Assembly (NCBI GenBank): GCA_007376385.1
Contig: VMGC01000002.1
Coordinates: 136,372 to 200,371, forward strand
DNA: 64,000 nucleotides
Origin: Parcubacteria group bacterium Gr01-1014_8
GTDB lineage: Bacteria; Patescibacteriota; Minisyncoccia; Phycocordibacterales; UBA2100
Direction: 5' to 3'
Shown: in pieces, positions 1 to 64,000 of the stretch
How positions within the stretch are numbered: the first letter of the stretch is position 1
Layout: every line of letters begins with the position of its first letter
Notes under the pieces: model-generated
Seen by the model: the letters and a program-made list of their open reading frames with translations, nothing else
Told to the model about the DNA's origin: nothing
The model's database searches: none
Made by a program: the position numbers and the translations under genes

Positions 1-1087
1 ATTATTTTACCTGGCTGTTGCGCCGGAGTTTTACGAAACAATATTTAAAAACCTATCTGATTCGAAGTTGTCGGAGCCATGTGATGAAGATGGCGGCTGG
101 ACACGCCTTATCATTGAGAAGCCCTTCGGTGTTGATCTGAAGACGGCTAAAAGCATTGAGCGGCTCCTTACCAAGCTTTTTCTGCCGGAACAGATATATC
201 GTATTGACCATTATCTGGCCAAAGAAATGTTACAGAATATTCTTACGTTCCGCTTCTCGAATAATTTATTCGAGAAACACTGGGGACGGGACTCAATAGA
301 ACGCATTTACATAAAATCGCTTGAGGAGATAGGCGTTGAAAAGCGCGGTGCATTCTATGATCCGGTGGGCGCATTTCGCGACGTGGGCCAAAATCACTTT
401 TTGGCGATGATGGCTCTGGTCACCATGGAACATCCGATAAGTTTCGATGCAAAGGCGATCCAAAGGAAACGAGCGGATGTGCTAAAGAAATTGAAAATTA
501 TCAAAAAAAACGAAATACCGAAAGCCACATTTCGTGCGCAGCACGAGGGCTACAGAACCATCGCTGGTGTTGCGAAAAATTCCGCGACGGAAACATACTT
601 CAAAATAAAAGCGGAAGTTGCAACGAAGCGATGGAAGGGAGTACCGATAATTCTTGAAGGCGGCAAGCGATTGGGGGCGCCAGAGAAGGAAGTCATCATT
701 ACCTTCAAGCATCCAAAACAGTGTCTTTGCCCGAAAGACGGACCACATCACAAGAATGAGATAATCATCCGTTTTGAACCCAGGGAAGAGATTCTCATCG
801 AATTCTGGTCCAAAAAACCCGGCTTCACGATGGATACTGCGCCGCGCATGCTCCACTATATTCTAAGGGAACCAAAAGCGCATATTCCGTACATCGAGGA
901 ATACGCGAAGCTCCTTTTGGATTGCATTCGTGGGGATCAGATGCTGTTCGTCTCCACGTCCGAGATACAGGCGATGTGGCGCTTCACCGATCCCATCCTT
1001 GACGCATGGAAGAAGGGTTTGGTACCGTTGCATTCGTACAAACCGGATACAAAAGAAATACTACAAACATCTAACTATATACAATAG
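1..1087 (+). CDS. zwf: Glucose-6-phosphate 1-dehydrogenase, 5'-truncated at window edge (frame continues from position 2: LFYLAVAPEFYETIFK...)
   Basis: RIDHYLGKE-type motif (RIDHYLAKEMLQNIL), EKPFG motif, typical G6PD C-terminal half; gnd immediately downstream. Confidence 0.85.
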   Translation, partial: LFYLAVAPEFYETIFKNLSDSKLSEPCDEDGGWTRLIIEKPFGVDLKTAKSIERLLTKLFLPEQIYRIDHYLAKEMLQNILTFRFSNNLFEKHWGRDSIERIYIKSLEEIGVEKRGAFYDPVGAFRDVGQNHFLAMMALVTMEHPISFDAKAIQRKRADVLKKLKIIKKNEIPKATFRAQHEGYRTIAGVAKNSATETYFKIKAEVATKRWKGVPIILEGGKRLGAPEKEVIITFKHPKQCLCPKDGPHHKNEIIIRFEPREEILIEFWSKKPGFTMDTAPRMLHYILREPKAHIPYIEEYAKLLLDCIRGDQMLFVSTSEIQAMWRFTDPILDAWKKGLVPLHSYKPDTKEILQTSNYIQ

Positions 1088-1089
1088 AT

Positions 1090-2079
1090 ATGCAAAAAGA
1101 GATAGGAATGATCGGACTTGGAAAAATGGGAGGGAACATGGCGCGACAGCTCGTGGAAAAAGGATGGAATGTGCACGGTATGGATGCGGACCCTGCGACA
1201 ACACAAAAACTCGGAAAGGAGGGTATACAAGGAGCGTACTCGATACACGAACTTGTCTCGAAACTGAAAGCCCCGCGTGTGGTATGGCTCATGGTACCCG
1301 CAGGGAAACCGGAAGACGATCTGCTGTTTGGCAATGACCGACATCATGACCGACATCGTAAGTCGAACACATTGACCGACTTACGATATCGGTCACGGTC
1401 ATCCGTAAAAGATGCGGGGCTTGTACGTTTACTTTCACGGGGCGACGTTATCATTGATGGGGGTAATTCTTATTACAAAGATTCAATATCGCGCGCGAAG
1501 AAAGTCGCAACATTCGGCATCAAATTCATTGACGTTGGATTTTCTGGCGGCCCCGCGGGGGCTCGAAACGGAGGCTGTCTCATGATCGGCGGGGATGAAA
1601 GCTCGTTCAAGCGGCTCGAACCGTTGTTCAAAGACCTTGCGCGCGACAATGGGTATCAATTCTTCAAAGGTGTTGGAGCGGGCCATTTTGTAAAGATGGT
1701 CCACAACGGCATCGAATACGGCATGATGCAGGCGTTGGGGGAAGGTTTTGCGATGTTAAAAAAGACACCGTTCAAACTGGATCTCACGCGTGTTGCGGAT
1801 ATATACAATAATGGAAGCGTTATCGAGTCGCGCTTGGTAGGATGGATGAAGAAAGCGTTTCAAGAACATGGAGAAGACTTGAAGCAGGTCTCAGGTTCGG
1901 TTGGGCACACTGGCGAGGGCGAATGGACGGCAAAGACTGCGCGAGAAATGAAAATTCCGGCAAAAATAATTGGGGAATCGTACAAGTTTCGCGTTCAGTC
2001 AAAGAAAAAGCCGTCGTTTACCGGCAAAGTCGTGTCCGCATTGCGTGGACAGTTCGGAGGACATAATATTAAAGAGTAA
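1090..2079 (+). CDS. gnd: 6-phosphogluconate dehydrogenase (decarboxylating), short approximately 300-aa form, carrying an in-frame approximately 23-aa insertion
   Basis: MIGLGKMGGNMA Rossmann motif; VVWLMVPAG...IIDGGNSYY; GIEYGMMQA; 3 bp after zwf stop. Confidence 0.85.
   Translation: MQKEIGMIGLGKMGGNMARQLVEKGWNVHGMDADPATTQKLGKEGIQGAYSIHELVSKLKAPRVVWLMVPAGKPEDDLLFGNDRHHDRHRKSNTLTDLRYRSRSSVKDAGLVRLLSRGDVIIDGGNSYYKDSISRAKKVATFGIKFIDVGFSGGPAGARNGGCLMIGGDESSFKRLEPLFKDLARDNGYQFFKGVGAGHFVKMVHNGIEYGMMQALGEGFAMLKKTPFKLDLTRVADIYNNGSVIESRLVGWMKKAFQEHGEDLKQVSGSVGHTGEGEWTAKTAREMKIPAKIIGESYKFRVQSKKKPSFTGKVVSALRGQFGGHNIKE
1334..1403. repeat. Palindromic insertion inside gnd coding sequence (18-bp stem GACCGACATCGTAAGTCG / CGACTTACGATATCGGTC, one mismatch, preceded by a tandem TGACCGACATC duplication); in-frame
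   Basis: Read directly from the sequence; the protein region between the VPAG and GDVIIDGGNS motifs is about 23 aa longer than in typical short-form 6PGDH. Confidence 0.5.
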
Positions 2080-2081
2080 CT

Positions 2082-3029
2082 ATGAACAGAAACCTAGCGC
2101 TTGAATTTGTGCGAGTGACCGAGGCTGCGGCATACGCTGCAGCGAAGTGGGTCGGGAAAGGCGACAAAATTGCTGCGGATGGTGCGGCGGTAGACGCGAT
2201 GCGAGAGCGTTTCAACGAGATAGAGTTCAGCGGGACCATCGTCATTGGCGAGGGAAGCAAGGACGAGGCGCCAGAATTATATACAGGCGAAAAAGTAGGG
2301 AAAGGCAAAGGGCCGGTGATGGACCTTGCGGTGGACCCATTGGAGTGCACCGACAGCGTTGCCTTTGGACGCTTCAATGCTCTAAGCGTTATTTCAGCAG
2401 GAGCTAAGGGAAGCCTTCTTTCAGCGCCTGATACCTATATGGAAAAGATCGCTGCAGGCCCCGGCGCGGGTAAAGTAATCGATATAGATGCACCTGTCGC
2501 AACAAATATTAAAAAGGTGGCAAAGGCGCTCGGGAAGGATGTCGGGGAGATCACCGTGGTGATTTTAGACAGGGACAGGCATATCGAACTCATCAATGAT
2601 GTTCGGAAGGCAGGAGCGCGTGTTCGATTGATAACAGATGGAGATGTGGCAGGAGGTATTGCGCCGTGCATGCCAGAGAGCGGCATTGACCTATTGATGG
2701 GCATTGGCGCTTCCGCCGAGGCGGTGCTCGCGGCGACTGCGATAAAGATTATGGGGGGAGAGCTTCTCTGCCGGTTCAAACCAAAAGACGAGAAACATGC
2801 GAAATTGGTTTCGGATCACGGGCACACCACGAAGAGGATATTCAAGACGAGCGACCTCGCCAAGGGGAACGAGCTAACGTTCACCGCGACCGGTGTTATT
2901 GACGGGCCGCTTCTCCAAGGAGTGAGGATTCTAAGGGACATCGCGATAACACATTCCCTCGTCATACAGGGCGTCTCGGGGACACTTCGCTACATAACGA
3001 CCCATCACAAACTCCCTGCGTATAAATAG
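2082..3029 (+). CDS. glpX: Fructose-1,6-bisphosphatase class II (GlpX family)
   Basis: N-terminus LALEFVRVTEAAAYAAAKWVGKGDKIAADGAAVDAMR is a typical GlpX signature; approximately 315 aa. Confidence 0.85.
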   Translation: MNRNLALEFVRVTEAAAYAAAKWVGKGDKIAADGAAVDAMRERFNEIEFSGTIVIGEGSKDEAPELYTGEKVGKGKGPVMDLAVDPLECTDSVAFGRFNALSVISAGAKGSLLSAPDTYMEKIAAGPGAGKVIDIDAPVATNIKKVAKALGKDVGEITVVILDRDRHIELINDVRKAGARVRLITDGDVAGGIAPCMPESGIDLLMGIGASAEAVLAATAIKIMGGELLCRFKPKDEKHAKLVSDHGHTTKRIFKTSDLAKGNELTFTATGVIDGPLLQGVRILRDIAITHSLVIQGVSGTLRYITTHHKLPAYK

Positions 3030-3078
3030 ATCTGCTACACTGCAAAAGTGACACTAATTATTTTATTAATATATCTTT

Positions 3079-4074
3079 ATGTCTTTACAATCAATCGCAA
3101 AGCAGATGGTCGCAAAGGGAAAGGGCATCCTCGCAGCGGACGAAAGTTCGGGAACGATAGAGAGGAAGTTTGCGAAAGTCGGACTGACTTCGACAGAAGA
3201 TAATCGGCGGGCGTATCGCGGAATGCTTTTTACCTCGCCAGGTATTGGAAACTATATTTCGGGAGCCATCCTTTTTGATGAAACGATAAAGCAAAAGGCG
3301 CCCGACGGCCGCACAATGGTCTCCATTCTGGAAGCGGAAGGAATCCTGCCGGGCATAAAAGTCGACCAAGGTACGAAGGATATGGAGGGTTCGCCGGGCG
3401 AGAAGATCACCAAAGGGCTCGACGGACTTGGCGAACGTCTAAAAGAATATGCAACGTTGGGAGCAAAATTTGCGAAGTGGAGATCGGTCATTACGATAGG
3501 AAACGGTATCCCGACCGATGCAAACATCAAACAGCAAACAAAAGATTTGGCTGCGTACGCGCTGGAGTGCCAGAAAGCCGGCATTGTTCCGATGGTTGAG
3601 CCGGAAGTACTCATGGATGGCGGCCACACGATTGAAAGATGTGTTGAGGCAAGTGAAAAGACGCTCACTGCACTTTTTGAAGAGCTGAAGGCAGCAGGGG
3701 TAGATATATCGGGGACTATTCTCAAGACGAACATGATGGTTCCCGGCAAGGAGAGCGGTACGAGGGCAACACCAGAACAAGTGGCGGATGCGACTGTCGC
3801 CGTATTCAAGAAAGTTCTTCCAAATGATCTGCCAGGTCAGGCATTCCTATCTGGCGGGCAGGAAGATGTGGAAGCGACAGAGAATTTGAATGCCATCAAC
3901 AAAAAGGGACCTTTCCCCTGGAATCTTTCATTCTCATATGGCCGCGCACTTCAAGATTCGGCGCTCAAGGCATGGAACGGAAAATCAGAAAATATCATCG
4001 CTGCGCAACAGGTGTTTCTCAAGCGGGCAAAAATGAATTCACTTGCGACGGAAGGCAAATATAAAGGAGAGTAG
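3079..4074 (+). CDS. fba: Fructose-bisphosphate aldolase, class I
   Basis: GILAADESSGTIERKF class I aldolase motif; approximately 330 aa. Confidence 0.85.
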   Translation: MSLQSIAKQMVAKGKGILAADESSGTIERKFAKVGLTSTEDNRRAYRGMLFTSPGIGNYISGAILFDETIKQKAPDGRTMVSILEAEGILPGIKVDQGTKDMEGSPGEKITKGLDGLGERLKEYATLGAKFAKWRSVITIGNGIPTDANIKQQTKDLAAYALECQKAGIVPMVEPEVLMDGGHTIERCVEASEKTLTALFEELKAAGVDISGTILKTNMMVPGKESGTRATPEQVADATVAVFKKVLPNDLPGQAFLSGGQEDVEATENLNAINKKGPFPWNLSFSYGRALQDSALKAWNGKSENIIAAQQVFLKRAKMNSLATEGKYKGE

Positions 4075-4111
4075 TCGCATTTGAAACCTAATTTTTCAGC
4101 AATATCGCATG

Positions 4112-4160
4112 ATACCTTAGGTGTGCCGACCGGCACACCTAAGGTATTCAGGTTTTTGGC
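4112..4160. terminator. Bidirectional rho-independent terminator (perfect 12-bp stem ACCTTAGGTGTG/CACACCTAAGGT followed by a T-run) between convergent fba and the HAD gene
   Basis: Palindrome plus TTTTTGG read from the sequence. Confidence 0.6.
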
Positions 4161-4163
4161 GGA

Positions 4164-4811
4164 CTACAATAAAGAATGCCCGTGAAGGACGATAGGAAGA
4201 ATATCTTCGATTGTGTACACGATGTGGTCCGGTTCGTACGCGACGAGATCAGCGTGGGGTCCGTATGAAATACCAATAGTCCCGACACCGGCGGCTTTTC
4301 CCGCTTGGATGTCGACTGGCGTATCGCCGACAAACCACGCGTCTTTCGCCTCTACATCTACCGCTCGGAGGGCTGCAGACACGTGTTCCGGGTCTGGCTT
4401 GGCTCGAGTGACATCATCTTGAGACAGCAAGGCATCAAACATGCTCACTATTTTTACGTGTTGCATGGTGGCGATGGACGATTTTCTCATACGATTTGTC
4501 ACTGTTGCCAGCTTGATGCCCTTGTCTTTAAGCGTCTGCAGCGTTTCTTTTACGTTTGGAAATATCATTACTAACTGAAGATTTTTTTCTTGAAAATCGC
4601 GATGCGCTTGCATAAGCCGCAGGGCATCTTTTTCCGGGAACAGCATTTCATAGTTCTCTCTCAGCGTTTTACCCTGGCTTGCGAGAAGCACTGCAGTTGC
4701 CCGTGAAATAGGCGCTCCTTCTTCAGTGGTAACATGCTCGTAAGCACGAATAATGTACTCGTACGTATCAAGCAGAGTCCCATCGACATCAAAAAGTACT
4801 GCTTTTGTCAC
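4164..4811 (-). CDS. HAD-superfamily hydrolase, subfamily IA (phosphoglycolate phosphatase / beta-phosphoglucomutase-like)
   Basis: LFDVDGTLLDT motif I, VTNR motif II, GDTPVDIQAGKAAG motif IV. Confidence 0.75.
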   Translation of the reverse strand: MTKAVLFDVDGTLLDTYEYIIRAYEHVTTEEGAPISRATAVLLASQGKTLRENYEMLFPEKDALRLMQAHRDFQEKNLQLVMIFPNVKETLQTLKDKGIKLATVTNRMRKSSIATMQHVKIVSMFDALLSQDDVTRAKPDPEHVSAALRAVDVEAKDAWFVGDTPVDIQAGKAAGVGTIGISYGPHADLVAYEPDHIVYTIEDILPIVLHGHSLL

Positions 4812-4925
4812 TGGAAGATTATACCTAACTTCAGGAGAACTCGTATTTCTCTCACTTTGACAGGAGTCATATATCTCCGTATGATGTTTTTTTCGCCCCT
4901 ATAATAAGGCACACTTCCTAGGCAC

Positions 4926-7151
4926 ATGAGGCATATATTCTTAATCGTGCTTGCTGTCGCTTTTGCTGTATCTCTTGCAGCTTCAGTTTTTACGTTGATG
5001 CAAGTGAACAAAGAGACAGATGAGTTGTCGAAGAAGCTCAGGGAGAGGACGCTGCTTCTTGCGGATGGTCTTGCAGAGTCCGCGGCTCCTGCGTACGCGC
5101 GATATGCCACGAGTACGCTGGAAAAGTTGGCGAACACCTTTACGAATCGCGAGCGTCTCATCGGCCTTGCATTTTATGACACGCGCGGTAATAAAATTGC
5201 CGGTTCGAGCGGCGTCACAGATGAAATGCTGAAAAATGCGCCGATTCTCGATACATTCAATAGCACCGAGCCTGACGACGCTTTTGCAATTACCGAAGGG
5301 ACGAGAAAATATTATTTCGCGCAACCACTCCACTCTGACGATGCCTATATTGGCTCGCTTGTACTTGTGCAGGATGCCAGTGATATCGATGTGGCAATGA
5401 GCAGGATATGGCGAGACACATTTCTGAAACTTTTCGTATATTTTCTCCTTTTTGCCGTCGCCATCGCAGCCCTTGTCTACTTTGTGCTTTTCAAACCGCT
5501 ATCGAATTTAGCTGAATCTATCCGCCAGGCGCGAATGAATAAAGATGCGCGTGCTCCTCAACCCTCGCACCACAATTTTTTTCTGCAACCTCTTGCGATG
5601 GAAGTCTCGAAACTTGCGTCTTCACTCGCGCAGGCACGAACTGCTGCAAGCGAAGAGGCGCGTATGCGCCTTGAAAAGATTGACACCCCTTGGACGGAGG
5701 AGAGGCTAAAGGAATTCATAAAGGCGTATCTCAAGGATAGGCCTATCTATGTCGTTTCGAATCGAGAGCCCTACATACACTCCAAGGATCGCGGAGAGGT
5801 CACCTACTCGGTGCCTGCGAGCGGCATGGTGACAGCGCTTGAGTCTGTCATGGCGGCCTGCGGAGGGGAATGGCTCGCTCATGGCAGCGGAAATGCTGAC
5901 AAAGAAATGGTCGATGCGGAGAGCAAGATCCGTGTCCCACCAGATGAGCCGAAATATACCTTGAAGCGTATTTGGCTGAATCCAAAAGAGGTCAAGGGCT
6001 ATTATGTCGGTTTCTCGAACGAGGCTCTGTGGCCGCTGTGTCATATAGCGCATACGAGGCCGACCTTCAGAAAGGAAGACTGGCTGATGTACAAGCGCGT
6101 GAACGGCAAGTTTGCTGAGGCGCTTCTTGCGGAATTAAAAGGCGTCGAGCGCCCCATAGTGTTGATACAAGATTTTCATCTTTCTCTTTTGCCGCGGATG
6201 ATAAAGGAGTCGCGTCCGGACGCACAGGTCGGTCTTTTTTGGCACATACCCTGGCCGTCCGCAGAAGGCTTCAGTATCTGTCCTTGGAGAAAAGAGATAC
6301 TGCAGGGAATGCTCGGCGCGGATATAATCGGTTTTCATACGCAGCAGTTCTGCAATAATTTCCTCGAAACTGTCGGAAAAGAGATCGAATCGCTTATCGA
6401 TCTGGAGCAATTTGCTGTTACGAGCGATGAGCACACATCATTCATCAAGCCATTTCCTATAAGTATTTCGTTCACTGACGCAATGGAGGGAAAGACGTCG
6501 ATAGCGCCTGATCGCGCTGCTCTTGAAGCGATGGACATTCGAACAGAGTTCGTCGGACTTGGCGTGGACAGGCTCGACTATACGAAGGGAATTCTTGAGC
6601 GATTCAGAGGGATCGAATTTTTTCTTGACGCTCATCCGGATTTTTATAAACGATTTACGTTCTTGCAGGTCGCACCTCCGAGCCGCGAGGAATCGGAAAA
6701 GTATCGGGATTATGCAGTTGCCGTCGAGGCAGAAGCAGCCCGAGTGAATGCAAAATTCAGAAAGAATGGATGGCAGCCCATTCGTTTTGAAAAAAGGCAT
6801 TTTTCGCACTCGGAACTTGTGCCGCTCTACCAAACAGCGAACTTTTGTCTTGTGACATCTCTGCACGACGGCATGAACTTGGTCGCCAAAGAATACGTGG
6901 CAGCAAGAGATGATGAAGCAGGAGCCCTCATCTTGAGCAAATTCACCGGCGCTTCTCGCGATTTCAATCGCGGTGCGCTTATCGTCAATCCCTATAGCGC
7001 CGAAGAGGTCTCGGAAGCTATCCACCGTGCTCTCGTCATGCCCGCCACTGAGCAGCATCGTAGAATGAGATCCATGCGAACATCAATACGAGACTACAAT
7101 GTGTATCGCTGGGCGGCTGAATTTATAAAAGCAGTTGCAGCGCTCCGATAA
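4926..7151 (+). CDS. otsA: Trehalose-6-phosphate synthase (GT20, OtsA) fused to an N-terminal 2-TM periplasmic sensor-like domain with a HAMP-like linker
   Basis: GT20 core (PIYVVSNREPY, FSNEALWPLCH, HDGMNLVAKEY); N-terminal 250 aa has TM1 (aa 4-24), an approximately 140-aa extracytoplasmic segment and TM2 (aa 168-190). Confidence 0.8.
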   Translation: MRHIFLIVLAVAFAVSLAASVFTLMQVNKETDELSKKLRERTLLLADGLAESAAPAYARYATSTLEKLANTFTNRERLIGLAFYDTRGNKIAGSSGVTDEMLKNAPILDTFNSTEPDDAFAITEGTRKYYFAQPLHSDDAYIGSLVLVQDASDIDVAMSRIWRDTFLKLFVYFLLFAVAIAALVYFVLFKPLSNLAESIRQARMNKDARAPQPSHHNFFLQPLAMEVSKLASSLAQARTAASEEARMRLEKIDTPWTEERLKEFIKAYLKDRPIYVVSNREPYIHSKDRGEVTYSVPASGMVTALESVMAACGGEWLAHGSGNADKEMVDAESKIRVPPDEPKYTLKRIWLNPKEVKGYYVGFSNEALWPLCHIAHTRPTFRKEDWLMYKRVNGKFAEALLAELKGVERPIVLIQDFHLSLLPRMIKESRPDAQVGLFWHIPWPSAEGFSICPWRKEILQGMLGADIIGFHTQQFCNNFLETVGKEIESLIDLEQFAVTSDEHTSFIKPFPISISFTDAMEGKTSIAPDRAALEAMDIRTEFVGLGVDRLDYTKGILERFRGIEFFLDAHPDFYKRFTFLQVAPPSREESEKYRDYAVAVEAEAARVNAKFRKNGWQPIRFEKRHFSHSELVPLYQTANFCLVTSLHDGMNLVAKEYVAARDDEAGALILSKFTGASRDFNRGALIVNPYSAEEVSEAIHRALVMPATEQHRRMRSMRTSIRDYNVYRWAAEFIKAVAALR

Positions 7152-7152
7152 T

Positions 7153-7929
7153 ATGAGGTATTCCGAGTCGGTGCTTCCGGTGATGAGGGCGATCAGAGAC
7201 ATGCTTCTCCCAGAGTGGGGCGTCGCGAAAGCCGTCCATCAAAAAACAGCGTCCTCATGGAGCGTCGTTACGGCGCTCGATATCGAAATAGAAAAATTTG
7301 TGAGCGCCGAATTGGCGCATCTCCACCCTGATATTGAATTTGTCGGAGAAGAGCAAGGGGGGAATAGAAGTGCGAAGAAATTCTGGTTGATGGACCCGAT
7401 AGACGGAACGGCTCACTTTATCCGCGGCCTGCCGTTCTGCACGTCGATGCTTGCATTGGTCGACAGAGGGCATGTCGTTTTTTCTGCCATATACGATTTT
7501 ATACACGACGAAATGTATTTTGCTGATAAGGGGAAAGGAGCGTTCTGCAACGAAAAGAAGCTTTCAGTGAGTTCGCGAACGTTAAAAGATTCTTTCGTCT
7601 CGTTCGAGACGGATATTGCAATCGAGAAGAATGCTAATTTGCGACAAAAAATGCTCTCGCAAACGAACGTAATGACGACATTTTGTGCAGGCTGGGAATT
7701 TGCAATGGTCGCATCAGGAAAAATTGATGCGCGAATATGTCTCGACCCGTTTGGCCAAGATTATGATTTCGCTCCTGGTACGCTATTGGTAATGGAAGCA
7801 GGAGGCGTCGTCACGAACCTTGATTCGCACGAATTTGACTATACGAATTTGGATCTCATCGCAGCAAATCCGCTTGTGTATAAAGACCTTACGGAGGGAG
7901 AATCAGCATTATTCCCTCTCGGGCGCTAG
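7153..7929 (+). CDS. Inositol-monophosphatase-family phosphatase (SuhB/CysQ-like)
   Basis: WLMDPIDGT motif, EEQGG motif; ATG 2 nt after the otsA stop (the track ORF starts earlier at a TTG at 7135). Confidence 0.75.
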   Translation: MRYSESVLPVMRAIRDMLLPEWGVAKAVHQKTASSWSVVTALDIEIEKFVSAELAHLHPDIEFVGEEQGGNRSAKKFWLMDPIDGTAHFIRGLPFCTSMLALVDRGHVVFSAIYDFIHDEMYFADKGKGAFCNEKKLSVSSRTLKDSFVSFETDIAIEKNANLRQKMLSQTNVMTTFCAGWEFAMVASGKIDARICLDPFGQDYDFAPGTLLVMEAGGVVTNLDSHEFDYTNLDLIAANPLVYKDLTEGESALFPLGR

Positions 7930-8023
7930 CTATAGAGGGATGTGGACAATTGATTAACTTCTCTGCCTGCAGGGGACTATACTTGCAGGAAGGGTCGATT
8001 ATACATATTCACTCTATTTTTAT

Positions 8024-8242
8024 ATGAAGTGGTTACACATGGTCTCCTATATCCTCGTATTTGCTGGAAGCTTGAACTGGCTGCTTTTGGCGCTTACTGG
8101 ATGGGAAATAGGCTCTCTGTTCGGAGGTATGACAGCTCCAATATCGCAGGTGGTCTATGTGCTAGTTGGACTTGCAGCCATCTATCTCATCGCGACCCAT
8201 AGGAAATACTGCAAAGAGTGCGCAGCAGGTGCGCCAATGTGA
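8024..8242 (+). CDS. Small 2-TM membrane protein, DUF378 family
   Basis: 72 aa, GSLNWLLLAL...GLAAIYLI pattern typical of DUF378. Confidence 0.55.
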   Translation: MKWLHMVSYILVFAGSLNWLLLALTGWEIGSLFGGMTAPISQVVYVLVGLAAIYLIATHRKYCKECAAGAPM

Positions 8243-8437
8243 AGCTAGCCACCGCCGTTCGCGACGGTGTACTGGGGCTGGCTTGCTGATAACGTGTCTC
8301 TCTGCCGACTTGAGATCAATCTTTGCCACCTCACCGTAGTTTGGCGGCAATTCCAGATTATGAAGAGCGTGCGCGGTGGGCCCAAACCAAAACGCTCGAG
8401 GAAACTCGGGCGTTTTGCATGCTAAAGTTTCAAGAAT

Positions 8438-8872
8438 ATGGAAGACAGGCCCTTTGTCGGTATTGGCGTAACGATACTTAAAGATGGAAAAATTCTCCTC
8501 GGCAAAAGAGTATCAACGTATGGGACCGGAGAATATCAAACGCCTGGCGGACATCTTGAGCCTAAAGAAGCTTTTGAGGCATGTGCGCGGCGAGAAACCT
8601 TGGAGGAGTGCGGACTCGAAATAGGCTCAATCCGTTTTCAATTTGTAGCAAATGCCGTAGGGTATGGTCTCGTGCATTACGTTCATATTGGTTTGATAAC
8701 GGAATGGAAGGCAGGTGAACCTAAAAATCTTGAACCTACAAAATGCGAAGGATGGGATTGGTACTCTCTTGACGCATTGCCGGAGCCTCTTTTTGTATAC
8801 ACGAAATGGTCTATAGAGGCACATCAAACAGGACTCAATTATTTCGATAGTGAGGCCCGACCAGCGAAATAA
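8438..8872 (+). CDS. NUDIX hydrolase
   Basis: Nudix box GGHLEPKEAFEACARRETLEECGL. Confidence 0.8.
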   Translation: MEDRPFVGIGVTILKDGKILLGKRVSTYGTGEYQTPGGHLEPKEAFEACARRETLEECGLEIGSIRFQFVANAVGYGLVHYVHIGLITEWKAGEPKNLEPTKCEGWDWYSLDALPEPLFVYTKWSIEAHQTGLNYFDSEARPAK

Positions 8873-8980
8873 AGGTTCCTCGGAGCTTGCTCCGAGGTAT
8901 TATGGAGCTCGCTTCGCTCGCGCAGTCTCGCAGCAGAGCTGCGAGGTATTGAACCTGTGTTTGCTCCTCGGCACGGAAAT
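8867..8980. repeat. Dispersed palindromic repeat, copy 1 (expanded variant with a nested 48-bp insertion; contains the TAA stop of the NUDIX gene)
   Basis: AAATAAAGGTTCCTCGGAGCTTGCTCCGAGGTAT...TGAACCTGTGTTTGCTCCTCGGCACGGAAAT matches copies at 22252, 29962 and 51309. Confidence 0.6.
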
Positions 8981-9076
8981 GCAACAGAGTACTTTTGCAT
9001 TTCTCTCGCAATGCTCGCAAATAAAATGTGAAGGCATCTTGACTCGATTTCGTGCACGGGTAGAGTATGGGGGTTC

Positions 9077-9271
9077 ATGAACGTCTCAAATAATGTACAG
9101 AAATTGCGTATGAATCGTGATCTCACGCAAGAAGCGCTGGCGGATAAGGTTGGTGTTTCGCGCCAAACGATTATTTCTATAGAGAAGGGGAATTACACAC
9201 CCTCAGTCTTGCTTGCTTTGAAGATCGCACGCATATTTAAAGTGCCTGTTGAGGACGTCTTTTACCTATGA
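9077..9271 (+). CDS. XRE-family helix-turn-helix transcriptional regulator (Cro/C1-type)
   Basis: LTQEALADKVGVSRQTIISIEKG HTH signature; 64 aa. Confidence 0.8.
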   Translation: MNVSNNVQKLRMNRDLTQEALADKVGVSRQTIISIEKGNYTPSVLLALKIARIFKVPVEDVFYL

Positions 9272-9630
9272 ATTCACTTTTCATTCAGGTTGGTGTTGCT
9301 GTCGTTTTCATCGGGCTCCTCGTTGGACTTACCGATCCTTTTATGTACTGGATGCCCGATATGGCGGCATTAGTGGTACTCGTCGTCGCAGCTGCTCTTT
9401 CGGCGACGTGGGTAGGATTTGTTGCTCTTGAACAGAGGGGAGACGAACGTGAGGCGGGTCACCGACAATTTGCAGGACGTGCGGCGTACCTCTCAGGTAT
9501 CGCGATACTAACGATCGCGTTGGTTGTTCAAGGCTTAGCGCACGTTATTGACTCCTGGATTTCGATGGCACTTGGTGCAATGGTTGTTGTGAAGCTTGTA
9601 GCTCGCTGGTTTGCGGATCGTTTTTACTAA
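9268..9630 (+). CDS. Membrane protein co-transcribed with the XRE regulator (ATGA overlap), 3-4 TM
   Basis: Hydrophobic helices; start overlaps the HTH gene stop. Confidence 0.55.
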   Translation: MNSLFIQVGVAVVFIGLLVGLTDPFMYWMPDMAALVVLVVAAALSATWVGFVALEQRGDEREAGHRQFAGRAAYLSGIAILTIALVVQGLAHVIDSWISMALGAMVVVKLVARWFADRFY

Positions 9631-9738
9631 ATTGGACACCGCGGCTATCCACATGTGCAATGTTAAGTGCACTTTACATATCACGATTTGTATATACACT
9701 ATTCGTAATTAATCGAAATTCAGAAATAACGTAACGTT

Positions 9739-10308
9739 ATGCAATACGGAATTATTGGTCTCATTGTGCTGGCAGTTCTTGGGGGAGGTTTCTATGTTTT
9801 TCTAGGCTCATCGCAGGATACGGCAATGGTGGAGAAAGAAAAGATGGAGAAGGATGCAATGATGCAGCAAGAGGTAATGGAAATGGAAAAGAAAGCTACG
9901 ATGGAAAAGGAAGCAATGGAAAAAGAAGTAATGATGAAGGAAGAGGCGATGAAAAAAGATGACTCGATGATGGAGAAAGGTGATGCAATGATGGCGCACG
10001 GAGGCACCTATGAGGCGTATGCTCCTGAAAAGATCTCATGGGCAAAAGATGGTGACGTTGTTCTATTTTTCCGCGCATCGTGGTGCCCAACCTGCAGGGC
10101 AGTTGATGCGGACATTCGCTCGCATCTCTCCTCAATACCTAAGGATCTAACCATTCTCGACGTGAATTACGATAACTCGTCAGCACTGAAACAAAAATAC
10201 GGCGTGACCTACCAGCACACCTTTGTGCAAGTGGATGCTTCGGGAAATCAGATCACGAAATGGAGTGGAAGCCCAACTCTTGCGGCACTTGTTTCTAATG
10301 TAAAATAG
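9739..10308 (+). CDS. Membrane-anchored thioredoxin-like protein with a Met/Glu/Lys-rich low-complexity linker
   Basis: N-terminal TM; approximately 60-aa M/E/K-rich segment (MEKEAMEKEVMMKEEAMKKDDSMMEKGDAMM); thioredoxin fold WCPTC active site. Confidence 0.75.
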   Translation: MQYGIIGLIVLAVLGGGFYVFLGSSQDTAMVEKEKMEKDAMMQQEVMEMEKKATMEKEAMEKEVMMKEEAMKKDDSMMEKGDAMMAHGGTYEAYAPEKISWAKDGDVVLFFRASWCPTCRAVDADIRSHLSSIPKDLTILDVNYDNSSALKQKYGVTYQHTFVQVDASGNQITKWSGSPTLAALVSNVK

Positions 10309-10312
10309 AAAC

Positions 10313-12079
10313 ATGGTTTTGCTCATCCTCTCGTTCGTAGCAGGTGTACTAACAGTACTTGCACCTTGTATACTTCCGCTTCTGCCCGTCATCATTGGCG
10401 GCTCACTTGATCCGATGCGACACGTGCGTTTAAAGCATGCCACAACGGTTGTGCTTTCGCTCGGTGTTTCCGTTATTGTCTTTACGTTTCTTTTGAAAGT
10501 GAGCACTGCTCTTATATCTGTCCCGCCGCAGGTTTGGACGTATCTTTCGGGAGGCATTGTCTTTTTTTTCGGATTGACCTTACTTTTTCCCGGACTCTGG
10601 GAACATGTGCCGTTCATCGCAAAACTTAGCAGCCGTTCGAACCGGCTGGTTTCGACTGGCTATCAGAGGAAGAGTTTTTGGGGAGACATTTTGATAGGCG
10701 CAGCACTCGGACCGGTATTTGCGACGTGTTCTCCCACATATTTCATAGTTCTCGCGACAGTATTGCCGCAAAGTCCTGTCCTCGGCTTTGTGTATGTATT
10801 GGCGTACGTTCTCGGACTTTGTCTGATGTTGCTTCTTATCGGTATCGTCGGCCAGCGTCTTGCGGATAGCCTCGGATTTGCTTCTGATCCGCACGGAAGT
10901 TTCAAGCGCATACTTGGCGTCATATTCATGATAGTCGGGCTCGTGATCATTATGGGCTTCGATAAGAAATTTCAGATCAAGCTATTGGAGTGGGGTATAT
11001 TCGATATTACCAAAGTGGAGCAGCGGCTGTTGCAACTCACTGATCCGAATGCAAAAGGACTTGTTCCGAGCCAATCCATTGCCATTTTGGATGAAGAAAT
11101 GCGCATCGCGCAGAAAGAGAGGCTGTACGAACGAGCGCCAGAAATTCAAAATCCCGCTGGCTATGTGAACACTGGCGGCAGACCTGTCACCATCGGTGAA
11201 TTCCGCGGGAAAAAAGTCGTGCTTCTCGACATTTGGACCTACAGCTGCATAAATTGCCAGAGAACCATTCCCTACCTTAAGGCATGGCACGAGACGTACA
11301 ATGATCAAGGATTACAGATAATCGGTATACATACGCCGGAATTTGCGTTCGAGAAGGACGCAAAGAATGTCGAATGGGCAGTTCGGCAATTCGGGATCAC
11401 GTATCCAAGTGTTCTGGATAACGATTATGAGACGTGGAAAGCACTCGGTAATAATTACTGGCCGCGAAAATATCTCGTGGACATCGATGGGTTCATTGTA
11501 TACGACCATATTGGTGAGGGAAATTACGAGGAAACTGAAGCAGCGATCCAGAGGGCTCTGCAGGAGAGGGCGATGGTGGTGGGTAGTGAAATGCCTGGTA
11601 AAAAGATCGTCGCGGAAGAGATCCCTCAAGCTGATCTATCGGGAGTGCGTTCGCCGGAAACGTATTTTGGAGCTTTGCGAAACGAGAGTTTAGCCAATGG
11701 TGATCCGCAGACCATCGGTGTTGAAACGTATATACTGCCAGAAAATATCATAGGAAATGCGCTCTATCTGGAAGGGATATGGGATTTGACCCCGGAATAC
11801 GCGGGATCGAAGGGAAGGACAAAGATAGTCTACAAATATAATTCGCGGGATGTATACCTTGTGGCGAGTAGCGACAAAGGAGTGAAAATAACTGTCCTTC
11901 GAGATGGGAAGCCCGTTGGCGAATTTGCGGGTGCAGATATTGACCAGACAACAAGCACCGGGACGATCAAAGAAAACAAGCTGTACAAATTGGTGCATGA
12001 CGATGAGCCAGGACAACATCTACTTGAAATAGTCATAGAAGGCGAGGGGGTAAAGGCGTACGCGTTCACATTCGGTTGA
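10313..12079 (+). CDS. CcdA/DsbD-type membrane thiol-disulfide transporter fused to a TlpA-like thioredoxin domain and a C-terminal domain (DipZ-like)
   Basis: LAPCILPLLP CcdA motif with multi-TM N-terminal half; redoxin domain with the CINC active site (DIWTYSCINCQRTIPYL); approximately 170-aa C-terminal extension. Confidence 0.8.
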   Translation: MVLLILSFVAGVLTVLAPCILPLLPVIIGGSLDPMRHVRLKHATTVVLSLGVSVIVFTFLLKVSTALISVPPQVWTYLSGGIVFFFGLTLLFPGLWEHVPFIAKLSSRSNRLVSTGYQRKSFWGDILIGAALGPVFATCSPTYFIVLATVLPQSPVLGFVYVLAYVLGLCLMLLLIGIVGQRLADSLGFASDPHGSFKRILGVIFMIVGLVIIMGFDKKFQIKLLEWGIFDITKVEQRLLQLTDPNAKGLVPSQSIAILDEEMRIAQKERLYERAPEIQNPAGYVNTGGRPVTIGEFRGKKVVLLDIWTYSCINCQRTIPYLKAWHETYNDQGLQIIGIHTPEFAFEKDAKNVEWAVRQFGITYPSVLDNDYETWKALGNNYWPRKYLVDIDGFIVYDHIGEGNYEETEAAIQRALQERAMVVGSEMPGKKIVAEEIPQADLSGVRSPETYFGALRNESLANGDPQTIGVETYILPENIIGNALYLEGIWDLTPEYAGSKGRTKIVYKYNSRDVYLVASSDKGVKITVLRDGKPVGEFAGADIDQTTSTGTIKENKLYKLVHDDEPGQHLLEIVIEGEGVKAYAFTFG

Positions 12080-12137
12080 AAAAGTCTGCAGCGCGATCGA
12101 AAAAGTGTCTAGTTGAATATTGCTATAATGAGTTCAC

Positions 12138-14093
12138 ATGGAATCCGCACGAGCCGAGAAAATACAAAAATCACAAGATGCCGATCTGTCAACTCAACCT
12201 GCAGCGGAACCTAAGTCAGTCGGAGATGATCAATCTGGCATAGATACGGCTCGAAATGAGGAGGAAAGGAATCGTGAAGAACGAGTTCAGCGAGCCGAGA
12301 CAATGTCCAAGATGTTGGATGTGTACGTGGCGAACAGAACTCCATCGTTAGTAGAGGAGGCCCTTAAAGGGATGCCAGAAACAGAGGTCGCTGTAAGAGA
12401 GGCGCGTGCGCAAGAAGTCAAAGAGCAGTCCGAAAGAATAAAGCAATTTTTCGTCAGTGTTGACGCTGGGAAAAGAGAGGAAACGCCGCTAACAAGAATG
12501 GCTCAAATTTATGAGTATCTTGATGCTCCGGAAAATCCTAGCGAACAAGCTGAATTTGAGACTGCGATGTCAGCTCATATGCAAGAATTAGTGGAACGTG
12601 CGTTTGATCAGCACCTAGACAACCCTGAGCAGTATGTGTCTCATGGATTCGATCATTCCCTCAACGTTGCCGATTATGCCAAAAATATAATTGATTTGAA
12701 TGATGTAATTGTCGACCAGACCGCCCAGAAATACGGCATAAGTGCGAAGGAGGCAAAATTTATGCTGGAAAATGTTGCACTTTTTCACGACTGCGGCTAC
12801 CCTCATGTTGGCGCAAAGGCAAAAGCTGTGCACGGCATTGCCGGTGCAGATCTTATCTCGACCCCGAAAATGCAGGGAATATTTCGGAATCTCATTAGGA
12901 CCCCGGAGGCTAATTTGGACCTGCTTAGCCACGATCTGAGGGATTCAATACTTTTCCATTCAGCGGATAAAGTTGAGAATCAATTTTCAGCAAAAATACG
13001 GACTACACGCGGGACCTTTTTGTCGGAAGGTAGGGACGTGTATACGGTCATATCAACTTTTAATGATCCCTCGGAGAATCCGGTTGGAGTTGCGCGAGAT
13101 ATTTTGGAGATTGAGGTTGCTGATGAAGAAACAAAATTGGACATCGAAGCGCAACTTGCATTGGCGGCCGCTGATACAGCAAGAAAAACAGGTCTGCCAC
13201 CCGAATCAATTCCGGTTACTGTAGGAGGCTCCCGATTTAAGGGCAGATACACAGATCTTGCGAGGGCGAAGGATAATCGTTTGGGTTTGGAGTACTCAGA
13301 AATCGATGCTTTGCAGACACCATTGCATGCGATCATTCGATTGGCAGACAATATGGACATGCGCCGCAATCGATTTTCTGCTGTACAGAGGGAGCCAGCG
13401 TTTCGTGCAACCTATCAAGCGTTTAGCGATGGGGGACAGACGAGCAGAGCCCTTGTAACTTTAGAGGCCGAAAGTAAATTATTCAAAGGTCGCTTGGCAA
13501 GTGCGGGTTCAGAGACAGAAAAAGCTCAGCTTCTGGCAGACTCACCGCAGCTCGTTCAGTCGCAGTTTCAAGCGCTACTGGCGGAAAATCAAAACCTTGT
13601 AACAGTCACAACGGAAGAAATAGCGTCGTTGCAGCAACCTTCAGACGCGGAGAAACTTTGGAGAAAAGGCATAGCGGAACGGATCATCAACAGCGAAGAT
13701 CAGGTGTTATCGCCGGAGAATAAAAGAAAAATAATGAGCATGGCTCTTGCGCAAGATTCACAGGGAATGCGGCATTTTGGCGGTTGCGAAGCGGTAACAG
13801 ATGTCCGAATGGAACGTTTCGGTGAGCGCGGAGCTGAAGTTTCAATTGTCGTTGTTACAGCAGATAGGGGGCAATTTGAACAGCTCAATCGCACGCGTGT
13901 TCAGGATTCAAGCCTCGATAAAGAGGGGAACGTCAGCACTGTCGAGCTTGGCATAGGTGAGTATCAAATTTGGCGCGCGCGTGAGGCTTACAAAAGTATC
14001 TCGGTTGGTGGGAAAAAGATCGGCATAAGGGTTCAGGACGAGAATGGCTTGGAACTCCAAACGACTTTTGAACAATTTAGAGAGGAGAAATAG
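12138..14093 (+). CDS. Large HD-domain (metal-dependent phosphohydrolase) protein with a charged N-terminal region and a long uncharacterised C-terminal region
   Basis: H...HD pattern: HSLNVADYA...LFHDCGYPH; TATAAT lies 8 nt before the start (leaderless-like). Confidence 0.55.
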   Translation: MESARAEKIQKSQDADLSTQPAAEPKSVGDDQSGIDTARNEEERNREERVQRAETMSKMLDVYVANRTPSLVEEALKGMPETEVAVREARAQEVKEQSERIKQFFVSVDAGKREETPLTRMAQIYEYLDAPENPSEQAEFETAMSAHMQELVERAFDQHLDNPEQYVSHGFDHSLNVADYAKNIIDLNDVIVDQTAQKYGISAKEAKFMLENVALFHDCGYPHVGAKAKAVHGIAGADLISTPKMQGIFRNLIRTPEANLDLLSHDLRDSILFHSADKVENQFSAKIRTTRGTFLSEGRDVYTVISTFNDPSENPVGVARDILEIEVADEETKLDIEAQLALAAADTARKTGLPPESIPVTVGGSRFKGRYTDLARAKDNRLGLEYSEIDALQTPLHAIIRLADNMDMRRNRFSAVQREPAFRATYQAFSDGGQTSRALVTLEAESKLFKGRLASAGSETEKAQLLADSPQLVQSQFQALLAENQNLVTVTTEEIASLQQPSDAEKLWRKGIAERIINSEDQVLSPENKRKIMSMALAQDSQGMRHFGGCEAVTDVRMERFGERGAEVSIVVVTADRGQFEQLNRTRVQDSSLDKEGNVSTVELGIGEYQIWRAREAYKSISVGGKKIGIRVQDENGLELQTTFEQFREEK

Positions 14094-14108
14094 CGTACGC
14101 ATAAAAGC

Positions 14109-14813
14109 ATGACCAACGAAGCAGATCAAAGTGGAAAGCATCACATGTCGGAGACGCCTGATTCTGTGCGTTGGAAACAAAGTCTCGCAGGCAAATTGTG
14201 TTCACGATTGGAAAAAATTGCAAAAGACACAGGTAAAACATTCCGAATGCTCGGGGCAGGGTCATCTGTCGAGGTGTTTGAGTTTGGCGGGGAACGAGCG
14301 GAGTTAGTAAAGCACATGGAGAACAGTACTGTTGGGGACGTAGGCGGTTCTATACGAAATTACGTAGAATCGTGGGACTACAAACGATTGCCTTGGTGGC
14401 GAGACGCACTCATGAGTGAACAGGCACCGTATGAGTTACTCGACATTCCCGTATCTCGCGCGGCGAGAGATGCCGGGGTTGAGAGGTGGCGAGAGCTTTT
14501 TATTCCCGCACAAGTTGTCAATACCTTTGATCTTGTTACGCCTGACAATTGGAGAGAAGTGGAGGCAATGAAGGAATGGGTTCGATCTTCGATTACGAAC
14601 ATTCTAGGTCGTATCGTTCGTCCTGATTACTCCGTCACATTCTTTGAGAACTCTTTGAGACTCGCGCCTCTCACAGAGGGGGCAATTCTAAGTAAAACAG
14701 TCGATAATGAAACATATAGCAGTTTGCTAAAAAAGATCGAGATCATCGCACCCGCGTTCGAACTGGAATATGCGCGTAAACGTGACAAGCGAAGCAAAAC
14801 ATCTACATCTTGA
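14109..14813 (+). CDS. Hypothetical protein (no recognisable domain), probably co-transcribed with the HD-domain gene
   Basis: ORF 15 nt downstream of the HD gene; consistent coding appearance. Confidence 0.45.
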   Translation: MTNEADQSGKHHMSETPDSVRWKQSLAGKLCSRLEKIAKDTGKTFRMLGAGSSVEVFEFGGERAELVKHMENSTVGDVGGSIRNYVESWDYKRLPWWRDALMSEQAPYELLDIPVSRAARDAGVERWRELFIPAQVVNTFDLVTPDNWREVEAMKEWVRSSITNILGRIVRPDYSVTFFENSLRLAPLTEGAILSKTVDNETYSSLLKKIEIIAPAFELEYARKRDKRSKTSTS

Positions 14814-14967
14814 ATGGCAAAAGATCCTACGTTCTGTCCGAGTTTGCCGTTGCGTAAAAAAAGTCGGCGTGTTAGCTTGGTGCAATGACGCACATAACAG
14901 TCTCAGCACGCCGTCGCGCTGCTTCTACCTTGAGGCTGTTTGTCAGCGCTTAAACCTTAAACACTGA

Positions 14968-15004
14968 CACGCGGCCTTAAGGAAAAGGTCGCGTGTTTTT
15001 TAAT
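14968..15004 (+). terminator. Rho-independent terminator (ACACGCGGCC...GGTCGCGTGT followed by a T-run)
   Basis: 10-bp stem with one mismatch followed by TTTTTTAATTT. Confidence 0.6.
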
Positions 15005-15032
15005 TTAATTAATAATTTTTACAATAATTGCC

Positions 15033-16304
15033 ATGAAAACAGATAATACGTATAAAAAGATCTCATCATATGAGATAGAGCCTGGCGACGTTGATACCGT
15101 GCTTCTCCTCTATTCAGGGGGACTTGATACGTCGGTGATGTTGAAATGGATACAAGACCACTACAAAGCAGATCTTGTGACTCTTACCCTGGATATCGGC
15201 CAGCAAAAGGACGATCTTGAAGCGATACGAAAGAAAGCACTGCGCCTGGGCGCAAAAAAGGCGATTGTTCTCGATGCGAAAAAAGAATTTGCAGATGAAT
15301 TTATCGCTAAAGGGATCAAGGCGAATGCGTCGTATCAGGGCGAGTATCATCTTTCAACTCCTATCGGCAGAGCCGTAACCGCAAAAAAGGGTGTGGAAGT
15401 CGCAAAGAAATTGGGGATTACGTGCATTGCGCATGGGTGCACCGGAAAAGGCAACGATCAAGTCCGGTTTGAAGGATACATCTTAGCCCACGACCCGAAT
15501 ATGAAGGTCATTGCACCGGTCAGAGAGTGGAACATGGATAGGAACGAGGAGATAGAATACGCGCGAAAAAATAATATCCCTGTCCCGGCCAAAAAAGATT
15601 TTCCTTACTCCGTGGATGACAACATGTGGGGCATGACATGGGAAGGCGGAGAAGTCGAAGATCCTGCATCAGTGCCGAAAGTCGAGAAATTCCTTACCAC
15701 GTACACATTGCCTGAAAAGGCGCCAAGCACTCCGGAAAAGATAACGCTTGCCTTCAAGAATGGTTTGCCGACAAAACTGAACGGCAAGGCCATGCGCTTG
15801 TCAGACCTCATCATTAAACTCAATTCCATCGGAGGCAGGCACGGTGTCGGAATTGCGTACATGATCGAGGACAGAATGGTCGGCGTGAAAGACAGGGGCG
15901 TCTATGAGCAGCCGGGCGGGCACCTGATTATCGAGGCCCACAAAGCACTTGAAAGGTACGTATCAACACGCGACTTGAACGAACTCAAGTCGTCGCTCGA
16001 CATCAAGTGGGGGTACCTTTGCTATGGCGCAAAATGGTATGACCCTTCCATGGATGCTATCAACGCGTTCAATGATTCGGTGAATGAAAAAGTTGAAGGC
16101 ACAGTGACCTTAAAGTTACATAAGGGTTCCGTAACCGTTATCGCACTCACCTCGCCGTTCGGTCTAAAACACGCGTCGTTCAACAACACAGAAGGGTACA
16201 ACTTCAATGTGAATGCGAGTGCAGGCTTCACGGAAATATATACATTGCAAATGAAGATCGCTAATGACTTGGCAAGAAAACATGCAAGTAAGAAAAAGAA
16301 GTAG
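15033..16304 (+). CDS. argG: Argininosuccinate synthase
   Basis: LLYSGGLDTSVML PP-loop ATPase motif and ArgG-typical downstream blocks. Confidence 0.9.
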   Translation: MKTDNTYKKISSYEIEPGDVDTVLLLYSGGLDTSVMLKWIQDHYKADLVTLTLDIGQQKDDLEAIRKKALRLGAKKAIVLDAKKEFADEFIAKGIKANASYQGEYHLSTPIGRAVTAKKGVEVAKKLGITCIAHGCTGKGNDQVRFEGYILAHDPNMKVIAPVREWNMDRNEEIEYARKNNIPVPAKKDFPYSVDDNMWGMTWEGGEVEDPASVPKVEKFLTTYTLPEKAPSTPEKITLAFKNGLPTKLNGKAMRLSDLIIKLNSIGGRHGVGIAYMIEDRMVGVKDRGVYEQPGGHLIIEAHKALERYVSTRDLNELKSSLDIKWGYLCYGAKWYDPSMDAINAFNDSVNEKVEGTVTLKLHKGSVTVIALTSPFGLKHASFNNTEGYNFNVNASAGFTEIYTLQMKIANDLARKHASKKKK

Positions 16305-16306
16305 GT

Positions 16307-17596
16307 ATGGCAAAGTTATGGCAAAAATCCGGTAAAAAACTGCATCCACTTGTAGAGAAATATACTGTCGCAACCGACGATGTATTCGATGTGCTGTTGA
16401 TGCCGTTCGATATCACGGTGTGCAAGACGCATGCAAAAGGATTGAAACAGATAGGCATTTTGACAGCGAGGGAGCTTAAAAGTCTGCTTGATGCACTCGC
16501 TCAACTCGAGCAAGATTGCAAAGAAGGCGCAGTGCGGATCACGAAAGCGGACGAAGACAGCCATACAGTCATTGAGAATTATCTTGTGAAGAAGCTCGGC
16601 GCCGTGGGGAAGAAGATCCATACAGGACGGAGCCGGAACGAAGTTATTGTCGCAATGCGGTTGTATATGAAGGATGCGCTTGGTCAGTCGAGAAAGCAGT
16701 GTCTCCATCTTGCAAGGGAATTTCTTGACATGGCGGATGAACACAAAAACATTCCTATGGCAGGATATTCGCACACGCAGCAGGCGATGCTTTCAAGTAT
16801 CGGTCATTATTTTTCCGCTTTTGCGGAAAGTATGTTGGATGATTCAGACGTGCTTCATCTCGCGAAAATGCACCTCGATAAAAGTCCGCTTGGTTCGGCT
16901 GCCGGATTCGGTGTTTCTTTGCCGCTTGATCGCGTCTATACGGCAAAAGAGCTAGGCTTTGGCAGTATCCAGATAAATTCACTGTATTGCCAAAACTCGC
17001 GCGGCAAGTTCGAGAGCCTGTACATGGAAGCTCTGGCGCAGGTCATGCTTACATTGGGAAGATTTGCAAACGATATGCTGCTCTTTACCTCGCAGGAATT
17101 CGATTTTTTCTTGATAGATGACTCGCTTGTGACAGGCTCAAGCATCATGCCGCATAAGCGAAATCTAGATGCCATGGAAATACTGCGAGGAAATGTGAGC
17201 GTGGTCATTGCAAATCAGCTCATGGTAAAAGATATCGCAAAAAACTTGCTATCCGGATACAACCGGGACGGACAGCTCATGAAAAAACCGATCTTTGAGT
17301 CAACACAGATAGTCTTGGACTCACTAAAGATCGTAGAGCTCATATTGAAGGGGCTTACCCCAAAGACGGATCGTATCATCGCCAATATCCGCATGGGTAT
17401 CTTTACCGCGGATATTGCGAATGACCTGGTTTCAAAAAAGGGTGTCCCATTTCGAGACGCGTATAGACAAGCTGCAGATACAGATGTCGGAAACATAAAC
17501 CTCATGGCGAACATCGCCTCAAAAAAGAGCCTAGGTGCTCCAGGCAATCTTGGATTGAAACTGCTTCGAAAGCGAGTTAGTAAGTTATCGATATGA
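16307..17596 (+). CDS. argH: Argininosuccinate lyase
   Basis: Fumarate-lyase signature TGSSIMPHKRN. Confidence 0.9.
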   Translation: MAKLWQKSGKKLHPLVEKYTVATDDVFDVLLMPFDITVCKTHAKGLKQIGILTARELKSLLDALAQLEQDCKEGAVRITKADEDSHTVIENYLVKKLGAVGKKIHTGRSRNEVIVAMRLYMKDALGQSRKQCLHLAREFLDMADEHKNIPMAGYSHTQQAMLSSIGHYFSAFAESMLDDSDVLHLAKMHLDKSPLGSAAGFGVSLPLDRVYTAKELGFGSIQINSLYCQNSRGKFESLYMEALAQVMLTLGRFANDMLLFTSQEFDFFLIDDSLVTGSSIMPHKRNLDAMEILRGNVSVVIANQLMVKDIAKNLLSGYNRDGQLMKKPIFESTQIVLDSLKIVELILKGLTPKTDRIIANIRMGIFTADIANDLVSKKGVPFRDAYRQAADTDVGNINLMANIASKKSLGAPGNLGLKLLRKRVSKLSI

Positions 17597-18519
17597 AGCA
17601 CGTACTTTCAATTGCAGATCTAACATCCAAGGAAATTACAGAAATACTGAACCTCGCAAAGAAATTGAAGTCAGAGTTGAAGAAAAAGGGAGCAAATTCA
17701 CCTCTGTTCAAGAATAAAACACTGGTCATGATCTTCGAGAAGCCAAGTCTTCGTACACGGCTTTCGTTCGAGATAGGTATGACACAGCTGGGCGGGCATG
17801 CTGTCTATCTGGCTCCGAGCGATATCGGGCTAGGAAAACGCGAATCGATCGCCGATGCGTCGAAAGTCATATCTCGGATGGGTGACATCATCATGGCGCG
17901 TGTATTTTCGCATGAGAACGTGAGGGAAATGGCCGCGCACTCCTCTGTGCCTGTGATAAACGCACTGTCTGACCTTGAACATCCATGCCAATCTCTCGCG
18001 GACGTAATGACGATGTGGGAACACAAGCGTTACCTCAAGGGGCTGAAAGTCGCATTCATCGGGGATGGTGAGAACAACGTCACGCACTCGCTGGCGCTCA
18101 TCTCGGGGCTTCTTGGGATGCATTTTGTAACCGCATCGCCCAAAGGGTATTGGATGAACAAGGGCATCGTTGCTCAGGCAAAAAAGTTTGCAGCAAAAAG
18201 TGGAGGTTCTATTTCTGAAACCACCAAGCCTGAAGTCGCAGCCAAAAATGCAGATGTGGTCTACACGGATACATGGGTGAGCATGGGAGACGAGGCAGGA
18301 AAGGAACAAAGACTTAAGATCTTTCGCCCATATCGAGTGACTAAAAGGCTTATGAGTCTGGCAAAGAAGGATGCCCTCTTTATGCACGACCTCCCCGCGT
18401 ACCGTGACAATGAAGTTGAGGCGGACGTTATCGATGGTCCGAAGTCAGTTGTGTTCCAACAAGCGGAAAATAGGTTGCACGTCCAAAAGGCTATACTAGT
18501 GCGTTCATTGCAGAAATGA
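17593..18519 (+). CDS. argF: Ornithine carbamoyltransferase
   Basis: SLRTRLSFE, HPCQSLAD, DTWVSMG, FMHDLP motifs; overlaps the argH stop (ATGA). Confidence 0.9.
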   Translation: MKHVLSIADLTSKEITEILNLAKKLKSELKKKGANSPLFKNKTLVMIFEKPSLRTRLSFEIGMTQLGGHAVYLAPSDIGLGKRESIADASKVISRMGDIIMARVFSHENVREMAAHSSVPVINALSDLEHPCQSLADVMTMWEHKRYLKGLKVAFIGDGENNVTHSLALISGLLGMHFVTASPKGYWMNKGIVAQAKKFAAKSGGSISETTKPEVAAKNADVVYTDTWVSMGDEAGKEQRLKIFRPYRVTKRLMSLAKKDALFMHDLPAYRDNEVEADVIDGPKSVVFQQAENRLHVQKAILVRSLQK

Positions 18520-18554
18520 CGCTTTGTCGTAATGCGCGATGATAGAATATCGGT

Positions 18555-18977
18555 ATGTCGAGCCAAGAAAAATCGCTTCGCGTTCAAAATATAGAGATCA
18601 GAAAAGAGTGGCTAGAAGATCCAAAAAATCTTGCTACCCTACTGCAACGATGGCACAAAAAAGCGCTATCGGATGGCAATGAGGAGATGAAACGAGAACT
18701 TGAGCAAATACTCACAGTTATAAATGACATGAAAAATCCCAGTTCGCACAACTACCCCATGTTTAGGCGATGGGAAGGCTGGGTGGGCGGGAAGCTTGGC
18801 ATAGATGCTGATCCTGCAAGTCCGGCTGCTTTCATCGCAGCGGTGAAAGCGGCTGATGGCCGCCAACCCAACGCTTGGTCGTATATACCTGGTTTTGTTA
18901 CTTCCACTCGAACTCTTTTGCAATCTATTTTCGAGCAAGAAGGCCTTCTCAACGCAAAGATTGATCTTAGAAAGTGA
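18555..18977 (+). CDS. Hypothetical protein
   Basis: 140-aa ORF with no recognisable motif. Confidence 0.45.
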   Translation: MSSQEKSLRVQNIEIRKEWLEDPKNLATLLQRWHKKALSDGNEEMKRELEQILTVINDMKNPSSHNYPMFRRWEGWVGGKLGIDADPASPAAFIAAVKAADGRQPNAWSYIPGFVTSTRTLLQSIFEQEGLLNAKIDLRK

Positions 18978-19017
18978 GTATTTGGAATGATCGAATGAGA
19001 GCCTCTCGACAAAAAAG

Positions 19018-20280
19018 GTGTTCACGGGTACGCTAGCTCTCATGTCATACACACCGAACGGTACGATTCTCAAAAAATACGCGGACGTGATGGTCAATTT
19101 CGCGCTCGGCAAAGGAAAGGGGATCAAGAAAGGAGATGTGGTACGGCTCTCCGGCAGCGAATCGTGCAAGCCTCTCTTTATCGCGATACACAATGCCATC
19201 ATTGATGCAGGCGGGCATGTCATTTCGCATTACGGTCCTGATGAAGAAAAAGGCGACAGACGCCGCAACATCAATTTCAGCCGATATTTCTACGAGCACG
19301 CGACTGACGAACAGCTGAAGTTTTTTCCGAAGAATTATCTCAAAGGTGTTGTTGACGACATGGATCACTCGCTGTTCATTTTGGCGGAGAAAGACCCGCA
19401 CGCGATGGACGGAGTAGACCCAAAGAAGATACTGCTCCGCGGGAAGACGATGAAGCCGTTCATGGATTGGCGTCACGAGAAAGAATATAAAGGCAAATTG
19501 ACCTGGTCCATCTGCATGTACGGAACTGCTGCGATGGCAAAGGAGGCAGGTCTATCGGAAAAAGAATATTGGAACCAGATAATCAAAGCGTGTTACCTCG
19601 ATAAGAAAAACCCAATTGCAGTCTGGAAAAAATTATATCGGGAAATTGAGAGTTACCGGCGAAAACTCTCCGCGCTATCGCCGAAGATCGACCGCCTGCA
19701 CGTTAAGGGGGTTGACGCTGACCTCTGGATACGTTTGGGCGAAAAGCGCCAGTGGCTTGCCGGGCGAGGCTACAACATGCCGTCATTCGAGATATTCACG
19801 TCACCCGACTGGCGCGGAACGAACGGATGGATCCGCTTCAATCAGCCTTTGTATCGTTATGGAACAAAAATGACCGGCATTCAGTTATGGTTCAAAGATG
19901 GTCGGGTTATAAAAAGCAAAGCGAAGACGAACGAAAAATTCTTGAAGCAGATGATAGCCACAGAAAATGCCGATAAGATAGGCGAATACTCCTTGACGGA
20001 CAGCCGCCACTCTCGCATCACAAAATTCATGGCAGAGACTCTGTATGATGAGAACGTCGGTGGACCGCAAGGGAACACACACCTAGCGGTGGGTATGAGC
20101 TATCGCGACACATATTCGGGGAATGTTGCGAAGCTTACTGATGCACAGGCGAAGAAACTCGGATTCAACGATTCTTCTGTACACACGGACATCATCTCCA
20201 CGACTCGCCGAATTGTAACGGCGCACCTAAGGAACGGCACACAAAAAGTCATCTACGAAGACGGGAAGTTCGTTTTATAG
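19018..20280 (+). CDS. Aminopeptidase, M29 family (AmpS/PepS-like)
   Basis: Size and N-terminal KKYADVMVNFALGKGKGIKKGDVV are typical of M29 peptidases; start may be the ATG at 19042. Confidence 0.7.
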   Translation: MFTGTLALMSYTPNGTILKKYADVMVNFALGKGKGIKKGDVVRLSGSESCKPLFIAIHNAIIDAGGHVISHYGPDEEKGDRRRNINFSRYFYEHATDEQLKFFPKNYLKGVVDDMDHSLFILAEKDPHAMDGVDPKKILLRGKTMKPFMDWRHEKEYKGKLTWSICMYGTAAMAKEAGLSEKEYWNQIIKACYLDKKNPIAVWKKLYREIESYRRKLSALSPKIDRLHVKGVDADLWIRLGEKRQWLAGRGYNMPSFEIFTSPDWRGTNGWIRFNQPLYRYGTKMTGIQLWFKDGRVIKSKAKTNEKFLKQMIATENADKIGEYSLTDSRHSRITKFMAETLYDENVGGPQGNTHLAVGMSYRDTYSGNVAKLTDAQAKKLGFNDSSVHTDIISTTRRIVTAHLRNGTQKVIYEDGKFVL

Positions 20281-20332
20281 AAGCTATGGTGGTACCAATG
20301 AGGAGCGAAAAACCATGAGATACTAGATCCTC

Positions 20333-20986
20333 ATGAAAACGATTTATTTTGTGAGGCACGGTGAGACTGAAGGGAATAAAGGTCATTTTTTTCAAGGACC
20401 GGATACTCCGCTTACTGATAAAGGCCGCGCGCAAGCGGCGTTTATTGCCGAACGCGTCTCGAAGCTTCCCATAGAGGTGATATTGTCGAGCGAAATGGAG
20501 CGTGCCAAAGATACAGCGGAACATATTTCCCGCAGCACTGGAAAGTTAGTCGAATTTTCCAAGTTTCTGTTTGAACGAAGAATTCCAAGTGTGCAGGTTG
20601 GATCACGGCATAATTCGGAAGAAATGAGGCATGTCTCGCGCGAGGTCATTGCAAATTTTGGGAAACCAGGCGGACGATATTCGGATGAAGAAAATTTTGA
20701 CGATCTCAAAGAACGTGCCCGGGATGCTCTCAATGAACTCGCAGAGCGACCGGAGAACCATATTGTTGCCGTTACTCACGGATTTTTTCTCCGTGTCATT
20801 CTAGCGTATGCGCTTTTCGATGAGAAATTGACACCCGAAATATGCGTCGCATTCTTAAAGGGCGGGCGTGTTGCCAATACGGGACTTACCATTCTTAGAT
20901 ACAAGCATGAAGACCACGAATACTTTGGAAACTCAGAGAACGGATGGGAGTTTTGGGTCTGGAACGACCATGCGCATTTGGGATAA
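20333..20986 (+). CDS. Histidine phosphatase family protein (phosphoglycerate-mutase-like)
   Basis: RHGETEGN catalytic motif; VTHG downstream. Confidence 0.75.
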   Translation: MKTIYFVRHGETEGNKGHFFQGPDTPLTDKGRAQAAFIAERVSKLPIEVILSSEMERAKDTAEHISRSTGKLVEFSKFLFERRIPSVQVGSRHNSEEMRHVSREVIANFGKPGGRYSDEENFDDLKERARDALNELAERPENHIVAVTHGFFLRVILAYALFDEKLTPEICVAFLKGGRVANTGLTILRYKHEDHEYFGNSENGWEFWVWNDHAHLG

Positions 20987-21019
20987 ATTGTATGCAAAAG
21001 TGTGCGATGATGAGCATGA

Positions 21020-21550
21020 ATGCGTCCTGATACTATGGTTGTAGAAAAATACAGAGACGTCATGAAGCTTCCGCACGATATAGAAGCCGAGCTGGACGGT
21101 GCGCCTCTGTTTGAAAATTTGGAAGCTGCAATGGGGACACTTGAGCTCGAGCATAAACGCCGTCGCAACCTTTTAGAGCACGCTGGGAAGGCAGAACGTC
21201 TCAACTACCCTGATAAGGCAACTGCGATAAAAGCAGCGATAATGAATGGAAGGTCAGCAGCAAAAGAAACAGCTGCGTGGGAGGATTTTACGCAGTCGAA
21301 TCCTTCTGCAGAACAGGCGGCAATAGTTCTAGCGCACGTCTCTCATTTTAGGTCCGCGAAACCGACGCTGCTCGATATGGCAATTGATTTCTTTCTTCTT
21401 CGTATTCAGGAGGTTACTGATGCGAAAAAATCAAGAGAGATAGTGGCTCTCGCTGCAAATGCCATTCGCAGCAGGCATCTGGACGATCCCGAAAAAAAAG
21501 GATATTTACGGAGACTGCAACTCTTAAATGGAGTGGGCGAGGAAAAATGA
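21020..21550 (+). CDS. Hypothetical protein
   Basis: ORF only. Confidence 0.4.
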   Translation: MRPDTMVVEKYRDVMKLPHDIEAELDGAPLFENLEAAMGTLELEHKRRRNLLEHAGKAERLNYPDKATAIKAAIMNGRSAAKETAAWEDFTQSNPSAEQAAIVLAHVSHFRSAKPTLLDMAIDFFLLRIQEVTDAKKSREIVALAANAIRSRHLDDPEKKGYLRRLQLLNGVGEEK

Positions 21551-21684
21551 AAGGTTTCAACCCCCAAGGCAAGCCCTGGACTCTGGAAAACGAGCACCGC
21601 TCGTTTCCCAAATTCCGCGGCCTGTCTGCGTGCATCGCACAGGTACACATATATCGGCGGCATTCACCGTGGTACACTGGCACT

Positions 21685-22239
21685 CCCATGAACACAACGA
21701 TTACGACAGGGTGGCTGAAGTTTGTCATAGGATGGACAGCTGTGTTCCTATTCCGCTTGATACCATTCAGACCGCCGAATTTTGAGCCAATGTTGGCGAC
21801 GATCATGCCGTTCTCAAAGCGATACGGCGTTGTGGGGAGCTTTTTGTTCGGATTCCTCGGAATTGTTCTCTACGATGCAGTAACGTCCGGCTGGGGGATA
21901 TGGACACTTGTAACGTCCGTCTGCTACGGCCTGTTGGGTGTCGGAGCATATTTTTTCTTTAAGAATCGTGAGGCAACGGCAACACATTTTGTGATGTTCG
22001 GCGTCCCGAGTACGGTATTGTACGACGCTGTAACGATGATGATAGGACCCCTCTTCAATGGACAATCTTTTGCTGCGGCGCTCATAGGGCAAATTCCATT
22101 CACCGTCATGCATCTTCTTGGAACCATTGTATTTGCAACACTTCTCAGTCCCGCTTTATACCGCTGGGTCGTTCAAAATGATGTTTTGGAATTTTCTGTT
22201 CTATGGATGCAGGTTCGCTCGTTGATCGGCACTCGTTGA
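21685..22239 (+). CDS. Multi-TM membrane protein, possibly an ECF-transporter S-component-like substrate-binding subunit (track ORF starts at 21547; likely start is the MNTTITT Met)
   Basis: 5-6 hydrophobic helices; the N-terminal 46 aa of the track ORF are non-membrane and overlap the preceding gene. Confidence 0.45.
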   Translation, partial: PMNTTITTGWLKFVIGWTAVFLFRLIPFRPPNFEPMLATIMPFSKRYGVVGSFLFGFLGIVLYDAVTSGWGIWTLVTSVCYGLLGVGAYFFFKNREATATHFVMFGVPSTVLYDAVTMMIGPLFNGQSFAAALIGQIPFTVMHLLGTIVFATLLSPALYRWVVQNDVLEFSVLWMQVRSLIGTR

Positions 22240-22251
22240 AATTACTCCTGC

Positions 22252-22317
22252 TTTATTTCCGAGCCGAGGAGCAAACACAGGTTCAATACCTCGGAGCTTG
22301 CTCCGAAGAACCTTTAT
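22252..22317. repeat. Dispersed palindromic repeat, copy 2 (orientation opposite to copies 1 and 4)
   Basis: ATTTCCGAGCCGAGGAGCAAACACAGGTTCAATACCTCGGAGCTTGCTCCGAAGAACCTTTAT. Confidence 0.6.
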
Positions 22318-22891
22318 CTTTGCGAGGGCGAATAAATACAAATATATCATTCGCCGAGTAGGTGTCATCGGAATTTGCTCGAAGCTCGAGTTGACGTTGT
22401 CCCGGAAGAAGAAATCGCATGGGACCAGCGATAGAAGAAAGTCCAAAAACATGAGACGTATGGGCGCTGACTGGAATAGCTTGCATACCAAGTACCAGGT
22501 GTTCGCCAGGAGGTTGATTACGATATTGGATACGAAGCAATGGGCCTACTTGAGGTGGACATAATTCGAGCCCATGTGCCACAGCAATTTCACAAATATA
22601 TTTGTAGAGTCCCGTGCCATGCTTTATTTTGTCGTAATCGAAACCCAGGCTTCGTGCTGACAGTGTCACTAATTCTACTTCTCTGCTTTTTGGCGCGTCT
22701 TGAAATGATGCGGTTTCAAGGAGTTGATGCGCGTCTTGAGTGATGTAACATCCAGCATCATTGAGCTTCTTCCGGAAAGACGATGCGGATTCCGAATGGG
22801 CAGGAAGCATGAGGCGCATGAGAACTGGCAATTTCTCTATTGATGTATCAGCATGAGCCGTATCCGTATTGGACTTGGGATAGTTTTTCAT
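22283..22891 (-). CDS. Hypothetical protein; its 3' end runs into repeat copy 2
   Basis: ORF only. Confidence 0.4.
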   Translation of the reverse strand: MKNYPKSNTDTAHADTSIEKLPVLMRLMLPAHSESASSFRKKLNDAGCYITQDAHQLLETASFQDAPKSREVELVTLSARSLGFDYDKIKHGTGLYKYICEIAVAHGLELCPPQVGPLLRIQYRNQPPGEHLVLGMQAIPVSAHTSHVFGLSSIAGPMRFLLPGQRQLELRANSDDTYSANDIFVFIRPRKDKGSSEQAPRY

Positions 22892-23008
22892 TGTGCAAGT
22901 GTAAAGCTCCGTATACTTCGTGTCGACTGCCAGTTATGCTGAGACAGGACGTTGCGCTGGTTTCAACTTGATATATACTTCATTTTTAATGCTCCAACAT
23001 CTCATCGA

Positions 23009-23045
23009 CCCCAGTACCACAAGCCCTTCGGGCTTGGCTACGGGG
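23009..23045 (+). ncRNA. Conserved 37-nt leader hairpin motif (CCCCAGUACCACAAGCCCUUCGGGCUUGGCUACGGGG) in the pyrB 5' region; a paralogous copy lies in the uvrA leader
   Basis: 7-bp stem CAAGCCC/GGGCUUG with a UUCG tetraloop; compensatory C:G to U:A change in the copy at 53093. Confidence 0.5.
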
Positions 23046-23104
23046 CGAGGTTCATTGCATGAATATACTTGCGCGGGCGTGCAGTCCGTGGAGAAAATAA
23101 TGTT

Positions 23105-24016
23105 ATGCAACATCTGATCGAAACCCAGCAGTTCGATAGAGAAGCTCTTAGCAAATTGTTTGCGCTTGCGACCACTCTTGAGGGGAAGCGCGAAGAATCA
23201 CTCAAAGGCAAGATACTTGCCTCTCTTTTTTACGCACCGTCCACTCGAACGCGGCTTTCATTCGAATCAGCGATGATGCGGCTCGGAGGCAATGTTCTTT
23301 CGATGGAAAATGCAAGCGAATCATCGTCGGCAACAAAAGGCGAGACAATCGAAGACACGATACGCATCGTGGATGATTATGCCGACATTATCGTCCTCAG
23401 ACACACGGAAGTCGGGACTGCGGCGAAGGCGGCAGCTGTCTCGGAAGTTCCCATTATCAATGCAGGAGATGGCATTGGACAACACCCGACGCAAGCGTTT
23501 CTCGATCTGTATACAATAGAGCGCGAAATAGGGCGCACAGACGACTTCCACATTGCATTTGTGGGTAATCTTGCGTATTACCGGACCGCGCGTTCGCTTG
23601 CGTATCTTTTGGGAAAATACAATAAAGTAAAAATGACGTTTGTTTCTGCGCCGGAGCTCCGGATGAAAGATGATGTCAAGGATTATTTGAAGGAAAAAAA
23701 TGTGCATTTTGAAGAAACGGAAGACTTGGAAAGCACGATGAAAGTAGCAGATGTGGTGTATCAAACGCGGGTAGCGGAAGAATGGATACCGAACGAGGAG
23801 GATTACAAAAAACTTCGCGACAAATACGTCATCACGCGCCCAATGACCGACGTAATGAAAGAGGGGGCCATCCTCATTCATCCTCTGCCCCGTGCCGGAG
23901 AAATAGCACCTGAAGTCGACGATTCGCCTCACGCTGTCTACTTCAAACAAGCGGGGTATGGTGTGCTTGTGCGCATGGCGCTATTGAAGCTCTTAGCCAA
24001 TGGCGAGAAGGTGTAA
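23105..24016 (+). CDS. pyrB: Aspartate carbamoyltransferase catalytic subunit
   Basis: STRTRLSFE, HPTQ, HPLPR motifs; the alternative start at 23069 has a GAGG 8 nt upstream. Confidence 0.85.
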   Translation: MQHLIETQQFDREALSKLFALATTLEGKREESLKGKILASLFYAPSTRTRLSFESAMMRLGGNVLSMENASESSSATKGETIEDTIRIVDDYADIIVLRHTEVGTAAKAAAVSEVPIINAGDGIGQHPTQAFLDLYTIEREIGRTDDFHIAFVGNLAYYRTARSLAYLLGKYNKVKMTFVSAPELRMKDDVKDYLKEKNVHFEETEDLESTMKVADVVYQTRVAEEWIPNEEDYKKLRDKYVITRPMTDVMKEGAILIHPLPRAGEIAPEVDDSPHAVYFKQAGYGVLVRMALLKLLANGEKV

Positions 24017-24023
24017 TGCGCGT

Positions 24024-24431
24024 ATGCTTCGGACCGAAGAAGACTGGCAAAAAAAGCTGACTCCCGAGCAATATAAGATCTTACGCGAAAAGGGGACGGA
24101 AATGCCGTTCTCCGGAAAATTGCTGCATGAAGACCGCGACGGCATCTTTAAGTGTGCCGCTTGCGGCAATGCGCTCTTTGCCTCGGACGCAAAATTTGAT
24201 TCAGGCACAGGCTGGCCAAGTTTTGACCAAGCGTTGCCTGGTGCTATCGAGCAGGTTCGCGATACGGCGCATCGGATGGAACGGACCGAGGTCGTATGCG
24301 CCCATTGCAAATCTCACTTGGGTCACGTATTTGATGATGGTCCCACTAAAACGGGCAAACGGTATTGTTTGAACTCTGTGTGTCTGGGATTCGATACTAC
24401 AGAAGCTCCATCAAACGGGGAACAAAAATAA
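24024..24431 (+). CDS. msrB: Peptide-methionine (R)-S-oxide reductase
   Basis: CAACGNALF...CAHCKSHLGHVF zinc and catalytic Cys motifs, GWPSF. Confidence 0.85.
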   Translation: MLRTEEDWQKKLTPEQYKILREKGTEMPFSGKLLHEDRDGIFKCAACGNALFASDAKFDSGTGWPSFDQALPGAIEQVRDTAHRMERTEVVCAHCKSHLGHVFDDGPTKTGKRYCLNSVCLGFDTTEAPSNGEQK

Positions 24432-24759
24432 TTCCAAGAACGACTATCGCGCCGAGCCCGATGAGAGAAGCAGATGCCGCGCCGAGGTCTTTAATGAGAC
24501 CTATCAAAGGGTCGTTAGACTTCTCGAACATATTGCCGATGCGTTCTATCGCTGTATTGATAAGTTCGACAGAGAGGACCCCCGACAGTGCGAGAATGAG
24601 CAGGGCCCACTCGATGGGCGAAATGCTCACGTACAGTGCAAGACCAAGAAAAATGATAGAAACAGACACGTGGACGCGGAAGCTGGGCTCCTCATTCCAC
24701 GTTATGTTGATCGCCTTTAAGGCGCATTTGAGGTTACGCAGTTTGCGCTCGAAAATCAT
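24397..24759 (-). CDS. dgkA: Diacylglycerol / undecaprenol kinase (DgkA family)
   Basis: VELINTAIE...KDLGAASASLIG matches DgkA conserved blocks; 3 TM. Confidence 0.7.
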   Translation of the reverse strand: MIFERKLRNLKCALKAINITWNEEPSFRVHVSVSIIFLGLALYVSISPIEWALLILALSGVLSVELINTAIERIGNMFEKSNDPLIGLIKDLGAASASLIGLGAIVVLGIIFVPRLMELL

Positions 24760-24931
24760 GTTGGCATTATAGGGTAGGATACGTACTTCTGTTACTATAC
24801 TGTTCATGCTTCAGCGAATGCCAGTAACGATACTCGTAGTTGCGGTATTCACAACACTATTGTTTGGTTCCTTCCAACAGTTGTCTTGGTCTGCGGATAA
24901 TGGCATAGTCGATGATCGCTATTGAATAGAT

Positions 24932-25501
24932 ATGCTCATCCTTACTCGCATGTTCTTCCTAGCTCCGCTTTTTGCTCTAACGTTGCTTCTTTTGCCCAGC
25001 GCGGTTTTAGCGCACGGCGGCGAATCGCTCACATTTACCAGCACGACGACAGAAGGATACGTTGTCGACGTTGACATTGAAGATGGATATCTTGAGGCTG
25101 ACTCTTTTACCCGCATTGATTTCGGGCTCTTTAAGGATGCCGCGCGCTCCAAAAGCGCAGATTTCACTGATATGTGGGTTCGCATCGTGAAAAAAGACGG
25201 GAGCAAAGCCGGCCAGACGCTCTTTGCGGGCGCAATTGCTAAACAGCAGATCGGGGGCAACGGTTTCTCGTTCGTATTTCCAGAAGGAGGAGTCTATGCG
25301 CTCAGCGTTCGGTATAATGATGCAAGCAAGGAGAAGTATGGTGATATTGTTGGGGAGGCGGAATTCGAGTTTGAAGTTTTGCGCAGCCCTGACGAGAACG
25401 CATTCAATGTTGGCATGGAGTTTTGGGTCGGATTGATGATCGGGGCTTTTGCACTTGCAACCCTCTGTGTACCGCTGTTTCTCAGAAGGAAAGTACCCTG
25501 A
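24932..25501 (+). CDS. Secreted hypothetical protein with a signal peptide and a C-terminal TM anchor
   Basis: Hydrophobic N- and C-termini. Confidence 0.45.
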   Translation: MLILTRMFFLAPLFALTLLLLPSAVLAHGGESLTFTSTTTEGYVVDVDIEDGYLEADSFTRIDFGLFKDAARSKSADFTDMWVRIVKKDGSKAGQTLFAGAIAKQQIGGNGFSFVFPEGGVYALSVRYNDASKEKYGDIVGEAEFEFEVLRSPDENAFNVGMEFWVGLMIGAFALATLCVPLFLRRKVP

Positions 25502-25560
25502 TCGCAGGCGAGGATGCTTCTTTCTGGTGCTCTTATCTGCCGTTTTCTGCACATAAACAT

Positions 25561-25989
25561 ATGCTGATCGAGCTGTTCGGACAGAGCATTCTTTGGGGAA
25601 CGCTTCTGCTGTTCACGCTTGTGTGGAGACCGATACATATGGTGGCCGTATGGGATGAGACCTCTGTAAAGAACATCGAACGAATATATTCGTTGCTTAT
25701 ATTTTTCGGCGTCACTACCGGCATACTTGGAAGTATCGCGACAGTGTCCTGGGGTGTGTTTCTGTTCTCACGTGAAAAAGGGTTTCCGTTCTACGAGGTT
25801 TTTGCACAATTCTTAAAGACTGACCTTGCCTCTATGGCAGTGTATCGCGCGCTTCTTCTTGCACTCCTATTCAGTATATTTATCGTCGGTTGGAAACATA
25901 TTTTTGGAGCAAAGATCTTCTCTGTGTTTGAAGCATTGTTATTCGCATGTCTCTTTGCGTCGAGCTATGCGCTCTGGCTTTATTGGTAA
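25561..25989 (+). CDS. Hypothetical multi-TM membrane protein
   Basis: 4 hydrophobic helices; start taken at the MLIELFG Met after the upstream gene's stop. Confidence 0.4.
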   Translation: MLIELFGQSILWGTLLLFTLVWRPIHMVAVWDETSVKNIERIYSLLIFFGVTTGILGSIATVSWGVFLFSREKGFPFYEVFAQFLKTDLASMAVYRALLLALLFSIFIVGWKHIFGAKIFSVFEALLFACLFASSYALWLYW

Positions 25990-26004
25990 GCAAAGCGAGC
26001 TTGC

Positions 26005-26772
26005 CTAGAAGACAAAGAATAGAAAGATCAGCCCGAGTGCGATGCGATAGATACCGAACGAGATGAATGAGTGACTCTGCACGAAACGAAGGAGCCACAT
26101 GATACTGGCGGCTGCAACAACAAACGACAGAACGAATCCGATGGAGAGAGACATTGCTTGGTCGCTCGAGAATGTAGAATAATTTTTCAGCAGGTCGAGG
26201 CCCGTTGCGGCAAGCATCGTAGGGACCGCAAGCAAGAATGAGAATTCGACGATGGTTTTCCGCTTAAGTCCCAGCGCGAGTCCTCCGATGATAGTCGCAC
26301 CTGAGCGAGAAATGCCCGGGATCATTGCGATAGATTGAAACAGGCCTATGAGAACTGACTGTGTGTAGGAAATTGCAGAAACGGCGCCTGTCGCGCTATC
26401 AGTTTCATGGTGGAAGTATTCAAACGCAATGAGCGCAATACCGCCGAGAAGCAACGTCCACACAACTAACTGTTCGCTGCCCAAGAGATACGTTTTTATT
26501 GTGGAATACAGAAGGAGCCCAATAACTGCAGTCGGAATGAACGCGACAACAAGTCGTTTTAGTATCTCGACATCAAAAAATGACTTCCAATACAATGCGA
26601 TAACTGCGGCAATTGCTCCCGACTGAATGATTATTTCGAAACTTTTTAGAAATTCACTGTCAGGAAGGCCAAGAAGCGAGCTTGCCAGTATCAAGTGTCC
26701 GGTAGATGAAATTGGCAAGAACTCAGTCAGCCCCTCGACGACAGAGAGAATGACCGCATCAAATACGTTCAT
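26005..26772 (-). CDS. uppP: Undecaprenyl-diphosphatase (BacA/UppP)
   Basis: VVEGLTEFLPISSTGHL and PGISRSGATI motifs. Confidence 0.85.
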   Translation of the reverse strand: MNVFDAVILSVVEGLTEFLPISSTGHLILASSLLGLPDSEFLKSFEIIIQSGAIAAVIALYWKSFFDVEILKRLVVAFIPTAVIGLLLYSTIKTYLLGSEQLVVWTLLLGGIALIAFEYFHHETDSATGAVSAISYTQSVLIGLFQSIAMIPGISRSGATIIGGLALGLKRKTIVEFSFLLAVPTMLAATGLDLLKNYSTFSSDQAMSLSIGFVLSFVVAAASIMWLLRFVQSHSFISFGIYRIALGLIFLFFVF

Positions 26773-26788
26773 GGTAGTGATTCTATCA

Positions 26789-27820
26789 CTACCGCGCTCG
26801 CGGGATGCCTCCAGTGTCAACAGACTGCCCGTCAGTGGATAGAGCAGGCTCTGATACCGATGGTTCGCTCGCCGGCGTTCCGCCGGTTCCTTCTGCGCTG
26901 GTCGTCGTTGCTTCGACTATCGAAGGAGTACCCACGGTAGAATTTGTGGATCGGTTTGCTTTTGGTGCAGCCTTTGAGGGCGCACTTGGCACTAGAGGCT
27001 CATTTATTTCAGGTAATTGCTCTGTCTCCTCCATCACACGGGATGGATCCATGGGCTCTTCCTCTGGGAGAGCAGTCTGGATGCCGAGCATCAGACCAGC
27101 ACCGACGAGACCGGCAAGAATGTGCATATATGTGCCTCCGTTGCTCCGAACTGACGCGAGCGCGTGGGGCAAGAGGTCATGCAAGACAACAGACATAAAT
27201 CCTCCGGCGGCTATACCAGAAAATAGTGCGACGATCCAAGTCACTGATGACAGTGTGCTTGCAAGGAAAAAGCCGATGAGAATGGTGGAGGAAACGAGAA
27301 AACTCCGGGTCAGGGCTCCTTTATTGGAATATCCAGCCCCGCGTAGCACAAAGTACTCTGAGACCTCCTGCACCGTCTCATGGAGAACGACGCCGAGCGT
27401 TGCTGCAAGGCCGATGTACCAATTCGTCTCAAAAGCACCCACAAGCAGAATACCGTCCCCAATGTTATGCAGAGCGTCGCTAAAGAGCACGCTACGACCC
27501 TCTATGGGAGTGTGAGTGTGACTATTGTCAACGTCGTGGTGGTGGTGCTTTGTTGGAAAAATATAGTGAATTCCTTCCATAAGCGTTGCACCGATAAGTA
27601 CCGATATGACAGCGACCACCCAGCCGCCTGCGCGTACGGCCTCCGATGCAAGGTCAAATGCGACAAGAACAAACACGCCAGCAGAAAAGGTTGCCAAATA
27701 GGTCAGATATCGTTGCATCCACTGTCCCAGTTTTCCTGCGGAAAAGATGACCCCAATAAGAGATATCAGCATGACAAGAAGCGATGCGAGAAAAGCAGCG
27801 CTCGCAGCTGAAAAGTCCAT
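26789..27820 (-). CDS. ZIP-family divalent metal transporter with an approximately 90-aa Ser/Thr/Pro/Ala-rich C-terminal tail
   Basis: ZIP helices with the HNIGDG...GVVLHE pattern and a His-rich loop (HHHHDVDNSHTH); TACACT lies 10 nt upstream of the ATG. Confidence 0.8.
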   Translation of the reverse strand: MDFSAASAAFLASLLVMLISLIGVIFSAGKLGQWMQRYLTYLATFSAGVFVLVAFDLASEAVRAGGWVVAVISVLIGATLMEGIHYIFPTKHHHHDVDNSHTHTPIEGRSVLFSDALHNIGDGILLVGAFETNWYIGLAATLGVVLHETVQEVSEYFVLRGAGYSNKGALTRSFLVSSTILIGFFLASTLSSVTWIVALFSGIAAGGFMSVVLHDLLPHALASVRSNGGTYMHILAGLVGAGLMLGIQTALPEEEPMDPSRVMEETEQLPEINEPLVPSAPSKAAPKANRSTNSTVGTPSIVEATTTSAEGTGGTPASEPSVSEPALSTDGQSVDTGGIPRAR

Positions 27821-27832
27821 AATGGGTGTGAG

Positions 27833-27939
27833 TGTACCCCATGAGATAAGGACCCGCTATAGGCTATTCACAGGAAGCTACTTTTTGAAAGAAGAATTAC
27901 TCTAGCGAACGCCACCCGGTCTATCTCACGGGGTGTACC
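27833..27939. promoter_or_regulatory. Inverted pair of the TATCTCAYGGGGT(A/G)TAC motif (RC copy at 27833-27847, direct copy at 27923-27939) plus the direct repeat GGCTATTCACAG(G)AAG (27871-27889 and 27961-27977); the left copy doubles as the -10 region of the ZIP gene
   Basis: Read directly; the same motif pair is found at 52979-53085 and 60663-60768. Confidence 0.5.
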
Positions 27940-28090
27940 CCAGAGAGTAAAGACTCGCTACCGGCTATTCACAGAAGATATGCTGACAACAAAGTATGCA
28001 CATCATGCGGACCGTTTGCCTCTATCTACTATTGACACAGGGCCGGGTATGTATCCGAGTATTTTCCTTAAAACTTGACGGAACAAGTGA

Positions 28091-28128
28091 AATGTCCGAT
28101 AGGAATGTCCATGAGGATGTCTGATGGG
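28091..28128. repeat. Three tandem 13-bp units (AATGTCCGATAGG / AATGTCCATGAGG / ATGTCTGATGGG) in a GACAG/TTGACAG-rich 520-bp intergenic region
   Basis: Read directly. Confidence 0.6.
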
Positions 28129-28346
28129 ACAGGTTGATGATCAGAGCTGCCTTAGTAAGGGACAGACCGACAGAATGGACTGGATATAGGACGTCATGTA
28201 TGCCGGAATTGACAGTCAGTAAAATTGTGTTGTTTCGGACATTTTATCGTCAACTTTCGTTGACAGGGATTGTACCGCGCGTACTGTTACGGACAGCGCT
28301 CTTTTAATTTACGCTATTACTAAAGATTAATTATAAATACGAGCAT

Positions 28347-29606
28347 ATGACGTTGTTACGTTTGGCACGTGTGGGAGGTGTTGCGGCTTTTGCTGTTCTC
28401 TTGTTCACACTCGTTTCGTTTGTGGGAAACCAGCGTCTTGCTTACGCAGATGAGGTGCCCGTTTCGGGCTCTGACATTGTGTGCGACACGTATCGTCAAC
28501 TGCAGGAACAGGGATTGCCGATCCCTCCAGGACTCGATGTGAGCGGTTGTGAAGGAGGTGGGGGAGGCGGCGGTGGTGGCGAACCGCCACTACCAACGGT
28601 TACAGAGTGCATAGACGGTATTGATAACGACGGAGATGGACGTACCGATTTTCTTCCGATATACGGCGACCCCGATTGTGATAACTTCTCTGATGATAGC
28701 GAGGCGGCGAGCGGAGGAGGCGGCGGTGGCGGTTCTACTCCAGCATGTGCCGATGGCATTGATAACGACGGCGATGGGCTCGTAGATAGTGTTGACCCGG
28801 GCTGCTCAGACACTTCCGATACTGACGAGGCCGATCCTACGGGGGGCGGCGTAGGAGGTGGTGGAGGTGGCGGAGGCGGAGGCCCCGCAGCGGCGTGCGA
28901 GGACAGCATAGACAATGACCTCGATGGTCTTAAAGACATGCAAGACCCAGGGTGTGAAAATGCTTCTGACAACGACGAAACCAACGGTTCTGGTGGAGGA
29001 GGAGGCGGCGGGGGAGGTGGCGAGGCAGCGACGACAACGGCACCAACTCCAGAAATTCTCGGCGCATCAACGCCAGCACAGGAACTTTCGTGCGACTCCT
29101 ACCTGACGGCATTCATTCGCTTCGGCGGAAAGAATGATGCAGACCAGGTTATGCGCCTCCAGAAAGTACTCAAAGATTACGAGAAGGCGGATGTGAATGA
29201 AAATGGTACCTACGATGCTGCAACTCTCAAGGCAGTACATGCATTCCAAACAAAGTATGCCGATGAAATTCTTACACCATGGGGTATCAAGAGCTCGACA
29301 GGCTATGTGTATCTCACGACGCGAAAGAAAGTGAATGAAATTCGGTGCGAGAATAAGAAGACATTTCCGCTTTCGGAAGAAGAACAGAAGAAAGTCGAGG
29401 AAACACGGGTTTCTGCGGCAGTCAGGGACATCGGCACAGACGCATCTCCCGCAAAACCAGCGGAGCCAGCAAAACCTGCAGTAGTAAAAGCTAAAGATGT
29501 AACGGACAGGACCGCCGATTCATCGTCAAAAGACGAGACAGTGCAGGTGAGCGGATTGAAGAGGGTGTGGGATTTCCTCGGCAGAATGTTCAACAGAGCG
29601 CGCTAA
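28347..29606 (+). CDS. Secreted protein with four C-x-DGIDNDGDG-x-D...DPGC Ca/metal-binding repeats (MopE-like) separated by poly-Gly linkers, plus a C-terminal peptidoglycan-binding (PG_binding_1-like) domain
   Basis: Signal/TM N-terminus; repeats TECIDGIDNDGDGRTD, ACADGIDNDGDGLVD, ACEDSIDNDLDGLKD; G8-12 runs; C-terminus LQKVLKDY...TLKAVHAFQTKYADEILTPWGIKSSTGYVY. Confidence 0.7.
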   Translation: MTLLRLARVGGVAAFAVLLFTLVSFVGNQRLAYADEVPVSGSDIVCDTYRQLQEQGLPIPPGLDVSGCEGGGGGGGGGEPPLPTVTECIDGIDNDGDGRTDFLPIYGDPDCDNFSDDSEAASGGGGGGGSTPACADGIDNDGDGLVDSVDPGCSDTSDTDEADPTGGGVGGGGGGGGGGPAAACEDSIDNDLDGLKDMQDPGCENASDNDETNGSGGGGGGGGGGEAATTTAPTPEILGASTPAQELSCDSYLTAFIRFGGKNDADQVMRLQKVLKDYEKADVNENGTYDAATLKAVHAFQTKYADEILTPWGIKSSTGYVYLTTRKKVNEIRCENKKTFPLSEEEQKKVEETRVSAAVRDIGTDASPAKPAEPAKPAVVKAKDVTDRTADSSSKDETVQVSGLKRVWDFLGRMFNRAR

Positions 29607-29884
29607 ACGAAATCAAATCGTACAGAAACGACGCCATATTCTGGCGTCTTTTTTGTCCTATACCAACTATGACACTCTGTCCTTAGTGGTGCGCATAGAT
29701 TCTGCAGCGTTGACAATAATGGACGGACTTTGTACGATGCGCGCCGTTAGAGACAAACATCTCCCGTTCCTTGTCATTTTTTGTAGGAGGTCAGGGCGGG
29801 CCCAAAGCCGACAGCTTTCACGCTGGTTTCCCTAGGTTTTGGGCCCACCCAGGATTCCTACATGATCACGTAAAATATTATACA

Positions 29885-29922
29885 GGGAAGATAAAAAAGG
29901 CCGCGTTGAGCGGTTTTTTTAT
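29885..29922. terminator. Bidirectional terminator-like hairpin (AAAAAAGGCCGCGTTGAGCGGTTTTTTT)
   Basis: A-run/stem/T-run read directly. Confidence 0.5.
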
Positions 29923-29961
29923 TGGCGACGTAGAGCGAGTGAAATGAACGTGTACTCATGT

Positions 29962-30033
29962 TCATTTCCGAGCCGAGGAGCCAACATAGGGTCGAATGCC
30001 CCGCGGCTTGCCCGCGGAATGAATACCCTTTAT
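29962..30033. repeat. Dispersed palindromic repeat, copy 3 (most diverged)
   Basis: ATTTCCGAGCCGAGGAGCCAACATAGGGTCGAATGCC...CCTTTAT. Confidence 0.5.
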
Positions 30034-30458
30034 TGCAACTCATTATAAAAAAATATCAATGGTGTTTGACAACAAGCATGAATACGTATCGAAATACTTT
30101 TCCACATGGCTAATTCATTGACACTCCACGAGAACGCGCGATAATTCGCCTACGTTTCGTCGCGTGCGCAAAATGCGATAAAGCGAGGGGAACCAGCGGA
30201 CAATATGTCCGTTGAGAACATTTTTTTTACTCACAGCTGTCTTTTTGAAATGAAGAGACGAGGCATCGCTGACCGTGATGCGTCGTTTTTTATTATGCAA
30301 ATGGACGACTGAAGTCCATGGAGCGGCTTATTTCCATGAAATGAGCCGCTCCGTGAACTGCAAGGTTCATGAGAAAGGTCGAGTTCTGCATTGCGCCGTC
30401 CGTACGGAGGCACAATGTCAGGTTTATCAAAACTTATCAACATGAAAAATTCAAAGAT

Positions 30459-31355
30459 ATGACTAAGACTATGAAAATCGGTGCAGTTCTTGCAACAAGC
30501 GCGATGGTTTTGTCGCAGTTCGCAGCAATTCCTGCATACGCATGTGAGGACTGGTGCTGGGGCGAAGGAAGCTCTGACGACAACAGCGTCTACATAAAGG
30601 TTTCGAACTCAGGCACAATCTACAACGAAACTAAAGCTAAGGCAGACACTGGCGACAACGATGCCGGCGGAAGCTACGGCGGCGACGGCGGCTCTGCTGG
30701 AGACGGTGGCGACGGCGGCGAAGCTGATGTGGAAGGCGGTGTTAATTGGTGCGGAGAGTGCAGCGACGGATCGGACAGCGAAGCAAACGGAGGCGACGGC
30801 GGCAACGGCGGCGACTCGAACGGCGGCGATGCAGGTCCGGGTGGGCTCGTAGACACTGGGGATGCTGACGCAAACGCAGGAACAGTCAACACACTCAACA
30901 CGACCGATATCGCAGTTGAGGGATGTGGCTGTGAGGATGACCAGGATGAGTGCGGATGCATTCCTCCATGGCTCCGACGCGACGTTGACAACAGCGTCCG
31001 CGTGAAGGTCCACAACGACGGCACGATCAACAACGAAACTAAAGCTAAGGCAGACACTGGCGACAACGATGCCGGCGGAAGCTACGGCGGCGATGGTGGC
31101 GGCGATTGTCACTGTGACGGCGGTGGCGACGGTGGCGACGGCGGTGACGCTGAAGTTGGCGACGACGAAGAGGGCTGTGGTTGTGAATGGGACATCGGTG
31201 GCGGCGGCACAGCAAACGGCGGCGACGGCGGCGACGGCGGAGACGCTGACGGCGGCGACGGCGACGTAGGAGGCACGATCCGAACGGGCGACGCTCGATC
31301 GGACGCTGGCACTGTGAACGTGATGAACACGACTCTTGTTCGTGTAACTCGCTAG
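30459..31355 (+). CDS. Secreted acidic Gly/Asp-rich, Cys-containing repeat protein (two approximately 130-aa modules with a near-identical 65-bp DNA duplication)
   Basis: Signal peptide MKIGAVLATSAMVLSQFAAIPAYA; repeated NETKAKADTGDNDAGGSYGGDGG and TGDA..AGTVN..NTT blocks; CGEC/CGCE/CHCD Cys pairs. Confidence 0.6.
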   Translation: MTKTMKIGAVLATSAMVLSQFAAIPAYACEDWCWGEGSSDDNSVYIKVSNSGTIYNETKAKADTGDNDAGGSYGGDGGSAGDGGDGGEADVEGGVNWCGECSDGSDSEANGGDGGNGGDSNGGDAGPGGLVDTGDADANAGTVNTLNTTDIAVEGCGCEDDQDECGCIPPWLRRDVDNSVRVKVHNDGTINNETKAKADTGDNDAGGSYGGDGGGDCHCDGGGDGGDGGDAEVGDDEEGCGCEWDIGGGGTANGGDGGDGGDADGGDGDVGGTIRTGDARSDAGTVNVMNTTLVRVTR

Positions 31356-31416
31356 TTCACGCATCTCTGGAGAGAGAACCTCTGTTCTCTCTCTGGGGTG
31401 GGTGGGAGGGAAGTCA

Positions 31417-34263
31417 ATGCTTCCCCCCTCTCATGAGATCTTGCAATTTAGCCGAGGTCTCATTAGGAGGGAACTAAAGCGTGGCTCTATGTATACATAT
31501 AAAGATGTTGGAATAGTGTGGGTGACCGCGTTCGTACTTGCGGGCGTGATTATTTTAACTGGCGGAATGCCTGGAGTGTTGGCATTTGCACAGGAGGCGG
31601 AAGCACCGCCTGCATACGCAGAGGCGGCGTACTACGCCGAAGCGAGCTACTATGCGGAGGCCGCGTATGAGCCAGCGCCCGAGCCTACTCCGGAGGTGCA
31701 GGCGCAAACTCAAGAAACAATTAATCCTAATGAGAACACAGGCTCGGAAGGAACTGATGGGCAGCCGGATGCTGCACCTCCTCAAGATGGGGAGAACGGC
31801 GACGATAGTACGCCGACAGATCCAGCGACCGACGGAGAGCCAGGCCAGGACAACAATGCACCAGTGGATCCACCGGCAGCTGATGGAACGCCGACAACAA
31901 TTAATACGGGTGATGCGTCTGCGGATTCAACATCAACGGATGCAGGGAACCTGACAAACATAGACACACCTGCTCCGGACCCGAACACCTATCCGTATGG
32001 AAAACCACCAGCATGGTTCATCGCTGCATGTGAAAAATATCCGCAACCCAAGTGCGAGAAATACATCGTTAAACCTCCTCCGACAACGGTTGTAGTGAGC
32101 GACGATATCGTGCTTGAGAATGGGGGGGAAGCAGTCGCAGAGACTGGAGAAAATACAGCAGTGGACCCTGAAGGCGTCTCTATCACGACAGGAAATTCTG
32201 ATGCGTTCGGCTACCTCATCTCGCTCTTTAACGTTGTTGTGACGAATTCAACCGGCTCGATACTCTTCCTCAAGAACCCGCTTTCGAGCGCCCTCGACTT
32301 CACGCAGCGTATCATGGACATTTTCAACAATCTTGCCGGAGGAGACGGCGACTGTACGCTCCTTGGCTGCTCAATTTCTGACGCGGTCTTCAATCTCATC
32401 ACTGATGATACGGCGACAGTCTCGAATGAGCTTATTGTTCGAGCGGGGACCGGAGCGAACGCCGCGACGTCTACCGACGGCGTAGCAAGCATCGACACGG
32501 GAAATGCGAACGCGTTCGGAGGTATCGTGAACTTCGGCAACCTTCAGATAGTCGATTCGCGCTACATGATAATCCTCATGACCAACCAGGGCGACCTGTC
32601 AGGGAACATCGTTCTTCCTGAAGCTGAATTTTTCAGGCAGCTCTCCACGGGAGCGAAATTCGGAAGCGCGAGCTCGTTCGATACGACGAACGGCGCTGAT
32701 GTGACGAACGATGGAACGGCGAATGCGGATACGGGAGACAACGCCGCAGTTGCATCCTCAACTGAGGAGATAGCGCAGATACACACCGGAGAGGCGGATG
32801 CTGATGCCTCCACGATAAACTTTGTGAACCAGATAGGCGCTCCTATCTGCTTTATCGTGAACGTAGGCGGCAGGTGGCGCGGAGATGTAAAGCGTCTCCC
32901 AGAAGGCTTCTCTCGCGAGCAGACTGAATTCGGCGAGATAATCTGTGGAGCGGGAACAAACACAGATAGACCTGGCGCGCGTGACAACTTCCACGCGACA
33001 ACGACAAACTATGCAAAAGTATTGAACAAGGCGATCGTCGAAGCAACGACAGGGGCGAATGCAGCAGCAGGCGCGGCGGCGCGGATCAACACAGGCGACG
33101 CTGATGCGTTCGTGCAGATCCTCAACGTCTTGAACCAGAGCATCATCGGACAAGACTGGATATTCGCTCTTTTCACCGTAACAGGCGATTGGAACGGCAA
33201 CCTCATATTCGGCGCAGACCCGGCAGTGCCTGGCAGCGGCGGCGGGGATGTCCTCACGCAGATCGCAGCATCAATGCTCGCAGGCGCAGGCGGCGGCCTG
33301 CCTGGTGGATACACATCTGACCCGAAATTGTCTGTCACAAAAACAGCGAATGTAACGAGCGCAAAGGCTCCTGCGAAAGTCGATTACACGGTCGTGGTGA
33401 AGAATGACAAGGGGGGAGGCGCAGCATACCGCGCAGTGCTCTCGGATATTCTCGTTGAACCTTCGAAGGGCTCACGGATCTCTACACGCTGGTGGAATCT
33501 TGGAACCGTGAAAGAGGGCGAGGAAATAACGCTCACCTACACCATCGAGTACAACGAAGAGATACCGTACGGTGTGTATGAAAACACTGCGACTGTCTCG
33601 GGCTACAAAAACAGCTCGATCTATGTCGCGCCAAATCCATTCGACCAAATTTCTGCGACGGCAAGCGTCGAGATAAGCGGAGGAGAGATATTGGGAGTGC
33701 AGACAACGAACTCGTGCAAACCTCTTCTCAAGGGCTTTGTCAAGGTTGGGCAGAAGAATTCTCCTGAGGATGTGCGTAACCTGCAGACATTCCTCTTGGT
33801 TTCTGAAGGCGACCAGATAGGGGCTTCGGGTGTGTACGACCAGAAAACAATAAATGCCGTAAAAAAGTTCCAGCAGAAATATGCCGAGTACATCTTGACG
33901 CCATGGGGAGTAACAGAGCCGACAGGAAATGTGTACTACACGACACAACACACCATCAACAATATGTACTGCCGAGGTTCGGGCGCGTTCTCGCTCTCCG
34001 CGGATCAAGTGAGTGAAATAAACGGGTTCAAGGCAAAGTACACGAATCCGCTTCCGAATGTTCCTAAGCCGGACCCTATCATCGAGGGAGTGGGACAAAT
34101 ACAGAAAAAGATGAAGCCTCCGGTGACACTCGAGCTCCCGAAAATAGTCCCCGCGTCGGCGCTCCTAAAGTCGTTCGCTCCGACTTCTAATGCAGGAAGA
34201 TCGAATGGGCTTGGCAAGTGGATGAAATCAATGATGCCGTTCGTCGAGGCGGGAGAAGAATAG
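31417..34263 (+). CDS. Large (approximately 950 aa) membrane-anchored surface protein with T-G-(D/N)-A-x-A repeats, a DUF11-type conserved-repeat domain and a C-terminal PG_binding_1-like domain
   Basis: GGGAGGG SD 7 nt upstream; N-terminal TM; DUF11-like LSVTKTANVTSAKAPAKVDYTVVVKND...NTATVSGY; C-terminus FQQKYAEYILTPWGVTEPTGNVYYTT is paralogous to that of the gene at 28347. Confidence 0.7.
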   Translation: MLPPSHEILQFSRGLIRRELKRGSMYTYKDVGIVWVTAFVLAGVIILTGGMPGVLAFAQEAEAPPAYAEAAYYAEASYYAEAAYEPAPEPTPEVQAQTQETINPNENTGSEGTDGQPDAAPPQDGENGDDSTPTDPATDGEPGQDNNAPVDPPAADGTPTTINTGDASADSTSTDAGNLTNIDTPAPDPNTYPYGKPPAWFIAACEKYPQPKCEKYIVKPPPTTVVVSDDIVLENGGEAVAETGENTAVDPEGVSITTGNSDAFGYLISLFNVVVTNSTGSILFLKNPLSSALDFTQRIMDIFNNLAGGDGDCTLLGCSISDAVFNLITDDTATVSNELIVRAGTGANAATSTDGVASIDTGNANAFGGIVNFGNLQIVDSRYMIILMTNQGDLSGNIVLPEAEFFRQLSTGAKFGSASSFDTTNGADVTNDGTANADTGDNAAVASSTEEIAQIHTGEADADASTINFVNQIGAPICFIVNVGGRWRGDVKRLPEGFSREQTEFGEIICGAGTNTDRPGARDNFHATTTNYAKVLNKAIVEATTGANAAAGAAARINTGDADAFVQILNVLNQSIIGQDWIFALFTVTGDWNGNLIFGADPAVPGSGGGDVLTQIAASMLAGAGGGLPGGYTSDPKLSVTKTANVTSAKAPAKVDYTVVVKNDKGGGAAYRAVLSDILVEPSKGSRISTRWWNLGTVKEGEEITLTYTIEYNEEIPYGVYENTATVSGYKNSSIYVAPNPFDQISATASVEISGGEILGVQTTNSCKPLLKGFVKVGQKNSPEDVRNLQTFLLVSEGDQIGASGVYDQKTINAVKKFQQKYAEYILTPWGVTEPTGNVYYTTQHTINNMYCRGSGAFSLSADQVSEINGFKAKYTNPLPNVPKPDPIIEGVGQIQKKMKPPVTLELPKIVPASALLKSFAPTSNAGRSNGLGKWMKSMMPFVEAGEE

Positions 34264-34299
34264 AGCACCGAGGCGCTTTCAGCGCCCAGTTGTAGTAGA

Positions 34300-34947
34300 A
34301 TGCCACCCTATATGAAGTATGTTCTCACATCCCTCGTTCTACTCCTCGTTCCAGGCGTCTCGTTTGGGGCGGGGCTTGCGGCGAGTACCGATGGCATCAT
34401 CTACAGGCAGGCGAGCGTTACTGTCTCCAATAGCCTGCCTGCCGCGTCGAGTGCGGCGCAGGCAGGCGGCTCCATCAATAGCAACACAAGTTCGTCGGCA
34501 TCGAGCGGGGGAAATTCAGTAGGAAGCGGCCTGCCCGGCCAGGGTGGCTCTGTAACCACCGGAAATGCAAGCGCATCTGCTTCGACTGAAGTTACCAGCG
34601 ATGGCAGCGGTGGCAGTGTAAAAGTGAAAGTGGAGACAGACAGTGGAGATGGGAAAAAAGTCGAGGAGTATCAGAAAGACCTAAAGGCTGGGGAATCAAT
34701 TGATGTAAGCGTCGAAGCGACGTCGAAAAGCGGAGGAGGGACGTCCGAAAGCAGTGTCAAAGTAACAGCGAACGGCTCCGAGGTCGCAACGTCAAGCGCA
34801 ACGTCCACTGATGCCGCAACTCCCATGGCGGAGGCTGTCGCAATGGAAGCTTCGGCCTCGTCCAGTCTAGGTAAGATAACATTCACCAACATATTTGCAG
34901 GTATTAAGAGCGCATTCCACGGATTCTTGAACTTCTTTGGTTTCTAA
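34300..34947 (+). CDS. Secreted Ser/Gly/Thr-rich low-complexity protein with a hydrophobic C-terminus
   Basis: Signal peptide; TGNASASASTEVTSDGSGGSVKV-type repeats resembling the adjacent proteins. Confidence 0.5.
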   Translation: MPPYMKYVLTSLVLLLVPGVSFGAGLAASTDGIIYRQASVTVSNSLPAASSAAQAGGSINSNTSSSASSGGNSVGSGLPGQGGSVTTGNASASASTEVTSDGSGGSVKVKVETDSGDGKKVEEYQKDLKAGESIDVSVEATSKSGGGTSESSVKVTANGSEVATSSATSTDAATPMAEAVAMEASASSSLGKITFTNIFAGIKSAFHGFLNFFGF

Positions 34948-35959
34948 GCAGGTTACAATAGGGTACATGGCGCGACCGAGCGTTGAGCGAGGAAGTACTG
35001 AGCGTAGCAACGCGAATGTGCGCCCAAAGCGCAAGAGCCGAAATAAGATATCGCATGTGATCTTGCCGTTGCCGGAAAACGGCCACCATCCGCATCTTCT
35101 TCGCGGCCCCACCGTGATGACGGTGCTGGCCGTTGTGAGCGTTCTCCAAATAGGGTTCTTCGCTTACCAATTCACATTCCTTTCATCGAGCGTGAACATA
35201 GCGAGCGTGCTACCGGGGGCCATCGCACTTCTCTCAAATACTGCGCGTGCAGAAGCAGATAGTTTGCCTCTCGAGATCAGTCCCGTTTTAGCCGGAGCTG
35301 CGCAAAAAAAAGCCGAGGATATGGCGCAAAAAGGCTATTTTGCACACAAAGAGCCCAATGGCGACATGCCATGGCATTGGTTCACAGAGGCCGGATACAA
35401 CTATGTATACGCAGGCGAGAACTTGGCGGTGAATTTTTCTGACACGAAACAGCTTGTTGATGCATGGCTAGCGTCTCCGGCGCATCGCGACAATATTTTG
35501 AAACCGCAATACACCGAGATAGGCATCGGCATGGCGACTGGTACATACAAGGGAAAAGAAGCAATATTCGTAGTCCAATTTTTTGGAGCAGAACAAGATT
35601 CACGTTATGCAGTTTCAAATACAGATACAGTTGAAGACGTGGCAAAAATAGATGCCGCAACTTCATCCGTTCTCGGGGAACAGGTCAGCAACGCGAGCTC
35701 TGCTGGTTCGCTTTTGGACAATGTGAGAATTTCTCCGCGGACGTATGCCATCCGCACGCTGATGTCGCTTATCGCGCTGTTCGCAGCGTTGCTCGCGTTC
35801 AGTCTGATGCCCGCGTTCCGTGCGCATCCTCGGGCGGTTATGAATGGTTTCCTGGTCATTACGGTCCTTGTTTTCTTTTACGCATTCCAAGACGGATTTT
35901 TTGGAAGGACAGTGCTCTCGGATGAGGCGCAAGCAGCAACGGTAGCGTCAGTGTTATGA
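34937..35959 (+). CDS. CAP/SCP-domain (YkwD-like) protein flanked by N- and C-terminal TM helices
   Basis: CAP domain blocks GYFAHKEPNGDMPWHW, GENLAVNF, HRDNILKPQYTEIGIG. Confidence 0.7.
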   Translation: MVSKQVTIGYMARPSVERGSTERSNANVRPKRKSRNKISHVILPLPENGHHPHLLRGPTVMTVLAVVSVLQIGFFAYQFTFLSSSVNIASVLPGAIALLSNTARAEADSLPLEISPVLAGAAQKKAEDMAQKGYFAHKEPNGDMPWHWFTEAGYNYVYAGENLAVNFSDTKQLVDAWLASPAHRDNILKPQYTEIGIGMATGTYKGKEAIFVVQFFGAEQDSRYAVSNTDTVEDVAKIDAATSSVLGEQVSNASSAGSLLDNVRISPRTYAIRTLMSLIALFAALLAFSLMPAFRAHPRAVMNGFLVITVLVFFYAFQDGFFGRTVLSDEAQAATVASVL

Positions 35960-37452
35960 TGACCGGCATGAGAGATGAGGGCTTATCGAGCGGCGAGTCT
36001 ATCCGTGCGGAGCGATTGAAAAAGTTGCAGGTTCTAAAGGAGACAGGGATGGATGCGTATCCGTCGCATAGTTCGCGCGATACATCGATAGCAGAGTTCG
36101 CGGCTGGCTTTGAGGAGAGAATGAAAAGCGGGAAAGCAGCGACAGTTGCAGGCCGCCTCATGTCGCTTCGCGGGCAAGGGGGCATTATGTTCGCGGATAT
36201 CTTTGACGGTACAGCTCGCACACAGATAGTTCTTCAGAAAGCTGAGATGGATGGATCTCTGTTCGATCTATTTGCTGAGACCGTTGACGTGGGCGATTTT
36301 GTAGAAGCGACTGGCGTTGCATTCAAAACAAAACGAGGCGAGAACTCACTTAAAGTTTCGAAATGGAGAATGCTTGCGAAGTCGTTGATGCCGATACCGA
36401 GCGAATGGTACGGAGTAAAGGATGAAGAATTGAAGTTGCGCCAGAGATATCTCGACATACTACTGAATGAAGATATCCGCGCGATGTTTGAGCGTCGTGC
36501 CAAATTTTGGAAGGCCGCGAGGGATTTTTATCTGTCGCGAGGATTCTTGGAAGTCGAGACACCGGTACTCGAGACAACTCCGGGGGGCGCAGACGCGCGT
36601 CCATTCATCACGCACCACAATGCGCTCAATATGGATGTGTATCTGCGCATCTCATGCGGCGAGTTGTGGCAAAAGAAACTTCTCATGGCCGGATATCCGA
36701 AGGTTTTTGAAATAGGCAGGATATTTCGAAATGAAGGCCAGTCGCGCGAACACTTGCAGGATTACACTCAACTGGAATCGTACGAGGCATATGCTGATGC
36801 GGCGTCGGGCATGAAATTTGTTCAGGAGCTGTATCGGCATGTTGTGAAAGAAACGTACGGACAATACACATTCACGATTGGCGAACACACAGTTGATTTT
36901 GCGGAAGTCTGGCCGACAGTGGATTTTTCAGACGCGATACAAAACAAATTTGGTATCAATCCAATTGCCTGCTCCGACGCCGAAGCGATACACACCGCGC
37001 GGAGTGCAGGAATCCAATTCAACATTGTGGAATCGCCAAACAAAGCGAGGGCGGTAGACCACTTGTGGAAGCTTGTGCGAAAAAGTATCTCTGGGCCGGC
37101 ATTTTTGGTGGGTGTACCGGTCTTTCTTGAGCCGCTTGCAAAGAGAAAGTCAGATAATATGGATGTGGTTGACCGCATACAGGTATTGATAGCAGGCAGC
37201 GAGATAGGGAAAGGATACAGCGAGCTCAATGATCCCTTGGACCAGTACTCACGATTCGAAGAGCAGCAGAAAATGCGCGATGCGGGAGACCCTGAAGCAC
37301 AGCGGCTGGACAAAGAATACGTCCAAGCTATGGAGTACGGCATGCCGCCCGCGTTCGGTTTCGGCGTGTCGGAGCGCCTCTTTGCGTTCCTTGAGAATAG
37401 ACCAGCGCATGAGACGCAATTGTTTCCATTGTTAAGACCGAAGGTAGATTAA
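35956..37452 (+). CDS. lysS: Lysine--tRNA ligase (class II)
   Basis: OB-fold N-domain; class II motifs FRNEG and GLGIDR-like (GFGVSER). Confidence 0.9.
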   Translation: MMTGMRDEGLSSGESIRAERLKKLQVLKETGMDAYPSHSSRDTSIAEFAAGFEERMKSGKAATVAGRLMSLRGQGGIMFADIFDGTARTQIVLQKAEMDGSLFDLFAETVDVGDFVEATGVAFKTKRGENSLKVSKWRMLAKSLMPIPSEWYGVKDEELKLRQRYLDILLNEDIRAMFERRAKFWKAARDFYLSRGFLEVETPVLETTPGGADARPFITHHNALNMDVYLRISCGELWQKKLLMAGYPKVFEIGRIFRNEGQSREHLQDYTQLESYEAYADAASGMKFVQELYRHVVKETYGQYTFTIGEHTVDFAEVWPTVDFSDAIQNKFGINPIACSDAEAIHTARSAGIQFNIVESPNKARAVDHLWKLVRKSISGPAFLVGVPVFLEPLAKRKSDNMDVVDRIQVLIAGSEIGKGYSELNDPLDQYSRFEEQQKMRDAGDPEAQRLDKEYVQAMEYGMPPAFGFGVSERLFAFLENRPAHETQLFPLLRPKVD

Positions 37453-37524
37453 TGCATGCAATTTTTTGTCCTGTTCTGACATTCGTCGCCATATAGTGCA
37501 GGAGAGAACATTTGCTATACTGTC

Positions 37525-37695
37525 ACCACTCCTTCGGGGTTGGGTGAAAGTCCCAATCGGCGGTATAGCCCGCGAGTTCTTAGGGACACGATTTGGTGAG
37601 ATTCCAAAGCCGACCGTACAGTCGGGATGAAAGAAGGAAGCGAGGCACCCTTGTTGGATGCTTGCGTGGTAACCCCGATGGATCGGGGTTTTTTA
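37525..37695 (+). ncRNA. FMN riboswitch (RFN element) with a terminator expression platform (AACCCCGATGGATCGGGGTTTTTT at 37671-37694)
   Basis: GGGTGAAAGTCCCAATCGGCGGTATAGCCCGCGAG...GATTTGGTGAGATTCCAAAGCCGAC...AGTCGGGATGAAAGAAGG matches conserved FMN aptamer blocks; upstream of the rib operon. Confidence 0.85.
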
Positions 37696-37700
37696 TTTAT

Positions 37701-38288
37701 ATGTTTACAGGAATTATCACACATACCGGGACTATCTCTCGTACATCTCCATCAAAGATTGCGATTCGTGCAGATCGCGATTTTGTGCAAAAGTTGGGTT
37801 ACGGCACCAGCGTTAGTGTGGGCGGAGTATGTCTCACCGTTATCTCAAAAAATAGCGATTCGTTTTCGGCGGACATTATGCCGGAAACCGCACGGCGTAC
37901 TACCTTGGGAAGTCTTCATCGCGGTGACTTGGTAAATTTAGAGCATCCGGCAACCCCCTTGTCGTTCCTTTCGGGTCACATAGTGCAAGGTCATATCGAT
38001 GGTATAGGGACATTACGGCAGATCCGTGCGCACAAGATGGGTTGGATCGTGTCGATCGCCTCTCCGGCAGCTCTCCTGCGCTACATCGTCGCGAAGGGAT
38101 CGATAGCGGTAAATGGCATTTCACTTACGGTCATCGGAAGGGGCCGCTCATACTTCACGGTAGGTATAATCCCTCACACATGGAAAACCACGACGTTCCA
38201 TGAACTCGCGCAGGGGAGCAGTGTCAACATTGAAGTGGATGTCCTCGCAAAGTATGTCGAGACATTTGTTCGGGATCGCCGCATATGA
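37701..38288 (+). CDS. ribE: Riboflavin synthase (alpha subunit)
   Basis: MFTGIITHTG N-terminus and internal duplication typical of riboflavin synthase; the track ORF starts upstream, inside the riboswitch. Confidence 0.85.
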   Translation: MFTGIITHTGTISRTSPSKIAIRADRDFVQKLGYGTSVSVGGVCLTVISKNSDSFSADIMPETARRTTLGSLHRGDLVNLEHPATPLSFLSGHIVQGHIDGIGTLRQIRAHKMGWIVSIASPAALLRYIVAKGSIAVNGISLTVIGRGRSYFTVGIIPHTWKTTTFHELAQGSSVNIEVDVLAKYVETFVRDRRI

Positions 38289-38728
38289 AAAAGATCGGCG
38301 ATATACGGATCGGCATCATCGGAAGCTCTTTCCGAGAGAATATCACTGCAGAACTTGAAAAACGTTGCGTGAAAACACTTCGAGTACGAGGGATATCAAA
38401 AGAACACATTCACCTTGTACGTGTTCCTGGTGCCTTCGAGATACCGCTTGTTGCAAAAAAAATGGCAATGCAGAGAACATACGACGCGCTCATAACATTT
38501 GGTGCGATCCTTAAAGGAAAAACGTACCACTTCGAACAAATAGCGAATGAGTGTGCGCGCGGCTGTGCCGAGGTGTCGCGTGCGTACGATATTCCTATTA
38601 TCTTCGAGGTGCTCGCGGTCTACGATCTGAGGGATGCGCTCGAACGCGCAACACGACCACATGAAAACAAAGGCGTCGAAGCGGCTGAATCTGCTTTAGC
38701 CATGATCAAGCTCATGTCGTCGCTATGA
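38285..38728 (+). CDS. ribH: 6,7-dimethyl-8-ribityllumazine synthase
   Basis: VPGAFEIP motif; approximately 147 aa. Confidence 0.9.
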   Translation: MKKIGDIRIGIIGSSFRENITAELEKRCVKTLRVRGISKEHIHLVRVPGAFEIPLVAKKMAMQRTYDALITFGAILKGKTYHFEQIANECARGCAEVSRAYDIPIIFEVLAVYDLRDALERATRPHENKGVEAAESALAMIKLMSSL

Positions 38729-39951
38729 ATCACTTTTCCACCATACCGGAGGCGATCGCTGAAATAAAGAAAGGAAAGCTCCTCATCGTTGCTGATAGTC
38801 CAAAGCGGGAGAATGAAGCCGATTTTTTTATTCCAGCTGGGGGAGTAACGCCCACAGCCATCACAACCATGGTTACGTACGGCGGCGGCCTTGTCTGTGT
38901 TGCTATTACGAGCGCACAAGCCAGGCGTTTGCACGTACCTCTCATGGTTTCGCCCGGCGAGAATACTGAAAAAACGGGCGTAAATTTTACGGTGTCGGTC
39001 AATGCAAGACGAGGTATCACAACGGGAATTTCTGCATTCGATCGAGCGAAAACGATCCGCATTCTCGCTGATCCGCACTCGAATGAACAGGACATAGTAA
39101 AGCCTGGGCATGTCTTCGGTCTCGTTGCTCGTGACGGCGGTGTGCTCGAACGGGAGGGACATACTGAAGCTGCAGTCGATCTCTCGCGCCTTGCGGGGAA
39201 AATGTCTGCCGGCGTCTTGTGCGAAATTGTTGGAAGAAACGGACACATGGCGAAACGAGACGAACTCATCCGGCTGTCGCGGAAGCTTGATATAAAGATG
39301 ATAACAATACGCGACCTTGCGCGCTACCTTCGTGCACATCCTCTGCCGTTGCTCCCCAAACATCATGGTCTCGTGCGCGTCTCCTCTGCCGCGCTGCCGA
39401 CCGCATACGGCACGTTTACTGTCGTCGCTTACAGATCTATTTTGGATAATCGAGAGCATGCAGCTCTCATTCTTGGGGAACCGCGGGGAAACGCCTTGGT
39501 GCGCATTCATTCCGGATGTCTTACGGGTGATGCTCTGTTTTCACTCCGTTGCGACTGCGGCTCGCAGCTGGCGAAAGCCATGCGAATGGTGCAAAAAGCG
39601 AAGCAAGGTGTCATTGTGTATCTAAATCAGGAAGGCAGGGGGATCGGTCTTGGGAACAAGATCAAAGCATACGCGCTGCAGGATGAGGGATACGATACGG
39701 TAGAGGCGAATCACAAGCTGGGGCTGCCTGCCGATCCGCGCAGCTATGAGGCGGCGGCGGATATTCTCAAAGATCTCGGCATACGCGATGTGCGCCTTCT
39801 CACGAATAACCCCGAAAAGGAGAAGCAGCTTTCACATTTCGGCATAAGAATTACGCAGCGCATTCCGCTCGAGATCCCGCCGAATGGTGTGAATGCAGCA
39901 TATCTCAAGACGAAGAAGCAGAAACTAGGGCATACGCTCTCCAATGTGTAG
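38725..39951 (+). CDS. ribBA: Bifunctional 3,4-dihydroxy-2-butanone-4-phosphate synthase / GTP cyclohydrolase II
   Basis: DHBP synthase N-half (RENEADF) and GCH-II C-half (CDCGSQL Zn motif). Confidence 0.9.
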   Translation: MNHFSTIPEAIAEIKKGKLLIVADSPKRENEADFFIPAGGVTPTAITTMVTYGGGLVCVAITSAQARRLHVPLMVSPGENTEKTGVNFTVSVNARRGITTGISAFDRAKTIRILADPHSNEQDIVKPGHVFGLVARDGGVLEREGHTEAAVDLSRLAGKMSAGVLCEIVGRNGHMAKRDELIRLSRKLDIKMITIRDLARYLRAHPLPLLPKHHGLVRVSSAALPTAYGTFTVVAYRSILDNREHAALILGEPRGNALVRIHSGCLTGDALFSLRCDCGSQLAKAMRMVQKAKQGVIVYLNQEGRGIGLGNKIKAYALQDEGYDTVEANHKLGLPADPRSYEAAADILKDLGIRDVRLLTNNPEKEKQLSHFGIRITQRIPLEIPPNGVNAAYLKTKKQKLGHTLSNV

Positions 39952-39954
39952 CGT

Positions 39955-41046
39955 ATGCGCACATCCTCTACCGACTCTACCGACGAACGATTTATGCGCG
40001 AGACATTTCGACTCGCAAAGAAAGGCGTCGGTTGGACAAACCCCAATCCGATGGTTGGCGCCGTGATTGTGAAGAATAGGAAAATAGTAGGAAAGGGTTA
40101 CCACAGAAAGCTCGGTTTGCCGCATGCAGAAGTCGAAGCCTTGAGTGACGCGGGTACGGCGGCAAGGGGCGCCGTGCTCTATACGAATCTTGAACCGTGC
40201 AGTCATTTTGGCAGAACACCGCCGTGTGCGAACGCGATCATTCAAGCGGGCATCCGTCGGGTCGTTTGTGCCACGCGGGATCCGAATGCGTTCGCTCGCG
40301 GCGGTGTCGAGAAATTGCGGCAAGCTGGTATTAAGGTCTCGACTGGTATTCTTGAGAAAGAGGCGCGTGACCTAAATGAGGCATTTTTCACATTCCATGA
40401 AAAGCAGCGACCATTCGTGGCTCTCAAATTTGCAGCAAGTCTTGACGGAAAATTGGCGACACGGAGAGGAGATTCGAAATGGATCACAAATGAACGTGCT
40501 CGCGCGCATGCTCGACGCTTGCGCGGTGCGTATCAAGCCGTTCTTATCGGGATCGAGACAGTTATTGCGGACGACCCGCATCTTGGTGTACGCACGAGAG
40601 GTCTGAGAGATCCGCTTCGTATTGTTCTTGATTCGGATCTTCGAATTTCACTTTCTGCGCGCGTGCTGCGTGATTCGCATGTCGTCATTGCAACAACAAA
40701 GAATGCCTCGGCGCGAAAAAGGAAACAACTTACGCATCGTGGCATCCGCGTGCTGACATTCAGCGGCGGCCGCATTTCACCCGAGGCGCTTTTCGCGGCG
40801 CTCCGGAAGATGAACGTTATTAGCGTGCTCGTCGAAGGTGGCGGCGCAGTGTTGGGGAGCATTATTGACGCCGATAGTGCAGACAGGATTTATGTCTTTT
40901 ATGCTCCTATCCTCATTGGTGGAAAACGCGCCGTCGTGATCGGCGGGCGGGGAGCTGACCGCATTTCGAATGCGCTTCGCGTTGCACAGGTCTCTGTCCA
41001 TCATTTTGGTGACAATATTCTCGTGACGGGGTCTACCCGGTCTTGA
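39955..41046 (+). CDS. ribD: Bifunctional diaminohydroxyphosphoribosylaminopyrimidine deaminase / 5-amino-6-(5-phosphoribosylamino)uracil reductase
   Basis: CMP/dCMP deaminase Zn motif HAEVEAL...PCSHFGRTPPC plus a reductase C-half. Confidence 0.85.
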   Translation: MRTSSTDSTDERFMRETFRLAKKGVGWTNPNPMVGAVIVKNRKIVGKGYHRKLGLPHAEVEALSDAGTAARGAVLYTNLEPCSHFGRTPPCANAIIQAGIRRVVCATRDPNAFARGGVEKLRQAGIKVSTGILEKEARDLNEAFFTFHEKQRPFVALKFAASLDGKLATRRGDSKWITNERARAHARRLRGAYQAVLIGIETVIADDPHLGVRTRGLRDPLRIVLDSDLRISLSARVLRDSHVVIATTKNASARKRKQLTHRGIRVLTFSGGRISPEALFAALRKMNVISVLVEGGGAVLGSIIDADSADRIYVFYAPILIGGKRAVVIGGRGADRISNALRVAQVSVHHFGDNILVTGSTRS

Positions 41047-41077
41047 ATCGCTCGTCGGATCCAATCTAGTCGGAATA

Positions 41078-41575
41078 TTACGGCGTAACTGTAAACGTAC
41101 CCTTCATTCCCATTGCGCGGTGGTTGCCGACGGAGCAGTAGAATTCAAAGGTGCCTTCTTTGTCCGCTGTGAATTCGATCGATTGGGACATGCCGTTTTG
41201 CAATACCTCTGTGCCGATGTTGTAGACCTCGATACGGAAATCGTGCGTGCCGCCTCCGTTTTTGAAGGTTATCTTTACTTTGTCGCCCTTTTTGACGGAT
41301 ATATTTTTTGGGTTGAACGTAAATCCCTGATTTGTGACGTTGAACTCCTTCACCACGGCTACGTCGCCGCCGGCTTGGACTCCGATGTTAACAGTTGCGC
41401 CGGGCGATGCAGTGCCATTCGTTGACGTGTTGGCGGCCGGCTCTTCTGGCGGAATAAGGCCGTCTGTTTGAGTTGGATCCGCCCCAAGCATGTTGTTGCT
41501 CGAATTCTTGCTCCAATACATATACCCTCCGCCGATAAGGACGAGAGCGATGAGAATGATAAGTAGTGTTCGCAT
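41078..41575 (-). CDS. Membrane-anchored cupredoxin (type-1 copper, plastocyanin/azurin-like) protein
   Basis: N-terminal TM, Thr/Ser-rich linker, copper ligands H (THDFRI) and C...H...M (YCSVGNHRAMGM). Confidence 0.7.
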   Translation of the reverse strand: MRTLLIILIALVLIGGGYMYWSKNSSNNMLGADPTQTDGLIPPEEPAANTSTNGTASPGATVNIGVQAGGDVAVVKEFNVTNQGFTFNPKNISVKKGDKVKITFKNGGGTHDFRIEVYNIGTEVLQNGMSQSIEFTADKEGTFEFYCSVGNHRAMGMKGTFTVTP

Positions 41576-41750
41576 GTGTGATAAATGTTAACTCTTATAA
41601 CGAAGCATTAGGATACCATATGCGAAAGGGGAAATTGTGAAGAAGTATAGCAACGTTGACAGATTATTCAGAATCTGTTAAAGTGCAGCCATCAACCTTC
41701 TCTTTGGTTTTTTGTCTTGAGAGCTTCTCGGGGCCCGCATGTAGGGATTT

Positions 41751-43109
41751 GTGCGGAAAACACTCTCGAGACGCGTTGACTTAATAAAAGCCGGAGGGAA
41801 TCTCTCTGTTTTCAACTTGTCCTGCATGTATAGTCGAAACCCACACACATCACGTTCTTCGTCGCATTCCGGACCTTCGCGGTCAGGACAGCGCTCTTCG
41901 AGCAGACGACCTTTTCGCAGTTCGTATGGCCGCTCCTCTCACGGCTACGGAGGCAATCGTCGCGTTTCAAGCGGACGAACTTCACAGGCGGATCGCGGGC
42001 GCGGTGCTCACATCCCGCATTCAAAGTTCATCAGTAAGGCCGTAGAACCGGAGTCGGTGGAAGTATTTGTGCCGAAGCACACATTTGCTAACTTCGCTAT
42101 CGATGAACGATTGAAAAAGAACATCGTCAAGAAAGGATACACGACGCCAACACCAATTCAGGATGCAGCAATTCCTCTTGCCTTGCACGGCCGCGATGTC
42201 GTCGGGCTTGCAGAAACAGGGACCGGTAAAACTGGTGCATTCCTCATTCCTCTTATCGACAAAGTGCTTAAGAATGACAGCGAAAGCGTCCTCATCATGG
42301 CGCCGACGCGCGAACTTGCGGTGCAAATAGACGAGGAATTCCGGGGCTTTGCATCAGGGCTTCCGCTTCGCTCCGCGCTCGTCATAGGCGGCGCCAACAT
42401 CAATTCGCAAATTCGAAGCCTACGCTACGGTCCGCAATTCGTCATCGGAACTCCCGGCCGCATCATGGACCTAATGGGCCAGAATGAACTCCGGCTTGCG
42501 AAATGCGCAAACGTCGTACTCGATGAGGCTGATCGTATGCTCGACATGGGGTTCATCGAGAGCGTAAAAAAGATCCTCGCCACAATGCCTGCAAAAAGGC
42601 ACACGTTGTTTTTTTCTGCGACGCTGGGGCGGGAGATAGAGCAACTTATTGGTGACTTCCTTACTGAACCTGAACGTATATCCGTCAAAACACAAGACAC
42701 ATCAAAAAATGTTGACCAGGATATTGTACGGATTCAGTCTGGAAGGACAAAACTCGACCATCTCTCGGAACTTCTTAAAGACAACAATTTTACAAAAGTG
42801 CTCGTCTTTGGACGCACAAAGCACGGCGTGGAGAAGCTTTCAAAACTTTTGAAACAGACTGGATTCAGCGTCGAATCGATCCATGGGAATAAATCGCACA
42901 GCCAGCGCCAGCGGGCACTCCAACTTTTCAAAGATGAAAAAGTGCAGGTTCTTGTAGCGACGGATGTCGCGGCGCGCGGTTTGGACATTCCGAAGGTATC
43001 GCATGTCATCAACTTCGATGTTCCGGGAACGTATGACGACTACGTGCACCGCATAGGGCGAACGGGCCGGGCAGGAGAAAGAGGGAAGGCGCTGACGTTT
43101 ATTGAATAA
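41751..43109 (+). CDS. DEAD-box ATP-dependent RNA helicase with an Arg/Ser/Gly-rich N-terminal extension
   Basis: Q-motif, AETGTGKT, DEAD (VLDEADRM), SAT, HRIGRTGRAG; approximately 100-aa RS-rich leader; start uncertain (41751 or 41826). Confidence 0.85.
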   Translation: MRKTLSRRVDLIKAGGNLSVFNLSCMYSRNPHTSRSSSHSGPSRSGQRSSSRRPFRSSYGRSSHGYGGNRRVSSGRTSQADRGRGAHIPHSKFISKAVEPESVEVFVPKHTFANFAIDERLKKNIVKKGYTTPTPIQDAAIPLALHGRDVVGLAETGTGKTGAFLIPLIDKVLKNDSESVLIMAPTRELAVQIDEEFRGFASGLPLRSALVIGGANINSQIRSLRYGPQFVIGTPGRIMDLMGQNELRLAKCANVVLDEADRMLDMGFIESVKKILATMPAKRHTLFFSATLGREIEQLIGDFLTEPERISVKTQDTSKNVDQDIVRIQSGRTKLDHLSELLKDNNFTKVLVFGRTKHGVEKLSKLLKQTGFSVESIHGNKSHSQRQRALQLFKDEKVQVLVATDVAARGLDIPKVSHVINFDVPGTYDDYVHRIGRTGRAGERGKALTFIE

Positions 43110-43110
43110 T

Positions 43111-43272
43111 ATGGCAAAAGAAGCGAATAAAACATCGGTAAGGACAACACCACGAGGCGTGTATGTCTACAAACCGATCAAGAGTGTCATCGTACTCTGC
43201 GAGTGCGGCAATAAATACGTCAAAACGCGGTTGAGACAGGTTGTGTGTATCCGCTGTATCAACGATCGGTAA
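43111..43272 (+). CDS. Possible 53-aa zinc-ribbon protein (CECG...CIRC) immediately downstream of the helicase
   Basis: Translated by hand: MAKEANKTSVRTTPRGVYVYKPIKSVIVLCECGNKYVKTRLRQVVCIRCINDR; below the 60-aa cutoff of the track. Confidence 0.35.
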   Translation: MAKEANKTSVRTTPRGVYVYKPIKSVIVLCECGNKYVKTRLRQVVCIRCINDR

Positions 43273-43399
43273 AAACGGGTTTTCCGTCGATCCCCGATGC
43301 ACGCATCGGGGCATTCTCGGCGTCCGCCCAGTAAAATACCAACACACTTTGAGTACTCTGGCAAGTTGCGCATAAAACGACTGGAGGTACCATGGGGGC

Positions 43400-44188
43400 A
43401 TGAAAACTGCCTTGAGAGTGGGCTTATTGGTAGCTGCAGGTGTACTGTTTTTTGGCTCATTTGCAGAGGCAGACCATGCATGGGCACCGTATCACTGGGC
43501 ACGTACAGCGAACCCATTTACGATCCAGTTGGGCGATAACCTCACATCTGCATGGGATCCATACCTCGTTACCGCGGCCTCTGATTGGAGTATTTCATCG
43601 GTTCTCGATGTGACGATTGTCGCGAGTGGAAAGAACCCTAAGACGTGCCGGCCGACTGCAGGCCGTGGTGAAGTGTGCAACGCGAAATACGGTTCAAACG
43701 GCTGGCTCGGTATCGCGCAAATTTGGATAATGGGCGACCATATCACGCAGGGCGTCGTCAAATTGAACGATACGTACTTTACGAGGGCAACGTACAATAC
43801 TGCCGCATGGAAAAATCTCGTCATGTGCCAAGAGGTTGGTCACGTGTTCGGCCTTGACCACCAAGACGAAAATATGACGAATCCGAACCTGGATACATGC
43901 ATGGATTACACCAATAACCCTGAATCTAATCAGCACCCGAATGCGCACGACTACGAAATGCTTGAAACTATTTATGCACATCTCGATCCAACAACGACGT
44001 TAAGCCAATCGGCAGCAGCGAAAGCGCAGGCGCCCGAGAGTGTGGATGAAGTTCGAGAATGGGGCCGTGAGATACGACGTTCTGCAGACGGTCGCGCATC
44101 GCTTTTCGAGCGCGACTTTGGAGGACAGAAAGTGTTCACGCACGTGTTCTGGGCGGAAGAGGATGGCCGCTTTACGCGCGAACGCTAG
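43400..44188 (+). CDS. Secreted zinc metalloprotease, metzincin-type (snapalysin/M7-like)
   Basis: Signal peptide; HExxHxxGxxH motif (QEVGHVFGLDHQ). Confidence 0.7.
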   Translation: MKTALRVGLLVAAGVLFFGSFAEADHAWAPYHWARTANPFTIQLGDNLTSAWDPYLVTAASDWSISSVLDVTIVASGKNPKTCRPTAGRGEVCNAKYGSNGWLGIAQIWIMGDHITQGVVKLNDTYFTRATYNTAAWKNLVMCQEVGHVFGLDHQDENMTNPNLDTCMDYTNNPESNQHPNAHDYEMLETIYAHLDPTTTLSQSAAAKAQAPESVDEVREWGREIRRSADGRASLFERDFGGQKVFTHVFWAEEDGRFTRER

Positions 44189-44196
44189 AGTCGCAC

Positions 44197-44538
44197 ATGA
44201 CCATTAGTTACGAGGATTTTACGAAAGTCGATATTCGTGTCGGCAAGATACTAGAAGTATCTGATTTTCCTGAAGCCAGAAAGCCAGCGTTCAAGCTGAA
44301 GATAGACTTCGGATTTGAAATCGGCATTAAGCAATCAAGCGTGCAGGCAGTGGGCGCTCACACGAAAGAGGAACTGCTAGGAATGCTCGTATGCTGTGTT
44401 GTGAATTTTCCTCCGAAAAAAGTCGCTGACTTTACATCAGAAGTACTGACGCTCGGATTCAAGAATACGGCGGATATCGGCTGGGTTCTCATTACGCCGG
44501 GGAAAGACAGCGTGGAGTTAGGGAGTAAACTTGCATAG
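44197..44538 (+). CDS. tRNA-binding protein (CsaA/Trbp111 EMAP-like OB-fold)
   Basis: FTKVDIRVGKILEV N-terminus and size typical of CsaA/YgjH. Confidence 0.8.
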   Translation: MTISYEDFTKVDIRVGKILEVSDFPEARKPAFKLKIDFGFEIGIKQSSVQAVGAHTKEELLGMLVCCVVNFPPKKVADFTSEVLTLGFKNTADIGWVLITPGKDSVELGSKLA

Positions 44539-44617
44539 GCAGAGGTTGGATTTTTGACGATTTTGATATACTATGGTGCAACTTGCCTCGCAAGCGAGGC
44601 ATTTTTCATTCAAGCCT

Positions 44618-46417
44618 ATGGAAATCCGTAATATCGCAATTATTGCCCATGTTGACCACGGGAAAACGACTCTGACGGATGCAATTTTGCGTCAGACTGG
44701 AGCGGCGGAAGCCGGTGTTTCGATGGACTCCAACAAACTCGAACAGGAGCGAGGTATCACCATCTATGCAAAAAATGCTTCTGTTCAATACAAAGGAACA
44801 AAGATAAACATCGTCGATACTCCTGGGCACGCGGATTTCGGCTCTGAGGTCGAGCGCGTGCTTCGTTCTATTGATTCGGTCTTGCTCGTCGTTGATGCGC
44901 AAGAAGGCCCGATGCCTCAAACCCGATTCGTTTTGAAAAAGTCTCTTGAACTCGGCCTCAGACCAATAGTCGTCATCAATAAGATAGACAAGCCTGCGGC
45001 AGACCCGGCAAAAGCGGAGGAGGGTGTTTTAGAGCTTTTCCTTGAACTCGGTGCATCTGATGAGCAATCGAATTTTCCCGTCGTCTACGCGATCGGCAAG
45101 CAGGGAAGGGCAATGTTGAAATTGGGTGATAATTCGACCGATTTAAGGCCGCTTCTGGATGTCATCCTGGAAAAGGTGCCTGTTGCGTCAAATGTTGATG
45201 CAAGCAAGCCCCTTCGCGCCCAACCGTTCAATCTTGCGTATGACAATTTTCTCGGACGTATGGGTATCGCGCGTGTGTATGAAGGGTCACTCAGGGCGGG
45301 CTCAAATGTGTTCATAAAGACTCCAACCGGGGAATCGCGACAAGGAAAAATAACGAAGATGTTCACATTCAACGGCTTGAAGCGTGTCGAAGCTACAGAA
45401 GTAGGAGCCGGGGACATCGTGCTCATTGCTGGTATTCCCGACATCGAAATTGGAGAAACAATTTCGACAAGCGTTGATGTGGATGCACTTCCGGCAATAG
45501 CCGTTGATGAGCCTACGATCTCATTGAATTTCTTGGTGAACAATTCACCAGTCGGAGGACGCGAAGGAAAGTTTGTCACGTCACGCCAACTTCGAGAGCG
45601 GCTCGAACGTGAGCTCGAAGTGAATGTCGGTCTCCGCGTCGAATTCTCATACGAGGGTGGAGCAGAAGGCATGTTCAAAGTGTCAGGTCGCGGCGAGCTT
45701 CACATTGCGATACTTCTCGAGAATATGCGGCGCGAAGGGTACGAAATGCAGGTATCGCAGCCGAGCGTCATTGTGCATGAGGAGAACGGCGTGAAAACGG
45801 AACCGTTCGAAGAGGTTGTGATAGACACGCCAACAATATACCAGGGCGCCATTATCGAACGCTTAGGGCAGCGCGGATTCGTGATGACGAACCTGCTTCC
45901 GCACAGCGAGAGCGTACGCCTGATTTTTGAAGGTCCGACGAGAGGACTTCTCGGATACCGCAATCAATTTGTGATAGATACAAAAGGCGAGGGTATCATA
46001 GCAGCACGGGTGATAGGCTTCAGGCATTTTGGAGGAGAAATTCGAAAGCGTACGACCGGTTCGATGATATCGATGGCGTCCGGCAAGGCGCTCGGATATT
46101 CGCTGTGGAATTTGCAGGATAGGGGAACGCTGTACATAGGACCAGGAACAGAAGTGTACGAAGGCATGGTGCTTGGCGATACATCCAAAGGCGAAGAAAT
46201 GGAAGTGAACCCGACGAAGAACAAGAATCTTACGAACGTGCGTGCTTCGGCTTTGGATGAGGCAATTAACCTTGTGCCGCCGTACACACTCACGATTGAG
46301 CGCGGGCTCGAAGTTATGGCGAAGGATGAATATTTGGAAGTGACCCCACAGAATGTGCGCCTCCGAAAACAGAAACTTTTGGCGAGTGAGCGTTCCAAAG
46401 TGCGGCGGCAGAACTAA
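44618..46417 (+). CDS. typA: Translational GTPase TypA/BipA
   Basis: [18 protein letters not shown]1, DTPGHADF; approximately 600 aa. Confidence 0.9.
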
Positions 46418-46492
46418 AGGGTAATGGCTCTCCTCCAGCCGGCGGATAGCGCTATGTGAGCTGTTGAATGGTTCAAATGCTATTATTCCGGC

Positions 46493-47029
46493 ATGAAAAC
46501 GGCTGTGTTTGGCGGCGGATGCTTTTGGTGCACTGAAGCGGTATTTCAAATGCTGAAGGGGGTAAACAAAGTCGAATCAGGCTATGCGGGTGGGTCAGTC
46601 GCGAACCCCTCGTACGAACGGGTTTCAATGGGGAATACGGGCCATGCCGAGGTCATACGAGTAACCTATGACCCGGCTGTCATCACGTACGAGGACCTTC
46701 TGACGGTTTTTTTCGGTTCGCATGACCCGACAACGCCGAATCGGCAGGGGAATGACGTTGGTGAGCAGTATCGTTCAGTGATTTTGTACCAAACGGACGA
46801 CGAGAAAAATGTCGCAGAACGAGTTGCAAAAGAAATACAGGAGTCCTTGAAAGATAGTACGCGAGTCATTACGCAAATCAGTCCGCTGAAAGAATTTTAT
46901 CCTGCGGAGGAATATCACAAGAATTACTACAAACAAAATTCCTCCGCGCCGTATTGCATGCTCATCATCGAGCCGAAAGTCGAGAAAGTCCGGAAGCGAT
47001 TTGCGCAGCTAGTTAACCCAGGCGCATAA
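46493..47029 (+). CDS. msrA: Peptide-methionine (S)-S-oxide reductase
   Basis: GGGCFWCTEAVF active site. Confidence 0.9.
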   Translation: MKTAVFGGGCFWCTEAVFQMLKGVNKVESGYAGGSVANPSYERVSMGNTGHAEVIRVTYDPAVITYEDLLTVFFGSHDPTTPNRQGNDVGEQYRSVILYQTDDEKNVAERVAKEIQESLKDSTRVITQISPLKEFYPAEEYHKNYYKQNSSAPYCMLIIEPKVEKVRKRFAQLVNPGA

Positions 47030-47439
47030 TGCCAGCGATGAAAAGAGAAGACTTTGAAAAATTGGCCGGAGAAGGGTTCGAGCGCCTGCCTGAATGGGTG
47101 CGGTTGAAAATTAAGAATGTAGCGCTCTTGGTGGAAGATGAGCCATCTGACGAGGTGAGAGCGCGAGAAGGACTCTCGCATGAGGAAACACTTCTCGGGT
47201 ATTACCAGGGGATTCCTCTCTCTGTGAGAGGCGAAAACTACGGTGTTGGTGCAACAATGCCGGACACGATCACGTTGTACCAGCATCCTATCGAAGATGC
47301 TGCAGTCGAAGATGGAATGGACGTTCGCGATGTTGTTGCGGATACAATATGGCACGAATTCGCACATCATTTTGGAATGGATGAGCACGAAGTGCGAGAG
47401 AGGGAAAAGAATAGAACTGAATCCCATCCTACGGATTGA
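47029..47439 (+). CDS. Small zincin-like metallopeptidase-family protein (COG3824-like)
   Basis: HEFAHHFG HExxH motif in an approximately 135-aa protein. Confidence 0.55.
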   Translation: MPAMKREDFEKLAGEGFERLPEWVRLKIKNVALLVEDEPSDEVRAREGLSHEETLLGYYQGIPLSVRGENYGVGATMPDTITLYQHPIEDAAVEDGMDVRDVVADTIWHEFAHHFGMDEHEVREREKNRTESHPTD

Positions 47440-47511
47440 TCAATAAAAAATGGATTGCAGCCTCTACTTGGTCTGATACACTCACCCTATTAATCCCAAC
47501 TCAATTGAAAT

Positions 47512-47736
47512 ATGGGCACATTTGGCAAAGGAGAAGCACCTTCCGATGAAAGTAAATGGTCTCAAGGAATGTTAGATGAGTTCGAAAAGGAATATTGGAT
47601 TCTATTAGGGAAGGGGCAAAAAAATGAGCTAAATGACGTAGATGCTAGGCGAAGGGATTATCTGTACGATCAATTTGGGGAAAAAGAGCGAAGAAAAAGA
47701 GAGATACCGACTCGAGTCATCAAGCCAAGAGGGTGA
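47512..47736 (+). CDS. Small hypothetical protein (74 aa, highly charged)
   Basis: ORF only. Confidence 0.3.
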   Translation: MGTFGKGEAPSDESKWSQGMLDEFEKEYWILLGKGQKNELNDVDARRRDYLYDQFGEKERRKREIPTRVIKPRG

Positions 47737-47802
47737 TTTGCAGTCCCAGAAAGGATTAAACGGGAACCGTGAATGATGCACATTTTGTGCTATATTTTTC
47801 GT

Positions 47803-49062
47803 ATGACATCGCTTTCAGAAACGCTCCGCGAACGAGGATATGTATACCAACACTCGTCCGAAAAGCTTGAGGAAATAACTGATGATGATGCAAAGCGCAC
47901 GCTGTATCTCGGCGTAGACCCGACGGCTGATTCGATGCATGTCGGACAGTTGCAAGGAATGTTGGTGTTGCGCAGATTCGTAGAGAACGGCCACAAACTC
48001 ATCATAATTGTCGGAGGAGGTACAGGCATGATAGGAGACCCGGGAGGCAGAAGCGCTGAAAGGAATTTGCTGGACGATGCGACAATAGACAAAAATACTG
48101 AAGCGCTTCGCAAGCAATTTAAACAGCTTCTCGGTGGTGTGGATTTCAAGATGGTCAACAATGCGGAATGGCTTCGCGAACTGAACTTGATGGAATTTTT
48201 GCGCGACGTGGGGAAGCATTTTACCGTGAACGAAATGATAAAACGTGACAGCGTAAAGCCTCGACTCGAGACGCCCGACGCGAGCATCTCATTTACAGAA
48301 TTCTCGTACATGCTTCTTCAGGCATACGACTATTTGCAATTGCACAAAAAGTATAACTGTGATTTGCAGGTCGGCGGCTCTGACCAGTGGGGAAATATTC
48401 TCTCCGGCGTAGAACTTATTCGACGAACGACGGGTGATACAGTCTATGCATTTTCGTGGCCGCTTCTCGTTGATAAAGCGACGGGCAAAAAATTCGGCAA
48501 AAGCGAAGGGGGTGCAGTGTGGCTGGATGCAGAGAAGACGTCGCCGTTCAAATTCTACCAATTCTGGCTCAATACGAGCGATGAAGCTGTGGAAGAGTTG
48601 TTTTTAAAAATGACGCTTTTACCCAAGGCGGAAATCAATAAGTGGATGAAAGACCACAAAACGCATCCAGAACAGCGGAATGCTCAACGCGCTCTCGCAC
48701 ATCATGTTACAGAATTGGTACATGGATTGGAGACTGCGGTCAAAGTCGGGAAAATTTCATCAGTTTTGTTTGTAGGCACTGACAATGCTTTAAAGGAATT
48801 AAGTGAAGCGGATACAACACTTTTAAAACAGGAAGCTCCTTCATGCTCGGTTTCTTCGGGCACCGCTATTGTAGATGCACTCGTTGGCTCTGGGCTTGCC
48901 AGTTCAAAACGAGAAGCCAAGCAGTTTCTTGCGGACGGCGCTGTGCAATTGAACGGGCAAAGTGTGGATGAAAACAAGGTTGTCGAGAACACAGACTTTT
49001 CGAATGGTATTGCGCTCTTAAAACGAGGTAAAAGAAATGTTTCGGTTATGATACTCTCATAG
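47803..49062 (+). CDS. tyrS: Tyrosine--tRNA ligase with a C-terminal S4 domain
   Basis: LYLGVDPTADSMHVGQ (HIGH-region variant), KFGKS (KMSKS variant), S4-like C-terminus. Confidence 0.9.
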   Translation: MTSLSETLRERGYVYQHSSEKLEEITDDDAKRTLYLGVDPTADSMHVGQLQGMLVLRRFVENGHKLIIIVGGGTGMIGDPGGRSAERNLLDDATIDKNTEALRKQFKQLLGGVDFKMVNNAEWLRELNLMEFLRDVGKHFTVNEMIKRDSVKPRLETPDASISFTEFSYMLLQAYDYLQLHKKYNCDLQVGGSDQWGNILSGVELIRRTTGDTVYAFSWPLLVDKATGKKFGKSEGGAVWLDAEKTSPFKFYQFWLNTSDEAVEELFLKMTLLPKAEINKWMKDHKTHPEQRNAQRALAHHVTELVHGLETAVKVGKISSVLFVGTDNALKELSEADTTLLKQEAPSCSVSSGTAIVDALVGSGLASSKREAKQFLADGAVQLNGQSVDENKVVENTDFSNGIALLKRGKRNVSVMILS

Positions 49063-49298
49063 GTATGGATAAGCCGGAACAAAAAGGGGGGATTGGCGGA
49101 TATCCGCATACGAGGGGAACGCCGCCTCGAGTTCCTGCTCGCATGGAAGGAAAGGTTCGACAAAAAGGGATACGGCCAGTGAAAAAGAAGAAAAGAGACA
49201 ATAAAGGGTAACCGGAAATACGCTGCCCTTCTGAGCCATCCAGTCGGCGGGTGTTTCCTTTGGATGGCAGTAACAGTGTATATTGTAGTTTCTTAAGT

Positions 49299-51314
49299 AT
49301 GGCAACATTCAAACTCGAATCATCATATAAGCCTGCTGGGGACCAACCGCAGGCAATACAAGCCCTGTACGATGGGCTGAAAAAAGGTAAGCGGGATCAG
49401 ACGCTTCTTGGCGTAACTGGGTCCGGCAAGACGTATACGATGGCGAGTATCATCGAAAAAATCGGCAAGCCAACGCTTGTCATTGCGCACAATAAGACGC
49501 TTGCGGCGCAGCTCGCATCCGAATATCGCGAGTTCTTTCCCACGCATGCGGTCCACTATTTCGTCTCATACTACGACTTCTATCAGCCGGAAGCATATGT
49601 GGCAGTTTCCGATACGTACATAGAGAAGGAAGCGCAGGTAAACGAGGATATCGAACGTTTGCGCCATGCTGCTACGCAGGCACTCTTAACGCGAAAGGAC
49701 GTTATCGTCGTCGCTTCTGTTTCTTGCATTTACGGTCTTGGAAGCCCCATTGAATATGAAAAAGTTAATTTGAAATTGCAGAAGGGAGAAACAATGACGC
49801 GGACAGGACTTACAAGAAAACTCGTATCAATGCATTTTGAGCGAACCCCTGGGGATCTGTCTCCGGGAACATTTCGGCCACTCGGAGCAGCCGTTGAGAT
49901 AATGCCGGCGAATGAGCGAGTCATTTATCGCATCGGCCTCTCGAGCGGAAAAATCGCGAACATCGAGGACATTGACCCGATTACACGTGTTATTAAAGGC
50001 GAAGAAGAAGCTGTATTTATTTTTCCCGCACGCCACTATGTTACGCCGGAGAATGTCGTGGAAGCGGCGCTTGCGGACATTGAGGCTGAACTCGAGGCAC
50101 AATTGAAGCATTTGAACGACGGCGGAAAAATACTTGAAGCGGAACGTTTGAAGCGGCGCACACGGCAAGATCTCACGATGATACGAGAGTTTGGATTTTG
50201 CAGCGGCATCGAGAACTACTCGCGTCATTTTGATAGGCGAAAACCAGGAGAGCCACCTTACACGTTGCTTTCGTACTTCCCGAAAAAGGCGGACGGTACT
50301 CCGGATTTTCTTACGGTCATAGACGAGTCGCACGTGACGGTGCCGCAGATAGGAGCGATGTATGCAGGGGATAGGGCGAGAAAATTGACCCTTATCGAGC
50401 ATGGGTTCAGACTTCCCAGCGCAGTAGATAATCGTCCGCTTAAATTCGAGGAGTTTTTGGAAAATACCGGACAGACGCTGTATACGAGCGCTACGCCATC
50501 TCTGTATGAATTGAATAAAAGCGGGAAGCCAGTCGAAATGATAGTAAGACCGACTGGCCTCTTGGACCCAGAGATACTAGTGAGACCGATAATAGGGAGA
50601 GGAGACTACGAAGGCCAAGTCCGCGATTTCATCAAAGAAGCAGAGGCGGTAACAAAACGAGGCGCGCGGTCGCTAGTGACCGTCCTCACCAAGAAAATGG
50701 CAGAAGACCTTGCGCAATTTCTCGTAGAACGCGGAATAAAAGCGCGCTATGTGCATAGCGACGTCCTTACTATCGAGCGCATTGAGATTCTCACAGATTT
50801 TAGGAAAGGTGTGTTCGACGTCTTGGTAGGTGTGAACTTGCTTCGTGAAGGATTGGACCTCCCTGAAGTTGAGCTGGTGGGAATTTTAGATGCTGATAAA
50901 GAAGGATTTCTTCGCTCGGAAACCTCACTTATACAGACCATGGGTCGCGCCGCACGAAATGTGAATGGACGTGTGCTTCTATACGCAGACAATATTACTG
51001 GCTCAATGGAGCGGGCAATAGGCGAGACGAATCGCCGCAGAGGGGTACAGGCAGAGTACAACAAAAAACACGGCATTACGCCGAAAACGATAGAAAAAAA
51101 GATACGAGATATCACGGGCGATATTGCGAGGGTGCGAGAACGCGCAATTAAGGAGCTAGCGGACATGGATACTGCTGCGTACGGCGGCGATAAGAGGAAA
51201 ATGATAAAGGATAAACGCCGCCAGATGCATGAAGCGGCCGATAGATTGGATTTCGAGACGGCGGCACTGCTGCGCGATGAGATACGCATCCTTGAACACG
51301 GCGTTTCAAAATAA
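49299..51314 (+). CDS. uvrB: Excinuclease ABC subunit B
   Basis: GVTGSGKT Walker A, helicase motifs, C-terminal UVR domain (FETAALLRDEIRILE). Confidence 0.9.
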   Translation: MATFKLESSYKPAGDQPQAIQALYDGLKKGKRDQTLLGVTGSGKTYTMASIIEKIGKPTLVIAHNKTLAAQLASEYREFFPTHAVHYFVSYYDFYQPEAYVAVSDTYIEKEAQVNEDIERLRHAATQALLTRKDVIVVASVSCIYGLGSPIEYEKVNLKLQKGETMTRTGLTRKLVSMHFERTPGDLSPGTFRPLGAAVEIMPANERVIYRIGLSSGKIANIEDIDPITRVIKGEEEAVFIFPARHYVTPENVVEAALADIEAELEAQLKHLNDGGKILEAERLKRRTRQDLTMIREFGFCSGIENYSRHFDRRKPGEPPYTLLSYFPKKADGTPDFLTVIDESHVTVPQIGAMYAGDRARKLTLIEHGFRLPSAVDNRPLKFEEFLENTGQTLYTSATPSLYELNKSGKPVEMIVRPTGLLDPEILVRPIIGRGDYEGQVRDFIKEAEAVTKRGARSLVTVLTKKMAEDLAQFLVERGIKARYVHSDVLTIERIEILTDFRKGVFDVLVGVNLLREGLDLPEVELVGILDADKEGFLRSETSLIQTMGRAARNVNGRVLLYADNITGSMERAIGETNRRRGVQAEYNKKHGITPKTIEKKIRDITGDIARVRERAIKELADMDTAAYGGDKRKMIKDKRRQMHEAADRLDFETAALLRDEIRILEHGVSK

Positions 51315-51371
51315 AGGTTCCTTGAAGCAAGCTCCGAGAGCTCGAACTCGTGTTTGTTCCTCGGCTCGGAC
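51309..51371. repeat. Dispersed palindromic repeat, copy 4 (contains the uvrB TAA stop)
   Basis: AAATAAAGGTTCCTTGAAGCAAGCTCCGAGAGCTCGAACTCGTGTTTGTTCCTCGGCTCGGACAT. Confidence 0.6.
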
Positions 51372-51450
51372 ATGCATATAAGTACACATGCATATCACTC
51401 GCTCTACGTCGCAAATAAGGCATAATGAAAAGCAATTTAATACTGGTGCC

Positions 51451-52374
51451 ATGCTTACGATAAAAGAAAACGTGCCGCTCGCCGAACTCTCGACATTCGA
51501 GATAGGTGGAAAGGCGAGGTATTTTGTGTCAGTGAAGACGGAAGAAGATATCAAAGAAGCGCTAGGGTGGGCGAGGGAACATGGCCACCGTTTTATCGTT
51601 ATGGCCGGTGGGAGCAACGTTGTTGTGCCGGACGAAGGGCTTGATGCACTCATTATTAAGATATCTGGCGTGAATTTCAGCATCATCGATTCAACCATTG
51701 AAATAGACGCTGGCTGTGTTCTTTTACATGTGATAAAAGCGGCGGCTGACGAAGGCTTAGGCGGTTGGGAAAAGTTGGCCGGGATACCGGGCACGGTTGG
51801 CGGTGCAGTTCGCGGCAACGCTGGTGCTTTTGGCAACGAAATAAAAGATGTCATCACATGGGTGAGAGCCATCAACACAAAAACGGGAGAAGGCCATGAG
51901 TTCGCGAACCCGGAATGTGAATTCGCATATCGTATGAGCTATTTTAAGAAGAATCCAGAGTGGATAATCACACGTGTTCATATTTCCCTACAAAAAACCG
52001 ATGCAATCGAAAGCCAAAGACTGATAACCGAAACAATAAAGGAGCGCGAAAGGCGGCACATTCAAGACGTTCGCGCAGCCGGCTCATATTTTATAAATCC
52101 CGTCGCACCTACTGATATTCGCGAGATGTATGAGAAAGAAAAGAAAGCTCAGTCACGCGAGGGAAGAGTACCCGCGGGGTGGCTTATTGAAAAAGCGGGA
52201 CTGAAGGGCAGGCGCGTCGGCGGCGCAGAAGCCAGCATGCAACATCCGAATTATATTGTGAATACAGGGAACGCGACCGCATCCGATGTTCGGAGATTAG
52301 CCGAACTCATAAAGCGCATCGTGAAGGAAAAATTTGGAGTTGAACTGCAAGAAGAGGCGGTGGTTTGGAAATGA
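51451..52374 (+). CDS. murB: UDP-N-acetylenolpyruvoylglucosamine reductase
   Basis: FAD-binding GGGSN motif (MAGGSNVVV); MurB C-terminal blocks. Confidence 0.85.
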   Translation: MLTIKENVPLAELSTFEIGGKARYFVSVKTEEDIKEALGWAREHGHRFIVMAGGSNVVVPDEGLDALIIKISGVNFSIIDSTIEIDAGCVLLHVIKAAADEGLGGWEKLAGIPGTVGGAVRGNAGAFGNEIKDVITWVRAINTKTGEGHEFANPECEFAYRMSYFKKNPEWIITRVHISLQKTDAIESQRLITETIKERERRHIQDVRAAGSYFINPVAPTDIREMYEKEKKAQSREGRVPAGWLIEKAGLKGRRVGGAEASMQHPNYIVNTGNATASDVRRLAELIKRIVKEKFGVELQEEAVVWK

Positions 52375-52392
52375 GTCAGCGATTGGAGTGAT

Positions 52393-52584
52393 CTACTCCC
52401 GGTCAAAGACCCACACGTACAGTACAAACCAGCCGATGATGGTCCATGCGATGGCAAGATTGGTAAATATGACGCCGCCAGCGTTCGGATGGCGCCGTAT
52501 CAAAGCCAGTATTCCGGGGAAAAAATACACGTATGTAGCCATAGCCACGTAGAGATAAACCATGAAATGCAAAAAAAGCAACAT
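52393..52584 (-). CDS. Superinfection-immunity-like small membrane protein (Imm family), paralog 1
   Basis: FFPGILALIRRHPNAGGVIFTNLAIAWTIIGWFVLYVWVF pattern. Confidence 0.6.
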   Translation of the reverse strand: MLLFLHFMVYLYVAMATYVYFFPGILALIRRHPNAGGVIFTNLAIAWTIIGWFVLYVWVFDRE

Positions 52585-52709
52585 GTTAACGAGTGCCCTG
52601 TTCCACGTAGGTCAATGAGGGCAAACGAACGTGTTACTGATCTGTAAGCGGATTCTACCAGTCCACCCGGGCAAAGGCAATTTTTTCGGTTGCCCATGAA
52701 AAAAATCGG

Positions 52710-52931
52710 CTAATTAGTACTTTGTCTGTCAAATACCCACGCGAACAAGACAAACCATCCAATGATGGTCCAGCCGATGGCGATGTTCGTAAAGAAAATA
52801 CCGCCGGGACTAGAATGGCGCAGAATGACAGCCAATATTGTGGGGAAGAAATACACGAACAACCCTCCCGCAACGTATGCGTATATCATGAGCAATTGTA
52901 ACCACAAAGTCGAAGGTATCAAATAGACCAC
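52710..52931 (-). CDS. Superinfection-immunity-like small membrane protein (Imm family), paralog 2 (GTG start)
   Basis: FFPTILAVILRHSSPGGIFFTNIAIGWTIIGWFVLFAWVF; approximately 60% identical to paralog 1. Confidence 0.6.
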   Translation of the reverse strand: MVYLIPSTLWLQLLMIYAYVAGGLFVYFFPTILAVILRHSSPGGIFFTNIAIGWTIIGWFVLFAWVFDRQSTN

Positions 52932-52978
52932 TGTGAATTAGGGCGAATGGTTGGCTCTTTCGGCAGATACGAGAAATG

Positions 52979-53085
52979 GTATACCCCGTGAGATAAAAAG
53001 GTCTCAAAATTATGCGGCAAGCGCACATGTACTCAAAATTCCTTTTTTTGCCTATAGTCACGGGCTATCTCATGGGGTATACTCG
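52979..53085. promoter_or_regulatory. Inverted pair of the TATCTCAYGGGGTATAC motif (RC copy at 52979-52995, direct copy at 53066-53085, which includes the TATACT -10) between the divergent Imm genes and uvrA
   Basis: Read directly; same architecture as at 27833-27939 and 60663-60768. Confidence 0.55.
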
Positions 53086-53092
53086 TCCGTGT

Positions 53093-53129
53093 CCCCGGTA
53101 CCACAAGTCCTTCGGACTTGACTACGGGG
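53093..53129 (+). ncRNA. Second copy of the 37-nt leader hairpin motif (CCCCGGUACCACAAGUCCUUCGGACUUGACUACGGGG) in the uvrA 5' UTR, followed by a second hairpin (CCCCTCG...CGAGGGG)
   Basis: Paralogous to 23009-23045 with a compensatory C:G to U:A change in the stem. Confidence 0.5.
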
Positions 53130-53173
53130 CAGGTAACCCCTCGGACAAGACGAGGGGCGAGGCTATTTGCATC

Positions 53174-55798
53174 ATGATAGAATCATCAAAAAATTCAGAA
53201 GGGCCAGGCAAGATCATCGTAAAGGGGGCGAGGACGCATAACTTAAAAAATATCAGCGTCGAGATACCTCGTAATAAAATGGTCGTCTTTACGGGGCTCT
53301 CGGGAAGCGGGAAATCGTCGCTGGCATTCGACACAATTTTTGCTGAAGGCCAGCGTAAGTACGTGGAATCGCTTTCCGCTTACGCGAGGCAGTTCTTACG
53401 TCAAATGCAAAAGCCCGATGTTGACGAGATCAGCGGTCTTTCTCCTGCCATCTCTATCGACCAAAAAAGCCGCTCAAATAATCCGCGCTCTACCGTTGCG
53501 ACGATAACGGAAATTTACGATTACCTGCGCGTACTGTACTCGCGTGTCGGACATCCCCACTGTCCCGTCTGCGGCCGAATAGTAAAAAAAATGTCGAATG
53601 AGGAAATTCTTGAGACCGTTTTGAAGGTAGTCGATGCAGCAAAAGCTTCAAAAAATGTCCCCAAGGGTAAGCACACGAAGGGAGTAACGGACGCAAAGGT
53701 ACGCATAACCGCTCCGGTTGTCGTCGGACGAAAGGGTGAATATTACCAGCTTCTGTACGACATGTTGAACAAGGGTTTTGAGAAAGTCATCATCGATGGT
53801 GAGGAGAAATCACTACGTGAGCGCATTGAGCTAAAAAAACATTTCAAGCACGATATAGATGTCGTTGTTGATGAGATATTCGTGAGCGAGTTCAAGGATG
53901 ATGCGAAAGGCTCTCGCGAACGAGCAAGTGAATCCATCGAGCGCGCGCTCCATGAAGCCGAGGGTCTCGTAAAAATAATCGATCCTGAGGGCGGTGCGCA
54001 TATCGTATCCGCAAAATTCATGTGTCCGTATGATGGCTTTTCATTTCCCGAAGTTGAACCTCGGCTTTTTTCGTTCAATTCTCCATACGGAGCCTGTCCC
54101 ACGTGCAATGGCTTAGGAACCAAATATTTTTTTGGAGATGAGCAGTGCGATACATGTCAGGGCGCACGTCTCCGAAGCGAAGCGTTGCATGTGTTTCTTG
54201 GGAGCGAAAAAAAGGAAGGCGCGCGGCAGAATATCGTGCAAGTAACAAGCATGTCTATAGCGAATGCTCGTAAATTCTTCGACGAGCTGGTATTAACGGA
54301 AAAGGAAAAAGAAATATCAAAAGTCGTCATAAAAGAAATAGTAAACCGGCTCCAATTCATGCTTGACGTCGGTATCGAATATCTGACGCTTGATAGACGG
54401 GCAAATACACTCTCTGGCGGCGAAGCGCAACGGATCCGCCTTGCTTCACAGCTTGGGAGCGGGCTTGTGGGTGCGCTCTATGTCCTCGATGAGCCGACCA
54501 TCGGTCTTCACCAAAAAGATAACGACAGGCTTATTGAGACGCTTAAACATCTCCGCGAACTGGGAAATACTGTGCTTGTCGTAGAACATGACGAGGATAC
54601 GATATTTGCCGCCGATTACATTGTTGATCTGGGACCCGGCGCCGGCACGCACGGCGGGGAAATAGTCGTAGCAGGCTGGCTTGAAGAACTCTTGACCGCC
54701 AAGACGAATAAGTCGGGCTCTAGGACCTTGGCGTATCTTCGCGACGAAACTCGGATCGAAATGCCGGAAAAACGACGTACGAACGACAAGGGAAAAATAA
54801 AAATTCGCGGAGCATCAAAATTCAATCTTGAAAAAGTGAATGTAGACGTGCCGCTTGGAAAATTAGTTGTTATCACCGGCGTTTCCGGTAGCGGGAAATC
54901 AACTTTTTTGTACGAAATCATGCATCGGAATTTACTCGCCAGATTCGATAAACGATTTCGAAATGCAAAAACCTACAACGCAGCAGAGTTTACTGGAACG
55001 GAATACCTGGGCCGTTCGATACTCATTGACCAGTCGCCGATAGGCAGGACGCCGCGCTCAAATCCCGCGACCTATACGGGGGCGTTCACGCATATTCGAG
55101 ACATGTTCGCGATGAGCGAAGAGGCGCGTGCGCGCGGATGGGGGCCAGGCAGGTTCAGTTTTAACCGCAAGGGCGGGCGATGCGAAGCGTGCGAAGGGAA
55201 CGGCATGGTCGCCGTTGAGATGCACTTTTTGCCGACGGTGTATGTCACGTGCGATGTGTGCGCAGGAAGACGTTTTATGAAGGAAACGCTTGAGGTGAAA
55301 TTCAAGAAAAAAAGCATACACGATATTTTGAAGATGACCGTCGAGGAAGCGCTTACGTTTTTTACTGACATTCCAGCCATATCAGACCGCCTTAAAACGT
55401 TGAGCAATGTTGGACTTGGTTATCTTCAATTGGGGCAGAGCGCAACGACACTCTCCGGCGGCGAAGCGCAACGCGTAAAAATAGCGTCGGAGTTGTATCG
55501 TCCGCATCAGACAAAAACGATGTACCTCTTGGACGAACCAACCGTCGGACTTCACTATGACGATGTGCAGAAGCTCATCGAAATTCTCCAACGACTCGTT
55601 GAGAGAGGGAACTCGGTAGTCGTTATCGAGCACAATCTTGACGTGTTGAAATCAGCGGATTACATCATTGATATGGGGCCGGAGGGTGGTGCTGGAGGTG
55701 GAAAAATTGTCGCGAAGGGTACGCCGGAGGAGGTATCCAAGACGGAAGGATCGCACACGGGCTACTATTTGCGGCGGGTTTTGAAAAAAAAGAAGTAG
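53174..55798 (+). CDS. uvrA: Excinuclease ABC subunit A
   Basis: Two ABC modules (GLSGSGKSSL, GVSGSGKST), LSGGEAQR signatures, Zn-finger Cys pairs. Confidence 0.9.
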   Translation: MIESSKNSEGPGKIIVKGARTHNLKNISVEIPRNKMVVFTGLSGSGKSSLAFDTIFAEGQRKYVESLSAYARQFLRQMQKPDVDEISGLSPAISIDQKSRSNNPRSTVATITEIYDYLRVLYSRVGHPHCPVCGRIVKKMSNEEILETVLKVVDAAKASKNVPKGKHTKGVTDAKVRITAPVVVGRKGEYYQLLYDMLNKGFEKVIIDGEEKSLRERIELKKHFKHDIDVVVDEIFVSEFKDDAKGSRERASESIERALHEAEGLVKIIDPEGGAHIVSAKFMCPYDGFSFPEVEPRLFSFNSPYGACPTCNGLGTKYFFGDEQCDTCQGARLRSEALHVFLGSEKKEGARQNIVQVTSMSIANARKFFDELVLTEKEKEISKVVIKEIVNRLQFMLDVGIEYLTLDRRANTLSGGEAQRIRLASQLGSGLVGALYVLDEPTIGLHQKDNDRLIETLKHLRELGNTVLVVEHDEDTIFAADYIVDLGPGAGTHGGEIVVAGWLEELLTAKTNKSGSRTLAYLRDETRIEMPEKRRTNDKGKIKIRGASKFNLEKVNVDVPLGKLVVITGVSGSGKSTFLYEIMHRNLLARFDKRFRNAKTYNAAEFTGTEYLGRSILIDQSPIGRTPRSNPATYTGAFTHIRDMFAMSEEARARGWGPGRFSFNRKGGRCEACEGNGMVAVEMHFLPTVYVTCDVCAGRRFMKETLEVKFKKKSIHDILKMTVEEALTFFTDIPAISDRLKTLSNVGLGYLQLGQSATTLSGGEAQRVKIASELYRPHQTKTMYLLDEPTVGLHYDDVQKLIEILQRLVERGNSVVVIEHNLDVLKSADYIIDMGPEGGAGGGKIVAKGTPEEVSKTEGSHTGYYLRRVLKKKK

Positions 55799-55802
55799 TC
55801 TA

Positions 55803-56156
55803 TTAGCCATACCAGTTTTTTGGCGCCTTGCGTGGTTGAGCTGACTGAGTTGAGTCATGTATGTCTACGGGCGCGTTTTTTCTTGCCGTACGGGGCCCGG
55901 CAAAATAAGCCAGCGCCTTCTCAAGTGCTTGCTGCAGGTGTCCGATGGCTTCTTCTCTTGTGCGCAGGCGGCGCGAAGCAAAGTAATCGGACAGGAGCTT
56001 TGCCGAGATGGACGATTCTTTTGCTATGTCATTAATGTTTAGTGTTTTCTGCGAAGACACAATAGCTAATAGTGATCGCGCGACATGAGGGTTCGTAAAA
56101 ATTATGGATTCAAGTGCCTTATGTGGAACAATATTTTCAGTATTTCTATGTTTCAT
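55803..56156 (-). CDS. Hypothetical protein, possible HTH
   Basis: ORF only; convergent with uvrA. Confidence 0.35.
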   Translation of the reverse strand: MKHRNTENIVPHKALESIIFTNPHVARSLLAIVSSQKTLNINDIAKESSISAKLLSDYFASRRLRTREEAIGHLQQALEKALAYFAGPRTARKNAPVDIHDSTQSAQPRKAPKNWYG

Positions 56157-56163
56157 ATCTGCA

Positions 56164-59100
56164 TTATGACAGATATTCCCCCCATTCCTTCGCCTTCAGT
56201 CCGTTGCCTTTTTGTTCCGCAAGAGCCATCGCGAATGCTTCTGCCAATTGTCTGTTGGTGATGAGCGGAATGTTTAGGTCAACAGCCCTGCGGCGGATGA
56301 CAAAACCGTCTGCTGTCTCCCGCGCAAGCGGCTTTGCGGGCACATTGATGATGAGGTCTACAGTGCGGTTCTCTATGACCGAAAGGACGCTGGGTTCTTT
56401 TTGTTCTGAAATTTTATGCAGCAACATGCATGCTATGCCGTGCTTTTCGAGAAATGCGGCGGTGTGCTCAGTGCCAAAGAAACGATATTTCATATCCGCC
56501 AGTTTTTGCATCGCCGGCAACAGTTTTATTTTGTTTTCCTCTCCACCAAGGGAGAGTAGGATATTTTTCTTTGGGAGCCGAAAGCCTGCAGCAAGCATAG
56601 ACTTCAATAGAGCCTCCGAATACGAATCACCAAAACATGCGACTTCTCCGGTTGCCGTCATCTCTACGTACGAGACCGGGTCTGCCCCTTTGATGCGGCC
56701 GTACGAAAATTGAGGCGATTTTACTGCGACATAATCGAGTTCTACCGTTCGGTACTCCGCAGAAATGTTCTTTCCGAGAAGGGCCCTTGTCGCAATGTCT
56801 ATGAAATTATAGCCGGTCACCTTTGAAACGAACGGAAAACTGCGGGAGGCGCGCACATTGCATTCAATGACCATGAGGTTATTGTCCTTGGCAAGGAATT
56901 GAATGTTGAGAGGCCCAGTGATGTTCAGCTCCTTCACGATAGCTTTCGTAATTTCCTTCGCCCTTCGAATAGTTTCCAGATATGTTCTTTGGGGCGGAAG
57001 CACAAGGGTTGCGTCTCCGGAATGCGTACCTGCGTTCTCTACGTGTTCTGAAATGGCGTAGATGGCGAGCTTGCCATGCGACGCTACTCCATCTATCTCT
57101 ATCTCGCGTGAATTCTCGACAAATTTTGAAATGACGACCGGGTGGTCGGATGAGATGTCTACGGCACGCTGTAAGTATTTGATGAGCGAGTCCTTATCGA
57201 ACGCGACGTTCATAGCGGAGCCGGAGAGAACATACGAAGGGCGGACCAATACCGGGAAGCCCATTGCTTCAGCAGCGTTCGCGGCCTTTATAGGAGTCGT
57301 TGCTTCGACCCACGCCGGTTGAGAAACGCCGAGTCGGTCGAGAAGTTTTGAGAACTCATGCCGGTCTTCAGCGCGGTCAATATTTTTCGGACTTGTGCCG
57401 AGGATAGGCACACCGTGTTCGTAGAGGGGGAGGGCGAGATTATTAGGGATCTGGCCGCCTGTTGATACGACGACTCCCTGCGGTCTTTCAAACTCAATGA
57501 TGTCCAATACTCTTTCCAGTGAAAGCTCTTCAAAGTACAGTCTGTCAGATTCGTCGTAATCGGTAGACACTGTCTCAGGATTGCAATTTATCATTATCGT
57601 CTCCTTTTTTTCTGCACGAAGGCGCTTCAGTGCCTGCACATTGCACCAGTCGAATTCAACGGATGAACCAATGCAGTACGGCCCGCTGCCAAGGACCGCG
57701 ATTCCCTTCGAACCGCGCTCAATGTCGTTTTCAGTGCCGTGATACGTCAGGTACAAATAGTTGGTTTTTGCTGGAAATTCGCCGGCAAGCGTATCTATCT
57801 GCTTCACGACCGGCCTGATAGCAAAACGCAGTCGTCGTGCGCGTATCTGAGCCTCGGTGGTTTTTTTCAGTTTTGCTATCTGCGCATCAGAGAAACCAAG
57901 CTGCTTTGCCTTCAACATCGTATATTTGTCAAGATCTTTTCTTGAGAGCGATCGTTCAAAGTCGCTGATATTTTTCATTTTTTCGAGGAACCAGGGGTCT
58001 ATTTTTGACAACGCGTGCAGCTTTTTTACGGATATTCCTGCTTTAAGTGCTTCTGCTAAAGCGAATATTCTGCGAGTCGTTGGCTCTTTAATTTCCTCAA
58101 GAAGCTTTCCGCCAGCGTCTTTTTGCGCGGTGAAGCCAGGTGCTCCAATTGAGAGCATGCGAAGAGACTTCTGTAGCACTTCCTCAAAATTGCGGCCGAT
58201 CGCCATGACCTCTCCGACACTTTTCATTTCAGTGCCAATACGTGATGTAGCGTTCTCGAATTTATTCAGATCCCATCGCGGCACTTTCAGAACAAGATAA
58301 TCGAGCGCTGGCTCGAAATCTGCTATCGTCGATCCTGTGATTGAGTTCTTCAATTCAGGAAGCGTAAAACCGAGCGCGAGTTTCGCCGCAATGAATGCCA
58401 GTGGGTAACCGGTAGCTTTGGAGGCAAGCGCGGATGAGCGAGACAAGCGCGCGTTCACCTCTATAACGCGGTAGTCGCCCGTTTGCGGGTGCAGAGCGTA
58501 TTGGATATTGCATTCCCCGACCACTCCCAGATGCCGAATGGTCTTGATGGCAATCGTGCGCAGCCGATGATACTCCTCGTTCGAGAGTGTTTGTGACGGC
58601 GCGACGACCATACTTTCTCCCGTGTGGATGCCCATCGGGTCCACATTTTCCATGTTGCATACCGTTATGCAGTTGTCGAGTCTGTCGCGGACGACCTCGT
58701 ATTCTACTTCTTTCCAGCCCAAGAGATATTCTTCGATAAGCACTTGCGGGCTTGAACTGAATGCTTCGGTAAGTTTCTGCTCCAGCTCTTTTTGGTCTCC
58801 CGCAATACCGGAGCCCTGCCCGCCGAGTGCAAATCCAGCACGCACCATGACGGGGAACCCAATGACTTGTGCCGCCTCGATCCCGTCTTGAATCGTTCGG
58901 ACGGCTTTGCTGCGAGCGGTTTGTACATCGATCTCAGCCAGACGTTTTATAAAAAGGTCCCTGTCTTCGGTGTCTCGGATCGTCGAAATAGGCGTGCCAA
59001 GTACGCGGACTTTATACTTTGAAAGTACGCCTTGCTCAGCGAGCAACAGTCCCAGATTGAGCGCCGTCTGTCCGCCGAATCCAAGCAGTATCGCATTCGG

Positions 59101-59367
59101 CTTTTCCTTTTTAATGACTTTGGTAGCAAATTGTTCAGTGAGAGGGAGAAAATACACTGCATCCGCAAGATTCTTACCCGCCTGCGCGCCGCGCGCGGGC
59201 AGGTCTGTCTGGACTGTTGCAATGTTCGGATTTATAAGAATGACGCGGATGCCTTCTTCCTTGAGAGCTTTTATAGCTTGTGAACCGGAGTAATCAAATT
59301 CGCCAGCCTGGCCGATTTTCAAGCCGCCCGAACCTAGGATGAGAACTGAGCGGATCTTTTTACTCAT
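56164..59367 (-). CDS. carB: Carbamoyl-phosphate synthase large subunit
   Basis: Duplicated ATP-grasp modules, 1067 aa, MGS-like C-terminus. Confidence 0.95.
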   Translation of the reverse strand: MSKKIRSVLILGSGGLKIGQAGEFDYSGSQAIKALKEEGIRVILINPNIATVQTDLPARGAQAGKNLADAVYFLPLTEQFATKVIKKEKPNAILLGFGGQTALNLGLLLAEQGVLSKYKVRVLGTPISTIRDTEDRDLFIKRLAEIDVQTARSKAVRTIQDGIEAAQVIGFPVMVRAGFALGGQGSGIAGDQKELEQKLTEAFSSSPQVLIEEYLLGWKEVEYEVVRDRLDNCITVCNMENVDPMGIHTGESMVVAPSQTLSNEEYHRLRTIAIKTIRHLGVVGECNIQYALHPQTGDYRVIEVNARLSRSSALASKATGYPLAFIAAKLALGFTLPELKNSITGSTIADFEPALDYLVLKVPRWDLNKFENATSRIGTEMKSVGEVMAIGRNFEEVLQKSLRMLSIGAPGFTAQKDAGGKLLEEIKEPTTRRIFALAEALKAGISVKKLHALSKIDPWFLEKMKNISDFERSLSRKDLDKYTMLKAKQLGFSDAQIAKLKKTTEAQIRARRLRFAIRPVVKQIDTLAGEFPAKTNYLYLTYHGTENDIERGSKGIAVLGSGPYCIGSSVEFDWCNVQALKRLRAEKKETIMINCNPETVSTDYDESDRLYFEELSLERVLDIIEFERPQGVVVSTGGQIPNNLALPLYEHGVPILGTSPKNIDRAEDRHEFSKLLDRLGVSQPAWVEATTPIKAANAAEAMGFPVLVRPSYVLSGSAMNVAFDKDSLIKYLQRAVDISSDHPVVISKFVENSREIEIDGVASHGKLAIYAISEHVENAGTHSGDATLVLPPQRTYLETIRRAKEITKAIVKELNITGPLNIQFLAKDNNLMVIECNVRASRSFPFVSKVTGYNFIDIATRALLGKNISAEYRTVELDYVAVKSPQFSYGRIKGADPVSYVEMTATGEVACFGDSYSEALLKSMLAAGFRLPKKNILLSLGGEENKIKLLPAMQKLADMKYRFFGTEHTAAFLEKHGIACMLLHKISEQKEPSVLSVIENRTVDLIINVPAKPLARETADGFVIRRRAVDLNIPLITNRQLAEAFAMALAEQKGNGLKAKEWGEYLS

Positions 59368-60433
59368 ACTTTTTTCTATTTAACTCGTCGATGAATTCGT
59401 CAAAAATCCATGCTGTGTCCGTAGGTCCGGGGGACGCTTCTGGATGAAATTGAACCGAACGCCATGGCTTTGTCTTGTGTCTGATGCCTTCATTGCTGCC
59501 ATCGTTAGCATTGGTAAACCATTCTTCCCAATCTTTCGGCAGTGTCTTTCCGTCAACCGCAAAGCCATGGTTTTGCGACGTGATGTAGCATTTTCCAGGA
59601 TCCGTTACATCGAGTGCAGGTTGATTGTGGGACCTATGTCCGTACTTGAGCTTGTAGGTTTTTGCTCCCGCAGCGAGCGCCAACAACTGATTGCCAAGAC
59701 ACACGCCCAAGATAGTTTTTTTTGCGTTCATTGCTTTCTTAATGTGCTCGATCGTTGGCGCACACATTGTCGGGTCGCCGGGACCATTGGATAGAACAAC
59801 CGCATGGTATTTTTCCTTCGTAAAATCGTAATCCCATGGCACGCGAATGACGGTTGTTTCCTTGCGAGTGAGCGAGCGGACAATATTTTCCTTCATGCCG
59901 CAATCAACCGCGATTATCCGTATAGGCCCTTTTCCATACGTACGTTTCCTGTTCACACTGACGCGTGCAACCAAGTTTTTCTCGTTCGGGTCGAGAAATT
60001 TCCTCGGTTTGTCGTTTTCCGATAATGCGCCGAGCATCACGCCATGTTCGCGAAGTTTTTTTGTCAGCGCCCGTGTATCAACGCCGGAGATGGCAGGAAT
60101 TCCAGATTTTTTCAACCACGAACCGAGAGATTGAACGGCTTTAGCGTGCGAATACTTTTCGCAGTACTCGGAAACGATAAGACCTGCGATGTGAATTTTC
60201 GACGATTCAAAGCACTCTGGACTGGGAACGCCGTAGTTGCCGACAAGCGGGTATGTACAGACAAGTATCTGTCCGGCGTATGAAGGGTCGGTGAGACTCT
60301 CTACGTAGCCGACCATTCCGGTATTGAAAACTACCTCTCCAAATTGACCTCCAGACGGTGTTTTTGCGCCAAAGCTCGTGCCCTCAATGACTGTGCCATC
60401 TTTTAAGAAAAGCTTCATACCGTGATATGCCAT
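59360..60433 (-). CDS. carA: Carbamoyl-phosphate synthase small subunit (glutamine amidotransferase)
   Basis: GVCLGNQ class-I GATase triad motif; overlaps the carB start. Confidence 0.9.
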   Translation of the reverse strand: MAYHGMKLFLKDGTVIEGTSFGAKTPSGGQFGEVVFNTGMVGYVESLTDPSYAGQILVCTYPLVGNYGVPSPECFESSKIHIAGLIVSEYCEKYSHAKAVQSLGSWLKKSGIPAISGVDTRALTKKLREHGVMLGALSENDKPRKFLDPNEKNLVARVSVNRKRTYGKGPIRIIAVDCGMKENIVRSLTRKETTVIRVPWDYDFTKEKYHAVVLSNGPGDPTMCAPTIEHIKKAMNAKKTILGVCLGNQLLALAAGAKTYKLKYGHRSHNQPALDVTDPGKCYITSQNHGFAVDGKTLPKDWEEWFTNANDGSNEGIRHKTKPWRSVQFHPEASPGPTDTAWIFDEFIDELNRKKYE

Positions 60434-60662
60434 AGCTCGAAAGAGAGAAGGCGATCAGAAAAAAGCCCTCTTGGGGAGGGCAGAAAATCAGTCATTTTCA
60501 GGGGGATAGGACCCGCCTTCGCCAAAGGCTTCGACGAGGCGAAGTAAAAAAATACGCCCGAGCGGGCGCTTTCCGAATTCCGGACCTTAGGAGCCATTAA
60601 AAGTGCATTGTATCTGAATTTTTACGGCAGTCAAATCAGCTCGCGGTGGATATCCAGTTTCT

Positions 60663-60768
60663 GTATACCACATGAGATAAATAATTCGCGCCGTAAATCT
60701 GTCAAAATTCATCGCAAAATCGCGTGCATTTCGAAATTGTAATGTCTTTATCTCACGGGGTATACTCG
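60663..60768. promoter_or_regulatory. Inverted pair of the TATCTCAYG(G/T)GGTATAC motif between divergent carA and uvrC (RC copy at 60663-60679; direct copy at 60749-60768 with TATACT 7 nt before the uvrC ATG)
   Basis: Read directly. Confidence 0.55.
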
Positions 60769-60773
60769 CCTTC

Positions 60774-62018
60774 ATGACGAAAGAAGAGCTAAAAAAAATA
60801 AACTTGCCGGATAGTCCCGGGGTATACATGTTTCGGAGGAGCAACAATCATATCCTGTATATAGGAAAGGCGGCGTCACTTCGTGACAGAGTGCGCAGTT
60901 ATTTTGCTTCGGACCTAGCAGAGTCCCGTTCGTCGGCAATCGCTGGAATGGTATCTGATGCGGTGACGGTAACGTGGGAATCGGTGGACACAGTTCTTGA
61001 GGCGCTTATTTTGGAGGCTAACCTCATAAAGAAATATGAGCCTCAATTCAACATAGAACAGAAAGATAATAAAAGCTTCAACTATCTCGTTATTACGAAA
61101 GAGGCGTTCCCGCGGGTCGCTGTTGTTCGCGGACGGGAATTATTTCTTACATGGAACGAAAAAGACATAAAGCACTGTTTCGGACCGTACCCGCACGGAG
61201 GTGCGCTACAGGAAGCCGTAAAGTTGGTACGAAGAATATTTCCCTTCAGAGACAACAAGTGTGTCCCAGCTCCTGTCCAGAAAAAGAAAGGGAAGCCGCC
61301 TAAGCCGTGTTTTAATCGCCAAATAGGTCTCTGTCCTGGAGTATGTACAGGCGAAATGAGTGAAGCAGAGTACAAGTATGTCATCCGAAACATTGTTGAA
61401 CTTTTCTCCGGCGGGATGCGCTCTTTAAAGAGGCGGCTTGAAAAAGAGATGAAGGATGCGTCACGAGCAGAACGTTTTGAAAAAGCGACTGCACTTCACC
61501 GGCAAGTCTCAGCGCTTACTCATATTAGAGACGTTTCGCTTATAAAAGATGAGCACAGGGTCTCGACAGGAGGCCAGTTCCGCATCGAAGCCTATGACGT
61601 CGCACATACCTCAGGTGACGAGACGGTCGGGGTCATGACCGTCGTTGAAGGAGGAGAAATTTACAAAGCAGCGTATCGCATGTTCAAAGTGCGGGAGGCA
61701 AAAAATGACGATACTAAGGCGCTGTCGGAAATCTTAATGAGAAGGCTCGCCCATCCGGAGTGGCAGTATCCGAAACTCATCGTTATCGATGGGGGAAAGG
61801 GACAGCTGAATGCCGCATCTCGAGTTCTCAAAAAAGCAGGTGTATCGATTCCGCTCGTGGCCGTCACGAAAGACGAATTTCATCGTCCCGAAAAAGTGAT
61901 AGGCGACGAGCGCATGGCGCGTGCGTACGAAAAAGAAATTTTGCTGGCGAACAGCGAAGCGCATCGTTTTGCGATACGTTGGCACAGAAAACGTAGACAA
62001 AAGGGCATGGTAGAGTAA
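60774..62018 (+). CDS. uvrC: Excinuclease ABC subunit C, short form (GIY-YIG + UVR + RNase-H-like endonuclease domains; no C-terminal HhH2)
   Basis: GIY-YIG (GVYMF...ILYIGKA), UVR domain (RFEKATALHRQVSAL), endonuclease block IDGGKGQLNAA; only 414 aa. Confidence 0.85.
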   Translation: MTKEELKKINLPDSPGVYMFRRSNNHILYIGKAASLRDRVRSYFASDLAESRSSAIAGMVSDAVTVTWESVDTVLEALILEANLIKKYEPQFNIEQKDNKSFNYLVITKEAFPRVAVVRGRELFLTWNEKDIKHCFGPYPHGGALQEAVKLVRRIFPFRDNKCVPAPVQKKKGKPPKPCFNRQIGLCPGVCTGEMSEAEYKYVIRNIVELFSGGMRSLKRRLEKEMKDASRAERFEKATALHRQVSALTHIRDVSLIKDEHRVSTGGQFRIEAYDVAHTSGDETVGVMTVVEGGEIYKAAYRMFKVREAKNDDTKALSEILMRRLAHPEWQYPKLIVIDGGKGQLNAASRVLKKAGVSIPLVAVTKDEFHRPEKVIGDERMARAYEKEILLANSEAHRFAIRWHRKRRQKGMVE

Positions 62019-62022
62019 TTGC

Positions 62023-62487
62023 ATGTCGGAGAACGGCGGAAACCCGAAGAAACCAATCGATCTCAGCGCAGAACGACTCAAGAAATTAAGGCCTAAGAAC
62101 TTATTACTGCGAACGGATGTCTTAGTAGATGCACTTGGACTGCCTCCTGAAACATTTGCTCCACCTCAAGGCCTCAAGGAGCTTTCTTTATCCGAGGCGC
62201 ATGAATTTGCCAGCGAAATCGTCAAAAAGTATTCAGATAGAAGCACGTTCATGCAAGCATACACAGAGGAACTTTATCCCGATGACCCAAAGGCAGAACA
62301 GCGAGCGGCTGAAAGTGTAGAAGGGGATTTAAATGAAAAAAGGGAGATTGTTGGCGTATTCACCACAGAAGGAATGCGACAAACTCTTTCATATAGTAAA
62401 GCTGATTCGCGTTATTATCCAATTGCGTTCACTTTTGTTACAGCAGAAGCATTTTTGAATCGTTTTCCCAATAAACCACAGGAGTAG
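62023..62487 (+). CDS. Hypothetical protein
   Basis: ORF 5 nt after uvrC. Confidence 0.45.
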   Translation: MSENGGNPKKPIDLSAERLKKLRPKNLLLRTDVLVDALGLPPETFAPPQGLKELSLSEAHEFASEIVKKYSDRSTFMQAYTEELYPDDPKAEQRAAESVEGDLNEKREIVGVFTTEGMRQTLSYSKADSRYYPIAFTFVTAEAFLNRFPNKPQE

Positions 62488-62513
62488 TTGTACTTGAATG
62501 CTATACTTTCGGC

Positions 62514-63482
62514 ATGGCACGCACTGTAGTGGGTGTACTTCGGGGTGGAACTTCAAGTGAGTATGACTTGTCGCTTAGAACAGGGGCGGCAATGCTGAAT
62601 GCGCTCTCTGAAGATGAGTACGATGTTAGAGATATTCTCATTGACAAGCGGGGAGTGTGGCATTCGCGAGGCCGTCCCGCGGACCCGGCACGCGTGCTCT
62701 CCCAGGTTGATGTCGTATTAAATGGACTTCACGGAGGTATCGGGGAGGATGGAACTGTCGGAAGACTTTTAGAGCGTGCAGGTACGCCGTATGCTGGCTC
62801 AAAGCCCCTTGCCTCAGCATTCTCTTTGAGCAAGGTACGCTCAAGAGAAATATTGAAAAATGCCGGAATACTTATGCCGCGTGGGCTCGCATTCTCCGCG
62901 TCGATGCCGCTCAATACTGGCGAAATGACGGAGCTTGTTTTTGCAGAGTTTGGGCCGCCATACATTCTTAAACCCGCCGCGGAAGGTGCATCAACTGGAA
63001 TAAAATTGGTGTATACGATCATAGAACTACCCGAAGCCATTGGCGATATTCTCGACGCGTATGGCTCCACAATTGTCGAAGAATATTTAGCGGGGGAAAA
63101 CGCGACTGTCGGGGTCTTGGAAGATTTTAGAGGAGAAGAGTTGTACGCGCTGCCGCCGGCACATATTATTCTTCCGGATGAGTCGCCGTTTTTACACTTT
63201 GACCATCACACAAACGGTTCGCTGCGCCATATAGCGCCAAGTAATTTCAGCGACCTTGAAAAAAAGGCCCTTGTGGAGGCAGCAAAAGCCGCACATCGAG
63301 CATTGGGGCTCTCGCATTTTTCTCGAGCTGATTTCATTGTTACGAAGCGCGGCCCGCATTTGTTGGAAGTAAATGCGCTGCCCGGTCTCTATGAAGGCTC
63401 GGCAATGCCGTCGAAGTTGCAGGCAGTCGGGTCCTCCGTAAAACAATTTCTGGAACACGCGCTTCATTTAGCGAGAAAATAA
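62514..63482 (+). CDS. ddl: D-alanine--D-alanine ligase
   Basis: ATP-grasp; N-terminal VGVLRGGTSSEYDLSLRTGAAM; C-terminal blocks typical of Ddl. Confidence 0.85.
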   Translation: MARTVVGVLRGGTSSEYDLSLRTGAAMLNALSEDEYDVRDILIDKRGVWHSRGRPADPARVLSQVDVVLNGLHGGIGEDGTVGRLLERAGTPYAGSKPLASAFSLSKVRSREILKNAGILMPRGLAFSASMPLNTGEMTELVFAEFGPPYILKPAAEGASTGIKLVYTIIELPEAIGDILDAYGSTIVEEYLAGENATVGVLEDFRGEELYALPPAHIILPDESPFLHFDHHTNGSLRHIAPSNFSDLEKKALVEAAKAAHRALGLSHFSRADFIVTKRGPHLLEVNALPGLYEGSAMPSKLQAVGSSVKQFLEHALHLARK

Positions 63483-63483
63483 T

Positions 63484-63660
63484 ATGGCCGGGAATGGGAC
63501 TGTTACGCTCGAAAAAATGTACCACTTTCGTTGCGCATCATGCTCAAGATGGTGGAGTATCGCTGATGCTCCCGGTACGCCGGCGGAACGAGAATGGTGG
63601 TGTCCATGGTGCGGTATCAAGCAATCTTTTCTTGATAAAACACTGGGAGTTCTTTCGTAG
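63484..63660 (+). CDS. Possible 58-aa zinc-ribbon protein (CASC...CPWC)
   Basis: Hand translation MAGNGTVTLEKMYHFRCASCSRWWSIADAPGTPAEREWWCPWCGIKQSFLDKTLGVLS; shorter than the track cutoff. Confidence 0.3.
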   Translation: MAGNGTVTLEKMYHFRCASCSRWWSIADAPGTPAEREWWCPWCGIKQSFLDKTLGVLS

Positions 63661-63787
63661 TGGTTGTGTCAATGCAATAAAAAAGCTATCTTACCGATTG
63701 TCAGTCATTTTGGGCCCATACTGGAGGATCGTATGGACCCTGTGTTCGGAGAAAGAATATGCTAGCATCTTCTTTCAATCCTCACTT

Positions 63788-63863
63788 GGGCCCATAGCTC
63801 AGTTGGTAGAGCACCTCATTTGCAATGAGGGGGTCAGCGGTTCGAATCCGCTTGGGTCCACCA
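63788..63863 (+). tRNA. tRNA-Ala (anticodon TGC), CCA encoded
   Basis: Cloverleaf GGGCCCA/TGGGTCC acceptor stem with the G3:U70 Ala identity pair, TTTGCAA anticodon loop, GGTTCGAATCC T-arm. Confidence 0.9.
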
Positions 63864-64000
63864 AATTTGATTTGCATCAGAATTGACCGCGCCCGCGCCG
63901 AAGGCGCGGGCTTGGGCTGGCATTTCCGCCAAGAAATTCCAAGGGGTTTTGAATTCCGCCAAAAGCATTCCCGCCGAAAGTCGGCGGTTCGAGCCGATGG

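What the first reader, a model, noticed from the sequence alone, without database searches (positions are those of the whole stretch)
22252..22317. Family of approximately 65-bp palindromic dispersed repeats (4 copies in 64 kb) sitting at gene 3' ends
The consensus is ATAAAGGTTCYTCGGAGCAAGCTCCGAGGTATTGAACCTGTGTTTGCTCCTCGGCTCGGAAAT. It occurs at 8867-8980, 22252-22317 (inverted), 29962-30033 (diverged, inverted) and 51309-51371. It contains a perfect internal palindrome (CTCGGAGCTTGCTCCGAG) plus outer complementary arms, so it forms a multi-stem structure. Copies sit immediately after CDS ends, and two of them contribute the TAA stop codon of the upstream gene (NUDIX, uvrB). No T-run follows. 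This is more REP/MITE-like than a classic intrinsic terminator: possibly mRNA 3'-stabilisers or a non-autonomous mobile element.
Basis: seen in the sequence. Interest (0 to 1): 0.6.

Follow-up and report, generated by a model that had tools for sequence, protein, structure and literature searches.

The report
Structured interspersed repeat of CPR bacteria
The four "palindromic repeats" are real copies of a longer (about 110-160 bp), two-hairpin, non-coding element that is scattered through the genomes of many ultra-small Patescibacteria (CPR), is present or absent between the same genes in close relatives, matches no catalogued RNA family, and most likely is a small mobile repeat of the ERIC/BOX type rather than an ordinary terminator.

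Summary
The window (a Kaiserbacteria-like Parcubacteria MAG) holds four copies. A fifth, degenerate copy lies 7.4 kb upstream of the window.

The unit is not 65 bp. It runs AATAAA, then domain 1, then domain 2, then AATAA:
- Domain 1 is a GC-based outer stem enclosing 0-3 variable hairpins, followed by a U-rich tract.
- Domain 2 is about 73 nt. It has an outer stem UUGGC/GCCAA, two nearly invariant unpaired blocks (CUCCUCGGCUCGG and CNCUCGCUCUACGUCGCC) and a strongly covarying apical hairpin.
- Copy B has lost most of domain 2.

More than 100 further copies were found in Patescibacteria genomes and groundwater metagenomes (Saccharibacteria, Paceibacteria, Kaiserbacteria and others). Homology starts and stops exactly at the AATAA motifs.

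Other results:
- There is no Rfam match, no literature hit, no conserved ORF and no associated gene.
- Orientation is independent of the flanking genes and of the replication strand.
- Copies lie inside core operons (rpoB-rpoC, secY-adk).
- The closest relative has uvrB and murB overlapping (ATGA) with no element.
- Distribution is sporadic, yet sequence conservation is extreme.

Best reading (confidence about 0.5): a non-autonomous, horizontally spreading structured repeat, analogous to ERIC/BOX/Correia. Its enzyme and mobility mechanism are unknown. Domain 1 resembles a bidirectional terminator. An RNA-level role (sRNA or processing signal) is not excluded.

The parts
8867..9027 (+). Copy A, long form. 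AAATAA at 8867-8872 contains the NUDIX stop codon (8870-8872). Domain 1 spans 8873-8956, with outer stem AGGTTC/GAACCT, hairpin CCTCGGAGCTTGCTCCGAGG, an extra conserved module GGAGCTCGCTTCGCTCGCGCAG and a second hairpin CTCGCAGCAGAGCTGCGAG. Domain 2 spans 8956-9027.
   Evidence: Covariance model R1 scores 69.5 bits, E 1e-17. ORF 8438-8872 is a NUDIX protein.
22250..22318 (-). Copy B, truncated. Domain 1 is intact (22280-22318 on the - strand). Domain 2 is reduced to TGTGTTTGCTCCTCGGCTCGGAAATAAAGC by an internal deletion of about 44 nt. Read on the + strand, it is a hairpin plus CUUUAUCUUU lying 10 nt after the stop of the ECF riboflavin-transporter S-component gene (21547-22239). The annotated ORFan 22283-22891 (-) ends about 35 nt inside domain 1.
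   Evidence: (R1 19.8 bits with deletion of 44 model positions).
29916..30035 (-). Copy C, the best match to the family consensus. CAATAAAGGG lies at 30035-30026. Domain 1 has outer stem AGGGT/ACCCT and hairpin CCGCGGGCAAGCCGCGG. Domain 2 spans 29988-29916 and ends in GCCAATAAAAA.
   Evidence: z -3.5 and -3.7 on the two strands. R1 scores 93.4 bits, E 1e-24. No ORF abuts it.
51308..51421 (+). Copy D. AAAATAAAGG contains the uvrB stop codon (51312-51314). Domain 1 spans 51315-51348 and domain 2 spans 51349-51421. The true murB start is the ATG at 51451.
   Evidence: R1 scores 74.4 bits. The empty site in the relative L143 is shown.
30042..30072 (-). Promoter-like site upstream of copy C on the element's strand: TTGTCA (30072-30067), a 19-nt spacer, then TATAAT (30047-30042), ending 7 nt (30036-30041) before CAATAAAGGG.
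   Evidence: Read directly from the sequence. It is not listed. Comparable -10 boxes overlap the 5' AATAA in 8 of 56 other copies.
29900..29922 (.). GC hairpin GCCGCGTTGAGCGG flanked by an A-run and a T-run, directly abutting the 3' AATAAAAAA of copy C. It is a bidirectional terminator-like site. Its T-run on the + strand is the complement of the element's A-rich end.
   Evidence: The same arrangement is seen in 16 of 94 copies elsewhere.

Best explanation
The element is a discrete, non-coding, two-domain hairpin element of about 100-190 bp that behaves as an interspersed repeat of Patescibacteria.

Shown:
- It has sharp ends at AATAA(A) on both sides.
- Domain 1 is modular: an outer stem enclosing 0-3 hairpins.
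- Domain 2 is conserved. Its helices are kept by compensatory changes, while two unpaired blocks of about 15-20 nt each are almost invariant.
- Copies occur in either orientation, in any kind of intergenic space, including the middle of essential operons.
- Truncated, degenerate and tandem copies exist.
- The element is present or absent between the same genes in close relatives.
- It is rare among species yet nearly identical across deeply diverged classes.

Inferred:
- The element spreads within and between genomes as a non-autonomous mobile sequence.
- It is moved by a trans-acting enzyme, not yet identified, that recognises the invariant domain-2 loops and hairpin.
- It lands in AATAA/TTTATT tracts, which are typical of stop codons and of the A/T tracts of terminators. 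This would explain why it so often shares a TAA stop or abuts a terminator hairpin.
- Domain 1, flanked by an A-tract and a U-rich tract, probably acts as a weak bidirectional terminator or 3' hairpin, which would make insertions tolerable.

In kind it resembles ERIC, BOX and Correia elements. It is not a classic REP, MITE or terminator.
For: - Four copies against 0.03 expected by chance.
- A fifth, degenerate copy in the same genome.
- More than 100 copies in CPR genomes and metagenomes.
- Homology begins exactly at AATAAAGGG and ends at GCCAATAA, with unrelated flanks and nested hairpin indels in domain 1.
- Structure: 94.5% of cells are paired, with 225 double-change cells against 52 in shuffles and 42-54% paired in the slid controls. 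The outer stem covaries: UUGGC/GCCAA, UUUGC/GCAAA, CUGUC/GACAG, CGGAC/GUCCG.
- Empty site: uvrB and murB overlap by ATGA in the 87%-identical relative, and there is no copy in 44 kb from three relatives.
- No orientation bias towards the flanking genes: ++24, --19, -+15, +-9. None towards the replication strand either: GC skew is positive across the whole window while the copies lie + + - - +.
- The same gene families are flanked by the element at different positions or in different orientations.
- Copies lie between rpoB and rpoC, and antisense between secY and adk.
- Window copies are closer to copies from other metagenomes than to each other.
- The strict 20-mer occurs in only about 11 of 185,579 species genomes, although those span Saccharibacteria to Kaiserbacteria.
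- Stems are almost pure Watson-Crick: 912 WC pairs, 10 G.T and 25 A.C. G.U use is equal on the two strands in domain 1, 27 against 21. This is as expected for a DNA palindrome.
- Assemblies break at the element.
- 16 of 94 copies abut a terminator hairpin through the A-rich 3' end.
Against: - No transposase, recombinase or other gene is associated with the copies.
- There are no terminal inverted repeats.
- There is no variable target-site duplication. The flanking AATAA(A) is constant and may simply be part of the unit.
- No copy was found in viral contigs, phage records or plasmids that could carry it between hosts.
- Only one filled/empty pair was examined, and deletion in the relative cannot be formally excluded.
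- Copies within one genome are old and diverged, yet their stems are intact. This also fits host-level selection for a structure, such as a functional RNA.
- A minority of copies have a good promoter at the 5' edge.
- The collection of copies was ascertained with sequence patterns. That inflates the apparent invariance of the two loop blocks and hides diverged relatives.
Confidence: 0.5

Rival explanations
1. It is a cis-acting RNA element maintained by the host. It would be transcribed with neighbouring genes and would work as a bidirectional terminator/attenuator, an RNase processing site, or a 3' hairpin that stabilises upstream mRNA, as proposed for REP and ERIC. This does not exclude a mobile origin.
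For: - Domain 1 is an A-tract, a GC-based stem and a U-rich tract. On the other strand it is followed by UUUAUU.
- An orphan domain-1-like hairpin with a T-run was seen in L051.
- About 11 co-oriented upstream ORFs stop exactly in the element's TAA.
- Copy B sits 10 nt after a + strand gene as a hairpin plus U-rich tail.
- The element lies between cistrons of operons, so it must be transcribed there.
- Both strands fold well: z -2.6 to -5.
Against: - A simple hairpin function does not explain about 40 nearly invariant unpaired nucleotides in domain 2.
- The element is not orientation-biased towards the gene it would serve.
- It lies between rpoB and rpoC, and between secY and adk, where efficient termination would be harmful.
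- Close relatives do without it.
- It is present in very few species.
Confidence: 0.2
2. It is a family of small RNA genes or processed RNAs, a new class of CPR-specific structured non-coding RNA. The invariant loops would pair with targets or bind a conserved protein. For example, the CUCCUC bulge mimics the anti-Shine-Dalgarno sequence.
For: - The helices covary strongly while the loops are invariant, which is the usual signature of structured RNAs.
- Copy C has a TTGTCA-19-TATAAT promoter upstream and a hairpin with a T-run downstream.
- A -10-like TAAAAT overlaps the 5' edge in 8 of 56 copies, for example TTGACA-17-TAAAAT in L107, and these sites cluster in position.
- No ORF is conserved: domain-2 lengths of 65-84 nt do not differ in steps of 3.
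Against: - Most copies have no promoter on either strand.
- Forward-strand terminators follow only 3 of 94 copies.
- No transcribed strand can be inferred. G.U pairs are rare (about 1-3%) and symmetric between the strands.
- There is no Rfam match.
- Sporadic occurrence, truncated and degenerate copies and the lack of synteny are unusual for a conserved RNA gene.
Confidence: 0.15
3. It is a folded-DNA recognition site for a recombinase or a HUH-type nuclease. It would be an attC-like, IS200/IS605-end-like (PATE) or nic-site-like hairpin used on single-stranded DNA.
For: - It is an imperfect palindrome of 57-140 nt, with conserved unpaired bases and a variable apical part, which is reminiscent of attC.
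- Stems are near-perfect Watson-Crick.
- Constant short direct repeats flank the unit, and tandem units share one AATAA.
Against: - The arm sequences are in the wrong order for attC: GTTGGC...GCCAAT rather than RYYYAAC...GTTRRRY.
- The neighbours are housekeeping genes, not cassettes, and no integrase is nearby.
- There is no strand bias relative to replication, which IS200/IS605-type elements show.
- The two domains do not share a hairpin sequence as LE and RE do.
- No Y1/HUH gene is adjacent.
Confidence: 0.1
4. It is a chance or low-complexity similarity, or an assembly artefact.
For: None beyond the general caution that MAG contigs can be chimeric.
Against: - Four copies against 0.03 expected by chance.
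- R1 E-values from 1e-17 to 1e-24.
- Independent assemblies of the same locus carry copy A.
- More than 100 copies occur in unrelated samples.
Confidence: 0.01

Closest known systems
ERIC / IRU (enterobacterial repetitive intergenic consensus, about 127 bp)
   Same: - An imperfect palindrome of similar size, lying in intergenic and intercistronic space in either orientation.
- Low to moderate copy number.
- Very high sequence conservation across distantly related hosts at non-orthologous sites.
- Long variants made by insertions at fixed internal sites.
- No known transposase (my knowledge of the ERIC literature).
   Different: - No sequence similarity, and a different phylum.
- The element here is two separate hairpin domains, not one long palindrome.
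- It has large invariant unpaired blocks and constant AATAA at both ends.
BOX elements of Streptococcus pneumoniae (boxA-boxB(n)-boxC)
   Same: - A modular build with a variable number of internal hairpin modules between constant parts.
- Intergenic, structured, non-coding.
- Mobility is inferred but the enzyme is unknown (my knowledge).
   Different: - Unrelated sequence.
- Here the variable modules sit inside one stem (domain 1) upstream of a single constant domain.
- Spread across a whole phylum rather than one genus.
Correia / NEMIS elements of Neisseria, and MITEs in general
   Same: - A small non-autonomous repeat at gene boundaries.
- It can overlap stop codons and carry promoter- or terminator-like signals.
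- Presence/absence polymorphism between relatives.
   Different: - No terminal inverted repeats.
- No variable or TA-type target duplication.
- No related IS found.
REP / BIME / REPIN with RAYT transposases
   Same: An extragenic palindromic repeat often found after genes.
   Different: - REPs are 20-40 nt with a conserved GTAG/GTGG head, hundreds of copies and a cognate RAYT gene.
- Here the unit is 100-190 nt, with roughly 1 extra copy per 100 kb of fetched flank (4 in this 64-kb window; whole-genome count not measured) and no such head next to a stem.
- No associated gene was seen.
Integron attC sites
   Same: An imperfect palindrome of comparable length, with conserved unpaired bases and a variable apical structure, often directly after a stop codon.
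   Different: - The order and sequence of the conserved arms do not fit R''/R'.
- The neighbours are housekeeping genes in both orientations.
- There is no integrase and there are no cassette arrays.
TIGR stem-loop arrays (Tas systems, frequent in CPR; PMC12045711)
   Same: Variable palindromic stems with conserved short motifs in loops, found in CPR genomes.
   Different: - TIGR units carry box C / box D motifs and two spacers, and lie in arrays next to a Tas (Nop-domain) gene.
- None of this is present here.

Membership tests
REP/BIME (RAYT-associated) | Short (20-40 nt) imperfect palindrome headed by a conserved GTAG/GTGG | tested here: not met
   The unit is 100-190 nt with two domains. 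The only GTAG (reverse strand, GACGTAGAGCG) is not followed by a complementary stem.
REP/BIME (RAYT-associated) | High copy number (hundreds per genome) and a cognate RAYT gene flanked by REPs | tested here: inconclusive
   There are 5 copies in about 72 kb of this genome and roughly 1 extra copy per 100 kb in 870 kb of other loci. No shared flanking gene was found. Whole genomes could not be scanned.
MITE | Terminal inverted repeats | tested here: not met
   The 5' end is AATAAAGG(K)T. The reverse complement of the 3' end is TTTATTGGCG. The ends are direct repeats, not inverted repeats.
MITE | Target-site duplication that varies with the insertion site | tested here: not met
   Own-copy flank similarity of 4.33 against 4.14 between copies, with 352 of 2000 permutations as high. 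Only the constant AATAA(A) is shared.
MITE | A related autonomous IS with the same ends | tested here: inconclusive
   No orphan domain-1 and domain-2 pairs enclosing an ORF were found in the fetched loci. The collections could not be searched for such pairs.
Mobile interspersed repeat in the broad sense (ERIC/BOX-like) | Discrete unit with sharp ends at non-orthologous sites | tested here: met
   (alignment with unrelated flanks).
Mobile interspersed repeat in the broad sense (ERIC/BOX-like) | Presence/absence polymorphism between related genomes | tested here: met
   uvrB-murB is filled in the window and empty (ATGA overlap) in L143. L144 and L145 differ. This is a single locus only.
Mobile interspersed repeat in the broad sense (ERIC/BOX-like) | Demonstrated movement or an identified mobilising enzyme | not testable with these tools
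   This needs strain-resolved population data or experiment.
Intrinsic (Rho-independent) terminator | GC-rich hairpin directly followed by a U-tract on the transcribed strand | tested here: inconclusive
   Domain 1 is followed by UGUGUUKG on the forward strand and UUUAUU on the reverse strand. The tool flags only copy A, on the reverse strand. Domain 2 is followed by A-rich sequence.
Integron attC | R'' (RYYYAAC) at the 5' end and R' (GTTRRRY) at the 3' end of an imperfect palindrome, in cassette arrays with an integrase | tested here: not met
   The arms read GTTGGC...GCCAAT on both strands. The neighbours are rpoB/rpoC, secY/adk, uvrB/murB and similar.
IS200/IS605-derived PATE | Similar subterminal hairpins at both ends and a strand bias relative to replication | tested here: not met
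   The hairpins of domain 1 and domain 2 are unrelated. Copies lie on both strands of a single replichore with uniformly positive GC skew (n = 5).
Any Rfam family (riboswitch, ribozyme, sRNA, leader) | Match to a covariance model | tested here: not met
   No hit at gathering threshold in the window. No hit at E<=1 in three loci or at E<=10 on copy D.
TIGR stem-loop array | Box C (RUGAUGA) and box D (CUGA) motifs, dual spacers and an adjacent Tas gene | tested here: not met
   These motifs are absent from the consensus. No common neighbour gene exists. The definition is taken from PMC12045711.

The most novel reading that the evidence does not exclude
Domain 2 is the recognition module of a so far undescribed, Patescibacteria-specific system. 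One possibility is a new class of structured non-coding RNA, released from transcripts at the flanking AAUAAA tracts and acting through its invariant CUCCUC-containing loops or a dedicated protein. The other is the substrate of a new hairpin-dependent DNA mobility or recombination mechanism that works without inverted repeats or target duplications.
Probability: 0.25. Interest if true: 0.8.

Novelty: new variant of a known kind. Interest (0 to 1): 0.6.

Why it matters
CPR/Patescibacteria have tiny, streamlined genomes that are thought to carry few repeats and few known regulatory RNAs.

- **Unusual conservation.** A 100-190 bp non-coding element survives inside essential operons. It is nearly identical from Saccharibacteria to Kaiserbacteria, yet it is missing from close relatives. 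Either it marks gene flow among these uncultured organisms, or it is a functional RNA or DNA module specific to them.
- **Practical consequences.** The element breaks metagenome assemblies. It donates stop codons and C-terminal residues to annotated proteins, and it misleads start-codon calls. The murB start in this window is one example.
- **A tool for follow-up.** The covariance model built here could be used to census the element and test mobility directly.

Tried and rejected
- **Rfam.** No match at the gathering threshold or at permissive E-values.
- **Conserved micro-ORF in domain 2.** Copy C reads ATG...CAA TAA in frame. Rejected because domain-2 lengths of 65-84 nt do not differ in steps of three.
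- **Inferring the transcribed strand from wobble pairs.** The hp2 stem gives G.T 10 against A.C 25, and domain 1 gives 27 against 21. The apparent reverse-strand signal in the outer stem was recognised as an artefact of the search pattern, which fixed the 3' arm. The question stays undecided.
- **Variable target-site duplication.** Negative.
- **An 'sRNA with its own terminator'.** Only 3 of 94 copies are followed by a forward terminator. In 16 of 94 the downstream hairpin serves the convergent direction.
- **Element ATG as start codon of divergent genes.** In the AT-rich subfamily (CATATTCGCTTCGCTC...), 4 of about 9 copies show this. That is what frame chance predicts, so the idea was dropped.
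- **Carriage by phages or plasmids.** Three viral pattern scans, checked with the covariance model, and blastn against phage and plasmid records found nothing.
- **Empty-site tests for copies A and B.** The ORFan next to copy B has no homologue apart from its own record. NUDIX relatives are at most 65% identical, too distant for synteny.
- **Other candidate families.** TIGR arrays, attC, REP and IS200/IS605 ends were compared and rejected (see the membership rows).
- **Literature.** Eight searches, including the literal sequence strings, found no description of the element.
Full report

All four sites contain the described sequence. The repeat finder links them pairwise (D13, D18, I1-I5). A 20-nt core pattern, TGTTKGYTCCTCGGCNCGGA, hits exactly these four places and nothing else. 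Dinucleotide shuffles give 0.03 expected hits.

It continues through a second hairpin into ...CTCGCTCTACGTCGC(C/A)AATAA.

The true extents are:
- A: 8867-9027 (+)
- B: 22250-22318 (-)
- C: 29916-30035 (-)
- D: 51308-51421 (+)

The NUDIX ORF (8438-8872) and the uvrB ORF (49251-51314) do end in the TAA of the element's AATAAAGG. Copy C, however, lies in a 760-nt spacer with no ORF abutting it. Copy B lies 10 nt behind a + strand transporter gene in the opposite orientation. It also provides the last ~12 codons of an ORFan on its own strand, and that ORFan has no homologue apart from its own database record.

**2. Anatomy**

The unit reads 5'-AATAAA | domain 1 | domain 2 | AATAA-3'.

Domain 1 has these features:
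- An outer stem AGGKTY/RAMCCT encloses between zero and three hairpins.
- In other genomes it can be a bare 5-bp stem with a tetraloop, or more than 130 nt.
- Its modules recur across genomes. One example is the GGAGCTCGCTTCGCTCGC piece in copy A.
- It is preceded by the A-rich AATAAA and followed by a U-rich tract (UGUGUUKG, UUUUUGG). On the opposite strand it is followed by UUUAUU.
- It therefore looks like a weak bidirectional terminator. The scanner flags copy A on the minus strand.

Domain 2 is about 73 nt:
- It is a long hairpin with an outer stem UUGGC/GCCAA.
- On its 5' side lies a nearly invariant unpaired block, CUCCUCGGCUCGG.
- Its apical hairpin (hp2) has arms that differ freely between copies but stay complementary.
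- On its 3' side lies a second nearly invariant block, C-N-CUCGCUCUACGUCGCC.

I built a covariance model of domain 2 (R1). In the window it finds only the four copies. It shows that copy B has lost 44 model positions, between CTCGGAAAT and the similar GTCGCAAAT.

On 94 distinct copies the proposed pairs are 94.5% standard. There are 225 cells with changes on both sides, against 52 ± 6 in shuffles. When the partners are slid, 42-54% remain paired.

The outer stem is confirmed by two diverged copies that escaped the search pattern. These carry CUGUC/GACAG (L146:1-140) and CGGAC/GUCCG (a second copy in L100).

A possible short helix CGGC/GUCG, with a CUCCU bulge, could not be tested because the search pattern fixed those bases.

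**3. Where else is it?**

- *Species genomes.* An exact-pattern scan of one genome per species returned 18 loci. Eleven are true copies, and ten of these lie in records titled as Patescibacteria. They cover Paceibacterota, Saccharibacteria, three Kaiserbacteria contigs, an unclassified record (bacterium CG10_46_32, L008) and several 'Patescibacteria group' MAGs. The eleventh (L012) is binned as Gammaproteobacteria.
These come mostly from groundwater samples.
- *Source organism.* The window itself is from 'Parcubacteria group bacterium Gr01-1014_8', with UvrB 100% identical on a 200-kb contig. Its nearest relative is a Kaiserbacteria MAG.
- *Copies per genome.* Outside the index copies, R1 finds few extra copies in 870 kb of flanks, roughly one per 100 kb. 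This genome has five in about 72 kb.
- *Prevalence.* Only 22% of metagenome copies contain the strict 20-mer. The 11 genome hits therefore suggest a few dozen carrier species among 185,579, so the element is sporadic.
- *Negative searches.* No true copy occurs in IMG/VR contigs, phage records or plasmids. Rfam has no match. Eight literature searches, including the literal sequence strings, found nothing.

**4. Behaviour**

- *Sharp ends.* In an alignment of copy C with four copies from other samples, homology starts exactly at AATAAAGGG and ends exactly at GCCAATAA. The flanks are unrelated, and domain 1 differs by nested hairpin indels.
- *Presence/absence.* In the closest relative (UvrB 87% identical), uvrB and murB overlap by ATGA. 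In the window they are separated by 136 nt that contain copy D. This also shows that murB starts at 51451 (MLTIKENVPL against MIEIKEHVPL). Two further relatives have other spacers and no element. R1 finds no copy in 44 kb from the three relatives.
- *Orientation and context.* Relative to the nearest ORFs the counts are ++24, --19, -+15 and +-9, so there is no bias. GC skew is positive across the whole window, yet the copies lie + + - - +. Where two loci share homologous flanking genes, the element sits at a different position or in the opposite orientation (L031/L034, L080/L083, L001/L116).
- *Neighbours.* These are ordinary housekeeping genes. The element lies between rpoB and rpoC (forward, L013), and antisense between secY and adk (L056). 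It also lies next to rplR (ribosomal protein L18), rpsI (ribosomal protein S9) and mraZ. No gene family recurs next to it.
- *Decay and arrays.* Truncated (B), degenerate (L146) and tandem or remnant copies (L008, L041, L119) exist.
- *Relatedness.* Each window copy is more similar to copies from other metagenomes than to its genome-mates. For example, C against L083 is 0.94, while C against the other window copies is 0.72-0.84.
- *Ends.* AATAA(A) flanks about 75% of copies on both sides. Beyond that constant motif, a copy's two flanks are no more alike than flanks from different copies. About 11 co-oriented upstream ORFs end exactly in the 5' TAA, and a few run about 30 nt into domain 1.
- *Terminator contacts.* In 16 of 94 copies the 3' A-rich end is fused to a hairpin that would terminate the convergent gene. 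Only 3 of 94 copies have a forward terminator. Several copies directly follow a terminator's T-run.
- *Assembly breaks.* Eleven of 96 copies lie at a locus end, and independent assemblies of this genome stop inside copy A.

**5. RNA or DNA?**

- *Fold stability.* Both strands fold well.
- *Pair composition.* The stems are almost purely Watson-Crick. In hp2 there are 912 WC pairs, 10 internal G.T and 25 A.C, and about nine of the A.C cases are one recurrent loop-proximal position. In domain 1 the two strands use G.U equally, 27 against 21.
- *Rejected signal.* A seeming reverse-strand wobble signal in the outer stem was an artefact of my search pattern.
- *What this means for the strand.* No transcribed strand can be named. 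The low, symmetric wobble content fits a DNA palindrome better than a typical structured RNA.
- *Evidence on the RNA side.* Eight of 56 copies have a -10-like TAAAAT overlapping the 5' AATAA with a -35 at the right distance, for example L107 with TTGACA-17-TAAAAT. These sites cluster within 0-14 nt of the edge. Copy C has TTGTCA-19-TATAAT. Most copies have nothing comparable.
- *Coding.* There is no conserved ORF.

**6. Interpretation**

The combination of features points to a non-autonomous mobile or horizontally spread repeat. These features are:
- a discrete unit with sharp ends;
- independence of orientation and context;
- truncated and tandem copies;
- a filled/empty polymorphism;
- no synteny;
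- sporadic occurrence, yet near-identity across classes that diverged very long ago.

The invariant loops and the obligatory hairpin of domain 2 would be the recognition features for a trans-acting enzyme. The recurrent AATAA, the stop-codon sharing and the fusion to terminator A/T tracts would reflect the preferred target.

Movement, the enzyme and the target are inferences. No transposase, inverted repeat or variable duplication was found, and only one empty site was examined. I put this reading at about 0.5.

A host-maintained cis RNA element (terminator, processing site or stabiliser) gets about 0.2 and is compatible with a mobile origin. A new sRNA family gets about 0.15. A folded-DNA recombination or nicking site gets about 0.1.

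**7. Comparison with known systems**

It works like ERIC/IRU, BOX and Correia elements. These are small structured intergenic repeats with long and short forms, tolerated inside operons and conserved beyond expectation.

It is not a member of any of the following:
- REP: wrong size, no GTAG head.
- MITE: no inverted repeats and no variable duplication.
- attC: arms in the wrong order, no cassettes.
- IS200/IS605 ends: no strand bias and unrelated hairpins.
- TIGR arrays: no box C/D motifs and no Tas gene.
- Any Rfam family.

**8. Verdict**

The finding is real and larger than reported. It is a new variant of a known kind, the bacterial interspersed structured repeat. It is unusual for its phylum-wide conservation in streamlined CPR genomes and for its large invariant unpaired blocks. 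Interest is 0.6. The open possibility that domain 2 is a new functional RNA, or the substrate of a new mobility mechanism (probability about 0.25), would raise it to about 0.8.

Noticed in passing
window 23009-23046 and 53093-53130: A second, unrelated 38-nt repeat, 89% identical between the two copies: CCCCAGTACCACAAGCCCTTCGGGCTTGGCTACGGGGC. It forms a long imperfect hairpin with a UUCG loop. One copy lies about 20 nt upstream of the pyrB-like ORF (23069-24016). The other lies at the 5' end of the uvrA ORF as called here. UvrA of the relative is 64 aa shorter, so this copy is probably in the 5' UTR. It may be a shared leader motif (family D12).
   Followed up: no
window 51388-51453: The longest-ORF start of murB (ATG 51388) lies inside copy D. 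Comparison with the relative shows the real start is ATG 51451 (MLTIKENVPL). Repeat copies can mislead start-codon calls.
   Followed up: yes
window 22283-22891 (-): This annotated hypothetical protein (G01um10148_557, 202 aa) has no homologue other than itself among 5.8 billion proteins. Its last ~12 codons are encoded by domain 1 of copy B. Its reality as a gene is doubtful. A promoter-like site, ATGACA-16-tgTATATT at 22368-22341 (-), lies inside it, about 20 nt upstream of copy B.
   Followed up: partly
L148:11260-12962 (window about 63770 to just beyond 64000): Directly after tRNA-Ala (window 63788-63863) the contig continues with a large serine-recombinase-like gene (MTKYFIYCRKSSEDEERQILSIEAQL...). 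This suggests an integrated element at the tRNA, just outside the window.
   Followed up: no
window 37526-37642 (+): An FMN riboswitch (104 bits) lies in front of the riboflavin genes. An ECF riboflavin-transporter S component lies at 21547-22239, next to copy B.
   Followed up: no
window 28347-29606 and 30369-31355: Two secreted-looking proteins rich in Gly/Asp/Cys repeats (GGDGG, DNDxDG) flank copy C. They account for most of the tandem GGCGAC-type repeats reported by the repeat finder.
   Followed up: no
L035, L041, L057, L064, L080, L093, L109, L117, L127, L138: An AT-rich subfamily replaces domain 1 with a conserved extension, CATATTCGCTTCGCTCAAAATAAAATATTAAAAATAAAATATAACGGATACGATATTGGCT. 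It is flanked by AATAAAATATT on both sides, and L041 carries two tandem domain-2 units 81 nt apart. The extension resembles the 3' tail of another copy.
   Followed up: partly
L051:144-180: An orphan domain-1-like hairpin, GAATAAAGGGTATTCGGCCCTTTTTT, has no domain 2. It looks like a plain intrinsic terminator. This suggests that domain 1 may derive from, or decay into, ordinary terminators.
   Followed up: no
window 52402-52857: Two tandem small genes, 75% identical over 130 nt (repeat D6), correspond to the Imm_superinfect-family pair seen in the relative L143.
   Followed up: no

What the first reader, a model, noticed from the sequence alone, without database searches (positions are those of the whole stretch)
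23009..23045. Paralogous 37-nt UUCG-hairpin leader element shared by pyrB and uvrA, with a compensatory base change
Two copies are seen: CCCCAGTACCACAAGCCCTTCGGGCTTGGCTACGGGG (23009) and CCCCGGTACCACAAGTCCTTCGGACTTGACTACGGGG (53093). The 7-bp stem CAAGYCC/GGRCTTG closes a UUCG tetraloop. The C-to-T change on the 5' side is matched by a G-to-A change on the 3' side, which is covariation that preserves pairing and so argues for selection on RNA structure. Both copies sit in 5' leaders just upstream of GAGG-type ribosome-binding sites. Upstream flanks are also homologous (ATCTCAT...), with the pyrB copy looking like a deletion derivative of the uvrA leader. This could be a small cis-acting stability or processing element, or a duplicated promoter-leader cassette.
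Basis: seen in the sequence. Interest (0 to 1): 0.55.

Follow-up and report, generated by a model that had tools for sequence, protein, structure and literature searches.

The report
Mobile DNA hairpin element of CPR bacteria
The two 37-base hairpins are real, but they are not a private pyrB/uvrA leader: they belong to a very widespread and apparently undescribed family of small palindromic insertion elements in ultra-small CPR/Patescibacteria bacteria, which land next to, and sometimes in frame inside, essential genes.

Summary
There are two copies (23009-23045 and 53093-53129), none expected by chance, with one compensatory C-G to T-A pair. The loop is a 3-nt TTC on a 7-bp stem, not a UUCG tetraloop. 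The same invariant foot (A^CCCC-R-GTA-CCA-C ... G-GC-TAC-GGGG-CARG) with a hypervariable apex occurs in more than 120 metagenome contigs and in Saccharibacteria and Kaiserbacteria MAGs. The window comes from Parcubacteria bacterium Gr01-1014_8. The evidence points to a mobile DNA hairpin. Orthologous pyrB and uvrA leaders in relatives lack it. Precise empty and filled sites exist. About ten copies sit in frame inside DnaG, LeuRS, RNase HII and other proteins. Some copies lie antisense just after stop codons. Stems are almost purely Watson-Crick, with 5 G.U against 6 A.C. Loops are C-TNC-G, which reads C-GNA-G (the stable DNA minihairpin) on the other strand. In 31 of 109 copies the 5' foot abuts a stub of the gene whose intact terminus lies 7-60 nt beyond the 3' end. 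Stub and gene differ mainly by synonymous changes (78:25), so gene ends were carried between genomes. At pyrB the stub (MLQHLI-) matches the start of the closest relative. The enzyme is unknown. An additional RNA role is not excluded.

The parts
23009..23049 (+). Element copy 1, with family boundaries CCCC...GGGGC+GAG. Foot helix 23009-12/23042-45. Bulged A at 23013. GTA/TAC at 23014-16/23039-41. Internal loop CCA 23017-19 against GC 23037-38. Apical stem 23020-26/23030-36. Loop TTC 23027-29.
   Evidence: 56.5 bits. Boundaries follow the empty/filled sites and the flank conservation.
22989..23008 (+). Stub: the truncated original pyrB start ATGCTCCAACATCTCATCGA (M L Q H L I D/E), which abuts the 5' foot of copy 1. 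Its reading frame runs on through the element to a TGA ending at 23117.
   Evidence: 13 of 14 nt identical to 23108-23121. The closest relative L134 starts pyrB with ATGCTCCAGCATTTAATAGAG (MLQHLIE) behind the same TTTTA leader.
23050..23104 (+). Spacer Y between the element and the working pyrB start. It holds a 13-codon mini-ORF (23059-23100) and the GGAG ribosome-binding site (23090-23093).
   Evidence: Read from the sequence. Spacers of 7-60 nt are typical of the family.
23105..23121 (+). Working pyrB start ATGCAACATCTGATCGA (M Q H L I E). This is the right-hand copy of the duplicated gene terminus. The duplication ends at the point equivalent to the insertion site (ATCGA^AACCC).
   Evidence: This start type (MQHLxE) is that of the more distant relatives L126, L127 and L133.
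53093..53133 (+). Element copy 2 (CCCC...GGGGC+AGG), a bare insertion without a stub. Foot helix 53093-96/53126-29. Bulged G at 53097. GTA/TAC at 53098-100/53123-25. Internal loop CCA 53101-03 against AC 53121-22. Apical stem 53104-10/53114-20. Loop TTC 53111-13.
   Evidence: 50.9 bits. It is absent at this position in the uvrA orthologues L130-L132.
53066..53083 (+). Promoter-like module TATCTCATGGGGTATAC(T), with a TATACT -10-like hexamer 9 nt upstream of copy 2. A transcript started here would begin 2-3 nt before the hairpin.
   Evidence: Orthologues keep TGTGGTATACTCG. The start-site position is inferred, not measured.
53137..53157 (+). Second hairpin of the uvrA leader (CCCCTCG-GACAAGA-CGAGGGG, followed by CGAGG). 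It is conserved at the same place in uvrA orthologues with altered stems. It is either an older, simplified family member or a separate leader structure.
34530..34544 (-). A 15-nt mini version, CCCTGGCCGGGCAGG, which keeps the family ends CCC...GGGCAGG. It lies inside ORF 34300-34947 on the opposite strand. Tentatively related, either as a footprint or as a minimal member.
   Evidence: The identical 15-mer is found in L010 (twice) and in L094, there exactly at the GGACGGAA^CAAAAGAG site where full elements sit.

Best explanation
The hairpin is one copy of a small (about 36-50 nt) mobile imperfect-palindrome DNA element that is widespread in CPR/Patescibacteria.

Anatomy. The element has an invariant asymmetric foot and an apical stem-loop that is free in sequence and length. 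The foot reads, 5' to 3': A^CCCC, one bulged purine, GTA, an internal loop CCA against GC, the apex, then TAC, GGGG and CARG. The apical stem must pair by Watson-Crick rules. Its cap is usually C-TNC-G, which is C-GNA-G on the complementary strand.

Shown. (i) It is a discrete insertion with precise empty and filled sites. (ii) It inserts after an A. (iii) It is present in one lineage and absent from the same place in close relatives. (iv) It survives in 5' leaders, after stop codons, in a 16S trailer, and in frame inside proteins. (v) Its 5' foot is a polar junction. In about 28% of copies the foot abuts a truncated stub of the gene whose complete terminus lies 7-60 nt beyond the 3' end. Stub and gene differ mostly at synonymous sites, so the two were coding sequences in different genomes before they were joined.

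Inferred. The element folds as a single-stranded DNA hairpin and is recognised at its foot by a structure-specific enzyme. An HUH/Y1 transposase of the REP/RAYT or IS200 type, or an attC-type tyrosine recombinase, are the known precedents. The enzyme would cut at A^C and join the hairpin to an A^Y site. It would move either the hairpin alone or the hairpin with adjacent DNA (spacer plus gene terminus), often into the homologous gene of a related genome.

In this window. At pyrB the unit [hairpin + 55-nt spacer + a new pyrB start] landed inside codon 7 of the resident pyrB, and the old start was left behind as a stub. At uvrA the bare 41-nt hairpin landed between the -10-like box and a conserved leader hairpin. 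Any effect on expression, such as a 5'-terminal stem-loop on the uvrA mRNA or a read-through upstream ORF coupled to pyrB, would be a consequence of the insertion and not the reason the sequence is conserved.
For: Family and breadth:
- The foot pattern with a free 19-nt apex hits a Saccharibacteria MAG (2 copies, before rpmI and rplT) and a Kaiserbacteria MAG.
These give 129 instances and 93 unique sequences.
- There are no hits in 2.9 million viral contigs.
- The window is from Parcubacteria group bacterium Gr01-1014_8.
- Positions not fixed by the search pattern are conserved: A at -1 in 86%, G44 in 92 of 93, and after GGGGC an A (84%), a purine, then G (98%).

Structure:
- 4 of 5 apical pairs covary; 0 of 500 shuffles reach the score; slid controls drop from 97.5% paired to 35-44%.
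- Rare foot variants covary as well (UCCC/GGGA, C-G to U-A, C.C to G-C).

DNA rather than RNA:
- 477 Watson-Crick pairs against 5 G.U and 6 A.C.
- 43 of 71 odd-length apices have a central C-TNC-G against 1 with C-GNA-G. GCTTCGC occurs 18 times and GCGAAGC never. On the other strand these read d(C-GNA-G)/GCGAAGC, known from the literature (my own knowledge) as exceptionally stable DNA minihairpins.

Insertion behaviour:
- GGACGGAA^CAAAAGAGTG is empty at eight 16S-trailer sites and holds the element at paralogous sites.
- pyrB orthologues at 82-89% identity and uvrA orthologues at 84-88% identity lack it.
- In-frame copies lie within single Pfam domain alignments of DnaG (twice), HATPase_c, HGTP_anticodon and RNase_HII, and in LeuRS and a chorismate-binding enzyme.
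- The right neighbour is a sense gene start 73 times and an antisense gene end 29 times.

Polar stubs:
- Left-against-right flank alignments score 30 or more in 18 of 105 copies, against 1 of 516 in mismatched controls and 0 of 105 in inverted controls.
- 31 of 109 copies have the left repeat abutting the foot. The right repeat starts within 3 nt of the ORF terminus in most of the 25 with a called gene context.
- The target has A at -1 in 30 of 31 and C or T at +1 in 25 of 31.
- Codon differences are 78 synonymous to 25 nonsynonymous (0.76), against 0.17 expected for random substitutions, with a maximum of 0.31 in 2000 simulations.
- The same gene family is hit at different sites: TypA and LepA at three different His codons.

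Window locus: the stub MLQHLI- and its leader match the start of the closest relative L134, while the working start MQHLIE is the type found in more distant relatives.
Against: - No mobilising enzyme was identified. The Y1_Tnp/RAYT-like genes found in three loci are flanked by their own, different palindromes and score below the RayT cutoff.
- There are no short target duplications or paired terminal repeats of the classical kind.
- Near-invariance of the foot across class-level CPR lineages, together with very few decayed copies, looks more like purifying selection on each copy than like a purely selfish repeat. This leaves room for a host function.
- There is a strong bias towards the sense orientation 10-45 nt before start codons. 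Repeated association with the same housekeeping genes (DnaE six times, TypA four times, L20 and L24 three times each) would also fit a cis-regulatory role.
- The instance set was collected with a pattern that fixes the foot.
- Gene calls in the loci are my own crude ORF calls.
- The wobble test has few informative mismatches.
- The spacer beside a 42/42-identical repeat (L052) is not clearly homologous to the resident leader, and the model explains this only with extra assumptions.
Confidence: 0.65

Rival explanations
1. A cis-acting RNA element of mRNA leaders. The sense-strand hairpin, with its conserved internal loop, would bind a CPR-wide protein or protect the mRNA 5' end, and so regulate stability, processing or translation of a housekeeping regulon.
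For: - Strong covariation.
- 73 of 102 classified copies face a gene start, typically 10-45 nt upstream, whereas divergent starts are spread broadly.
- Recurrence before orthologous genes in different lineages.
- At uvrA a -10-like box would place the hairpin at the extreme 5' end of the transcript.
- Many downstream genes lack an obvious Shine-Dalgarno sequence between motif and ATG.
- The foot is conserved like a protein-binding site.
Against: - Absent from the same leaders in the nearest relatives.
- In-frame copies inside protein domains.
- About 29 copies are antisense, just after stop codons, with duplicated C-termini.
- A copy sits in a 16S trailer.
- G.U is no commoner than A.C.
- Loop bias fits DNA C-GNA-G on the other strand and not an RNA tetraloop.
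- No fixed-distance promoter upstream.
- No Rfam match.
- Xenologous stubs have no RNA-level explanation.
Confidence: 0.15
2. A host-maintained DNA signal rather than a selfish element. The hairpin would be a polar recombination, uptake or replication-restart site, Chi-like, uptake-sequence-like or single-strand-initiation-like, at which imported or broken DNA is joined. The stubs would then be scars of recombination that ended at the site.
For: - Polar junction exactly at the 5' foot, with xenologous gene ends.
- DNA-type hairpin signature.
- Extreme conservation of the foot across CPR classes and few decayed copies.
- Moderate density, with two full copies in 64 kb.
Against: - Bare insertions at empty/filled sites and in-frame insertions in proteins look like transposition and not like a fixed host signal.
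- Lineage-specific presence at pyrB and uvrA.
- Tandem and nested copies (L091, L116).
- Density and placement were not tested against a whole genome.
Confidence: 0.15
3. A local, genome-specific duplication of a promoter-leader segment between uvrA and pyrB, with no wider significance.
For: The two window copies are closer to each other than to most family members. The sequence after GGGGCGAGG is loosely similar in both (TTCATTGCATG against CTATTTGCATCATG).
Against: Hundreds of copies in other organisms next to other genes. The uvrA-side GGGGCGAGG belongs to a separate hairpin that is conserved in orthologues. The upstream ATCTCAT has a different origin in each copy.
Confidence: 0.03

Closest known systems
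REP elements and their RAYT (Y1/HUH) transposases
   Same: A short (20-40 nt) imperfect palindrome with a variable hairpin and a conserved foot. The complementary strand carries GTAG just 5' of the variable hairpin (CCCC-GTAG-CC-hairpin), as REPs do. Stems are kept by compensatory change. The precedent mechanism is recognition of a folded single DNA strand by an HUH enzyme that cuts beside the hairpin. Y1_Tnp genes do exist in these CPR contigs.
   Different: REPs are extragenic, high-copy, species-specific and often paired as REPINs. This element is low-density, mostly single and conserved across CPR classes. It enters coding sequences in frame and drags gene termini with it. The RAYT-like genes seen here are flanked by other palindromes.
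Rickettsia palindromic elements (RPE)
   Same: A small palindromic repeat in a reduced genome that inserts in frame into essential protein genes and is translated as a tolerated surface insertion. Copies are found both in genes and between them.
   Different: RPEs are 100-150 bp, restricted to Rickettsia and unrelated in sequence. No polar junction with xenologous gene-end stubs has been described for them, to my knowledge. Here the inserted peptide is only about 13-16 residues (D-P-S-T-T ... G-Y-G-A-G).
Integron attC sites
   Same: A recombination site defined by the folded structure of one DNA strand and not by its sequence: a paired foot, an extrahelical base, an unpaired central spacer and a variable terminal structure. 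For attC the bottom-strand cut lies between A and C at the 5' foot (my own knowledge). The unit can move together with an adjacent gene and into loosely defined secondary sites.
   Different: The R'/R'' box consensus (RYYYAAC/GTTRRRY) is absent. No integrase, attI or cassette array was seen. The element is shorter than attC (57-141 nt). It sits before housekeeping genes and inside coding sequences.
IS200/IS605 ends, rolling-circle (IS91/ISCR) one-ended transposition, and MITEs
   Same: Hairpin-defined ends, insertion 3' of a short target without a target duplication, strand polarity, and (for IS91/ISCR) carriage of variable lengths of adjacent DNA from one fixed end.
   Different: There is no second end, no transposase gene, and a size of only about 40 nt. 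Unlike classical MITEs it has no terminal inverted repeats with flanking short duplications.
Structured RNA leader motifs (Rfam-type cis-regulatory hairpins, 5' stabiliser stem-loops)
   Same: Located in 5' leaders, with strong covariation and a conserved internal loop.
   Different: No Rfam family matches. There is no wobble tolerance. Copies lie in coding sequence and on the antisense strand. The element is absent from orthologous leaders.

Membership tests
REP/RAYT | Imperfect palindrome of 20-40 nt with a conserved GT(A/G)G at the 5' foot of the hairpin | tested here: met
   On the complementary strand the element reads CCCC-GTAG-CC-[variable hairpin]-GTGGTAC-Y-GGGG. Unlike REPs, the GTAG is itself paired.
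REP/RAYT | Cognate RAYT gene flanked by copies of the same REP | tested here: not met
   Three Y1_Tnp genes were found (L125, L066, L026). Their best NCBIfam match is RayT, at 30-58 bits against a cutoff of 80. The L125 and L066 genes are flanked by different perfect palindromes and no flanking inverted repeat was found at L026. None lies in the 64-kb window. The whole genome was not available.
REP/RAYT | Extragenic, tens to hundreds of copies per genome, often as inverted doublets (REPINs) | tested here: not met
   Two full copies in 64 kb. Mostly singletons. About ten in-frame intragenic copies. Inverted pairs are rare (L070, L064).
Integron attC | R''/R' boxes RYYYAAC ... GTTRRRY | tested here: not met
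   The foot is CCCC...GGGG with flanks A and CARG.
Integron attC | Folded single strand with extrahelical base(s), an unpaired central spacer and a variable terminal structure | tested here: met
   A bulged purine, a CCA/GC internal loop, and an apex of 3-12 bp with free sequence.
Integron attC | Integron integrase with attI and an array of cassettes each ending in an attC | tested here: inconclusive
   No array was seen. The three evenly spaced copies in L125 lie in three paralogous LamG-like gene ends. The loci were not searched for an integrase, and no whole genome was available.
Rickettsia palindromic elements | Sequence homology to the RPE families; 100-150 bp; Rickettsia | tested here: not met
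   The element is 36-50 nt and occurs in CPR organisms. RPE features are from my own knowledge; no RPE sequence was compared directly.
Rickettsia palindromic elements | In-frame insertion in conserved protein genes, compatible with the fold | tested here: met
   Single Pfam domain alignments span the insert in DnaG, HATPase_c, HGTP_anticodon and RNase_HII.
Classical MITE | Terminal inverted repeats with short direct target-site duplications | tested here: not met
   Empty/filled sites show no duplication beyond a 1-nt ambiguity. Where duplications occur they are long (14-58 nt), one-sided and xenologous.
Any Rfam RNA family | Match to a curated covariance model | tested here: not met
   No hit at gathering thresholds in the window. 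No hit with E up to 10 at copy 1. Only noise at copy 2 (serC leader, 13 bits against a cutoff of 35, on the second hairpin).
5'-terminal protective stem-loop of mRNA | Hairpin within a few nt of the transcription start | not testable with these tools
   A -10-like TATACT lies 9 nt upstream of copy 2. Across the family there is no fixed-distance -10. Settling this needs 5'-end mapping.

The most novel reading that the evidence does not exclude
CPR bacteria carry a phylum-wide, enzyme-driven micro-cassette system. A roughly 40-nt single-strand DNA hairpin with an invariant foot is cut at A^C and pasted after an A, either alone or together with the neighbouring spacer and gene terminus. In this way it moves promoter-leader-start or stop-end modules of essential genes between genomes and peppers proteins with in-frame D-P-S-T-T...G-Y-G-A-G loops. 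This would be a new class of hairpin mobile element with an unidentified recombinase. It would be a hitherto unseen route of fine-scale horizontal exchange in the most streamlined bacteria.
Probability: 0.4. Interest if true: 0.85.

Novelty: new variant of a known kind. Interest (0 to 1): 0.75.

Why it matters
CPR/Patescibacteria make up a large share of bacterial diversity, have about 1-Mb genomes and are thought to carry little repetitive or mobile DNA. A hairpin element with an invariant foot across class-level lineages would matter in several ways.

- It inserts into DnaG, LeuRS, TypA, LepA, DnaE leaders and the like, and it leaves stubs of foreign gene ends. That gives a ready marker of recombination and horizontal exchange in uncultured lineages.
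- It would explain odd N-terminal extensions and insertions in CPR protein annotations. One example is the 908-aa UvrA call that reads through the motif.
- It points to an undiscovered structure-specific DNA enzyme.
- For annotation pipelines it is a recurrent source of wrong start codons and spurious upstream ORFs.
- If the sense-strand copy also acts in mRNA, it would be an example of a mobile element supplying leaders to housekeeping genes.

Tried and rejected
- **Rfam.** Searched at gathering and at permissive thresholds on the window, both loci and 12 related loci. Nothing relevant was found.
- **Part of 23S/5S rRNA or a stand-alone sRNA.** I suspected this for the recurrent class GGACGGAA-motif-AGGCAAAAGAGUGU. 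No 23S marker sequences are present. The flank turned out to be the 16S 3' trailer, which also exists without the element.
- **Fixed-distance promoter upstream** (hairpin at +1 everywhere). No positional -10 signal.
- **Alternative pairing or riboswitch-like switch with downstream GUGGUA.** Enriched 6 to 0 but confined to a small subset, and better read as TGnTA-type -10 boxes in the spacer.
- **Strictly sense orientation.** Rejected by about 29 antisense copies after stop codons.
- **In-situ target duplication followed by neutral decay of one copy.** Rejected by the synonymous excess.
- **RAYT genes as the cognate enzyme.** Three were found, but with different flanking palindromes.
- **Phage origin.** No hit in the viral contigs.
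- **Literature.** Five searches, including searches on sequence strings, found no description. One candidate preprint did not mention it.
- **Recombination breakpoint inside pyrB.** A sliding identity comparison against relatives could not resolve one, because all are about 75% identical.
- **Exact UvrA look-up.** Failed because the public gene call starts upstream of the motif.
Full report
**1. The observation.**
A degenerate 28-mer with up to 3 mismatches finds only these two sites in the window, against 0.00 expected. A covariance model built later and run with filters off also finds only these two (56.5 and 50.9 bits); the next hit has E=0.28. The copies differ at four positions. Each hairpin folds better than its shuffles (-20.0 and -17.2 kcal/mol, z about -3). 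Two details need correction. The 7-bp stem leaves a 3-nt TTC loop, not a UUCG tetraloop. The shared ATCTCAT upstream is coincidental, as explained in sections 5 and 6.

**2. It is a member of a large family, not a two-gene paralogue.**
Rfam has nothing. I scanned one genome per species with the foot fixed and the 19-nt apex free. This returned a Saccharibacteria MAG with two copies, before rpmI and rplT, a Kaiserbacteria MAG, and one obvious chance hit in a high-GC Hymenobacter gene. Both MAGs have a different apex from the window copies. Together these give 129 instances and 93 unique sequences. No viral contig matches. The exact PyrB and UvrA of the window belong to Parcubacteria group bacterium Gr01-1014_8, and the nearest relatives are Kaiserbacteria.

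**3. Anatomy.**
The alignment of the 93 sequences shows the following, in order:
- A at -1.
- CCCC, a bulged purine, then GTA.
- An internal loop CCA.
- A closing C-G pair and an apex of 3-12 bp with a short loop.
- GC, TAC, GGGG, C, then A, a purine, G and a pyrimidine.

Several positions are conserved although the search pattern did not fix them. A at -1 is present in 86%. The closing G is present in 92 of 93. After GGGGC come A (84%), a purine and G (98%). In the apex, 4 of 5 scored pairs covary, with 138 double-change cells. None of 500 shuffles reaches the observed score. Sliding the partners drops pairing from 97.5% to 35-44%. The foot could not be tested in that set. The model search of about 850 kb of flanking DNA found a few variant copies that covary there too: UCCC/GGGA, the closing C-G changed to U-A, and C.C plus C-G changed to G-C plus U-A.

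**4. RNA or DNA?**
Three results argue that the structure is selected in DNA.
- Among 492 apical pairs there are 477 Watson-Crick pairs, 5 G.U and 6 A.C. Wobble pairs are no better tolerated than the mismatch that would be a wobble on the other strand.
- 71 of 84 unique apices have odd length, and 43 of those 71 have a central C-TNC-G, against 1 with C-GNA-G. GCTTCGC occurs 18 times and GCGAAGC never. No apex is a centred cUUCGg. On the complementary strand these read C-GNA-G and GCGAAGC. I know these from the literature (own knowledge: Hirao and colleagues; Yoshizawa and colleagues) as exceptionally stable DNA minihairpins. UNC triloops have no comparable standing in RNA.
- The contexts, described next, are not those of a leader RNA.

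**5. Contexts.**
About half of the copies have the start codon of an ORF of at least 100 aa within 5-60 nt downstream on the same strand (peak at 10-30). Divergent starts are spread widely. The genes are housekeeping genes of many kinds: DnaE, TypA, LepA, EF-G, L20, L24, L35, S12, GlyRS, LeuRS, GatB, SmpB, UvrA, UvrB, FolD, transketolase, epimerases, MurC, TsaD, YchF and PyrB. These were recognised from their N-termini, and a sample was confirmed by Pfam.

The element is not confined to leaders.
- About ten copies lie in frame inside genes, and single Pfam domain alignments run across the insert. This holds for DnaG (two lineages, same site, different compensated apex), HATPase_c, the class II anticodon-binding domain and RNase HII. 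Copies also lie in LeuRS, a chorismate-binding enzyme and three LamG-like repeats. In all of them the first C of the element is the third base of a codon, which gives D/H/Y/N-P-S-T-T.
- About 29 of 102 classified copies have the end of a gene on the opposite strand 10-50 nt to their right.
- One class sits in a 16S rRNA 3' trailer. There the same flanks occur empty (GGACGGAA^CAAAAGAGTG, eight sites) and filled. This fixes the element's boundaries as CCCC...GGGGCAGG, with no target duplication.

No -10 box sits at a fixed distance upstream.

**6. The polar junction.**
In the antisense cases the last codons and the stop codon of the neighbouring gene are present twice, once on each side of the element. 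The sense cases are the mirror image. A copy of the first 5-19 codons, beginning at the ATG, abuts the 5' foot. The complete gene starts 7-60 nt beyond the 3' end.

The pattern holds up in systematic tests.
- Left-against-right flank alignments score 30 or more in 18 of 105 copies. Mismatched controls give 1 of 516 and inverted controls 0 of 105.
- 31 of 109 copies have a left repeat that ends at the foot. In most of the 25 with a called gene context, the right repeat begins within 3 nt of the ORF terminus.
- The uninterrupted right-hand copies show the target: A at -1 in 30 of 31, C or T at +1 in 25 of 31, and often A^CAAAG.
- The two copies differ mainly by synonymous changes, 78 against 25 (0.76). 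Random substitutions would give 0.17, with a maximum of 0.31 in 2000 simulations. The differences include an AGC/TCA serine switch in gyrB.

A pseudogene stub decaying in place cannot produce this. Both copies must have evolved as coding sequence, which means in different genomes, before being joined. The same gene family is hit at different sites: three different His codons in the G1 motif of TypA and LepA. Tandem and nested copies also occur (L116, L091). So these are repeated events and not one ancestral insertion.

**7. The two window copies in this light.**
*pyrB.* The 20 nt left of copy 1 read ATGCTCCAACATCTCATCGA (M L Q H L I D/E). The working start, ATGCAACATCTGATCGA (M Q H L I E), lies 59 nt to the right of the hairpin.
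- The closest relative (PyrB 89% identical, L134) has no element. It starts pyrB with ATGCTCCAGCATTTAATAGAG (MLQHLIE) behind the same TTTTA leader.
- More distant relatives (L126, L127, L133) start with MQHLxE, and they too lack the element.

So the resident start survives as the stub, and the working start is of another type. The stub ORF runs through the hairpin and stops at 23117, overlapping the new start.

*uvrA.* Three orthologous loci with the same synteny (uvrB-murB-imm-uvrA) keep the -10-like box (TGTGGTATACTCG) and the second hairpin (ACCCC...GGGGCGRR, with altered stems). They lack the 41-nt element, which in the window sits between the two. There is no stub here, so this is a bare insertion. 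GenBank calls this UvrA as 908 aa, starting at ATG 53072 and reading through the hairpin.

**8. Mechanism: what is shown and what is inferred.**
Shown: discrete insertion, a target rule, lineage-specific presence, tolerance in frame, a polar 5' junction, xenologous gene termini, and a DNA-type hairpin signature.

Inferred: a structure-specific enzyme recognises the folded foot on single-stranded DNA, cuts at A^C and joins to A^Y. The transferred unit is either the hairpin alone or the hairpin plus the DNA to its right, up to a second cut or crossover inside the neighbouring gene. When such a unit enters the homologous gene of a relative at the equivalent site, the result is [resident terminus stub][hairpin][spacer][imported terminus][rest of gene]. 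That is the arrangement observed.

Known precedents are HUH/Y1 enzymes on REP or IS200 hairpins, one-ended rolling-circle transposition, and attC recombination on a folded bottom strand with a cut between A and C. This comparison rests on my own knowledge of those systems. No enzyme was identified here. Three RAYT-like Y1 genes turned up in the loci, but two are flanked by other palindromes and none by this element.

**9. What remains against a purely selfish reading.**
The foot is nearly invariant across CPR classes. Decayed copies are rare. The sense orientation just upstream of start codons is strongly preferred, and the same gene families recur. A secondary role in mRNA, or a host-beneficial DNA role, is therefore open. 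I give the RNA-leader view 0.15 and a host DNA-signal view 0.15.

There are also caveats about the data.
- The instance set was gathered with a fixed-foot pattern.
- My gene calls in the loci are simple ORF rules.
- Whole genomes were not available, so copy number and replication-strand bias are untested.

**10. Comparison with known systems and novelty.**
The element works most like REP/RAYT elements and, in its in-frame insertions, like Rickettsia palindromic elements. Its fold recalls attC. It fails defining tests for each, as set out in the membership table. Five literature searches and one paper check found no description of it. The library is incomplete, so this is not proof of novelty. 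I rate it a new variant of a known kind, namely small palindromic mobile elements. It has one unusual property, the carriage of gene termini between genomes, which could justify a stronger label if the mechanism is confirmed.

Noticed in passing
window 27832-27848(-), 27922-27938(+), 52979-52995(-), 53066-53082(+), 60663-60679(-), 60749-60765(+): Three back-to-back pairs of a 17-nt motif, TATCTCAYGGGGTATAC, about 85-90 nt apart (0.08 matches expected by chance). They are probably bidirectional promoter or operator modules. The one at 53066 supplies the -10-like TATACT of uvrA. uvrA orthologues keep TGTGGTATACTCG.
   Followed up: partly
window 53137-53157 (+); L130, L131, L132 upstream of uvrA: A second hairpin in the uvrA leader (CCCCTCG...CGAGGGG, then CGAGG) is conserved in position in three orthologous loci, with different and still-pairing stems. 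Its ends mimic the family foot (ACCCC...GGGGCGRR). It may be an old, simplified copy or an independent uvrA leader structure.
   Followed up: partly
window 34530-34544 (-); L010 (two sites); L094:6677-6691: The exact 15-mer CCCTGGCCGGGCAGG occurs four times in 857 kb. In L094 it sits precisely at the GGACGGAA^CAAAAGAG site that elsewhere holds the full element. In the window it lies inside ORF 34300-34947, on the opposite strand. It could be an excision footprint or a minimal family member.
   Followed up: partly
L042:1-1260; L094:610-2700: These CPR 16S genes carry a group I intron after AAGUCGU; the L042 stretch after the 16S also encodes a LAGLIDADG-like ORF. Their 3' tails read GUGGAAUCAUUCAAAAA, with no CCUCC anti-Shine-Dalgarno (read by eye). 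Many motif-bearing genes in the loci also lack an obvious SD.
   Followed up: partly
L125:1034-1693; L066:3862-4578; L026:4364-5047: Y1_Tnp (IS200-like) genes whose best NCBIfam match is the REP-associated tyrosine transposase, though below its cutoff. The L125 and L066 genes are each flanked by their own perfect palindrome (GCCAAGGGCGCCCCTTGGCA; AATGTCAAGAT..ATCTTGACATT). So HUH-type hairpin systems do exist in these CPR genomes.
   Followed up: partly
window 53072-55798 (+): The public annotation of this MAG calls UvrA as 908 aa, starting at ATG 53072 and translating through the hairpin. The conserved UvrA N-terminus starts at ATG 53174. The element is a likely source of wrong start calls.
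   Followed up: yes
window 22283-22891 (-): A 202-aa ORF with no Pfam hit lies between the ECF-riboflavin S component and pyrB. In relatives L126 and L133 the gene before pyrB runs almost straight into it. The pyrB upstream region has therefore been remodelled in this lineage.
   Followed up: partly
window 52396-52563 (-) and 52722-52889 (-): Two paralogous small genes, 66% identical over 56 aa, lie upstream of uvrA. The genes at the same position in relatives carry the Imm_superinfect family. The copy number there varies from 0 to 2 among relatives.
   Followed up: no
window 37526-37642 (+); 63788-63863 (+): An FMN riboswitch (104 bits) and a tRNA-Ala(TGC) at the window's end.
   Followed up: no
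L125:854-897, 1832-1875, 2653-2696 (+): Three copies, two of them with GTATCAC instead of GTACCAC, are inserted in frame between Y and N of the LamG-type motif (L/V)R(F/I)Y^NRALS in three repeated gene ends. This is a clean example of insertion at TA^CAAC.
   Followed up: partly
L004:4992-5030 and 5273-5311 (-); L005; L040; L042; L110: One unusual apex (ACTTCGACAAGCTCAGT, a 4-bp stem with an 11-nt loop containing AGCT) is identical in a Saccharibacteria MAG, a Kaiserbacteria MAG and several aquifer contigs, in different genomic contexts. This suggests recent spread between distant lineages or a special function of this variant.
   Followed up: no

What the first reader, a model, noticed from the sequence alone, without database searches (positions are those of the whole stretch)
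27821..28346. Unusually long, repeat-dense intergenic region upstream of the surface-protein cluster
This 526-bp non-coding stretch contains the inverted motif pair, three tandem 13-bp units (AATGTCYRWKRGG at 28091-28128) and at least six GACAG / TTGACAG elements. It also holds a GTCAAC-TTTC-GTTGAC palindrome (28248-28263) just before the ATG at 28347. Multiple direct repeats are typical of response-regulator (OmpR/PhoB-type) binding arrays. This region probably integrates regulation of both the ZIP transporter and the surface cluster.
Basis: seen in the sequence. Interest (0 to 1): 0.5.

Follow-up and report, generated by a model that had tools for sequence, protein, structure and literature searches.

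The report
Composite promoter and operator-array intergenic region
This long gap between a zinc-transporter gene and a surface-protein gene in a groundwater Parcubacteria genome holds two separate things: a copy of a widespread paired promoter element I could not find described anywhere, and a locally conserved array of about nine likely binding sites for an unknown regulator.

Summary
The 526-bp gap is non-coding, is the third longest of 56 gaps in the window, and has the window's highest density of GACAG/GGACA words. It has two parts.

**1. ZIP-proximal promoter module (27831-27949).** Two inverted copies of TATCTCAYGGGGTRTAC lie 90 bp apart.
- The same pair occurs twice more in the window and in more than 120 metagenome contigs.
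- One arm ends in a complete -10 box (TATACT or TACACT) 6-10 nt before a start codon, which fits a leaderless promoter.
- The partner arm almost always lacks the final T.
- Arm spacing falls in three discrete classes (about 28, 52 and 89 bp). The sequence between the arms is not conserved.
- Downstream genes are functionally diverse, so this is a general promoter cassette, not a local regulator site.

**2. GGACA site array (28090-28300).** Eight to nine T(W)AYGGACAK sites keep their order in two orthologous gaps (ZIP 61-64% identical).
- They also occur as a CGGACA-N3-TGTCCG palindrome in the next surface-gene gap.
- They are most likely operators for an unidentified regulator of the surface gene.

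The OmpR/PhoB label is not supported: spacing and orientation do not fit. The 6-4-6 palindrome is not conserved. No conserved ORF, Rfam family or stable RNA fold was found.

The parts
27821..28346 (.). Whole divergent intergenic region between the ZIP transporter gene (minus) and the 419-aa surface-protein gene (plus).
   Evidence: ORF list and Pfam. Identical in two other assemblies. No conserved ORF. No Rfam match.
27831..27848 (-). Active arm of promoter module 1: TATCTCATGGGGTACAC plus T. The -10 box TACACT is at 27836-27831, 10 nt before the ZIP ATG (27820).
   Evidence: Motif search. TACACTCA is invariant in the orthologues L003 and L172, with the same 10-nt gap. Family statistics.
27849..27921 (.). 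Module interior, 73 nt. It is unconserved in sequence and belongs to the long spacing class (86-98 bp start to start).
27922..27941 (+). Silent arm of module 1: TATCTCACGGGGTGTAC followed by CCC, so there is no T to complete a -10 box. Together with 27933-27949 it forms a 28-bp palindrome.
27933..28039 (+). Decayed tandem copy of the module. Its arm is GTGTACCCCAGAGAGTA and a relic TATCTAC lies at 28023, 90 bp further on.
   Evidence: Direct repeat D1, 79% over 42 nt. Unit alignment.
28091..28132 (.). Cluster of three to four sites.
   Evidence: TRF. Site list. The block GGACATTC(C)TA(T/A)CGGACA is conserved in L003 and L172, invariant apart from the two bracketed positions.
28156..28165 (+). 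Site TAAGGGACAG. It is conserved as TAAAGGACAG in L003 and L172.
28206..28215 (+). Site AATTGACAGT. The TTGACA(C/G) core is conserved in L003 and L172.
28233..28242 (+). Site TTTCGGACAT. The orthologues carry the same site in the opposite orientation.
28249..28264 (.). Only the right half, the site GTTGACAG, is conserved.
28287..28296 (+). Site TTACGGACAG, 51-60 nt upstream of the surface-gene ATG. It sits in a block of about 14 nt (CTGTCCGTAA-AGTA on the minus strand) that is identical in the three orthologues except at one position.
28327..28346 (+). AT-rich region with -10-like sequence (TTATAAAT) 8-9 nt before the surface-gene ATG. This is the probable leaderless or short-leader promoter of that gene.
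   Evidence: An AT-rich block is conserved in L003 and L172.
52979..53083 (.). Promoter module 2. The silent arm is 52979-52995. The active arm is 53066-53082 plus T and points towards uvrA.
60663..60766 (.). Promoter module 3. The silent arm is 60663-60679. The active arm is 60749-60765 plus T, with TATACT 7 nt before the uvrC ATG (60774).
30198..30210 (.). Palindromic full site GGACA-ATA-TGTCC in the next surface-cluster gap. It is the only GGACA-N2-4-TGTCC palindrome in the window.

Best explanation
The gap is a composite regulatory region with two independent layers.

**A. ZIP promoter module**
- ZIP is transcribed from a near-leaderless promoter. Its -10 box (TACACT, 27836-27831, minus strand) is fused to a conserved 12-nt upstream element, TATCTCAYGGGG.
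- That 18-nt unit is one arm of an inverted-repeat module. The second arm, 90 bp away, carries the same 17 nt but has C instead of the T that would complete a -10 box.
- This module is a general promoter cassette of a Parcubacteria lineage. One arm fires. The other is kept as a second copy of the upstream element.
- I infer that a protein, either a dedicated factor or the RNA polymerase holoenzyme, reads the 12-nt element in place of a -35 box and contacts both arms at a spacing set by the genome. The promoter role of the active arm rests on sequence statistics. The role of the partner arm is inference.

**B. GGACA site array**
- The stretch from 28090 to 28300 holds eight to nine T(W)AYGGACAK sites.
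- These are most likely operators for an unidentified sequence-specific regulator, probably dimeric because full sites are inverted repeats.
- The array lies 51-255 nt upstream of the surface-protein gene and most likely controls that gene rather than ZIP.
For: **Motif frequency and conservation**
- The motif is found 6 times in the window against 0.12 expected. It always occurs as a minus-then-plus pair, 86-90 bp apart.
- More than 120 metagenome contigs carry it exactly.
- Information content is high only over the 17 nt plus T. There is no -35 signal.

**Promoter role of the active arm**
- A start codon opening a long ORF lies 5-12 nt after the motif in 86 of 232 sites, against a 10% background. 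The peak is at 7-8 nt, and the fraction is 83 of 124 when the next base is T.
- Non-motif genes in this window also have TAnnnT 6-8 nt before the ATG and no Shine-Dalgarno sequence.
- Downstream genes span 81 Pfam families in 82 genes.

**Pairing rules**
- 73% of sites are paired, with spacing classes of 25-31, 50-55 and 86-98 bp. The class tends to be the same within a contig.
- 75 of 87 pairs have exactly one arm followed by T (p = 1e-11).
- The active arm has an adjacent start codon in 46 of 70 cases, the silent arm in 8 of 70.
- 39 arms face the 3' end of a gene within 60 nt of the arm, i.e. the neighbouring gene on that side converges on the arm rather than starting there.

**ZIP orthologues**
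- The ZIP arm is conserved as TACACTCA plus a 10-nt gap in L003 and L172.

**Site array**
- GACAG is enriched about 13-fold.
- Order and flanks of the sites are conserved in L003 and L172.
- Palindromic full sites are found at window 30198, L172 2313 and L003 1896.
- Clusters occur only in the orthologous gaps within 1.07 Mb.
- ZIP orthologues lacking the surface-gene neighbour have no array.
Against: - There is no transcription start-site data. Promoter activity and leaderless translation are inferred from sequence statistics only.
- About a third of T-arms have no adjacent start codon.
- No binding protein is identified for either motif.
- A conserved 12-nt element at -24 to -13 is not where sigma-70 region 4 binds, so 'read by the holoenzyme' is speculative.
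- Spacing classes differ by 24 and 37 bp, which is not a clean multiple of the helical repeat. That is awkward for a simple looping model.
- Position 8 (Y) is C in one arm and T in the other in 67 of 87 pairs, and T/T occurs only once (p = 2.6e-8). My model does not explain this.
- The array's link to the surface gene rests on three orthologous loci plus one palindrome in the next gap.
Confidence: 0.6

Rival explanations
1. The direct repeats are an OmpR/PhoB-type response-regulator binding array that co-regulates the ZIP gene and the surface cluster.
For: - CTGTC(A/C) resembles the Pho-box half-site CTGTCAT (from my knowledge of E. coli PhoB).
- There are many copies, several of them in direct orientation.
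- The sites are conserved.
Against: - Site periodicity is 12-13 bp in the tandem block and 21-50 bp elsewhere, not 10-11 bp.
- Orientations are mixed and one site is flipped between orthologues.
- Full sites are inverted repeats.
- No response-regulator or histidine-kinase gene was found among the neighbours scanned.
- ZIP has its own promoter module about 270 bp from the array.
- ZIP orthologues without the surface gene lack the array.
Confidence: 0.15
2. The inverted-repeat module is a selfish repeat, similar to a MITE, a Correia element or a REP/BIME. It inserts into TATA in -10 boxes, duplicates the target, and incidentally leaves a working -10 box on the gene side.
For: - The arms look like 12-17-bp terminal inverted repeats.
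- GTATAC is palindromic, so a TA or TATA target duplication cannot be excluded.
- The distal flank often shows G at -1 and T or G at -2, as an old extended -10 TG would.
- Tandem arrays exist that share the junction palindrome (window 27922-27949; L007, L119, L075).
- The asymmetry of one T arm per pair would follow automatically from insertion into a one-directional promoter.
Against: - In an all-against-all comparison of 76 interiors, only orthologous loci or tandem neighbours are similar. No interior recurs in an unrelated context.
- The three modules in one genome have unrelated interiors.
- The arms are nearly invariant across distant lineages while interiors look random. That fits host selection on the arms better than transposition of a unit.
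- No transposase gene was noticed beside the modules I inspected. This was not systematically tested.
Confidence: 0.12
3. The features act as RNA. The inverted arms form a hairpin in read-through transcripts that acts as a terminator, a processing site or a stabiliser. Alternatively, the GGACA region is a structured leader or a small RNA, for example a GGA-repeat protein sponge.
For: - Folding of 27815-28050 (minus strand) gives a z-score of -2.6, driven by the arm pairing.
- 39 arms face the 3' end of a gene within 60 nt.
- GGA-containing repeats recall CsrA-type sponge RNAs (from my knowledge).
Against: - In C/T pairs, the G-U arrangement and the A-C mismatch arrangement fall on the gene-sense strand equally often: 23 against 23, or 32 against 26.
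- No U-tract follows the arms.
- There is no Rfam hit at E <= 10.
- The array region folds no better than shuffled sequence: z = -0.15 on the plus strand and -1.8 on the minus strand.
- The RNAalifold covariation term is unfavourable and the predicted pairs merely join motif copies.
- One site is inverted between orthologues.
Confidence: 0.08
4. The arms are recombination sites. Either they flank an invertible promoter segment, or they are attC- or dif-like sites in an 11-6-11 layout for a site-specific recombinase.
For: - The full palindrome TATCTCAYGGG-GTATAC-CCCRTGAGATA has the 11-6-11 layout of tyrosine-recombinase core sites.
- Inverted repeats flank a variable segment.
- The conserved mismatch at position 8 recalls structural marks in folded recombination sites.
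Against: - Interiors of 8-14 bp are too short to invert.
- The asymmetry that decides promoter activity (T or C at position 18) lies outside the repeats, so inversion would change nothing.
- Flanking genes are dispersed housekeeping genes, not cassette arrays.
- No GTTRRRY/RYYYAAC cores are present.
- No integrase gene was seen near the three window modules.
Confidence: 0.03

Closest known systems
Leaderless, -10-only or extended -10 promoters (Actinobacteria, Deinococcus-Thermus)
   Same: A TAnnnT box lies 6-8 nt before the start codon. There is no Shine-Dalgarno sequence and no conserved -35 box.
   Different: - An invariant 12-nt element (TATCTCAYGGGG) is fused upstream of the -10 box.
- An obligatory inverted partner copy sits at discrete distances.
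- I know of neither feature in those groups, and sequence searches of the literature found nothing.
E. coli REP/BIME elements
   Same: - Short, highly conserved intergenic motifs occur as inverted pairs.
- The pairs come in two sequence variants (y/z there, C/T at position 8 here).
- Linker lengths are discrete, and tandem clusters sometimes occur.
   Different: - Each REP is itself a stem-loop beginning with GTAG. BIME linkers are conserved motifs.
- REPs sit at 3' ends or between co-transcribed genes and are not promoters.
- Here the arm is not a palindrome on its own, interiors are unique, and one arm carries a -10 box next to a start codon.
Neisseria Correia elements (MITEs that carry promoters)
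   Same: They are about 100-150 bp, have terminal inverted repeats, use a TA target, lie close to gene starts, and can supply promoters.
   Different: Correia copies share their interior sequence. Here the interiors are unrelated, even within one genome.
Pho box arrays (PhoB) and NarL heptamer arrays
   Same: Multiple short sites with a CTGTC(A/C)/GGACAG core are clustered upstream of a regulated gene. As with NarL, the arrangements are mixed, including inverted pairs.
   Different: There is no 11-bp phasing as in Pho boxes, no TACYYMT heptamer, and no cognate regulator identified.
Deinococcus RDRM/DdrO and LexA boxes
   Same: A conserved motif overlaps the promoters of uvrA and uvrC, which prompted me to check this.
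   Different: The motif precedes genes of 81 different Pfam families, so it does not mark a DNA-damage regulon. It is also not a simple 14-17-bp palindrome.

Membership tests
Sigma-70-type leaderless promoter | -10 hexamer TAnnnT placed so that transcription would start at or within a few nt of the start codon | tested here: met
   - ZIP: TACACT, then 10 nt, then ATG. uvrC: TATACT, then 7 nt, then ATG.
- Family-wide, the distance from the motif's last base (…TAC) to the start codon peaks at 7-8 nt, i.e. 6-7 nt after the -10 box; 46 of 70 active arms fit.
Sigma-70-type leaderless promoter | Mapped transcription start and 5'-triphosphate end at the start codon | not testable with these tools
   No transcriptome data are available here.
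Sigma-70-type promoter (canonical) | -35 hexamer 16-18 bp upstream of the -10 box | tested here: not met
   Information content is at most 0.2 bit at every position upstream of the motif. The consensus scan finds no ZIP-directed promoter.
OmpR/PhoB response-regulator binding array | Direct repeats with 10-11-bp periodicity, all in one orientation | tested here: not met
   Spacings are 12-13 bp, then 21-50 bp. Both orientations occur, and one site is flipped between orthologues.
OmpR/PhoB response-regulator binding array | A cognate winged-helix response regulator is encoded in the genome and binds the sites | not testable with these tools
   Only 64 kb of the genome is available. Of its roughly 57 ORFs, 17 were scanned against Pfam and none is a response regulator. 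Binding needs an experiment.
MITE / Correia-like element | Copies share the internal sequence and occur in unrelated genomic contexts | tested here: not met
   All-against-all comparison of interiors found similarity only between orthologous or tandem copies.
MITE / Correia-like element | Terminal inverted repeats with a target-site duplication | tested here: inconclusive
   Inverted repeats are present. A TA or TATA duplication cannot be told apart from the palindromic GTATAC at both ends.
REP/BIME | Each unit is itself an imperfect palindrome with a 5' GTAG, and a RAYT transposase is present | tested here: not met
   The 17-nt arm has no internal dyad except GTATAC and no GTAG. RAYT presence was not tested.
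Integron attC site | R''/R' cores RYYYAAC and GTTRRRY, cassette arrays, and an intI gene | tested here: not met
   The arm ends are GTATAC. The flanking genes are dispersed housekeeping genes.
Known structured RNA (Rfam) | Match to an Rfam covariance model | tested here: not met
   There is no hit in the gap at E <= 10. At gathering thresholds the window gives only an FMN riboswitch and a tRNA.

The most novel reading that the evidence does not exclude
Parcubacteria of this lineage may use a dedicated, undescribed promoter-recognition system. In this reading, a factor (an unusual sigma domain or a global DNA-binding protein) reads the 12-nt element TATCTCAYGGGG in place of a -35 box. It needs a second, inverted and transcriptionally disabled copy at a genome-specific ruler distance of about 28, 52 or 89 bp, with a deliberate C/T asymmetry between the two copies. 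This would be a new bipartite architecture for bacterial housekeeping promoters.
Probability: 0.3. Interest if true: 0.75.

Novelty: new variant of a known kind. Interest (0 to 1): 0.55.

Why it matters
Almost nothing is known about how transcription starts in the Candidate Phyla Radiation (CPR), whose members are uncultured and have very few recognisable regulators.
- **Promoter module.** This is an 18-nt signature found upstream of many unrelated genes. It has strict rules: one active arm, one disabled arm, discrete spacing, and C/T asymmetry between the arms.
  - It gives a direct way to predict start sites and operon starts in these genomes.
  - It points to an unidentified DNA-binding component that could be found by pull-down or by phylogenetic profiling.
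- **GGACA array.** It marks a candidate regulon of cell-surface proteins. These are likely central to the attached, host-dependent lifestyle of these bacteria.
- **The original claim.** The result is more ordinary than proposed. The region is a regulatory gap with conserved operators, but nothing supports a PhoB-type mechanism.

Tried and rejected
- **Riboswitch or known RNA in the ZIP leader.** Rfam gives no hit at E <= 10, and the whole-window gathering scan finds only an FMN riboswitch and a tRNA.
- **Hidden small protein.** The window ORFs of 42, 52 and 57 aa, and an 89-aa gene called in L172, are not conserved across the three orthologous gaps.
- **Structured RNA over the array.** Single-sequence folding z-scores are -0.15 and -1.8. 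RNAalifold only pairs motif copies, with an unfavourable covariation term.
- **LexA/SOS or DNA-damage operator.** I considered this because uvrA and uvrC carry the motif. I rejected it because the downstream genes span 81 Pfam families. The 2017 paper on the Patescibacteria SOS network is not held in the library, so its LexA motif could not be compared.
- **Simple back-to-back divergent promoters.** Rejected because 75 of 87 pairs have only one competent -10 box, and because many of the arms that have no adjacent gene start face the 3' end of a neighbouring gene instead (39 arms within 60 nt of a gene end).
- **MITE family.** Rejected because the interiors are unique.
- **RNA-hairpin selection at position 8.** Rejected because there is no strand bias.
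- **Zur box.** The ZIP orthologue in L175 sits next to a FUR-family gene, but I found no shared box with the window.
- **Searches that led nowhere.**
  - The first genome scan with single-sequence peptide patterns found nothing.
  - The P0121 locus has no upstream DNA.
  - Literature searches for the motif sequence gave only chance hits.

Full report
**Source and setting**

The ZIP protein encoded at 26789-27820 (minus strand) is 100% identical to a protein of 'Parcubacteria group bacterium Gr01-1014_8'. The same gap, base for base, is present in two other assemblies.

The gap 27821-28346 separates the ZIP transporter gene (Pfam Zip) from a divergent 419-aa secreted protein. That protein has a weak PG_binding_1 match and glycine-rich repeats. 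With crude ORF calling, the gap is the third longest of 56 in the window, where the median is 34.5 bp.

**Checking the observation**

- The inverted pair is at 27836-27848 and 27922-27934.
- A 13-bp tandem array is at 28091-28129, but it is weak: 3.1 copies, 72% matches, score 41.
- There are six GACAG words against 0.47 expected, all on the plus strand. Including GGACA and TGTCC, this is the densest 300-bp stretch in the window.
- The 6-4-6 palindrome is at 28249-28264, one base off, and ends 83 nt before the ATG.

**What is not there**

- Rfam gives nothing in the gap, even at E <= 10. At gathering thresholds the window has only an FMN riboswitch and a tRNA.
- The small ORFs in the gap are not conserved in the orthologous gaps.
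- The array region folds no better than shuffled sequence.
- The alignment fold only pairs motif copies with each other, and its covariation term is unfavourable.

**Layer 1: the inverted pair is a lineage-wide promoter module**

*Frequency.* The 17-mer TATCTCAYGGGGTRTAC occurs six times in the window against 0.12 expected. It always forms a minus-then-plus pair 86-90 bp apart: at 27832/27922, at 52979/53066 (between a small membrane-protein gene and uvrA), and at 60663/60749 (between carA and uvrC). The interiors of the three pairs are unrelated.

The motif was also found in a distant Patescibacteria genome, L007.

*Promoter signature.* I collected 232-247 sites; the count depends on whether 2 or 3 mismatches are allowed.
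- Information content is high only across the 17 nt plus a following T. There is no -35 signal.
- A start codon opening a long ORF follows 5-12 nt after the motif in 86 of 232 sites, against a 10% background. The peak is at 7-8 nt.
- When the next base is T, which completes TATACT, the fraction is 83 of 124.
- Ordinary genes in the window show the same arrangement: TAnnnT 6-8 nt before the ATG, and no Shine-Dalgarno sequence.

The motif's 3' end is therefore a -10 box, and the transcripts would be leaderless or nearly so.

*Not a regulon.* The genes served are diverse: 81 Pfam families among 82 genes, including PilM, release factors, RRF, FBPase and AcrB. This rules out a LexA-like or other dedicated regulon.

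**The pairing follows strict rules**

- 73% of sites have an inverted partner upstream.
- Start-to-start spacing falls in three classes: 25-31, 50-55 (one case at 60) and 86-98 bp. The interiors are unconstrained in sequence.
- The spacing class tends to be the same within a contig. The window has 86, 87 and 90; L007 has 51 and 52; L134 has 25 and 26; one contig is mixed.
- 75 of 87 pairs have exactly one arm followed by T. The other arm is usually followed by CCC, which completes the palindrome GGGGTATACCCC (p = 1e-11).
- The T-arm has an adjacent start codon in 46 of 70 cases. The other arm does so in 8 of 70, which is background level.
- Among all arms, 39 face the 3' end of a gene lying within 60 nt. 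These pairs are therefore not simply two divergent promoters.
- Position 8 is C in one arm and T in the other in 67 of 87 pairs, and T/T occurs once (p = 2.6e-8). There is no link to which arm is active or to strand. That argues against selection on an RNA hairpin, and it remains unexplained.
- An all-against-all comparison of 76 interiors finds similarity only between orthologous loci or tandem neighbours. The module is therefore not a MITE-like family with a transposing unit.
- Tandem arrays exist, in which neighbouring units share the junction palindrome (window 27922-27949; L007, L119, L075).

**The ZIP copy**

The active arm is on the minus strand at 27848-27831. Its -10 box, TACACT, lies 10 nt before the ATG.

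In the two orthologous gaps, TACACTCA and the 10-nt gap are invariant. These are L003 (ZIP 61% identical) and L172 (64% identical). The distal arm and interior are not alignable between them.

L172 has a short-interior version in which both arms carry the same change, TATCTCC and GGAGATA.

**Layer 2: the GGACA array**

*Conservation.* From 28090 to 28300 there are eight to nine sites with consensus T(W)AYGGACAK.
- Their order and flanks are conserved in L003 and L172.
- One site is in the opposite orientation in the orthologues, which fits DNA binding sites better than an RNA motif.
- L003 and L172 share the spacings 30, 23, 50 and 30 bp. The window has a 27-bp insertion between two of the sites.

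*Full sites.* Full sites are inverted repeats.
- CGGACA-ATA-TGTCCG lies at 30198, in the next surface-cluster gap. It is the only such palindrome in the window.
- Similar palindromes occur in L172 and L003, and beside a homologous surface-protein gene in L177.

*Specificity.* In 1.07 Mb of related DNA, clusters of the 10-mer occur only in the orthologous gaps. More distant ZIP orthologues that lack the surface-gene neighbour have gaps of 22-62 bp and no array.

The array therefore travels with the surface gene. The sites lie 51-255 nt upstream of its ATG. No regulator gene was found among the 17 window proteins scanned, which include the array's immediate neighbours.

**Mechanism proposed**

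*ZIP.* Transcription of ZIP starts a few nucleotides before or at its ATG, from the TACACT box. The fused 12-nt element substitutes for a -35 box. It is read by a protein that also contacts the disabled partner arm at a distance characteristic of the genome. The first step rests on sequence statistics and conservation. The second step is inference.

*Surface gene.* It has its own AT-rich -10 region (28327-28339). An unidentified dimeric regulator most likely controls it by occupying the GGACA sites cooperatively.

I give the composite explanation a confidence of 0.6. Broken down, that is about 0.8 for the promoter arm, 0.6 for the operator array, and 0.4 for the partner-arm role.

**Comparison with known systems**

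- The promoter arm works like the leaderless -10-only promoters of Actinobacteria and Deinococcus. The invariant upstream element and the obligatory inverted partner are not features I know from those groups.
- The pairing rules recall E. coli BIMEs and Neisseria Correia elements, but the defining features of both are not met.
- The array resembles Pho-box or NarL-type site clusters in layout only.
- Literature searches for the motif sequence and for CPR promoter or leaderless work found no description.

**Verdict**

The finding is real but its interpretation needs revision. The PhoB-type reading is not supported. Interest is 0.55, and I class it as a new variant of a known kind.

Noticed in passing
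window 29790-29865 (plus strand), in the 762-bp gap 29607-30368; also L176 about 1005-1075 and L177 about 3790-3860: A conserved hairpin-type element (GGGCCCAAAGCCGACAGCTTTCACGCTGGTTTCCCTAGGTTTTGGGCCC) lies next to PG_binding-type surface genes. RNAalifold predicts 27 pairs, and 8 show compensatory changes among only three sequences. No Rfam family matches. It is a candidate new small structured RNA.
   Followed up: partly
window 60434-60662, minus strand: A leader of about 230 nt lies between the silent arm of module 3 and the carA start. It contains an intrinsic-terminator-like hairpin, GCGCCCGCTCGGGCG followed by a T-run, at about 60548-60580. This may be an attenuator or a small RNA upstream of carAB.
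   Followed up: no
window 53083-53174: The true uvrA start appears to be about 53175 (MIESSKN...). The active arm of module 2 would then give an 85-90-nt GC-rich leader that could fold into several hairpins.
   Followed up: no
window, all operon-first genes (for example 4811, 12138, 15033, 18555, 22891, 46493, 55803, 62514): Most first genes have a TAnnnT box, often preceded by TGn, 6-8 nt before the start codon, and no Shine-Dalgarno sequence. Leaderless expression seems to be the norm in this organism.
   Followed up: partly
window 37526-37642: An FMN riboswitch (104 bits) lies upstream of the riboflavin-synthesis genes.
   Followed up: no
L175 2016-2500: A ZIP orthologue (58% identical) lies divergent to a FUR-family gene across a 62-bp gap, so it is probably under Zur control. 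Its promoter carries a variant, GGGGATATATACT.
   Followed up: partly
L007 1880-2030: A tandem array of the module with a 62-bp period abuts a masked run of N in the stored genome record, so the full length of the array is unknown.
   Followed up: no
L172 2455-2490: In the ZIP orthologue L172, both arms carry the same substitution (TATCTCC and GGAGATA) and the interior is 12 nt. The two arms have changed in parallel.
   Followed up: partly
window 28184-28201: The palindrome ATATAGGACGTCATGTAT, with a GACGTC core, lies inside a 27-bp insertion that is absent from both orthologous gaps.
   Followed up: no
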